In this document: piece by piece, positions 1 through 34,995 of the stretch | Layout: each line of letters opens with the position of its first letter | Numbering within the stretch: the first letter of the stretch is position 1 | From: Candidatus Heimdallarchaeota archaeon | Lineage (GTDB): Archaea > Asgardarchaeota > Wukongarchaeia > Wukongarchaeales > JBHIFL01 | NCBI GenBank assembly: GCA_046761065.1 | Contig: JBHIFL010000047.1 | Span: 1 to 34,995, forward strand | Direction: 5' to 3' | DNA length: 34,995 bases | Translations under genes and position numbers: made by a program | The notes under the pieces: model-generated | The model's database searches: none | Told to the model about the DNA's origin: nothing | Seen by the model: the letters and a program-made list of their open reading frames with translations, nothing else

Positions 1-2
1 AA

Positions 3-500
3 TTATCGTATAACAACGCGACAAGGAGGAGAAAACTTGTGATTGGCGCGTCTCAAGGCTTCTTTTACTATTTCAACATTTTCTTCATTTGCACGAACCG
101 AAATAAGAACTTGTCCCGATCTGACACGAGCTGCAGTTCCAATTGGCTTACCAAAAGCTCGTCTCATTCCGTCCTGAAGACGGTCTGCTCCAGCTACTGC
201 CATCATTTTATTTTCCCGAAGCACTTGATGAGGGTAAACCCGGATCCGCATATGATATTTATCTCTTCCAATTGTTTGTGTTAAATGGCGATTAACTAGA
301 ATCCTTGCAGCTTCAAGAGCTTCGCTCCTGATTTGAGCTGCTTCTTCTGCTATTAGATCAATTTGGATCGGAAAAACCCCCTTTGGTTCTCCAAGATCAA
401 AAAGTCGGATTTTAGGATCTGGGACACCACGCATATATTTCCGTCTAGTAAATGAAGGCCTGTCAATTTGTGAATAGCAGTGTGCTGGTCTGCGGGGCAT
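3..500 (-). CDS. rpl10e: 50S ribosomal protein L10e (uL16)
   Basis: MPRRPAHCYS...YMRGVPDPKI, QIRSEALEAARI, RVYPHQVLRENKM, GADRLQDGMRRAFGKPIGTAARV are L10e signatures. Start moved to ATG 500 (MPRRP) from the upstream ORF-track start. Confidence 0.97.
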   Translation of the reverse strand: MPRRPAHCYSQIDRPSFTRRKYMRGVPDPKIRLFDLGEPKGVFPIQIDLIAEEAAQIRSEALEAARILVNRHLTQTIGRDKYHMRIRVYPHQVLRENKMMAVAGADRLQDGMRRAFGKPIGTAARVRSGQVLISVRANEENVEIVKEALRRANHKFSPPCRVVIR

Positions 501-799
501 AATCTTCACCAGAATTGGTTTGGACTCTCTCAAACTAGATTTATTAATCTTGTGTTGTAGCAAGCCCCTAGAAAAAGAGTTGACAAAAATTTAGCATGTT
601 TCGCTTGCAACTCCTTTCTAACCTCAACACCACTCACAATACCGCCCAAACAAATAACATTTACTTTTAGTATTATTTAAATCAACCAACTTATTATAAT
701 GGAACATGAATAATCGTATTAACCTGATCTCAGTTTCCTTTAAGGCGAGGAAATTGACGATTAGAAGTAATATTGTTTATTATATTTGAGTTTGTAATT

Positions 800-3205
800 C
801 TATTCAACCTCTTGTTGTTTTTTCGGGATTTCTTTACCAAATAAAATGTTGTAATCAGAACGACGATGGCGGTATAACACAACCATCGATGAAAGAACAA
901 ATGTGAAAATAGATATGGAAATGGTCGGTAAACTTCCCTGTATTAAACCTAGTAATCCCATATCATGTGATTCAATTTTCTCAATTTGTATATATTGAGA
1001 GGTGGTTCCTAGGATTTTTTCATGACTAGTAACTATAACTTCAACGAAAACATCATTACTAACATCTGTAGGGACTTCCCAAGTAATAAAAGAATACCCT
1101 TGTAAATCTGTTTTGGATTTTGCAACATCTTTACCATCAATTCTAATGTTTATGTTCATTTCTGGAATAGGATGTGAGAAATTGTTTGATACTCTAACTC
1201 GAAAAACCACAATATCATTTAGAAAAATTTTTTCAGGAAATTCTAGATCTATAAAAAGAACAGATGGAATTATTGTAATGTTTATAGTCTTCTGAACTAT
1301 TGGATATCCTGGACTTCGTCCTTCAAGTTTTAAAAAGTGCTTTCCTAAAGAAAGTTCAGTAATATCTATCAGAAAGCTATTGGAGTTAACTTCTAGTAAA
1401 TTGCTCCCGCTCTGATTTAAGACAACTAATTCATTACTATTGTCCCACAAATAGAAAAACTCCGCAGGAATGTTAAAATGAGTTGATAGATCAATCATTT
1501 GCAATGAAATTGGTAATGGTTCATATTGTGGTATAAGCTGAGGATTATCAGTGATAAGTAAAGCTGGACGGGTAGGTACGATAATGGATGCATATTGAAT
1601 CCCAGCATAAAAACCTGTAGAGATTTGAGCAGTTACTGTATAGTTACCTTGGGGAAAATTGTATCCTATAGGGATATTTAAGAAAAGAGAGCCATCGGAG
1701 GATGCGATTTCGGATGTATTGTAGTAAATAGTATTATCTCCATCTCGTAAAAGAAATATTGTCACTGGAGATTCTAAGAAAAAACGCAATAACACGGTCA
1801 GCTGTATGATGGAATTCTGTTCTACTTCAATGGGCGATATTTGAATGGAACGAATATAATTTGGTGCATAGGCAGCGAAATGCCAGTTCCCAAATACTAG
1901 ACCCCCATAAAATTCTATCAATTTAGAATTTTCAATATATTCTATATTACATTCTTGCAATACTTCTTTGTAATGGGGATTTTGTAAAGAATATAGAGAC
2001 CACGTTGCAGGAACGCGGATTTTGATCATCTTGGGAAGAAAATGCTGAAGATTATACGTTATATTAAAAAATACATTCCAATTGATAGATGTTTGGTTTA
2101 TATAAGTGAAATCATATTTTATTAAAAGATCCTCTTGGAATAACAGATTAAACACTATAAAACCGATCATTTTAGAAGGAATAACTAATGAACCGTTAGA
2201 AACAGCCAATTGAAATCGTAAATCACCTTTTGTAAATCCTTCCACCCTTACATTATATGTATTTCTTCCGATCTCATGAAAACTGGTTCCATTCACTAAA
2301 AGTTCTAATTGGTTTGAGAGAACCTGTGATTTTAATGAAATATTGTCCACTAAAAGATGGAATTGGTAAGGGGGAGTTGCTAAGCATTCAATTAATACAC
2401 GATTTAAATTGAATAATGGAGGAAGATTTGTTTTGTTATACAAATCCAAGGAGAGAAGAATATCTGTCACATTAATAGGGCCCACATCAACCCAGTTCGA
2501 GCCCCAAGTGGTGTTTAAAAGGAAGTGAACATATCTTTTATTACCAATTGTACTATTATAATTAAATTTCTTAGGGGTCTTAGCATAAAGGAAAAAAATG
2601 ACTTCAAAGGTCAAAAAATCAAATCTAATATGAAGATCCATATTTGATTGTTGTAATAGGTTTGATTCTAATCTATTCGAGTATTGGAATGAAATAGATA
2701 AGGTATTTGAGGGTATACTCAGATTTGCATAATAGTCAACTACCCAATAAGTTGAGAATGATGTAGCATTGAAAAAAAAGAAATAATCATCCCCCTGAGG
2801 GGAAGGGACATAGTTATACACATTGGTCGAGTTTAAACGTTGGATTTCTGATAATTCAGGAGTTCCGTCTAAATTATTGACCCATCGTGTAAGATTGCTT
2901 TCTTCAGCATCTCCATTTTCAAACATTTCCACAGTCAGGTCTTCAATCCTTATATCACCCTCATAAAAAGAAGGGTTGAGAACATCAATAATATAGGGAT
3001 TTGTTAATTGAAGAGGCTGTTTCTCCGAATATTGCGTCAATTTATAAACTTCAATTTGTTTATCTACTTGTTTTGAAGACATTTCATTCTGATGCGCACC
3101 CAAATTGAAAGGATTAATTATTGATTGCTCGGAAAATAGTGAGTAAGCAGGATGAGGGACTTTAAGAACATTCGAAACGACAACAAAAGTAATAATAACA
3201 CTCAA
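800..3205 (-). CDS. Large extracellular/surface protein with N-terminal hydrophobic segment and C-terminal transmembrane anchor (probable beta-sandwich domains)
   Basis: 801-aa ORF with hydrophobic N-terminus (VIITFVVV), many N-x-S/T sequons, and a C-terminal TM helix (ISISIFTFVLSSMVVLY) followed by RHRR. Exact start uncertain because the frame is open a little upstream of the TTG. Confidence 0.75.
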   Translation of the reverse strand: MSVIITFVVVSNVLKVPHPAYSLFSEQSIINPFNLGAHQNEMSSKQVDKQIEVYKLTQYSEKQPLQLTNPYIIDVLNPSFYEGDIRIEDLTVEMFENGDAEESNLTRWVNNLDGTPELSEIQRLNSTNVYNYVPSPQGDDYFFFFNATSFSTYWVVDYYANLSIPSNTLSISFQYSNRLESNLLQQSNMDLHIRFDFLTFEVIFFLYAKTPKKFNYNSTIGNKRYVHFLLNTTWGSNWVDVGPINVTDILLSLDLYNKTNLPPLFNLNRVLIECLATPPYQFHLLVDNISLKSQVLSNQLELLVNGTSFHEIGRNTYNVRVEGFTKGDLRFQLAVSNGSLVIPSKMIGFIVFNLLFQEDLLIKYDFTYINQTSINWNVFFNITYNLQHFLPKMIKIRVPATWSLYSLQNPHYKEVLQECNIEYIENSKLIEFYGGLVFGNWHFAAYAPNYIRSIQISPIEVEQNSIIQLTVLLRFFLESPVTIFLLRDGDNTIYYNTSEIASSDGSLFLNIPIGYNFPQGNYTVTAQISTGFYAGIQYASIIVPTRPALLITDNPQLIPQYEPLPISLQMIDLSTHFNIPAEFFYLWDNSNELVVLNQSGSNLLEVNSNSFLIDITELSLGKHFLKLEGRSPGYPIVQKTINITIIPSVLFIDLEFPEKIFLNDIVVFRVRVSNNFSHPIPEMNINIRIDGKDVAKSKTDLQGYSFITWEVPTDVSNDVFVEVIVTSHEKILGTTSQYIQIEKIESHDMGLLGLIQGSLPTISISIFTFVLSSMVVLYRHRRSDYNILFGKEIPKKQQEVE

Positions 3206-3407
3206 GATTATTTTTTTGTAATTCAGCAGTTGAACCCTTTTTCTTGTCCAAAAAAGGACTTAAAAACTCACTCAACATTATCCAAAAACTTGTTGCCTAT
3301 TCTATTTTTAACACCAATAAAATTATGAACATTATTAATCAAGTATAGACACTTCACGAATAAGAGAAAAAACGTAATTCATAAAAAGTTAAGCCTAAAA
3401 AGATGGT

Positions 3408-3482
3408 TTGGCGGCTATGACCGTTCCAGCCCTGTTGAGGCAAGAAAGCCAATGACCTGGATCTTGAGTAGTGAGCCGCCAA
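3408..3482 (+). ncRNA. Candidate C/D-box guide sRNA; D guide predicted to direct 2'-O-methylation of C34 of tRNA-Leu(CAA)
   Basis: GC-rich island in an AT-rich intergenic region. Terminal stem TTGGCGGC/GCCGCCAA; C-like ATGACCG 3417-3423; D' TTGA 3435-3438; GGC-AAGAAA-GCC hairpin; C'-like ATGACCT 3452-3458; D-like GTGA 3471-3474. Guide GGATCTTGAGT is the complement of ACUCAAGAUCC. Confidence 0.65.
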
Positions 3483-3844
3483 TTCTTTAAATATGAACAA
3501 CATTAATGAATTTCAACTGTTAACCAAGATCTTTCAAATAATAAGCTGAATAATGGTTTTGAAGGAAAGAGATCTACCTAAATGCTGAAATACGCTTTGA
3601 ACATGTAGAAGATGGGAACCTTTTAATAATCAAAAGCGTTTATTTAGATGAACACTACTTCTTCCAATAATGAAACACGTTAAATGTGAATCTATCAAGA
3701 AGGCTTTAATTCAAGAAATGATACTATTTAGAACTTAAAGTGCCTATTAACCTATCAAAAGGGAAGTTTATGATCTCAGGGTATTAAATATTCATGTAGA
3801 AAATATATTTCTGATGAATATAAAATATCCAGGTGGAATAACAC

Positions 3845-6800
3845 GTGCCAAATCAAATAACACTCAAAGTTGCAGAAGCAAGGCAAAGGGATGTAGGTAG
3901 AGGGAAAGTTAGAATCGATGATGCCTCGATGCGAGCAATTGGTGTAACAACTGGTGATGTAATCGAAATAATTGGAAAGAAGCATACTGGAGCCATTTCA
4001 TGGCCAGCCTATCCAGAAGACCAAGAAGAGGGAATAATCCGGATGGATGGTATTGTCCGGAAAAATGCAGGATTGTCCTTAGGAGAGAAAGTTATAGTAA
4101 AGAAAGCGGATGTTAAGGTTGCTAAAAATTTAACCATAGCCCCTACTCAGTATTCCATTACACTTGATTATGGTTTCGAAACATTTGTGAAACGTAAGCT
4201 GCTAGGATATCCTGTTATCAAAGGCGATACAGTATTGATCCCAATTCTCGGTAGAGCAATTCCTTTTATCGTGACATCAACAAATCCTCCTGGGTTGACA
4301 CTTATTACTGATACTACCAAATTAAAAGTGACCGAAAAACCAATAAAAGAACCTGAAACCGAAATGCAGCAAATCACCTATGAAGATGTTGGTGGCTTAG
4401 ATGAGGAGATTCGGAAGATACGAGAAATGGTTGAGTTACCCCTAAAGCATCCCGAACTTTTTAAACGACTAGGAATCGATCCTCCGAAGGGAGTTCTATT
4501 GCATGGTCCTCCGGGTTGTGGAAAAACTCTCATCGCGAAAGCCGTTGCAAATGAATCAGATGCACATTTCATCTCAATACAGGGTCCTGAAATCATGTCA
4601 AAATTTTATGGTGAGTGTGTTGCTGAAGATTCGCTTGTATTTACAAATGGAAGCGGATTAAAAGTAATTAAGGACACAATTCGAGAAAATGCGGTCCATT
4701 CCATTGCTGGGCTTAATTTTGAAACCGGGCAAATTGACCTCCTCCCTGTAAAAGAACTTTTTGATAAGGGAGTCCAAGAAACACTAAGAATTACCACTCC
4801 TCACGGAAGAATAGAGGTGACACCTTCATCTCGATTGTTAACGTTGCAGGATGGAAAACCGACTTGGATCTTTGCAGATAATCTCACCATAGGGGATCAA
4901 ATTGCAAGCCCTAAGAAATTGACAACTCAACACACGGAAATTCCACTACTCCTCTCATATTTACCAGATAAGACACTTATTGGAGGTCCCGTAGTAAAGG
5001 GGTTATTTGAAAAAGCATCAGGATACGGACAAGATCCTATTATGGCACAAAAACTTGGAATAACTCAAAGAAGATATGAGGATCTTAAGTACAGTGGAAG
5101 AAAAATTCCTGCAAAATATATAAAAAAATTATACAATTTGTTCCCGGAGAAAGAACAGAATTTCTTGCGATTAGCTCCTGAACAACAAATTCCACTTTTT
5201 ATGACAACAGATTTGATGTACATCCTCGGTCTCTTAACAGGACACGGGCATCTGCGCTATTCCCACCCTACAAGCACAGTTACACAAATAATTTTGACTA
5301 CGAAAGATAATGCCATTCGGAATCGTTATTCGGAGGCTATAAAATCAACCTTTAGTATAACTCTTAAGTCAGATTCAGGCTATGAAGAAGCAATTTACTT
5401 TAACTCGAGACCAATCGGTGATTTACTGAGTAATTTGGGAATTCCCTACTCGGAAAAATCTTCTCACGTGAAAGTTCCTTCTTACGCTCTAACGCTGCCC
5501 GATCAGATGTTAATTGCATACTTGCAGGGATTATTCGATGCGGATGGAGGAATTCAACTTACTAGTGAGTCCAAGAAGAAAGGTCGAGCTATACAAATCA
5601 TCTACCTCTCCAAGAGTAAAGAGCTGGTTGAGGGAGTTAAGCTTTGTCTTCTCCGCTTTGGTATTCTCTCCACCATGGGGTATCGGGAGCGAGATCAAAT
5701 TTGGAGCCTTTATATATCTGATTTCGGATCAATAGAAAGATTCCGTAGCCATATCTCATTCACTCATAGCTCAAAATTGAAGAGACTTAAACAAGAATAT
5801 GAAATAAGTCATATCAATCCTAACTATGATCGAATCCCAGTCGCTCAATGGATTTATGAGATCGGAAAAGAGGCAGGAATTACACATCAGGAGTTCCGAC
5901 AATATCGAATCAAGCCTCGTGTGAGAAGCCTGACACGCGAACAACTCCAAACCGCCTACGAGTTGTTACACGAAAAAGGACTAGATCAGGCCAAGTTACA
6001 CTTAATTCAGAAATTGCTTAACATGGAGATCATATGGACACCTATTCGAGATATAGAGCATGGGAAAGCACATGTATATGATTTCGAAGTCCCTAGCCAT
6101 CATAATTACATAACGAATGGGATAATTGTCCATAATAGTGAAGCAAGACTGAGAGAGATATTCAAGGAAGCTGAAGAAAACGCCCCCTCAATCGTTTTTA
6201 TCGATGAACTTGATGCAATTGCACCCAAGCGTGAAGAGGTAACTGGAGAGGTTGAACGACGCGTTGTAGCACAATTATTGACTCTCATGGACGGGTTACA
6301 AACCAGAGGACAAGTGATAGTTGTTGCTGCAACAAATCGGGTTAATGCGGTAGATCCGGCGTTAAGGCGGCCTGGAAGATTTGATAGAGAGATTGAAATC
6401 GGTGTGCCTGACATCAAAGGGCGCTTCGAAATTCTTCAAATCCATACACGTGGAATGCCATTGGCTAAGGATGTGAACCTTGAAACTCTCGCTAGGGCAA
6501 TTCATGGATATGTTGGTGCTGATACGGCTGCATTGTGCCGGGAAGCCGCAATGAAAGCCCTGCGACGGTATTTACCTGAAATTAATTTAGATGAGGAGGT
6601 CATCCCCCCCAAAGTCCTAGAAAAACTAGAGGTGCGAATGAACGACTTTGTAAACGCGATGAAGGAGATCCAACCTACTGCTATTAGAGAAGTCTACATA
6701 GAAGTGCCCCAAGCGAAATGGGAAGATGTCGGAGGGCTGGAAGAAGTCAAACAAGAACTCATTGAGGCCGTGGAGTGGCCAATCAATCGTTCTGATTTAT

Positions 6801-7552
6801 TCCATAGGATTGGAATAACACCTCCCAAAGGATTATTATTACTTGGCCCTCCGGGTTGTGGAAAAACATTATTAGCACGCGCTGTAGCGAATGAGAGTGA
6901 AGCAAACTTTATCAGCGTAAAAGGACCAGAATTGTTGAGTAAATGGGTCGGAGAAAGTGAGAAGGCTGTTCGAGAAGTATTTAGAAAAGCAAGAATGGCG
7001 GCGCCTTGCATCATATTCTTTGATGAGATTGATTCAATAGCACCAAGAAGGGGCTCAAGATTTGGAGACAGTCATGTAACTGAGAGAGTAATAAGTCAAC
7101 TATTAACAGAAATGGATGGGTTGGAAGACCTTCAAAATGTTGTCGTTTTGGCAGCCACAAATAGACCCGACATCTTGGATCCGGCATTACTACGACCCGG
7201 AAGATTCGATAGACTCATATACGTTCCTTCGCCAAAATTGCCAGGGCGAATAGAAATCATCAAAATTCACACAAAAAATATGCCCTTAGCTCCCGATGTT
7301 AGTATAAAGAACCTGGCGAGTATGACCGAAGGATTTGTTGGATCAGATTTAAACGCTCTGTGCCGAGAGGCGGGAATGATTGCCCTGAGAAAACGTGGCT
7401 TGAAAGCAAAAAACGTAAAACTGTCTGATTTTGAAGAAGCCTTGAAAAAGATACATCCCACCGCTACAAAAGAAATGCTTGAATGGTACGAACGAGTAGT
7501 CCATGAGTTTAAGAGAACTGTCCCTGTAGAATCAAAACCAACTTTTGTTTAA
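3845..7552 (+). CDS. cdc48: Cdc48/VAT/p97 AAA+ ATPase, intein-containing precursor (728 aa after splicing)
   Basis: N domain ([11 protein letters not shown]), two AAA modules with GPPGCGKT Walker A, IVFIDE/IIFFDE Walker B, and [20 protein letters not shown] second regions of homology. GTG start. Confidence 0.97.
4616..6136 (+). mobile_element. Intein (507 aa) with LAGLIDADG homing-endonuclease domain in the Cdc48 D1 pore loop
   Basis: Junctions KFYGE|CVAEDS ... [21 protein letters not shown]|SEARLRE. Removal restores KFYGESE, matching D2 KWVGESE. LAGLIDADG-like motifs [10 protein letters not shown] and [11 protein letters not shown]. Confidence 0.96.
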
Positions 7553-7557
7553 TTGAA

Positions 7558-7836
7558 TTGGAGAGAAAACGGTTGCCAAAAAATCTGTGGAGAAGTACAC
7601 CCCTCCACCTTATCGTCCTCGACCTACTAGAGTCAAGAAAGGGAGTTATGTTGGATACAGACCTTCAACGACTTCTCGTAAAGAAAAGTAATAACGTGTC
7701 AGAAAGTGAAATAAACAATACACTTATGCAACTAGAAATTAAAGGTCAAATAATTGTAACAAATATTAAGAAAAATCAAAAAAAAATTGAACGGATAAGA
7801 GAGGGGCAGGACTACCTTCCAGTAGGTGAAGATTAG
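7558..7836 (+). CDS. Small winged-helix-like conserved archaeal protein, co-oriented 5 bp after cdc48
   Basis: 92 aa, TTG start. Helix-helix-helix-wing pattern (VSESEINNTLMQLEIKGQIIV). Confidence 0.75.
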   Translation: MERKRLPKNLWRSTPLHLIVLDLLESRKGVMLDTDLQRLLVKKSNNVSESEINNTLMQLEIKGQIIVTNIKKNQKKIERIREGQDYLPVGED

Positions 7837-7906
7837 GCCTATTTGGCTACGGCTACATAACCAATGGAGTAAATAATAATTGCCACACTGAAAAGAAGGA
7901 CTCAAA

Positions 7907-8062
7907 ATGGCGAGAAACAAATCTTTGGCCAAAAAAATAAGAATGGCAAAAAAAACAGCACAAAATAAAGGAGTTCCCGTATGGATAATCGCGAAAACCG
8001 CAGGAAATGTACGAACTCACCCCAAAAAGAGGCAATGGCGTAATACAAGAATCAAACCGTAA
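7907..8062 (+). CDS. rpl39e: 50S ribosomal protein L39e
   Basis: Not in the ORF track (51 aa). Translates as MARNKSLAKKIRMAKKTAQNKGVPVWIIAKTAGNVRTHPKKRQWRNTRIKP* and lies directly before rpl31e, as in the conserved operon. Confidence 0.96.
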   Translation: MARNKSLAKKIRMAKKTAQNKGVPVWIIAKTAGNVRTHPKKRQWRNTRIKP

Positions 8063-8110
8063 ACTAAGCGTTTCATGTGATATAAAGGTAATAAAGAAGG
8101 ACTGAGAGCT

Positions 8111-8383
8111 TTGGCAGTAGAAGAAACCGTTATCGAAGAAAGAATTTATACGATCCCTTTCTATCCCAAACTAACTTATTCAAAGCGTGTAAAAAGAGCA
8201 CCTCGTGCTATTAGAATCCTCAGGGAATTTGTTCAACGCCATATGAAGGCAACCAATATAATAATTGCACCTGAAGTAAATAAGAGAATATGGTCAAAGG
8301 GTCGAGAAAAACCTCCAAGACGCATACGAGTTAGATGCCTTAGAACAGCTGAAGACAAGATTGAAGTCCATCTTTTAGAGTGA
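8111..8383 (+). CDS. rpl31e: 50S ribosomal protein L31e
   Basis: ERIYTIP, KRAPRAIRILREFVQRHMK, VNKRIWSKGREKPPRRIRV. Confidence 0.96.
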   Translation: MAVEETVIEERIYTIPFYPKLTYSKRVKRAPRAIRILREFVQRHMKATNIIIAPEVNKRIWSKGREKPPRRIRVRCLRTAEDKIEVHLLE

Positions 8384-8770
8384 GAATCGGTACTGACAGG
8401 ACAACTTGTAACCGGTCCTGCACCGTCCCAAGACCCCCCGTAAGCTACTACGAACCCTGCTTCGTTCAATTGCAATTCCATGTGAGCAATTTTCCCTTCT
8501 GCTTTCACAAGAAGCCTTTTCACCATTTTCAGAAAAACCTATATTATCCAACAAAAAGAAATTATTTCATGTTCTGCAGAGTTGTTCATGCGAGTATGAA
8601 TATTGACTTGATTTTCAGCCAACAAACTTAAATCGTTTTCAAAGGAGTAGAGATTAACTTTTTTACGGGTATATTTCTTTTGGTATCATGGGGGACTTAA
8701 TTCTAAGTCTAGTTTCTTACCCGAAACGGTTCTATCTTTCATCGGATATCCAAGATATTTTGTAAAAACA

Positions 8771-9289
8771 TCAATGAGTGAAAATCTCTGGAAAGACATT
8801 TAACTCCTCAGGAGCTAATGTTTTTCGCAAAAAGTCTCTCCAATCATCAAATCCTGGCTTCTTACCTAGCAATTCATATTCTTGTAAAGTGTGGTGTAAC
8901 ATATTCTCTGTTGGAATGTATATAAAAGCTGTAATTAAGTTTCTTTGAAACTGGACATTTATAATTTCGCGAGTGTAAAGGGTAGGAACTCCCTCAATCT
9001 GATCAAAGCGTACAAGTTGGCTTTTATTGATTTCAAATAAAATCCCAAAAAAGAAATATTTTTTTGCCTTCTGAATGATAGGATAGTTTGATATTCCGGG
9101 CCAAAGACGCCTAAATCCTTGTACTTTGACCGTTCCTAGAACTTTTATTTTCTCACCCCAAGGTTTCGGAGTTCTTTCAGCTGCTAAATCTTGAATTATA
9201 TCCCGAAGAAAGGTTCCATATCCGATCATACGTACAATTAAAGTTCTGGTTGTTTCTTTTAAGTTTGAAACCCCTACATTTACCTCCAT
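8771..9289 (-). CDS. Gamma-glutamylcyclotransferase (GGCT/AIG2-like) family protein
   Basis: GYGTFL loop, G-x-LFEI, LVRFDQIEG (catalytic-type Glu), LYTR and AFIY strands. Starts 24 bp after the ligase stop. Confidence 0.85.
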   Translation of the reverse strand: MEVNVGVSNLKETTRTLIVRMIGYGTFLRDIIQDLAAERTPKPWGEKIKVLGTVKVQGFRRLWPGISNYPIIQKAKKYFFFGILFEINKSQLVRFDQIEGVPTLYTREIINVQFQRNLITAFIYIPTENMLHHTLQEYELLGKKPGFDDWRDFLRKTLAPEELNVFPEIFTH

Positions 9290-9313
9290 GGATATCCCAT
9301 AGTTTAGATCTTT

Positions 9314-10753
9314 TTAGAAGAGTGTTCGCCCAAGAAAGTGACTTAAAATATATTCTTCTTCTGATAAAGCTCGCTCAATATTGTCTTCTGCTTGGAGAGG
9401 AAGAGATGTTCCATTTATTACTAAGGTGTTAATTATTTTTATATCCTGAAAACCCACCACCAGACCCGCTTCTTCGGTATAGGTAAGTTGAAAGTTAGCA
9501 GACAATCTTCCCATGAGTCGTGTTCCTTGCTTAACTCTGTATTGCCTTCCACTTCTCTGGTCAACAGCGGTTCTGGGACTTCCTATACGAATTAAAAGGA
9601 TATTTTTTCCACGACTCCTTAATTCTTCAAAACGTGGAGTGCTTGCTCGGATTTTTAAATCTTCTTTTTGCCAAATCTCAGGTTCTACGTTGGAAAGGTG
9701 GCTTGTTAATTCCAAATTCAAGGCTTCTCGATGGGGTTGTGTTCGCTCAAGCATTTTTAGAATGCTTTCATGTGCAGAAACTTGTTGTCCATTCTTGATA
9801 AATGTAGCATCTAGTCCCCATCGAATGGCTCGTTGTTTGTTCTCTGCATGATAAGGATCAGACCGAATCGCTTTGGTGGCTTTTAAATCCAATGCTTCCA
9901 ATGTAAGGCCACAAATTATGTAAGTAAGATCCAATAATGCTTCGATTCGTGGCTGAACATCAAAAATTCGTGTTTCAATTCGGTTCCGTATAGGAGATTC
10001 ATCTTGATCTTGATCAATATTTGTTGATGGTCCACGCGGAGTGATATCTACAAGGCGATTACCGGCAGAATTGGTTATTATGCGGCGTTTATCTGTTGAG
10101 GTACTAATCCGGAAGGAATAGCGCAATCTACCATAATACCTTGCCTGAACAAGTTGCGGCCTGTCTTCAGGAATCTCCAATCTGCCAAGGGGGTTTGTTT
10201 CTAGAACACTACTATTGGCGATTCGGTTGCTTGCAATATTGTTCCGAGTTCCTCTATATATTGGAGAATTCGCTGATAATGCGATAAGTTCAGGAAGATG
10301 ATTCCAGAGGTGATTATATACTATTAACATCTCTTCTGGGGTCATAAAGGTATTTCCCCCCCCTTTTCGCGCCGATACATTGATATGTACACCTACTAGA
10401 GGATTTGGATCGCTTTGAATCGGGTGGATACTATGTGCTAGAACTTTACCCCCTAACTCGTGAACTGCATCAATAAGGAGCCTTCGACCTTCGCTAACAC
10501 ATTCCTTCAACATTTCGAGCTCTACTGGAAGGGTGACGTATTCTATTTGGGTTCTTGAGGGTTCAGGATCAAGGGCTCGTATTTTAAGACGTAAAGAGCG
10601 TAAACGATTTGTATCTCTACTTAAAATTACTGCAGCTTGCCTCATTACGTCGTCTGCTAGTGGTGCAAGTGTACCTTCTTTAGAAAGAAGAAGAAATTCT
10701 TCTTCGATTCCACAAAGTAAAGTATATTTATTACATAGATCAGTTAAATCCAA
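9314..10753 (-). CDS. Glutamate--cysteine ligase family 2 (GCS2/YbdK-like) carboxylate-amine ligase with extra C-terminal domain
   Basis: GIEEEFLL, QIEYVT, GVHINVS, LIALSANSPIY, DITPR, RIETRIFD, ENKQRAIRWG. TTG start preceded by GGAGGAG. Confidence 0.88.
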   Translation of the reverse strand: MDLTDLCNKYTLLCGIEEEFLLLSKEGTLAPLADDVMRQAAVILSRDTNRLRSLRLKIRALDPEPSRTQIEYVTLPVELEMLKECVSEGRRLLIDAVHELGGKVLAHSIHPIQSDPNPLVGVHINVSARKGGGNTFMTPEEMLIVYNHLWNHLPELIALSANSPIYRGTRNNIASNRIANSSVLETNPLGRLEIPEDRPQLVQARYYGRLRYSFRISTSTDKRRIITNSAGNRLVDITPRGPSTNIDQDQDESPIRNRIETRIFDVQPRIEALLDLTYIICGLTLEALDLKATKAIRSDPYHAENKQRAIRWGLDATFIKNGQQVSAHESILKMLERTQPHREALNLELTSHLSNVEPEIWQKEDLKIRASTPRFEELRSRGKNILLIRIGSPRTAVDQRSGRQYRVKQGTRLMGRLSANFQLTYTEEAGLVVGFQDIKIINTLVINGTSLPLQAEDNIERALSEEEYILSHFLGRTLF

Positions 10754-10893
10754 TCTATTCTCCTCCAGATTTTATAAACGAGGAACTACCGAAAATTTTG
10801 TGTTGTCTTAGATCCCCAAAAATTTTAAGTCATATTATAAAAGAAACTAAATAGCATTCTGTATATAATCTTTCGTTTGGGTGGGATGGTTCT

Positions 10894-11814
10894 GTGTCCA
10901 ATTTCAAAAAAAAACTTGAATTCGCAAGTAAAGCAACAGATGACACAATAAAAGGGTTCATTTACCAATTAGGAAGTATTAATGTTGTTCTTACAGCTCC
11001 ACATGCTCAAGGACCATCTTCAGACCTCTTTACGGGAGAAATAGCTTATAGGGTTGGAGTAAAGACAAGAGCTCATGTCTTCATTTCAACATTGTCTCGT
11101 CAGATGTTAGATTTAAACCTCCCTTCAAAGTTGGCCCAGATATCACCATTTAGGTTGGAACTTGAAAAACTCATTCAAAAGCTTACAAAGAAACATAGTG
11201 ACATTCTAATTATTGATTTACACGGAATGGAAAAGAAAAATGGGCCAGATATTTATTTAGGAACTTTAGCAGGTAAAACAAGTAGAATTGAAGTAATAAA
11301 CCTCATAATTGAAGCATTAGAAAAAGAGGGATTCGAAACTTGGCTAGCAGAATACTTTGAACCTTCATTAATTGGAGGAGACATCATCGCGTCTATTAGT
11401 AACCTTGGAGAAAATATCGATGCTGTACAGATGGAAATAAATCAAATGCATAGGAACCTTGGGGGTAAAAAGATAATACCTGCCCTTGTAGAGGTAATTA
11501 CACAATGGAATAAGAAATATGGGCCTGTTTGGGGCACCGCCTCAATCCTGAGAAGAATAAGGGGGGTAAAATTTCCAATAAAAAGCAAAAAGAGCCTTAT
11601 TAAATATCTTGGAGGGAGAGGTATGGAGATCCATTGGGCCAAAGGAAAACGACGAAAAGTCAGAGATATTATTGATCCTATTGAAGATAAATGGTTTCCA
11701 TTATATAACTCAAAAGAACTAATACATATTATCAAAAATCAAGTTACCCAGAAAAATACAGATTTCATCAATCAAGTTTTTGGAAAAGATGAAGAATTCA
11801 AAAGACTTTACTGA
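10894..11814 (+). CDS. N-formylglutamate amidohydrolase-like (Zn peptidase fold) fused to a C-terminal MTH865/DUF2795-like helical domain
   Basis: VVLTAPH, DLN, IIDLHG, IYLGT, GGDI, AVQMEIN. C-terminus IRGVKFPIKSKKSLIKYLG...FPLYNSKELI. Confidence 0.75.
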   Translation: MSNFKKKLEFASKATDDTIKGFIYQLGSINVVLTAPHAQGPSSDLFTGEIAYRVGVKTRAHVFISTLSRQMLDLNLPSKLAQISPFRLELEKLIQKLTKKHSDILIIDLHGMEKKNGPDIYLGTLAGKTSRIEVINLIIEALEKEGFETWLAEYFEPSLIGGDIIASISNLGENIDAVQMEINQMHRNLGGKKIIPALVEVITQWNKKYGPVWGTASILRRIRGVKFPIKSKKSLIKYLGGRGMEIHWAKGKRRKVRDIIDPIEDKWFPLYNSKELIHIIKNQVTQKNTDFINQVFGKDEEFKRLY

Positions 11815-11836
11815 CTGTTAATGTATAAAGTTCAAT

Positions 11837-12568
11837 ATGGAGTCTGTAATTATAAGAGAAAAAGAAAAATTGAATCTTGAAGGAAAACCAGTGATTCAAG
11901 CTTTTACTGGCTCAGGCATGGTCGCATCGATTGCGTCCTATCACCTGATTGATGAATTGAATCTTAAGGAAAAAGGTTACATTCAAGTAAAGAGAATTCC
12001 TACGCTAACTACTGTCAAAAATGGAGTGATTCAACAACCTATTCGTCTGTATGAGTCAACTGACCTGGGATTGGTACTTTGTGATATCACCATCCCTCAA
12101 GAAGCCCTTGGAGAGGTCATTGAAAAACTTATGGGTTGGTACCAGTCCAAAAACCCTTCTATAGTTGTTATTATTGGGGGACTACCAACAAATAGGAGAG
12201 GAAGGGGAGGTCCCGCTGAATATTATTGCATATTCAATGAAGAAGCGATTCGGGAGCGGATAGAGAAGAAAAATCTTAACTTTATGCCTAAAGGTGCTGT
12301 CTACGGCTCAATTGCGCTTTCCCTCCTTGAAGCAACTAACCATGGTATACAATGTCTTGCTATCCTAGGTGAGTGCATTGCAACAGTACCTGATTATTCA
12401 GCAACTTTAACGGTTCTTAATGCGCTCAATAAAGTGTTAGACCTTAAAATGTCTACAGATAAGCTAAATAAAAGCGCATCTCAGTTAGATGAAAAGTTAA
12501 TATCGCAATTAATGGAATTAGAGGAGGAATCAAAGAGGAAAAGCGACACTGATACCCAATACATATAA
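11837..12568 (+). CDS. PAC2-family proteasome assembly chaperone (PbaA/PbaB-like)
   Basis: IQAFTGSGMVASIASYHLIDELNL (cf. GFPGxGxVGxIAxxHLI), QPIRLY, VIIGG, PD..A. Acidic tail ends in QYI. Confidence 0.85.
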   Translation: MESVIIREKEKLNLEGKPVIQAFTGSGMVASIASYHLIDELNLKEKGYIQVKRIPTLTTVKNGVIQQPIRLYESTDLGLVLCDITIPQEALGEVIEKLMGWYQSKNPSIVVIIGGLPTNRRGRGGPAEYYCIFNEEAIRERIEKKNLNFMPKGAVYGSIALSLLEATNHGIQCLAILGECIATVPDYSATLTVLNALNKVLDLKMSTDKLNKSASQLDEKLISQLMELEEESKRKSDTDTQYI

Positions 12569-13060
12569 AATAGATCCAATCAAGTGAATTAGCGTAAAAA
12601 ATCTACAATGGAAACCTTGTGAATTAACACCAAAGAAATGTGAATTATTAGAAGAAATAAGCTATATAAATAAGGGTGGTTTATCTTATTTAGCTACATT
12701 GAATGCAAGTGTCAACTTTAATGCCCTTTCACTTATATGAATAGGCAGAAAATGAGTATGTAATTCGGAATAAAGAATAATTATGGAAAGGAACAGTGGT
12801 GGGAGGAACATAGAGAAGGGGTGGTGAGCGATGAAAGAAGTTTGTAGGAGGAGGCGGTTTGTTCGTATATGATGTAGAAATTATGCGAAACAAAATTTAG
12901 GAATTTGACCCAACTTTTTAATTGATGGTTCTGACAGAGTAAGGGGTCGAAGCTGGCAATTCGCAAACAATTCTATGAACAAACCGAATATCCTTCAGAA
13001 CGGACTGGCGAACAATTCCTCATTGGCTTATCCAAAACGCGGGATTTCACGGCACGGTAC

Positions 13061-16000
13061 ATGTTTCAACTGTTCTTGTCTCGAAAAGGAGTTGAAACCC
13101 ACTGGGGCGTGATAAAACGCTCGTTAATCCACAAACCAAAGTTGGAATCGTATGCTAACGCTCTGTTGGGCAACATCACGTCAGATTATCATCTGTCGAT
13201 GAACTGTTTTAGAACTATTAAGGCTCCGACTCAGTGGGTGCTGGCCTCGCTGGATACACTTGCCTTTGAACTAAAGCCGTCTGTTTCCCTCTATGAGCCC
13301 CAAGCCACCAACCGTCAGTACCCGGTGCAAGTAGTTGAAATATTACAAAAAGGAAAACACCTCATGGAGCTAGTGCAAGCAATCGTCCAAAAGAGCCAGC
13401 CGCCCCTCTATCCTTTGGCAGTACAGATCCTATTTCAACCCACTCGTCCGGGTTCCACTCGCCTACGGAAAAAGAAACGGCGTGGAGGGGAGACATGGAC
13501 GGAAGATTACCATTTGATCACTAAACAAGAAGTGCAAATTGCAGAACATCAGCGAGGGAAGATATATGGGTATTATAAGGTGACAGTCCGCATTCTTACG
13601 CCTAAACGCGCGAAACATCTACTGGCGGTAGTGAACAAGGAATTTTCGTTTAAACAGGTCGGCGCCCGAAAAACCATTGATCACTTCAATAACCAGACAT
13701 TTGGTAAGAAAGTTAGTATGTCTTCGCTTACACTCAACCGACTGTTAAACGTCCCTACAGGGGATATTTTCAGTCGGGAGGTATTAAAAGCACCAACAGT
13801 TTCTTATAGTCGTGGAAGGACTATCCGAACTCACCCGTATCCCGCTGAAGGGTACTTGTTGGGATATGACGAAGATCAGCAGGAGATCTACCTCACCGAT
13901 GCTGAGTTGCGCTCCCACATCCTTATCACTGGAATCACTGGTCATCGGAAAAGTAGCACTGTTCGAGCATTCATCCCTGAACTCACCCGGAATTGGCAAA
14001 ATCGGGTATTAATCATAGATACAGCTGGAGAATATACTGATCTAATCCAAGAGGGCTTTATCTTGCTCCGTCCAGGGTCTAAGGAGTTTCCGATTGGGAT
14101 CAATTTCCTTGATTGGTGTGAAACGCTCGGTCTCGACGAACAAATCATCTTGGGATGGGTGATGAAGATCCTTCGAACTTTCATTCGTGGGGAAGGAGAA
14201 CTCACCCCCAAGATGAGAGGGATGCTTCAGCAAGCCGTCCGGCGAGTGTTACGAAGGGGTGGGACGCTCCTTGAACTACTCAGTAGTTTAGAATTATTGT
14301 GGAAAGACTTGGGACAAGCTAAATCTCAACTCAAGCTGAGGCGCGATCAAGGTGAAAAGTTGAACCGGGAGGAGCATCGTCTTATAGATGAGTATGACCA
14401 CTATGGACTCACCGTTGAAGCACTCCTGAACCGTCTCATAGATCTGTATCAAAGTTCCTTGCGACAGGTGTTCTATGTTGAACAAACCACCCTCACCCCG
14501 AAGGATCTCTTGACTCATAACATTATTATCGACCTGAAGATCCTTCAGGAACAGGAGACCCCACGAGAACTCCTTCAAGTGTTCCTCGAGTTTTTTTTGC
14601 TGTTTCTCTTCCAAGGGGCAATCCGTCGCAAAAAGGGGCAGTATACCAAGCGTAACATCATTATTATTGAGGAAGCACAACTCCTCGCCCCGGAAGTTTT
14701 CAACAAACCGACAGCGATTGATGGAACCACGTCAGAAACGTTCTTGGGGGCTCTCGGAGGCTTTGGGATGTCATTGGTCTTTATTGCAGCCCAACCCCAA
14801 CTTCTGTCAAAAGTTATACTTGCAGGGTGTCATACCAAGCTGATATTTGGTACTACTCCAGGACCGGGGAGTGAACGGGTTGCTGCATTGGTGGACGCAG
14901 ATTTATGGGAATTGGCTCGTTTAGACCCAGGTGAAGCATTTTTGACCACCAAAGGTCGTGATACAATTAAAATCCGAACGCAATCAAAACCGATCATCTC
15001 TATGGAGGAACAAGCGCGACTGGAGACCTGGCTCCGGAAGAACCCTCCTCCGCTTCTTGAAAAATCGTTACGAACTTTCCAAGTGATCGCACAAGAGCCG
15101 CGAAGCAGTTATAGTGAAACGATGGATCTTATCGAACGAACAATCGACACCCCTAGGCGCCTTGAAAGTGGAAATCTGACCAAAGGAGCTGGGACACTTT
15201 CGGTTCCTTCTAAACAAAATAAGCTAGAGATTATACAGGCACAGCCACTGCAAGAGCGAGATATCATAAATGCGGGAAATCATATGAAGTGTTGGTTTTT
15301 TGACGAATGTGGGGTTTGTATGAAGAGTATTACAATCCTGAGCGACGCAACTATTTTGGCAAAACAGTATTGGAAGAAAAAAACAAAAGTTGAACTTCAC
15401 ACAAGACTTAATCACTATTCTACATATCCGCAAATTGTATACAAGGAGATTCTGGAACTTGCACAGCAAAAAAAAGTCCCTGCTCCCGAATTGACTGCTT
15501 TTTGTGCCCATCAAATAATTCTCAAGCGTTGTAAAGCTGATCCAGTAATTTCTGAGCGTTGTAAAGTGTTCTTTAGCAAAGAGCCCCGTGAAATTGCTCA
15601 TATTTTCGTAGATGATGAGATACGGGAAATTCTTAACTTAAGGCATTTTTATGATGCACCAACGACGTTCTCGCATAAAGATGAGTTTTGCCTTGTGTGC
15701 CCTTTGGATCGATCGTTGCGGAACGATTTTTGCCATAAATATCGAAAGAGTGCCCTAGACCTCTTGAAAGATCCAGTTCAAACCCGGGAATTAAAAGCCG
15801 CCTATCAATTAGGATTTGACTTCTTCCTTTCTCGCCTCTTTGAAATTTCTAAAAACCCTAGCTTTGCATTCTGTCTCGGAACGATTATTTTGAGGGGCGT
15901 CCATATTACGGTAAACCAAAAACGCATCCTTAAAGAGAAAATGGAAACGTTTCTTATCTCTTGGGAACAAACCCGCCCTTCAGGGGAAGCAAGGCTTTAC

Positions 16001-16297
16001 AAAGCTGCGGAGGAAGTCCGACAGATCATTGCAGAGGATATGTTGGAAATTGATGCGAAGAGCTTGTCCTTGAAGCAAGCTAACCAGCTTGCCAATATGA
16101 TAAATGGAGGAAAGGTTTGGGAAAATGCAAAGAAAATTTTAAATGCTGCGGTGATCTTAAACGAGCACGGGGAAATTCCTGACAGTTTTAATGTTGCTGC
16201 TCTGCCGAATATGCTAGGAGAGCTGTATCGGTGGCCTTGGTGGCTCACACCTTCTCAAAAGGAGCACTATCTCACATTTCTAAGAAATGATACATAA
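13061..16297 (+). CDS. HerA/VirB4/FtsK-superfamily (DUF87-like) ATPase homologue with degenerate catalytic motifs and Cys-rich C-terminal region
   Basis: LLGYD...HILITGITGHRKS (Walker A-like), VLIIDTAGEY, IIIIEEAQ (Walker B), GMSLVFIAAQP, LDPGEAFL. Frame is open upstream to 12935, so the start may be earlier. Confidence 0.8.
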   Translation: MFQLFLSRKGVETHWGVIKRSLIHKPKLESYANALLGNITSDYHLSMNCFRTIKAPTQWVLASLDTLAFELKPSVSLYEPQATNRQYPVQVVEILQKGKHLMELVQAIVQKSQPPLYPLAVQILFQPTRPGSTRLRKKKRRGGETWTEDYHLITKQEVQIAEHQRGKIYGYYKVTVRILTPKRAKHLLAVVNKEFSFKQVGARKTIDHFNNQTFGKKVSMSSLTLNRLLNVPTGDIFSREVLKAPTVSYSRGRTIRTHPYPAEGYLLGYDEDQQEIYLTDAELRSHILITGITGHRKSSTVRAFIPELTRNWQNRVLIIDTAGEYTDLIQEGFILLRPGSKEFPIGINFLDWCETLGLDEQIILGWVMKILRTFIRGEGELTPKMRGMLQQAVRRVLRRGGTLLELLSSLELLWKDLGQAKSQLKLRRDQGEKLNREEHRLIDEYDHYGLTVEALLNRLIDLYQSSLRQVFYVEQTTLTPKDLLTHNIIIDLKILQEQETPRELLQVFLEFFLLFLFQGAIRRKKGQYTKRNIIIIEEAQLLAPEVFNKPTAIDGTTSETFLGALGGFGMSLVFIAAQPQLLSKVILAGCHTKLIFGTTPGPGSERVAALVDADLWELARLDPGEAFLTTKGRDTIKIRTQSKPIISMEEQARLETWLRKNPPPLLEKSLRTFQVIAQEPRSSYSETMDLIERTIDTPRRLESGNLTKGAGTLSVPSKQNKLEIIQAQPLQERDIINAGNHMKCWFFDECGVCMKSITILSDATILAKQYWKKKTKVELHTRLNHYSTYPQIVYKEILELAQQKKVPAPELTAFCAHQIILKRCKADPVISERCKVFFSKEPREIAHIFVDDEIREILNLRHFYDAPTTFSHKDEFCLVCPLDRSLRNDFCHKYRKSALDLLKDPVQTRELKAAYQLGFDFFLSRLFEISKNPSFAFCLGTIILRGVHITVNQKRILKEKMETFLISWEQTRPSGEARLYKAAEEVRQIIAEDMLEIDAKSLSLKQANQLANMINGGKVWENAKKILNAAVILNEHGEIPDSFNVAALPNMLGELYRWPWWLTPSQKEHYLTFLRNDT

Positions 16298-16299
16298 TC

Positions 16300-16333
16300 C
16301 CCTTCCCTCCGTTTTTAGGAGGGACGGGTTTTT
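16300..16333 (+). terminator. Hairpin plus T-run immediately after the HerA-like gene
   Basis: CCC-T-TCCCTCC / GGAGGGA-C-GGG stem followed by TTTTT. Confidence 0.5.
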
Positions 16334-16538
16334 CACGCCTGCGTCTTGCGGCGTCTTGGATTGTGTAGTACATGAAGGGCGTATTTTGTCGGCGACTTTT
16401 CAATAGAGCGGTAAAGGCCAGGGGCCAAGATAGACCCTGCTCGAGGAGGGGTGCAGAGTGAAGAGAGGGCTAGGAGAGCCCGCGGCCGACCAAAAAAAGA
16501 ATGTCAAAAATCTGAAGTATCAAAATAAAATTTTATTT

Positions 16539-16820
16539 TTAGTCGGTTATTGTTTCCAAAACTGAAACTGCTTGCCATATTTTTGTTCGAGCATGCAGAG
16601 GACAGTTAGGATCTTGACTTGCCTCATCCAACCCACTTATCGCGTTACTAGCTCTCACCGCTGCTGTTACCTTTCCAGATTCCAGTTCTTCTATCGCCTT
16701 CTTAGCAGCACGTCTAATGTTTTTCGGAACGGCTTGATCTTCAGCAATCATACGCAAGATATTTTTAGCTTGTTCCATTTTTTTTGTTGTTTCGTCAGTC
16801 ATCACCATATTCCTCCACAC
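16539..16820 (-). CDS. UPF0147 family protein
   Basis: IAEDQAVPKNIRRAA, RASNAISGLDEASQDPNCPLHARTKIW. True start may be a downstream Met. Confidence 0.92.
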   Translation of the reverse strand: MWRNMVMTDETTKKMEQAKNILRMIAEDQAVPKNIRRAAKKAIEELESGKVTAAVRASNAISGLDEASQDPNCPLHARTKIWQAVSVLETITD

Positions 16821-16949
16821 GACTGTTACGAAGAAAAAAAACTATGTGTACCCTCCAGCTATATTATTAGTAAAATAAATTTTACTTTCAATACTTCAAT
16901 AAGAAGTTTGTTAAACTTCAATGATAGTTTGAACTGGAGTATGTTTTAA

Positions 16950-17309
16950 ATGGGACAAAAAGGCGAAGATAAAATACGACACATGGCAGATTTATTAAAA
17001 CGTGGTGCAACACTACTAAGTGAAACCTGTCCAGAATGCAAAACCCTCTTGTTTCGTGAAGGAGACCGGATTTTCTGTCCAAATTGTGACCGGCGCGTGG
17101 TTATAGTAAAGGATCAAGAAGAAATTGCAAAAATCTATCAAGAAAGTACTATTTCAGATGTTTTCAATGCATTATTCTCCAAATTAAGAGAAATTATTCC
17201 TGAAATAACAAAAGACAAGGAACATCAACGAATGGAGCTTCTCACATATTTGAAAGAACTTCTCGATTGTATGCAACTCTTGACCAAATTATCGGATAAA
17301 AGAGAATAA
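16950..17309 (+). CDS. UPF0148 / Sjogren's syndrome-scleroderma autoantigen 1 (Auto_anti-p27) Zn-ribbon protein
   Basis: MADLLKRGATLLSETCPECKTLLF...IFCPNC. Confidence 0.9.
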   Translation: MGQKGEDKIRHMADLLKRGATLLSETCPECKTLLFREGDRIFCPNCDRRVVIVKDQEEIAKIYQESTISDVFNALFSKLREIIPEITKDKEHQRMELLTYLKELLDCMQLLTKLSDKRE

Positions 17310-17330
17310 ATTTATTTCAATTGTTAATGC

Positions 17331-19586
17331 CTATTCGGAGTACTTACTATCTACTATCTCGCGAATTATCGCTGCTATGCTTGGACCCACCCCTTTAACC
17401 ATTTGTAACTCCTCTTTTGATGCGAGAAGAATGTTTTTGGGAGTTTTTAATTCATGAAGAAGTCGTGTTGCAAGAACTGAATTAACGTTTGGAAAAGCCG
17501 CAATGATTCGCTTTTGCCGCTCAGGTAAGGCTATGGGAACCTTTTCTGTTGTAATCCGTGGAATTTGTGTTTTTGGGCTTAGAACTCTTCGTGCTATCGC
17601 TGCTATCAAATCAGCAGTCTCTTCAGGCCCTCTTGAAGGTAAAATAGTTAGCTTAAAATCAATAAAAAGACTCGCAATCGCTCCTTTAAGCGCCTTTTGA
17701 TCAATTGCTCGGTGAGAAGTGAAAGGTTTTTCCCCTTCAATGATGAGAACGCCCCTATCATACATCCCAGCCATGTTCTTTGCTTCTCGGAACAACCTAC
17801 CATCAAAAATGCTTTGAACAAAATCTTCAGTGGTCTTTCGTTCAATCGCAACGTCACCTATAACGTAATCCCCTACTAGAAGCTGTTTGAGTTTCGTATT
17901 AAAACCAAGATTATAGAGCTGTTTCACAACAGCAGAGTTTGTTTCTCGTCGATCAACAACTATTATGCCTTTATCTTTGTGTTCTTCAATAGAAATGTCC
18001 TTTTCGACAAATTTATCAAGGGTCCGCTGCGTTCGTTCGATTTTCAGCTGTTTCGAATAATCTTCTACCAATTTCATCATCTTATACATCTCTTTCTCCT
18101 TCCTCTTTGAAATCCAGTAGATACCTTCTTCTTGTGTCCCTTGAGTTACTAAAACAACGACTCTTCCGGGAAATTTTCGACCAGTTCTACCCCGACGCTG
18201 AATGGTTCGGATAGGGCTGACGGCATCAAAAAAGATCACAAGATCGCAGGTTGTAATATCAATTCCCTCTTCTCCAATGTTTGTCGCTAAAAGTACATTG
18301 ATTATTCCATCTCTAAATGCTTTTAGTGTTGAATACTGCTCTTCTTGGGTCATTCCACGATCCTGGTCTTTTGACTTTTGGCCTATGAATATATGGGACT
18401 TTACCGTGGAATCCCCAATTAACTCTTGATTAAGAAGTTTTAAGGTTATCCTGAATCGAGAAAAGATTAGAATTCGAGAATTTGGATTCCGTACAAATTG
18501 TCGGACTATGATTTCCTTTACTTTTCTAAATTTCGGATGAAGATGCTCTCTTTCAGCTAGTTTTTCGGTATAATAAAGTGTTTTTTTAAAGGAAGTATTA
18601 TCTATCAGATTGCGGAGCGCTTGGGTCTGCTTTCTTTTAGTAAGATTATTTAGATATCCACTAAACGCCTTTATCCCTTGAGTTTCGAGAAGTTCTTTTC
18701 CATGGAGTAGCCGAATTGTATTGCTTGCAGCACCTAAGGCTTCAAAATGGAAGGATGAAGGTTGAACACCATCTTGAATTTTCTGTTGGATCTTTTTTTG
18801 CACCTCTAAGACATCTTTTTTTCGAAGTTTAGTTAAGGAGAGTCGAAATCCACTTTCCTCTAAAAGTTTCAGCTGATCGGCTATGCATTGCTTCAATAGG
18901 TTTTGTAGGTTTTGAAATTCCTTGGATAGCTTTACACGGATTAGTTCTACTTCTACAGGCTGGACATAGGGCTGAACATCTGGATCTTTTTCTGTTCGTG
19001 ATTCAATGTTTTTGATGTCTAATATATCACATAATGATTTAATCTCTTCAAACGAAGTACCAGGAGATGCAGTAAATGCGGAAATAAGGGGATTCTCAGC
19101 TTGTTTTAAGTAGGTCTTGGCAACAAAAACATAAGCATAATTCCCTCGCGTTTTATGGGCCTCATCAATTTCCAAGGAGATACACTTCTCAAGACGGACT
19201 ATGCCTGAAATTATATCATTTTGCACGATCTGTGGAGTAGCAATCACAATTTTCGCTTTTTTCCAAATAGCTTGTCGGTTTTTTGGCACGATCTCCCCTG
19301 TTAAGCTCTGAACCATCTCGGGATCTGTTAGGATCCTCTGAAATGTCTCCTTATGCTGTTCTACTAAGGGTTTTGAAGGTGCTAAAATTATAACGAACCC
19401 TTGAGCGTTTTTTTTCAAGCGTAGTAAAGCAATTAAAAGCATAATTGTCGTTTTACCTAAACCGGTTGGCAAAACAACCAAAGTATTCTCCTTGGCGCAA
19501 CTTGCGAGGATTGTTTGCTGATAAACTCGTGCTTCTATAGTCTCTGGTTTAATTTGTGAATGAACAATGAATTTTATGTCATTCAT
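17331..19586 (-). CDS. hef: Hef helicase/nuclease (FANCM/Mph1-type SF2 helicase + ERCC4/XPF nuclease + HhH)
   Basis: EARVYQ, VVLPTGLGKT, DEAH, TASPG, GEEGID, QRRGRTGR. Nuclease VDRRE, GDY, ERKT. C-terminal VKGVG HhH. Confidence 0.95.
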   Translation of the reverse strand: MNDIKFIVHSQIKPETIEARVYQQTILASCAKENTLVVLPTGLGKTTIMLLIALLRLKKNAQGFVIILAPSKPLVEQHKETFQRILTDPEMVQSLTGEIVPKNRQAIWKKAKIVIATPQIVQNDIISGIVRLEKCISLEIDEAHKTRGNYAYVFVAKTYLKQAENPLISAFTASPGTSFEEIKSLCDILDIKNIESRTEKDPDVQPYVQPVEVELIRVKLSKEFQNLQNLLKQCIADQLKLLEESGFRLSLTKLRKKDVLEVQKKIQQKIQDGVQPSSFHFEALGAASNTIRLLHGKELLETQGIKAFSGYLNNLTKRKQTQALRNLIDNTSFKKTLYYTEKLAEREHLHPKFRKVKEIIVRQFVRNPNSRILIFSRFRITLKLLNQELIGDSTVKSHIFIGQKSKDQDRGMTQEEQYSTLKAFRDGIINVLLATNIGEEGIDITTCDLVIFFDAVSPIRTIQRRGRTGRKFPGRVVVLVTQGTQEEGIYWISKRKEKEMYKMMKLVEDYSKQLKIERTQRTLDKFVEKDISIEEHKDKGIIVVDRRETNSAVVKQLYNLGFNTKLKQLLVGDYVIGDVAIERKTTEDFVQSIFDGRLFREAKNMAGMYDRGVLIIEGEKPFTSHRAIDQKALKGAIASLFIDFKLTILPSRGPEETADLIAAIARRVLSPKTQIPRITTEKVPIALPERQKRIIAAFPNVNSVLATRLLHELKTPKNILLASKEELQMVKGVGPSIAAIIREIVDSKYSE

Positions 19587-19650
19587 TTGGATCTCAACAT
19601 ATCAATCTTCAAGTATGTATATGAAAACTCTTTTTATCATATAACACCTC

Positions 19651-19994
19651 GCAGAAGACGCCGCTCCTTGGAGCAGGGATGAAGGCGACCCTTTAAATGC
19701 CTTTTCCCCACCAACAATAGAACGCATCAGATGCTCTCTCTTAAAGAGGAAGGTTACCCAACGGCATGGACAGAAAACCCAGTTCGAGTGTACAAGTTTC
19801 GCGTGTAGAGCTGGAGAAATAGGATTGGCTCCTTGCCTGGGATAGGAAACCATGTGAACCAGCCCAGAGGGTGCTCACCTCCCCATATAGCCATCTAGTC
19901 GGCGTATGGCATCCCCTAACAGGAAATCGACGTGATCTCAGACACAAAAGGCAGAGAGAGAGTGAAGCTCCGTCCTTTCAACAGAACAGTTCAC
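19651..19994 (+). mobile_element. Non-autonomous, internally deleted IS200/IS605 (tnpB-type) element, about 344 bp
   Basis: Left end GCAGAAGACGCCGCTCCTTGGAGCAGGGATGAAG resembles the left end of the element at 29802 (-). TnpB N-terminal relic VRVYKFRV* ends at 19808. Right end GAAGCTCCGTCC...AGTTCAC. Confidence 0.7.
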
Positions 19995-20333
19995 AGAAAG
20001 AGGATTTGCTGCATTACTGCAAGGTTAGCTTTTCTGTTTCAAAACGATTTATTTTGAAGCATTTAGGAGTACTATGTCAATATATTTATTAAATAGGCAT
20101 GATTAAAGGTTAAAAATAGTTTTAATCCTTTTAAATACCTTTTTGAACATTTCACAAGGATAAGCGATTGATTATATTCCTTGCTTATAAGCGAAATTTT
20201 GTATCCTATTATAAATTTAGAAATTATAGATAAAATTATTATCAGATTTTTTAAATATTAAATTTATAAGATATAAGTCTTAAATTATAATAATTAGTCA
20301 AACCCATTGACAATCAACAGGGAGGACTAACCT

Positions 20334-21260
20334 ATGCTCCGTGCACTATTGCTCTACCTTTCGCATGCGAAATGGGCCAGAGACGTTGTTATGAAGAGGA
20401 GGTTGGCCCAGCGGGTGACGCGGCGCTTCGTATCTGGGGAGACAGAAGATGAGGCAATTGAGGTCATCCGCAGGTTGAATAGTTTAGGTATCTTTGCCAC
20501 GGTGGATATCCTCGGTGAGAGCACTACCAACTTGGACGAAGCACGCCATGCCACTAATGCCTATCTTCATCTAATTACGCGAATCTCGCGGGAGAAACTC
20601 CTATCGTGGATCTCAATAAAGCTTACCGCGTTGGGGTTAGACATTGACCTACAGCTATGTCTCGAAAACATGCAGCGTATCCTCCATTCAGCCCGCGAGC
20701 ACGATATCTACGTTACTATTGACATGGAGAATCACAGCTATACCCAACGCACGATTGACCTGTTCCACGACCTACGGGCTGAAAACTTCAATAATGTGCG
20801 GATAGCGATCCAGTCATACCTTTACCGCAGTGAAAAGGATATTATCACGCTTGTTGGAGAATCCGCTGGCATACGCCTGTGCAAAGGGGGCTATAAAGAG
20901 CCGATTAGCGTCGCCTATCCTAAGAAGCGTGATGTGGATGCCGCTTACTTACGACAGATGAAAATTCTGCTCAAGGCGGCGAAAGAAAACCATGGATACC
21001 CCGGCATTGCTACTCACGACATAAAAATCATCGAGGTGGCTAAATCCTATGCCACTGAGAATAACATCCCACATGATTGCTTTGAGTTTCAGATGCTCTA
21101 TGGCATCCGCACGGTGCTGCAGGAGCAGCTTGCCGCAGAGGGCTACAGGATGCGTATCTACGTACCGTTCGGCACACAATGGTATCCTTACTTCATACGT
21201 CGCCTAGCTGAACGCCCAGCAAATCTGTGGTTCTTTGTCAGCAACTTCTTGCGAAGGTAG
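20334..21260 (+). CDS. putB: Monofunctional FAD-dependent proline dehydrogenase (bacterial PRODH type)
   Basis: RRFVSGE, SIKLTALG, IDME, IQSYLYR, IRLCKGGYKE, IATHD, FEFQMLYGIR, YVPFG..WYPYF.RRLAERPAN. GGAGG SD. Confidence 0.95.
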   Translation: MLRALLLYLSHAKWARDVVMKRRLAQRVTRRFVSGETEDEAIEVIRRLNSLGIFATVDILGESTTNLDEARHATNAYLHLITRISREKLLSWISIKLTALGLDIDLQLCLENMQRILHSAREHDIYVTIDMENHSYTQRTIDLFHDLRAENFNNVRIAIQSYLYRSEKDIITLVGESAGIRLCKGGYKEPISVAYPKKRDVDAAYLRQMKILLKAAKENHGYPGIATHDIKIIEVAKSYATENNIPHDCFEFQMLYGIRTVLQEQLAAEGYRMRIYVPFGTQWYPYFIRRLAERPANLWFFVSNFLRR

Positions 21261-22127
21261 TTAAGAGGAGATGCAAGAGGGTGAAAGACTTGCTAAGTGA
21301 TCTGCAGCATTGGTTTCTATAAAAACTGGTCGATGATAAAAAATCAGTATATTCTGTTCTGCTAATGGCGACACTGAGAATTTCAGCATTAAAACAAATG
21401 ATGGGGAACCATAAAGAAACAATGAGAAATGGAAGGGATTTTTGGTTTTATTACTAATATTGTACTTTAGCGAAGAATATGTCACCAACATGGTGCCTAA
21501 TTTTTTCTCCTTGGGAACACTTTCCAACCCTGACTTCGCCAAATTCTCAAGAAAACAGGACTATATGGTTAGAAGAGAATCAAAACAGAGAGAAACGTGA
21601 CTGGTAGGTTCTTTTTGGGTGTATTAGTCCGTTCGTAGCTCTTCCAACTTAGTTTGCGCGTTTCTTCAATCATCTAGAGTCCTTATCTAACATATTCATA
21701 ACATTTTTTAGAAGATCAAGAATTGCTCTCATGTGAGTTTTAAGTTTACACCGCTTTTCGAGATGTAAAAAAAAATCGATAATGATCAAGCCATACCAAA
21801 TAAAAAATTAGAGAACAAAGGAAAATATTTGGAAATTGATGCTATTGGAGCATTCCTTCATTATAAAAATTGTAATGCTATCTCTCCCAAAACCAAAATT
21901 GGGGTGATTATAATCTTTTAGCTCGTTGATGCTTTTTCTGCTTCATAATAGTCTTTATAATAGCTTTTTCTCTCTTCTCGACTTCTTCATCCTTATTTTG
22001 AGTTATGAATAATACTATAAAGATGAACAGAAATCTAAATGAAGTGATACCATTATTATATTGAATGCCATAAATTTATACTATAAAAATTAATGCTCAC
22101 AAACACTATGCGTATTTGAAGCTCCTT

Positions 22128-22654
22128 CTAATAGGGTTCTAGTCGGGTCCCACAGCTTACGCAAACCTATCAATTCGTTTGTTTTGTTTCCCACACCCTG
22201 GACAATATGTTATGTTTAACGTGATAGCATCAGGGATTTTCAATTCCTCTGGATCCTCTATGTCCGAAGTTAGACTAAGAATTATTAACCCTACGTTTGA
22301 TAAGGCCCCCAAAATGAGGTCGACTCCGACATTGGCTTAACAAAACCCTACACATTCTACAGTGATTTCCCTCGTCAATTCGTCAATCTGCATAAAGTCG
22401 ATTGCGAAGATTCCGAGGCAGACAAAACTTGCAATCAATGTAAGGTTCTTTCTAGCCTTGTGGCCTCCCAACATGAGCCCCACAAAGAAAAGACTCATTA
22501 TGGCATCAATAAGAAACCTTTCACCTTGAAGACAAGAGGAGACACTCATTAATCCGAATATCGAAGTTACCGTTGCCCAAGGCAAAAAACAGCTAATAAC
22601 CACCACTCCAGCTAAGCCCATGCTTATTTTTTCCTTTTGTGGAAGTTCATCCAT
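22128..22654 (-). pseudogene. Disrupted membrane protein with C-terminal double zinc ribbon
   Basis: GGAGGTGA SD and TM segments. Past the in-frame TAA (22339-22337) the frame continues into another TM helix and YCPGCG. A 1-nt shift near 22165 gives CVSCGTRLEPY*. Confidence 0.7.
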
Positions 22655-23057
22655 TGACTAGTTCACCTCCGTCACAATAATTACAGTGATCTGTGTGATA
22701 TCTATCTTGATAACTGCTTTCACTTCCTTCGCAAGGTTCTCTACAATTTTCTTTTTTATTCGATCTTTTTCCTCTTGTAGGAACACGTTGGGCTCGTAAT
22801 TTCAACTGTCAGCTTTTATTCACCATCTCCCATTTCTTCTTAGTCAGGTCCCATCAGAGCACCGAACCTTTAACCCAAGGGTGTTTCATTCATTTTTTAT
22901 CGATTTATTTCCAGGTGAACATAATATGAGAATGTTTTGATGGCTATCTAGTATTTTTACATTAATTAGCCAACTGAAATTATCAATGAACGTCGGAACG
23001 CGGTGTTATTACACTCCTTGCCTTGTCACAACTCGGTCGGACAACAATAGATAAAAG

Positions 23058-23813
23058 GTGCTACTAAATCGAACAGAAATGGAGGCTGTGTGGAGAATGA
23101 CGAGCTATTGGATGGTCGGACTATGGATGCTGGGCTCGCTGAGTGTGGGGCTTGTCAGCGCGGTACTTGCAAAATATTACGGAAAAGAAGCCTTGACAGC
23201 CGGATTTATCTCTTTACTTTTAATGAGCAATATTGTGGCCGTTAAGATCGTGGATTTTAGCCGTTGGAATGTTCCCGCTGCGATTCTTATCTATAGTAGC
23301 ACTTTTCTGGTGACAGACTTGCTAACGGAATTTTATGGCCGAAGGGAAGCCCAGAAAACAGTTCTAATGGGTTTTTACGCAAATATTGTCATGGTCTTCT
23401 CTATTTGGGTTGCCCTCTCTTGGACGGCGGCTCCCTTTTGGGAGGGGCAGGAAGCGATGGAACTCGTCCTCGGACTTGTTCCAAGAATCGTGGTAGCTAG
23501 TATGGTTGGCTATCTGGTCTCTCAAAATTGCGAAGTCTTGGTGTTCCATTTTTGGAAGGTATGGTTCAAGGGGAAGCGCTTGTGGCTCCGAAATAACGTG
23601 ACATCATTGATAACGATGCTCATCGATACCATCATCTTCATTCCCCTTGCGTTTTATGGAACCTTCCCTAACGAAGTCATTATAGATCTGATCACTGGAC
23701 AATATATCGTCAAGCTCATTGTCGCGGCGCTGGATACGGCCTTCATCTATGCGGTCCATGACCTCTATAAGTGGCTGCCCGAGCGACCTCCAATCTCTCT
23801 CCCTTTCGCTTGA
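23058..23813 (+). CDS. yhhQ: Queuosine/archaeosine precursor (preQ0/preQ1) transporter, YhhQ/VUT family
   Basis: SNIVAVK, FLVTDLLTEFYG..EA...V..GF, PRIVVAS..GYLVSQ, LWLRNN.T....LIDT..FI.LAF. Start probably ATG 23079 or 23097. Confidence 0.9.
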   Translation: MLLNRTEMEAVWRMTSYWMVGLWMLGSLSVGLVSAVLAKYYGKEALTAGFISLLLMSNIVAVKIVDFSRWNVPAAILIYSSTFLVTDLLTEFYGRREAQKTVLMGFYANIVMVFSIWVALSWTAAPFWEGQEAMELVLGLVPRIVVASMVGYLVSQNCEVLVFHFWKVWFKGKRLWLRNNVTSLITMLIDTIIFIPLAFYGTFPNEVIIDLITGQYIVKLIVAALDTAFIYAVHDLYKWLPERPPISLPFA

Positions 23814-24272
23814 TCCGTGAGGAAGTAACGTAATGACTGTAACTGAAGAGAACCGGGAACTAAAGGTAGCAGTGTAAAGAACTCTTCTTACTACCATTGT
23901 ATCTTGATAGTATTGTTGAGAATGACTTGTAGGTTCAATTACTATACCAATTTCTAGTTTAATAGAACAGTCAGAGCATTATTCGATTGGGACGGACTCA
24001 AGGTAATTTTTCACACAGATCACAGAAAAGAAAAACGAATCCTCCCTTAGGACATAATTTAAGCTTAAATGAAAAGGACGAGTAAGTGTTGAATATAAAT
24101 GAAATTGTAAGAGTTCTGGGGTACTTCTTGATTCTCGTGAGATTTCTTTGGGAGGCATTAGCCATTGCAGGGAAAACTGCCTCTCAATAAAAAAAGAACC
24201 ATATAGATAGTGGGCAATCCATATGATAAAAGAGATATTTTTCATTATCCTGAGTATTCTCATCATAACCTT

Positions 24273-24300
24273 GGGCTCGTGATTTCCTCACGAGCCTTTT
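24273..24300 (+). terminator. Isolated GC hairpin with T tail (terminator-like or REP-like)
   Basis: GGCTCGTGA-TTTCC-TCACGAGCC-TTTT, a perfect 9-bp stem. Confidence 0.4.
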
Positions 24301-24529
24301 AGGCATTTCACGGTCTTCAAGTCATTACTTTGCCAGAGAAAGAAAGATGTATGTTTGTAAAATTATGGAATTAAGAAAATTTTTGATTTAAAGATTACGG
24401 CTCTTTGCATGATCCTAACCCTAAACTATAAACCCTAAACCACAACAAATCTTCAAAAGAGCAAGAAATAAACGGTTAAATTTGTTTTATTATATATATC
24501 AATCTTGCTTGGAACAATGAGGAGATTAT

Positions 24530-26608
24530 ATGAGAAATAGAATTCTTGAGCATCCTATCCTTACAGTATCAGAAGGTAAACGAGTGACTTTTCGTTTCAA
24601 TGGGGAAAAAATGACGGGGTTTGAGGGGATGATGATTTCATCTGCTCTTTTCATGAATGGTGTTAAGACGTTTGGGCATCATCCCAAAGATCTAAGCCCC
24701 CAAGGCATTTTTTGCGCTAATGGTCAATGTGCTCAATGCTTGCTCATAGTCAATGGGACACCAATGAAATCGTGTATGACTCTTCTTGAAGAAGGTATGA
24801 GAATAGAGAGTTGTAACGGGTTACCTAAGCTTCCCGCCGAAGATCACCCTATTGTAGTTGGCAATGTTCCTATAATCGAAATTGAAGTGCTGGTCATTGG
24901 TGCTGGCCCTGCAGGACTCTCTGCAACTAAGACCCTCGGTGAGAAAGGGGTTCAAGTCCTTCTAATCGACGATAAGAATAGACTTGGAGGGAAATTAGTT
25001 CTCCAAACACACAAGTTCTTTGGTTCGACTCAAGAGGTCTATGCTGGGACACGTGGGATAGAAATTGCAGTCATCCTATCTAACGCTGTTAAAACACTTT
25101 CAACTGTAGAAATATGGCTTTCTAGTACTGCCCTTGCAATTTTTAGTGACGGATTGGTTGGGGTTCTCAAGAACAATCGCGATTATGTATTAGTCAAACC
25201 CCAGAAGCTTTTAATTGCTACTGGAGCCCGAGAAAAAATGTTAATGTTCCCAGGGAATACTTTACCAGGAGTTTATGGGGCGGGGGCATTTCAGACATTA
25301 GTTAACCGCGATTTAGTCAAAGCGGCAGAGCAGGTTTTTATTGTGGGAGGAGGCAATGTTGGCTTAATATCAGGCTATCATGCGCTGCAAGCGGGAATAA
25401 ACGTAGTTGGACTAGTCGAAGCGTTACCAAGGTGCGGAGGCTATAAAGTCCATGAAGATAAACTGAGACGGTTGGGAGTTCCAATTTATACTCGCCATAC
25501 GATTTTATCTGCCAATGGGAAGGAGAAGGTGGAATCCGTCACAATTGGCCAATTAGATGATAACTGGCAGCCCATCCCTGGGACCGAAAAATCATTTCGT
25601 TGCGACACGGTTCTGATTGCGGTGGGGTTAGATCCCGTCGATGAATTCTACCACAAAGCTAAAGAATACGAGATAGAAGTTTGGATCGCAGGCGACGCGC
25701 AAGAGATCGCCGAGGCGTCAGCTGCTATTTTTACTGGACGAATCGAAGCGGTAAAGTGCCTTGAATCTTTAGGAGTTGAAATCGAAGAAAATATTGCGGA
25801 ACTTGAGAAAAAAGCAGAAATTTTGAAGGCTCGACCACCCGAACCCAAAGAATGCGCCTTCATACCCGAACAGGAGGAGGGGGTAGTTCCAATTTTCCAT
25901 TGTACTCAAGAGATTCCTTGTGACCCCTGTACGGCAGCCTGTCCTCAACACCAAATTACAACAATTGACGATTTGATAACGGGATTGCCCTATTTCAAAG
26001 GAGAAAAACCATGTACTGGCTGCGGAAGATGCGTGGCTGTGTGTCCTGGCCTTGCGATCACTTTAGTGGATTATAGAAAGGATAAAGATAATCCATTAGT
26101 CACTTTCCCATACGAAATGGCTATGAAGGGACCAACCAAAGGAGAAACGGTTACAATCATGAGTAATATGGGAGAACTTGGCGAATTTGAAGTTGTTCGG
26201 ACTCGAATTTTGAAGGAATATCCCAAGACGCAGCTGGTAACGGTTAAATTACCTCGTGCGATGGCAAAGTTAGTTAATGGCATTAAAGTCCAAGCCGATG
26301 AAATTAGTGAACCTATGGAAATCTATCACAAACCCAAATTGCCCGATGAAGCAATTGTGTGCCGATGTGAGCGGGTAACGGCGGGTGAGCTTCGAAAATG
26401 GATTCGGCGAGGGGTGACCGATGTCAATCAGCTGAAGGCCATCACTCGGGCAGGGATGGGAGCTTGTGGCGGTAAGATCTGTACTTCCCTAATAAATCGA
26501 TTATTCCGAGAGGAAGGAATTCCTGCCGAACAAATAACACCCGGAACATCACGTCCCCTATTTGTCGAGGTACCTTTTGGAGCCTTTGCTCGTGTGAAGG
26601 GAGATTGA
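24530..26608 (+). CDS. Dye-linked amino-acid (L-proline/sarcosine/opine-type) dehydrogenase large subunit: 2Fe-2S + FAD/NAD-binding + 4Fe-4S dicluster + BFD-like fusion
   Basis: FCANGQCAQC (2Fe-2S), VIGAGPAG, ATGARE..FPG.TLPGV, CTQEIPCDPC..AC / CTGCGRCVAVC, VCRCE...TRAGMGACGG..C. Confidence 0.9.
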   Translation: MRNRILEHPILTVSEGKRVTFRFNGEKMTGFEGMMISSALFMNGVKTFGHHPKDLSPQGIFCANGQCAQCLLIVNGTPMKSCMTLLEEGMRIESCNGLPKLPAEDHPIVVGNVPIIEIEVLVIGAGPAGLSATKTLGEKGVQVLLIDDKNRLGGKLVLQTHKFFGSTQEVYAGTRGIEIAVILSNAVKTLSTVEIWLSSTALAIFSDGLVGVLKNNRDYVLVKPQKLLIATGAREKMLMFPGNTLPGVYGAGAFQTLVNRDLVKAAEQVFIVGGGNVGLISGYHALQAGINVVGLVEALPRCGGYKVHEDKLRRLGVPIYTRHTILSANGKEKVESVTIGQLDDNWQPIPGTEKSFRCDTVLIAVGLDPVDEFYHKAKEYEIEVWIAGDAQEIAEASAAIFTGRIEAVKCLESLGVEIEENIAELEKKAEILKARPPEPKECAFIPEQEEGVVPIFHCTQEIPCDPCTAACPQHQITTIDDLITGLPYFKGEKPCTGCGRCVAVCPGLAITLVDYRKDKDNPLVTFPYEMAMKGPTKGETVTIMSNMGELGEFEVVRTRILKEYPKTQLVTVKLPRAMAKLVNGIKVQADEISEPMEIYHKPKLPDEAIVCRCERVTAGELRKWIRRGVTDVNQLKAITRAGMGACGGKICTSLINRLFREEGIPAEQITPGTSRPLFVEVPFGAFARVKGD

Positions 26609-27780
26609 AAGGCATGGTGGAATATGATTGCATTATCATCGGGGCAGGCAGTATTGGGGTTCCAGCTGCCTTGGCAATGGGGCAAGAAGGTCTGAAGCCA
26701 TTAGTTCTTGAGACATATCCTTCAGTCGGCCAAGGCGATAATAAGCATGCGATAGGCGGACTAAGGGCTACACATAGTCATAAAGCCAAGATTTGGATAT
26801 GTTTACGATCCCTTGAGATCTTTTCTACGTGGGAGGAGAGTTACGGAGATGATATTGACTGGAATCAGGGAGGATATACCTTTGTTGCTTATACCAAGAA
26901 ACATGAACAGTTATTGAAAGACACAATCCAATTTCAAAAGCAATATGGTTTGAATATTGATTGGGTCGATGCAGAGAAAATTCAAAATCTTATTCCCGGA
27001 ATTAATGGAAAGGGACTTCGTGGGGGAACCTTTAGCCCCGAAGATGGGAATGCTTCGCCTTTGTTAGCGATCAATGCGTTTTATCGACAGGCAAAAAATT
27101 TAGGGGCTGATTTCCGGTTTAAAGAAGAAGTCATAGATATTTTAACTGCGAACAATCAAGTTATTGGGGTGAACACGGCAAAAGGCACCTATCGAGCACC
27201 ATGGGTAATTAACGCGGCTGGGGCATATGCAAAAAATGTTGCGCAAATGGTAGGGGTGGATATCCCGGTCGTGCCCGACTCCCATGAAGCAGGGATTACT
27301 GAACCAGTTCATCGCTTCTTTTCTCCAATGGTTGTTGATATTCGACCAATGCAAGATGAGGTTTGGGGGTATTCCAAGAACTATTATTTCTACCAAAACG
27401 GGGAAGGACAGATTGTATTTTGCTTAACCCCCGAACCCCCAATAGTTGGAACAGATACGCGAGAAACCAGCAGATTTTTACCGCAAATCGCGAAAAGAAT
27501 GATCCAATTGCTTCCACGACTGAAAAATATCCGAATTCGCCGCACATGGCGGGGGTTGTATCCTTCGACTCCAGATGGGAATCCGATTGTAGGACCGGTT
27601 CAAGGGGTTGAAGGGTACCTAAATGCGGTCGGAATGTGTGGTCAAGGCGTGATGATAGGACCAGGACTCGGTGAGGTTTTGGCACGCTTAGTTGGTGGCA
27701 GGACCACCTCGCAAGACCATGAAATTCTGGAATGTCTTTCACTATACCGTGATTTCGGTGAGGAAGAAAAGTTAAAGTGA
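26605..27780 (+). CDS. FAD-dependent oxidoreductase (DAO family), catalytic beta subunit of the dehydrogenase
   Basis: IIGAGSIG, VINAAGAYA, RTWRGLY..TPDG.PIVG, G..GQGVM.GP..GE. Adjoins or overlaps the upstream gene. Confidence 0.9.
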   Translation: MKGMVEYDCIIIGAGSIGVPAALAMGQEGLKPLVLETYPSVGQGDNKHAIGGLRATHSHKAKIWICLRSLEIFSTWEESYGDDIDWNQGGYTFVAYTKKHEQLLKDTIQFQKQYGLNIDWVDAEKIQNLIPGINGKGLRGGTFSPEDGNASPLLAINAFYRQAKNLGADFRFKEEVIDILTANNQVIGVNTAKGTYRAPWVINAAGAYAKNVAQMVGVDIPVVPDSHEAGITEPVHRFFSPMVVDIRPMQDEVWGYSKNYYFYQNGEGQIVFCLTPEPPIVGTDTRETSRFLPQIAKRMIQLLPRLKNIRIRRTWRGLYPSTPDGNPIVGPVQGVEGYLNAVGMCGQGVMIGPGLGEVLARLVGGRTTSQDHEILECLSLYRDFGEEEKLK

Positions 27781-27853
27781 TTGAAAGTTTTTGAAAACAT
27801 CAATCGCTAGGTTGGATCTCCGGAGGAATATCTTTTCGGAGTTCCAGAGGGTA

Positions 27854-28057
27854 CTAGTTCTCTAAGGTCCAGTCCCACCTTGCACCCAGCAAGACTTGAG
27901 TGATACTCGTTATTTTACCACAAAACCGACAGGTAAAATGTGTACAAGTCTTAAATTCTTCTTCTGTAACACCGATGAGCGCCATACAGTTTGAGCAACG
28001 GATCGGGATTAAACCTCTTTTCTGTAAAATCTTCTCTTCCGAAAGAATTTCTATCAC
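27854..28057 (-). CDS. Small Zn-ribbon protein
   Basis: CSNC...CRFCG. GAAGGTG at the GTG start. Confidence 0.55.
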   Translation of the reverse strand: MIEILSEEKILQKRGLIPIRCSNCMALIGVTEEEFKTCTHFTCRFCGKITSITQVLLGARWDWTLEN

Positions 28058-28329
28058 CTTCTGATAAACCCTGTGTCCCTTATTAACATCTGCTCAATAA
28101 ATTAGCAAAATAATACATTTTTTGTAATTGGCTTCCTCAAAAAGAGGTCATTTATTTTTACTCAATTTCACATTAAAACTTTTTCCTTGTTTTAATCTAG
28201 TGTTCATTTAGTGAACTACTCCGTCACTGGGGATAGGGCTTCCCCCTTCACTCTCTGAGATCCTTTCTGTGCGATGTTCCCTGTGGAAGATCGGGGCGGG
28301 GTCACGACAGCCCATTTCGTAGGATACGC

Positions 28330-29407
28330 CTAAGAGACCTGTTCAGAATATTCCGCTGAACAGGTATTCAAGTTGGCATTGTAATCTAACCCGCAGGCAC
28401 AGGTGAATTGCCTCTTGGTTTTATTGGCCTTTAGTGCCACAGCGATGACACAACTGGGAGGAGTAGACCGCATTCACGAGGAGTACAGGGATTTCTTCCC
28501 ACAAAGCGATGTATGCAAGCTAAGATTTGATTTGGAACAAGAATATAGAATGAAGTTTGTGATGATTCTTCTATCATCGGGGATATCCCTTTCTCTGGGG
28601 GATTTTATGGTGCTTCAAGACGCCTACTGCGATGACTGGTTCAAACCGTTCTTCCGTAGTTCGATTGTCTTGTTGATAACCTATATGGTTGCCTTGTGAA
28701 GGATACCCCACACTTTCTTTTGCTCCTTGTTGCCGATTTTCTTCGCAATTCTCAGGACACATTTCACCTTCTTCCTCCCAATTTGCATGCGGAGGCAGGT
28801 ATAGTGCGCTTTGATTGCCGAGTCTTCGGTCGCATGAAATCCCACGTCTTGGGCAGCCTCAGCCCACCACGCTACAGACACGAGGGGGATTGCCATTCCT
28901 ACGTCACAAGTGATAACTGCCAGTTTTGAGGGGTTGAATGCGAAGATCGGCTGAACTTTCTTCTGAACGGTGAGTTGGAGTTAGAAGCGTCCTTTTGTTC
29001 GAAGAAGTTTCGGCTCACAAACTTCATACTCCGTTAGAAACTCACAATACGGTTTAATGGCAATCAAACTCCCCGCCACCACCTCCCTTCACCAGGGATT
29101 CGCCCTCAGAATTTGGCAAGTTTCGTATTTTGTTGTGTAACTCTGATTAAGTCCTTGCGGATGTAAACGGAATACTCTTGTTGGGTCTAATCCTCTTATA
29201 GCGCCGCTTCGCCTGTTGCTTATTTGCAGGATACACTCCTAAATCGGTTCCAGTCTGTAAGAAGTGGTGCAATTTACCATATTCTTGATTTAAGATATCT
29301 CATTTGATCTTAGTCAGATGTATGATGCCTCATCGGATCGTCTTCCGGGCGAGATGTGGTTTTAGGGTCTTCGGAGGATAGAGGCGATAGGTGTATGTGT
29401 GGCGCAT
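28330..29407 (-). pseudogene. tnpB: TnpB RNA-guided nuclease pseudogene
   Basis: MRHTYTYRLYP start, RuvC-I VITCDVG, LHKAT, VNAVYSSQLCHRCG, FTCACGLDYNANLN. Many stops and frameshifts. Confidence 0.85.
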
Positions 29408-29469
29408 CGGAGATTGCTTCTCCCCTTACTATTACGTCCAATGGGGTTTTTCAACTTTAAGGGCAGATC

Positions 29470-29760
29470 CGTATAAATAGATTCCTGACGAATTCTCTTG
29501 TGGGTCGGTCTTTTATATGCTTTTCCGAGAAGATAAAGAATTCTCCTATGAGATTCTTATTGGTCTTGTGCTCTTATAATTAAAGCCCTATACACCTTCT
29601 CGCTGAAACGCAGAGGGTTTCAGGGTATATTCAAGAAGTTCGCAGCGATACGACCAAGTTCCGAGAGGGGTGGATCTGGTCCAGCAGTTATTATGAGAAA
29701 ACTGCCGGAGAGGGGAACAGCGACGTGATCTAAAAGTCGATCGGGCGATTGGAGCAGGGG
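29470..29760 (+). pseudogene. tnpA: IS200-family Y1 transposase (TnpA) remnant
   Basis: IFKKFAAIR...WIWSSSYYEKTAGEGNSDVI*KSI matches the TnpA LWSxSYF/YxxTxG...IxxYI consensus. Presumed HUH motif eroded to GLVLL. Boundaries approximate. Confidence 0.65.
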
Positions 29761-29861
29761 CGAACGACATTAATCCCCATTCCAAGTAACGGGGGCATCT
29801 GCTTTAACTTCTATAAAAAAAGAGAATCTCTTGCCTTAGGGCGAATTTCTCCTTACGACCC

Positions 29862-30494
29862 TTACATAGCACCCCCATTTGCCTGGGTCAGGGCGTTAAT
29901 CTGACGAACAACCCGGGAAAAGATTAATAGTTTCAAATTCAACTCTTCTGGTGTAACAAGCATGTATACCAAATTTTCCGCAGCAGAAAATCGCATCCCA
30001 TTCTGTTCACAAATTTTTCTGACTTGTTCGCCCGGCAAGCTTGAGGGTAAAAGGAGATCGATACGAAAAGCACTCCTGCCACGGCGAACATTGGGGAAAA
30101 AGTGGATTCGAAGTGCAGTGTCATCCATTGTGATAACGAAGTCATGATATTTGCGGGTGATGGGCCAGAATGGGATTTGGTCCTCCACGTACCCACGAAC
30201 AAAGCGGGGGATAGAGATCCTCGTGTATACGGTGTATGAAACCCCAAAGATAAGCAAGATGACGCTTCCGATCAGCCACAACGAGCTCCCCCCAACAGGG
30301 GCAGACACCGCAGTACGTTCTTCGTGAAGTGCGGGTACAGACTTCTCTTCGAGGACGCCTACCTGCCCTTTTTTGCCCCGAAACCCTAAAGAAGCGCCTA
30401 AGATCACCCCTGAGCTCAGTAGAACGATCACTATTACAGCATATCTGAGTAAATAGTATTTTCGTACATCTTCTGAGAGCTGTTCTTCCATCAT
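29862..30494 (-). CDS. Hypothetical membrane protein (2 TM plus soluble C-terminal domain)
   Basis: 210 aa with two hydrophobic helices. 4-nt overlap with the upstream wHTH gene. Confidence 0.7.
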   Translation of the reverse strand: MMEEQLSEDVRKYYLLRYAVIVIVLLSSGVILGASLGFRGKKGQVGVLEEKSVPALHEERTAVSAPVGGSSLWLIGSVILLIFGVSYTVYTRISIPRFVRGYVEDQIPFWPITRKYHDFVITMDDTALRIHFFPNVRRGRSAFRIDLLLPSSLPGEQVRKICEQNGMRFSAAENLVYMLVTPEELNLKLLIFSRVVRQINALTQANGGAM

Positions 30495-30862
30495 TCTTGT
30501 TTCCTTCGAGCATTAATAAAGTCTAGGAGTTGTTCACGGATTTCTTCTCCAGCCTCTTGGCAAAGCGCAAGGAAGAGTTTCATGAGATGTTGCTCGTGAT
30601 TTATTCGAATCGAATAGAGTTTCGGCGTCAACCGATCGACTATAATCAAATTGTCATTCTCCAATTCCTCTATGGGACCTCGATACAAGACATTCGCTTT
30701 TGTGCTGTACCCTGTCATTTTCGCGAGTTGAGTGCCGCTAACCGACTTTGGATAGATGTGAGCCAAGGTTAGCAAGATCTTTCGTTTCGCTGTACTGTAA
30801 GAATGCAAAGTAAGGATGAGATTATATGCATCATTCGCCTCAATATTCAATTCCCTACACAC
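30491..30862 (-). CDS. Winged-helix transcription regulator (ArsR/MarR-like)
   Basis: KRKILLTL...VSGTQLAKMTGYS...IEELENDNLI...YSI. Confidence 0.75.
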   Translation of the reverse strand: MCRELNIEANDAYNLILTLHSYSTAKRKILLTLAHIYPKSVSGTQLAKMTGYSTKANVLYRGPIEELENDNLIIVDRLTPKLYSIRINHEQHLMKLFLALCQEAGEEIREQLLDFINARRKQE

Positions 30863-31259
30863 CTATTAGTATGTTGTTCGGTTATTTACTACAGGTCATG
30901 ACCAATGTGTCTACATAAGATTATGAAATGAACAAGCTCCTTGGGTGTACCCGACACTCTCTATCTTGTCCACAGGGACCGTTTCGGGAGTGCTTTTGCG
31001 AACATGGTATTAATCCTAATTACATCAGCATTGATAAGGATGCCGTTTTTAAATTTGAATAATCTTTGGATTTCAGTTATCCTACGTGTTTCTCTTGGTA
31101 TTCGATGGGTTCCTGATCTAAGAAACTATGAGGAGAAGAGTTCCTAAAGAGAGAGTATGTGCATCACTGTGTTAGCACTGTGTTTAATGAATATATTTTT
31201 AAAAAATCCTTGCCCAAGAATTAAATATTTACTAGCTCGTATTAACGTCCTATGAGAAG

Positions 31260-31970
31260 TTAGATTGCACACCCAGGAGGAATACCTATTATCCAGAAGA
31301 ACAATCCACAAAGGATTGGGTTGAGAAAATTATCCGAAAGAAAGTTGTGTGGCGGAGCTTCGATGAAGTCTGTAGCAACCACGATCAGTGGAGCAAGCAT
31401 CGCCAGAGGGTGAATGATCACAGATCTGTCAATCAAAGCTAACAAAAGGATCACTAAAAAGCTAACGCCGAAAGCAGCAAGTGTCCCTTCAACCGATTTG
31501 TGTTTCGTAAGAGGAAGTCGGTGTTTTCCATAATTCGTCCCTATGATGGCTGCACCTGCATCTCCAAGAGCAGTTATGAGAAGCGCGTATGTTGTAATCC
31601 TCCAGTCGAAAAACAGGTAAATAAGATACCCTGCTATTATATATGGAACATAGGTCCCCATTCGTCCGATTTCTGATTTTCTCGCAAATTGATTGAGGAA
31701 AAACTCGGGATAGTTGATCCGGTAATACTCTAGAGGAAAGACTAAAATTACTAATACTGTAAACAGGATCACTATGACTTCTCTGGAAAAGCCCAACAAA
31801 AGGAGGCCAGGTAGGATCAACACAGCAAGATGAAAGAGCTTTCTTTTGTGTTCAGTTAATTTTCTCTTTTCTTCGTCCCTTGTCTTTGTCCTCGTACAAG
31901 TCGACAAGTTGTGGTTGATTACGTTCTCACGTCTTACTTTGACCTTTGTAGTGGATTTATTCAGGTTCAT
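31260..31970 (-). CDS. CTP-dependent polyprenol/dolichol/diacylglycerol kinase (SEC59/DGK1/VTE5 family)
   Basis: EHKRKLFH, RKSE, ALGDAGAAIIG.NYG, KSVEGT, SDNFL.P. Polytopic membrane protein. Confidence 0.88.
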   Translation of the reverse strand: MNLNKSTTKVKVRRENVINHNLSTCTRTKTRDEEKRKLTEHKRKLFHLAVLILPGLLLLGFSREVIVILFTVLVILVFPLEYYRINYPEFFLNQFARKSEIGRMGTYVPYIIAGYLIYLFFDWRITTYALLITALGDAGAAIIGTNYGKHRLPLTKHKSVEGTLAAFGVSFLVILLLALIDRSVIIHPLAMLAPLIVVATDFIEAPPHNFLSDNFLNPILCGLFFWIIGIPPGCAI

Positions 31971-32043
31971 ACTCCACTCAATATTATTTTATGGGCATGT
32001 AATATTACTTAAATATTATTTTATTAACATATAATATTAAAAA

Positions 32044-32769
32044 ATGCATAAAACATTGCAAAATGCCATAATACATGGAAACTGGAGTGGTCATATTGTG
32101 GTAAATGCTTATTATGGAAACCAAAAAACAATAGGTGTGCTGATTGCAGCTTATAATGAGGAAAAACAAATACAAACCATAATCCGGCGGATCCCTACTT
32201 TTGTGGATGAGATCCTAGTTGTTGATGATGGCAGTCTAGATAAAACGCGAAAAGAGGCGCTTAAGACAGGCGCCACTGTCATCACGCATCGCCGGAACCA
32301 AGGCAAGGGAATGGCTATAAGAACAGGAATAAACCACCTTAAAACCGATATTATTGTGTTTTTAGATGCAGATGGACAGCATAGACCTGAAGAGATTCCT
32401 ATCCTTGTTGCTCCGTTGCTTCAAGGCCAAGCCGATTTGGTTATTGGATCACGCCTTTTTGTGGGGTTCGGGAACATGCCACGGATTCGTGTTCTGAGTA
32501 GTGTAATTACCCGAGCATTAATTCGATTGCGAACAGGGGTTCATATCCATGATACCCAGTGTGGATTCCGAGCAATTCTTCGAACCCACCTCCAAAAAAT
32601 GAAGCTACGAAGCTCACGCTATGAGATAGAGAGCGAGATGCTCCTTGCTGCAATCAAAAACAAGCTTCGTATTAAAGAGGTACCAATTTCGATGACTTAT
32701 GGTGATGAAGAATCGTATTTTGGTGGAAAGGATGTGCTTAATTTTATAAAATCCGTAATTTCAGGATGA
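32044..32769 (+). CDS. GT2 glycosyltransferase, DPM1/dolichol-phosphate-sugar synthase-like
   Basis: IAAYNEE, VVDDGSLD.T, NQGKG.A, FLDADGQH, DLVIGSR, DTQCGFR, YEIE.E. Start may be GTG 32098. Confidence 0.92.
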   Translation: MHKTLQNAIIHGNWSGHIVVNAYYGNQKTIGVLIAAYNEEKQIQTIIRRIPTFVDEILVVDDGSLDKTRKEALKTGATVITHRRNQGKGMAIRTGINHLKTDIIVFLDADGQHRPEEIPILVAPLLQGQADLVIGSRLFVGFGNMPRIRVLSSVITRALIRLRTGVHIHDTQCGFRAILRTHLQKMKLRSSRYEIESEMLLAAIKNKLRIKEVPISMTYGDEESYFGGKDVLNFIKSVISG

Positions 32770-33180
32770 TTAAGGCGTTTTAAAGTGATATCTCGAACAC
32801 CCTCGAAAATATTCCAGCACCCACCGGAGCTGGGTAAGAAACTCTGATTCTCATTTAATCAATCAATTGTTTAAATAAGACATTAACCCTCATTGAATCC
32901 AGATTGAATTCAAAGAAATAATGTTTTATTTATAGATCGTTTGATCTATCCTCAGTTTGATCTTCGTAACGAGATCCAACGCCAATTCCTCACCATTCAC
33001 AATTAAAAACCATTTAAACAATTTTTTAAAATATCTTACCATATGCTTTTAATCACTTGTTCTTGCTCTTTTATAAAAAGGGACATTAGTGGTGAACCAT
33101 GAGATTGCGATACCCCAACAAATATCATTTTTTCATCTGTATAGGTTTAATAGGCATCTCAAATCCCCTTTGAACAATAA

Positions 33181-34086
33181 TTATTCGTCTTTGTTGGATT
33201 GAAAGTCGAGGATATACTCATAGGCACTATTGAGCGCAATAAAATTGGATGGATACCCAAAAATGCCTAATCGTTGAATCTGAGCCTTTTTATTCCAAAT
33301 CAGAATATTGCGGAGCGTAAAATTGAGTTGGTGGAGTGCTTCAATAATGGAAATATGTAGGAAATAAGGAACTACATCGCGAACATTGATCACACACCGT
33401 TTCTGGGGTTTTAAGACATGATAAATCTTAGTAAAAATTGAACATAGTGCTTGAACAAAAGAATCCGGGTCATACAGGCCTAAATCGCGAGGGTCATCAC
33501 TGTATTGCTCCCGAACCTTAAACCGAGGGCCTTTCCGCTTTGATGTATGTAAGCTTTTGCTTGTTCGTTCACGATCCAAAATATTTGCGTAGGGAGGACT
33601 AGTAAAAACCAAATCGATGGAATTATCAGGTAAATACCTTCTCAAGTTGTGAGCATCCGCACAGATAACTTCATAATACGGTAGAAACCCTTTTGGATCA
33701 AGAAATGGGGGGAGACGACCTTGGGCTACTCGTTTACGAGCTAACTGACAGTAGGTAGGATTTAGATCAATCCCAATTCCATGCCGTCGAGTGTCTTGAC
33801 AGGCAAGAAGAGTTGTCCCTGTTCCATTAAAGGGGTCGAGAACAACCTCTCCGCGATGGGTGAACACCTCAATCACCCTTCGGGCAAGCGCGAGAGGAAA
33901 GACCGCAGGATGGATGTTTTTGTCCCGAATATCTCGGGCTTCGTAGGTAAACTCCCAAACCCCTACCATTGCTTTAACCCATTCTTTGCCACTCAAGCAG
34001 TTCAGGCGCTTGGGGGAACACTCACATATACGCCCTACTTTGTTTAACCACGGTATAGGTTTCGATTTTTCTTCCTGAACATTCAT
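33181..34086 (-). CDS. Orphan amino-DNA methyltransferase (N4-C likely), circularly permuted relative to beta class
   Basis: HPAVFP, then VLDPFNGTGTT (motif I), GIDL, DLVFTSPPY (motif IV), VLKP, IWNK, YEYIL.F. Confidence 0.85.
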   Translation of the reverse strand: MNVQEEKSKPIPWLNKVGRICECSPKRLNCLSGKEWVKAMVGVWEFTYEARDIRDKNIHPAVFPLALARRVIEVFTHRGEVVLDPFNGTGTTLLACQDTRRHGIGIDLNPTYCQLARKRVAQGRLPPFLDPKGFLPYYEVICADAHNLRRYLPDNSIDLVFTSPPYANILDRERTSKSLHTSKRKGPRFKVREQYSDDPRDLGLYDPDSFVQALCSIFTKIYHVLKPQKRCVINVRDVVPYFLHISIIEALHQLNFTLRNILIWNKKAQIQRLGIFGYPSNFIALNSAYEYILDFQSNKDE

Positions 34087-34569
34087 GGCATCATCCAGCC
34101 CCTTAGGGATAAATGAAAGCTATCCCAAGCTTTTTGCACCTTCACGAACGCGTGGTAGGCAAATCATTAGGCTTGCTCAAAAAACTTAAGTTCAGCGATA
34201 TCCCACATAAAAACTAATTTGGGAAGATTTTAAGGTTGTCGCCCTTAGTGGGAGAAGCTCCTTACATTCTTTTTTCTATCCAAGAAAAGTTTTAAGTTCT
34301 TCTAATATCGCTAAGCTCTTTATGATAAGTTTGTGAAGCTTTCGTTTCTGTTTCTTTTTCTGCTCTTGTCTATCTGTTTAGATTTCAATATGCTACAAAA
34401 TTCTCTGCTTTTACTAGATAATCACATGTCGAATATAATCAACAATTCGGGGATAATTTTATTTTTGGTATTCCCAGAAATCATAGTCCGGATGCCACCA
34501 TTTAAAAACGCCTATTATAAGGCTTGTTTCATCCCCTTTGGTGGTATTTTTAGAAGCTTGTCAGAATAG

Positions 34570-34842
34570 CTATTCCCACTGTTGAGGAAATCGGAAAGGA
34601 TCCATCCTTTCCTGTTTTTCGTGATCATACTCCTCTTCGAGATCCGCGAGATTGAAGAGGTGACTATACAATGGTCCACGGTTGAAGCCAGAAAGAATCA
34701 CCCTGTCCGATCGCTCCGTCACATAGTCTTTGATCTCCTGGGATTGCTCTTCGGGAACCATCAGAAGGACAAGAAGCTCGCGTTCGTTTGTATCAAGGTA
34801 AAAATTGAAGAGGGTTTCCAACCTTCCGGACATCTGAAGCAA
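34570..34842 (-). pseudogene. Hypothetical protein fragment in a decayed region
   Basis: 90-aa protein-like ORF flanked by stop-interrupted protein-like frames. No family recognised. Confidence 0.3.
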
Positions 34843-34995
34843 AAACCAATACTAAGGATGTGGAGCCGGGTGCAATGACGTTATCTATAATATGACCCAT
34901 GGTACCATAGCCCCTGTTTATCTTAACTTGAGTGAAGATCATATTTTTTTCAGAAAAAAAAAGGAGAGTGGGGGCGACGTCTCACAACCGTAAGG

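Follow-up and report, generated by a model that had tools for sequence, protein, structure and literature searches.

A conserved archaeal gene module pairs a YbdK/GCS2-type ligase with glutamyl-amide-cleaving hydrolases

The window, i.e., the whole stretch of 34,995 nt analysed here from a Candidatus Heimdallarchaeota archaeon, contains two tightly spaced, divergently oriented gene pairs not far from a cdc48 gene. The relevant features are the following:

3845-7552, (+): Cdc48/VCP AAA+ ATPase with a LAGLIDADG intein (Pfam), judged to lie outside the module
7558-7836: 92-aa ORF between the Cdc48 and GGACT genes
7907-8062: L39e, between the same two genes
8111-8383: L31e (Pfam), likewise between them
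8771-9289, (-): GGACT/AIG2-like gamma-glutamyl(amine) cyclotransferase, 172 aa (Pfam GGACT)
9314-10753, (-): YbdK/GCS2-type ATP-dependent carboxylate-amine ligase, 479 aa (Pfam GCS2)
10754-10893, no strand: divergent intergenic region between ligase and FGase genes, 140 bp (sequence read)
10894-11814, (+): FGase/PghP-fold zinc amidohydrolase with MTH865-like C-terminal domain, 306 aa (Pfam FGase)
11837-12568, (+): PAC2-family proteasome-associated protein, 243 aa (Pfam PAC2), judged to lie outside the module

Only 24 bp separate the GGACT and ligase genes and 22 bp the FGase and PAC2 genes, while 1219 bp with three genes lie between the end of cdc48 and the GGACT gene. ORF calls and Pfam searches reproduced the gene order, gaps and family assignments of a preliminary description of this DNA throughout. 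The intergenic region between ligase and FGase, whose 140-bp length is identical in the loci L015 and L101, is AT-rich and has TATA-like boxes some 20-25 bp ahead of either start codon, which might be the promoters of the two genes.

The ligase matched the Pfam family GCS2 with 32.4 bits (curated cut-off 21), and its matches to NCBIfam carboxylate-amine ligase models were far under the equivalog cut-offs, 5-15 times under in the case of every glutamate-cysteine ligase equivalog. Because its score is that far under every NCBIfam equivalog cut-off, the specificity of YbdK or GshA is not transferable to it. The protein consists of a catalytic domain (approximately residues 1-360) and a beta-rich, family-specific C-terminal domain (approximately 362-479). 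In comparisons with the predicted model (pLDDT 89.8), the best folds were the YbdK-like Salmonella structure 1tt4 (Z 31.6 over 310 residues, rmsd 2.8) and the plant glutamate-cysteine ligase (GCL) 2gwc (Z 26.6). Dop (Z 20.9) and PafA (Z 19.3) scored lower, and the affinity to these pupylation enzymes raised in the preliminary description therefore gave way to a closer relationship to YbdK and GCL. The window ligase thus shares the fold of the YbdK/GCS2 ligases (E. coli YbdK 1r8g, 1tt4, 2gwc, haloarchaeal GshA, EgtA), together with the motifs LPExIALSANSP and RvEvR, and by homology it would follow the same ATP-dependent acyl-phosphate mechanism; however, identity is only ~16%, and the C-terminal beta domain accounts for ~110 extra residues.

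An alignment of 47 homologues from Asgard, TACK, Korarchaeota-like and methanogen-like MAGs contained 36 invariant residues, including G15/E17/E19, E64/Q69/E71, H110, H123 and R258/E260/R262. Since a YbdK/GCL fold is combined with invariant acidic, His and RxExR positions, the catalytic core is intact and the enzyme looks active. Among 1.84 billion cluster representatives, no more than 30 contained the C-terminal domain, which in near-full-length matches forms the end of a ligase-sized protein; it is restricted to the ligase family and was found nowhere else. Its weak SH3b-like look (Z 5-6) is under the trustworthy level. This domain could bind a peptide or macromolecule.

The divergently transcribed hydrolase matched Pfam FGase with 51 bits (cut-off 28.9) and Gamma_PGA_hydro and MTH865 below threshold; its close homologues carry the precomputed combination PF07747+PF05013. 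An FGase/PghP fold (approximately residues 19-210) is followed by the MTH865-like domain (approximately 212-300). The predicted model (pLDDT 85.6) matched the HutG N-formylglutamate amidohydrolase 2q7s (Z 19.8), PghP 3a9l (Z 16.1) and YndL 5onj (Z 14.6), with which the protein shares the fold, the metal- and carboxylate-binding positions and the DxNR and QxE signatures, the former as part of the FGase motif SRxxxDxNR. Invariant residues are H37, D44, R69, D73, N75, R87, D108, H110, GGD161-163, Q179 and E181. In contrast to HutG, the hydrolase reached a HutG equivalog score of only 13 against 279, and no histidine-utilisation genes lie nearby; compared with HutG, PghP and YndL its catalytic domain is shorter (~190 residues) and extended by an added domain, MTH865-like here and histone-fold in relatives. 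Because the order of conserved residues (His, Asp, Arg, Asn, Arg, His, Glu) resembles the carboxypeptidase type, it suggests an enzyme that may grip a free carboxylate beside the scissile amide, e.g., in N-acyl-glutamate or gamma-Glu-amino acids.

In most Asgard loci the ligase gene is followed by a GGACT of 121 aa, of which the window protein (37.2 bits against Pfam GGACT, cut-off 22.8) is a longer and divergent version. An alignment with 16 ligase-linked GGACTs, of which those outside its own clade are 14-28% identical to it, showed that it keeps the YGT motif as well as the catalytic E99-G100, and tblastn linked it to GGACT genes at five other ligase loci. Throughout the window clade, the ligase-GGACT gap measures 23-37 bp.

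The ligase represents a small archaeal family, mostly from Asgard, that is related to YbdK/GCS2 and, unlike these, almost entirely archaeal and associated with a hydrolase partner. At least one glutamyl-amide-cleaving enzyme was encoded within three genes of the ligase in 75 of the 77 loci, an adjacency far beyond chance. These partners are of four unrelated kinds: FGase/PghP-fold zinc hydrolases, GGACT, class I C26 amidotransferase-like and Ntn GATase_6 amidotransferase-like proteins. To our knowledge, the cleavage of glutamyl or gamma-glutamyl amides is the sole activity common to the FGase/PghP, GGACT, PuuD/gamma-glutamyl hydrolase and EgtC folds. Among 80 species-representative loci, FGase adjoins the ligase at 21 and GGACT at 46. 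One partner type is mostly kept per ligase clade (23 label changes on the tree vs 51.6 after shuffling), and the FGase-fold partner looks ancestral on the midpoint-rooted tree. The window locus is a rare hybrid with both FGase and GGACT. On the tree, its ligase groups as sister (SH-aLRT 90) of the FGase-linked Sifarchaeum/Borrarchaeum clade, and its GGACT is homologous to that of other clades; therefore, both pairings were inherited and are not accidental. With a glutamyl-amide-removing partner beside the ligase in 75 of 77 loci, ligase plus FGase and ligase plus GGACT are real functional pairs, and the three genes constitute a real, conserved, uncharacterised archaeal module. This much of the writer/eraser system proposed in the preliminary description is borne out by the neighbourhood survey.

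The same description had let this system feed into the proteasome, and that part did not survive the comparison. In such a pupylation-like scheme, ligase, FGase and GGACT would attach and take off a glutamyl or isopeptide mark by which proteins are passed on to PAC2, to Cdc48 and to the 20S proteasome. The window PAC2 protein is a strong match to PF09754 (111 bits, cut-off 25.8) that, like archaeal PbaA/PbaB, has a penultimate Tyr; this residue of its C-terminal QYI is invariant and recalls proteasome-docking HbYX tails, and Cdc48 has the full N-D1-D2 architecture, its orthologues at L015 and L101 being intein-less and 728 aa long. All four genes occur together with a nearby Cdc48 in every member of the window clade, down to 57% FGase identity, and the MTH865-like domain on the FGase is confined to this clade with an adjoining PAC2. 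PAC2-family genes also lie 3-9 kb from the ligase in Borrarchaeum and two Methanobacteriota MAGs. However, conservation in the window clade extends to the L39e/L31e and DUF87 genes on the flanks, and the four-gene block is kept only among these close relatives. Within ~10 kb of the ligase, PAC2 was present at 4 of 80 loci, not far from the 2.2 that chance alone would give (P = 0.17), and Cdc48 at none of the 80. The Borrarchaeum gene was rejected as an orthologue of the window PAC2 (E = 0.13).

Further observations weigh against the scheme. Cdc48 lies directly upstream of a PAC2 relative in G002 and G001, two genomes from the same taxonomic order as the window, in neither of which the ligase was found, and the PAC2 matches of highest identity (38-45%) belong to a genome family with the ligase in 0 of 11. 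Within the window clade, PAC2 always lies 3' of FGase on the same strand, but the two are 22 to 227 bp apart. The ligase occurs in 44 of 301 genomes and 11 of 70 genera, patchily even within genera and as a single copy in all positive genomes but one, where it is split in two; this distribution is unlike that of core proteostasis machinery. With PafA/Dop the window shares a distant GS-like fold, the idea of combining ligase and amidase, and a nearby PAC2-family gene, whereas the ligase gave no Pup_ligase Pfam match at E <= 0.01 and is nearer to YbdK/GCL, the eraser is not a ligase paralogue and the proteasome link is not conserved. No tag-like small ORF conserved near the ligase and no Pup-like gene were found, in line with what had been noted for the window before. 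For GGACT to act, the alpha-amino group of the glutamyl moiety has to be free, which it would not be in a Pup-like C-terminal glutamate. The comparative data largely refute pupylation-like tagging, which we consider highly improbable. With their linkage at chance level outside the window clade, PAC2 and Cdc48 were rejected as parts of the module; they look like bystanders rather than conserved partners, ordinary proteasome-related genes that nothing here ties functionally to the ligase.

A reversible modification of proteins or peptides that bypasses the proteasome is a different matter. Here the ligase would add glutamate or another residue to a Lys side chain or the C-terminal tail of a specific protein, the FGase would remove the mark while its histone-fold or MTH865-like domain targets the enzyme, and GGACT would clear the gamma-glutamyl-lysine left after proteolysis. 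Five Sifarchaeum/Borrarchaeum loci encode an FGase fused to a histone fold, and the window FGase is fused to the MTH865-like domain; both fusions are odd for a purely small-molecule enzyme and fit this idea, as do the carboxypeptidase-like residue order, the tubulin deglutamylase CCP5 among the hydrolase fold matches, the family-specific C-terminal domain of the ligase and the likeness of ATP-grasp partners in basal clades to RimK/TTL-type protein-tail ligases. COOH-NH2 ligases have been proposed to act on proteins in some systems in papers from the Aravind laboratory (PMC2938197). Yet the resemblances to CCP5 and SH3b do not rise above superfamily or background level, and no conserved candidate substrate or tag gene adjoins the module. 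At most loci the ligase stands in a plainly metabolic context (HGD/activase, C26 or Ntn amidotransferase-like), including an operon of an activase and a 2-hydroxyacyl-CoA-dehydratase-like enzyme at 25-30 loci. Moreover, the substrates of known GGACT enzymes are free gamma-glutamyl amines, not proteins. Protein modification is thus conceivable but, in our judgement, unlikely.

Ordinary metabolism of low-molecular-weight thiols or gamma-glutamyl dipeptides, in which the ligase would be a gamma-glutamylcysteine (or gamma-Glu-X) synthetase of the GshA kind known from haloarchaea and its product would be degraded by GGACT and FGase, would agree with the GCS2 membership, the YbdK/GCL fold and the weak glutamate-cysteine ligase matches in NCBIfam. 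The genome also encodes 5-oxoproline recycling enzymes (five Hydantoinase_B-family genes and one PxpA-family gene). ATP-grasp ligases, found at 13 ligase loci, are when linked in this way typical of peptide-metabolite and glutathione-like synthesis (PMC4431377), and those of the basal clades show a weak likeness to glutathione synthetase (GSH-S_ATP). Nevertheless, the scores 5-15 times under all glutamate-cysteine ligase equivalog cut-offs, the extra C-terminal domain lacking in known GshA and YbdK, the patchiness even within genera, and the four hydrolase partner types and dehydratase links, which are atypical of thiol synthesis, make this quite unlikely. It constitutes a specific sub-case of the small-molecule explanation that we favour.

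This small-molecule gamma-glutamyl cycle, which the preliminary description had kept as its alternative, is better supported: we lean, a little beyond even chances, towards a module in which a gamma-glutamyl amide is formed and cleaved again and whose acceptor is probably a low-molecular-weight amine. In its favour are the metabolic contexts at other loci, among them the linked ATP-grasp ligases, the patchy occurrence of the ligase and the genes for 5-oxoproline recycling. The ligase would use ATP to turn a carboxylate into an acyl-phosphate, the gamma-carboxyl of free L-glutamate being the most likely one, and would then join it to an amine, yielding a gamma-glutamyl amide. Its removal could follow two routes, hydrolysis of the amide by the FGase/PghP-fold zinc hydrolase or release of the amine by GGACT, which would cyclise the gamma-glutamyl group to 5-oxoproline. 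Pathways that combine a GS-fold ligase with a gamma-glutamyl hydrolase are known from putrescine use (PuuA/PuuD), ergothioneine synthesis (EgtA/EgtC) and BtrG-type gamma-glutamyl deprotection. They follow the same logic of ATP-dependent gamma-glutamyl addition and later removal by a C26, Ntn or GGACT enzyme, partner types that also accompany the ligase family described here. The window module differs in its ligase subfamily, in its FGase-fold partner, which these pathways do not use, and in having no oxidase, methyltransferase or other pathway enzyme between the addition and removal steps. The acceptor is most likely a low-molecular-weight amine or amino acid, and the product may be a gamma-glutamyl peptide or compound that these Archaea make, use and turn over, or one in which the gamma-glutamyl moiety serves as a transient protecting group.

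Gene calling and Pfam searches, with each family match above its gathering score, bore out the four genes, their spacing and their family assignments as given in the preliminary description. A GGACT gene and a ligase gene, separated by 24 bp, diverge across 140 bp from an FGase-like hydrolase gene, which is followed after 22 bp by a PAC2 gene. The window comes from a 4.4-Mb Asgard MAG with 91% completeness, and no Rfam families were found within it. The features of the region are as follows.

3845-7552, plus strand: Cdc48 with a LAGLIDADG intein, 1235 aa
7558-7836, plus strand: 92-aa ORF directly 3' of Cdc48
7907-8062: L39e, between Cdc48 and the GGACT gene
8771-9289, minus strand: GGACT (ORF call and Pfam)
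9314-10753, minus strand: ligase, 479 aa (ORF call and Pfam)
10894-11814, plus strand: FGase-like hydrolase (ORF call and Pfam)
11837-12568, plus strand: PAC2 (ORF call and Pfam)
13061-16297, plus strand: DUF87/HerA-like protein downstream of PAC2, 1078 aa

GCS2 (PF04107) was the sole Pfam family to match the ligase at E <= 0.01, with 32.4 bits against a cut-off of 21 and over a span of only 39 residues; the same family appears among the precomputed annotations of its homologues. The ligase did not qualify as an orthologue of YbdK or GshA, its best NCBIfam equivalog score being 64 bits against a cut-off of 371, and the remaining models (NF010039-45, TIGR02050 set) gave 26-59 bits against cut-offs of 176-437. 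It is a member of the carboxylate-amine ligase (GCS2/YbdK) superfamily that falls far under every equivalog threshold. A PDB search with the single sequence returned only noise, and a profile of 47 homologues found YbdK as the sole solved relative (E about 1e-6). The AlphaFold model, a confident one (pLDDT 89.8), has the GS-like/GCL catalytic fold. It aligned best with YbdK-like 1tt4 (Z 31.6, rmsd 2.8, 310 residues), followed by plant GCL 2gwc (Z 26.6) within a range of Z 22-27 for plant and bacterial glutamate-cysteine ligases, and the top Foldseek match was 1r8g (E 5e-15). The pupylation enzymes are not its closest relatives: Dop (Z 20.9) and PafA (Z 19.3) ranked well below YbdK, ahead of the glutamine synthetases (about 18), and Pfam gave GCS2 only.

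Across the 47 homologues, 36 positions of the ligase are invariant, including an N-terminal GxExE, ExxxxQxE, two histidines and RxExR; E17, E19, E64, Q69, E71, H110, H123, N162, R240, R258, E260 and R262 are among them. By homology, these residues would bind metal, ATP and substrate, and since the catalytic motifs are among the invariant positions, the enzyme is very likely active. Residues from about 362 to 479 form a beta-rich domain in the model, for which SH3b-like matches were weak (Z 5-6) and under the trustworthy level. A profile of this domain matched just 30 of 1.84 billion cluster representatives, namely ligase-sized proteins with the domain at the C terminus, shorter entries that are perhaps fragments, and one weak repeat match. 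So narrow a set of matches makes the domain a signature of this small family, whose size by this measure is about 30 clusters at 50% identity.

The FGase-like hydrolase scored 51 bits against PF05013 (cut-off 28.9), the match covering the C-terminal half of the family model, and 20.3 bits against the poly-gamma-glutamate hydrolase family PF05908, just under the cut-off of 22. The single sequence found only noise in the PDB; a profile search was needed, in which the DxNR and QxE motifs aligned with N-formylglutamate amidohydrolase 2q7s. The catalytic domain comprises residues about 19-210, and the structural model resembled 2q7s (Z 19.8) and, with clear similarity of fold, the poly-gamma-glutamate hydrolases PghP (3a9l, Z 16.1) and YndL (Z 14.6). 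H37, D44, R69, N75, R87, H110 and E181 are invariant among 29 family members and are the putative metal-binding and catalytic positions. Their order parallels that of zinc carboxypeptidases, which together with what is known of the superfamily suggests a zinc site and a pocket for a free carboxylate. We rejected a role as HutG deformylase (TIGR02017, 13.2 bits against 278.75; no hut gene among the Pfam-scanned neighbours). In the window's clade a putative MTH865-like domain, recognised by a weak Pfam match, takes up the last 90 residues; a profile search of residues 212-300 against PDB sequences found nothing significant, and the results of the structure search were taken up by the catalytic domain. 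The homologues in Sifarchaeum and Borrarchaeum carry a C-terminal histone fold (CBFD_NFYB_HMF, 38 bits) in its place, an unusual enzyme-histone fusion found at L052:8963-9874 (minus strand) and also at loci L019, L047, L051 and L061, and the FGase-like proteins of the basal clades have a helical extension at the N terminus.

The GGACT of the window matched PF06094 with 37.2 bits (cut-off 22.8) and keeps the catalytic YGT and EG motifs, Y24, G25 and E99 being invariant and T26 and G100 nearly so in the alignment. It is a longer, divergent homologue of the GGACTs linked to the ligase elsewhere. As the FGase-like hydrolase is present as well, the window holds a hybrid module, with an apparently ancestral FGase partner and a GGACT partner.

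Linkage of the ligase to GGACT and FGase, predicted by the preliminary description, recurs beyond the window. We surveyed 80 species-representative loci, up to 10 kb on each side of the ligase, by calling and clustering ORFs and naming them with Pfam. A 121-aa GGACT lies just 3' of the ligase in 46 loci, a class I GATase/C26-type protein nearby in 42, an FGase-like hydrolase in 21 and an Ntn GATase_6 protein in seven; at least one of these four amide-cleaving enzyme types is no more than three genes away from 75 of the 77 full-length ligases. An ATP-grasp ligase accompanies 13 loci, every time with FGase, and an activase with two or three HGD-type dehydratase subunits 25-30 loci. In most Lokiarchaeia-type loci (L020-L087, e.g. 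L053:8001-12000), ligase, GGACT and C26 genes run co-directionally with a BcrAD/BadFG-type activase and two or three HGD-D subunits, with two VIT1 genes in front. The next gene after the ligase in a Methanopyri MAG encodes an Amidohydro_2 TIM-barrel metal hydrolase (L081:5937-6677, plus strand), possibly a fifth type of partner enzyme. A 416-aa protein 5' of the ligase in Methanobacteriota MAGs matched neither Pfam nor our in-house ATP-grasp profile. Ras-family small GTPases occur less than 3 kb from the ligase in ten loci with four different module architectures (L047, L051, L052, L061, L065, L066, L084, L086, L088 and L095); Asgard genomes are, by rough estimate, rich in such GTPases, so this proximity is possibly near chance level.

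Many Asgard lineages have full-length ligase homologues with 45-50% identity, and those of Njord, Baldr, Korarchaeota-like, TACK and Methanobacteriota MAGs are 30-40% identical; the family is almost exclusively archaeal. Its distribution is patchy: in the phylum sample, 44 of 301 genomes, from 11 of 70 genera, carry it, with one gene per genome. In the ligase tree, partner types are strongly grouped by clade. The sister of the window's ligase is the FGase-linked Sifarchaeum/Borrarchaeum clade (SH-aLRT 90), and midpoint rooting puts the FGase-linked clades at the base, with those linked to GGACT/Ntn and to C26 as derived.

The preliminary description had also counted PAC2 as part of the system, next to cdc48 and with a possible feed into proteasomal turnover; a link to PAC2 or Cdc48 did not withstand the survey. 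PAC2 matched PF09754 with 111.3 bits (cut-off 25.8), received no equivalog assignment (TIGR00161, 118 against 199) and ends in an HbYX-like QYI with the penultimate Tyr invariant in six sequences; it looks like an ordinary proteasome-docking protein. The block of L39e-L31e, GGACT-ligase, FGase-PAC2 and DUF87 is kept in five other contigs of the window's clade, whose FGase identity ranges from 90% down to 57%. Since flanking genes are kept too, the position of PAC2 there is general synteny; ligase and GGACT are uniformly 23-37 bp apart, whereas the FGase-PAC2 distance varies from 22 to 227 bp. The DUF87/HerA-like gene (1003-1031 aa in the relatives) holds its position in all of them. Outside the clade the link is gone: the PAC2 HMM found the family in four of 80 ligase loci (some 9 kb away in two Borrarchaeum genomes and some 2.7 kb away in two Methanobacteriota MAGs) against 2.2 expected by chance (P(>=4) = 0.17), an expectation based on 1.75 PAC2 genes per Mb in five Asgard genomes and 1.23 Mb surveyed, and Cdc48 was near the ligase in none of the 80. 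By sequence comparison, the Borrarchaeum PAC2 is no orthologue of the one in the window.

In two genomes of the same order in which the ligase was not found, G001 and G002, a PAC2 relative lies directly 3' of Cdc48 (in G002 on contig C54, L125:3237-6288). In G001 (C10:19585-20055, L133) both share one 935-aa open frame, which may be a fusion or an assembly or frame artefact. The nearest PAC2 proteins by identity (38-45%) belong to a genome family with the ligase in none of 11 genomes. In the window's lineage, ribosomal-protein genes and the ligase block separate Cdc48 from PAC2: 1.2 kb between Cdc48 and the GGACT gene hold the conserved 92-aa ORF, L39e and L31e. This ORF has a weak winged-helix-like Pfam signal and the terminus PVGED; its counterpart in the close relatives L015 and L101, whose Cdc48 orthologues (728 aa) lack the intein, is an 87-aa gene without Pfam family. 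A further PAC2 paralogue of the window's own genome (G000:C10:31108-31752, L127:7028-7846) sits between hydantoinase/oxoprolinase-family gene pairs, an arrangement that did not recur when the PAC2 loci in four further genomes were checked and that is treated here as coincidence. Complex prediction for the FGase-like protein with PAC2 scored 0.00, which speaks neither for nor against binding. We consider a proteasome-coupled version of the module highly improbable, and the link is best abandoned unless biochemical work brings it back.

A search for short ORFs, as a tagging system would suggest, revealed no conserved tag-like gene of the Pup kind, small, disordered and ending in Q or E, by the ligase: no small ORF flanking the module is conserved among clade members (sizes below 70 aa, in the window and four relatives), and ORFs of at least 70 aa in the 80 loci formed no recurrent small-protein cluster. 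In L015, a relative 90% identical, a 90-aa ThiS-like (ubiquitin-fold) gene adjoins that for L10e some 8 kb away from the ligase (L015:17159-17431, plus strand), in a part that falls beyond the window's left end. Because a GGACT-type remover requires that the alpha-amino group of the glutamyl moiety be free, a single free glutamate would fit as donor and a Pup-like protein tag would not.

Judged by the activity that FGase/PghP, C26, Ntn-GATase and GGACT enzymes share, the bond made and broken is probably a gamma-glutamyl amide. In the proposed mechanism, the ligase would use ATP to activate glutamate at its gamma-carboxyl and couple it to an amine. The resulting amide would be hydrolysed by the FGase-fold enzyme, and GGACT would take the glutamyl group off as 5-oxoproline, which the host genome, with five Hydantoinase_B-family genes and one PxpA-family gene, can probably reopen. 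In FGase-linked forms the amine side probably bears a free carboxylate, gamma-glutamyl amino acids and oligo-gamma-glutamate being examples. The module is nearest in logic to PuuA/PuuD, EgtA/EgtC, BtrG-type deprotection and the gamma-glutamyl cycle, and its ligase is nearest in sequence to YbdK/GCS2. Because the gene is patchily distributed and lies in metabolic operons elsewhere, we lean towards a small-molecule acceptor. In peptide-metabolite synthesis, ATP-grasp ligases frequently accompany COOH-NH2 ligases (Aravind laboratory, PMC4431377), and protein-modifying versions have been suggested (Aravind laboratory, PMC2938197). The accessory domains on hydrolase and ligase and the RimK/TTL-like ATP-grasp partners would suit a protein or peptide target, which we nevertheless hold to be unlikely. 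Less probable again is a reversible archaeal protein glutamylation, in which the ligase would attach one glutamate, through a gamma linkage, to lysines or to a C-terminal tail of target proteins and an FGase-fold eraser, steered by its histone fold or MTH865-like domain, would remove it; the histone fold in Sifarchaeum/Borrarchaeum would then imply chromatin-protein targets, and a coupling of this enzyme to PAC2 and the 20S proteasome would have arisen in the window's clade. If true, this would give the lineage nearest to eukaryotes an archaeal counterpart of pupylation or tubulin glutamylation.

Literature searches on Asgard and the enzyme names, within the library covered, returned no description of this ligase family or of its linkage to these enzymes in Asgard archaea. 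The window contributes the FGase and GGACT hybrid architecture, the MTH865-like fusion and a proteasome link that was tested directly and rejected. Since the ligase is constantly paired with interchangeable amide-cleaving enzymes, of four types, it represents a glutamyl chemistry in its own right among Asgard archaea. The identity of its acceptor would reveal a new gamma-glutamyl metabolite, be it a thiol, a solute or a pathway intermediate, or, as the less likely outcome, a novel modification of proteins among the prokaryotes most closely related to eukaryotes.
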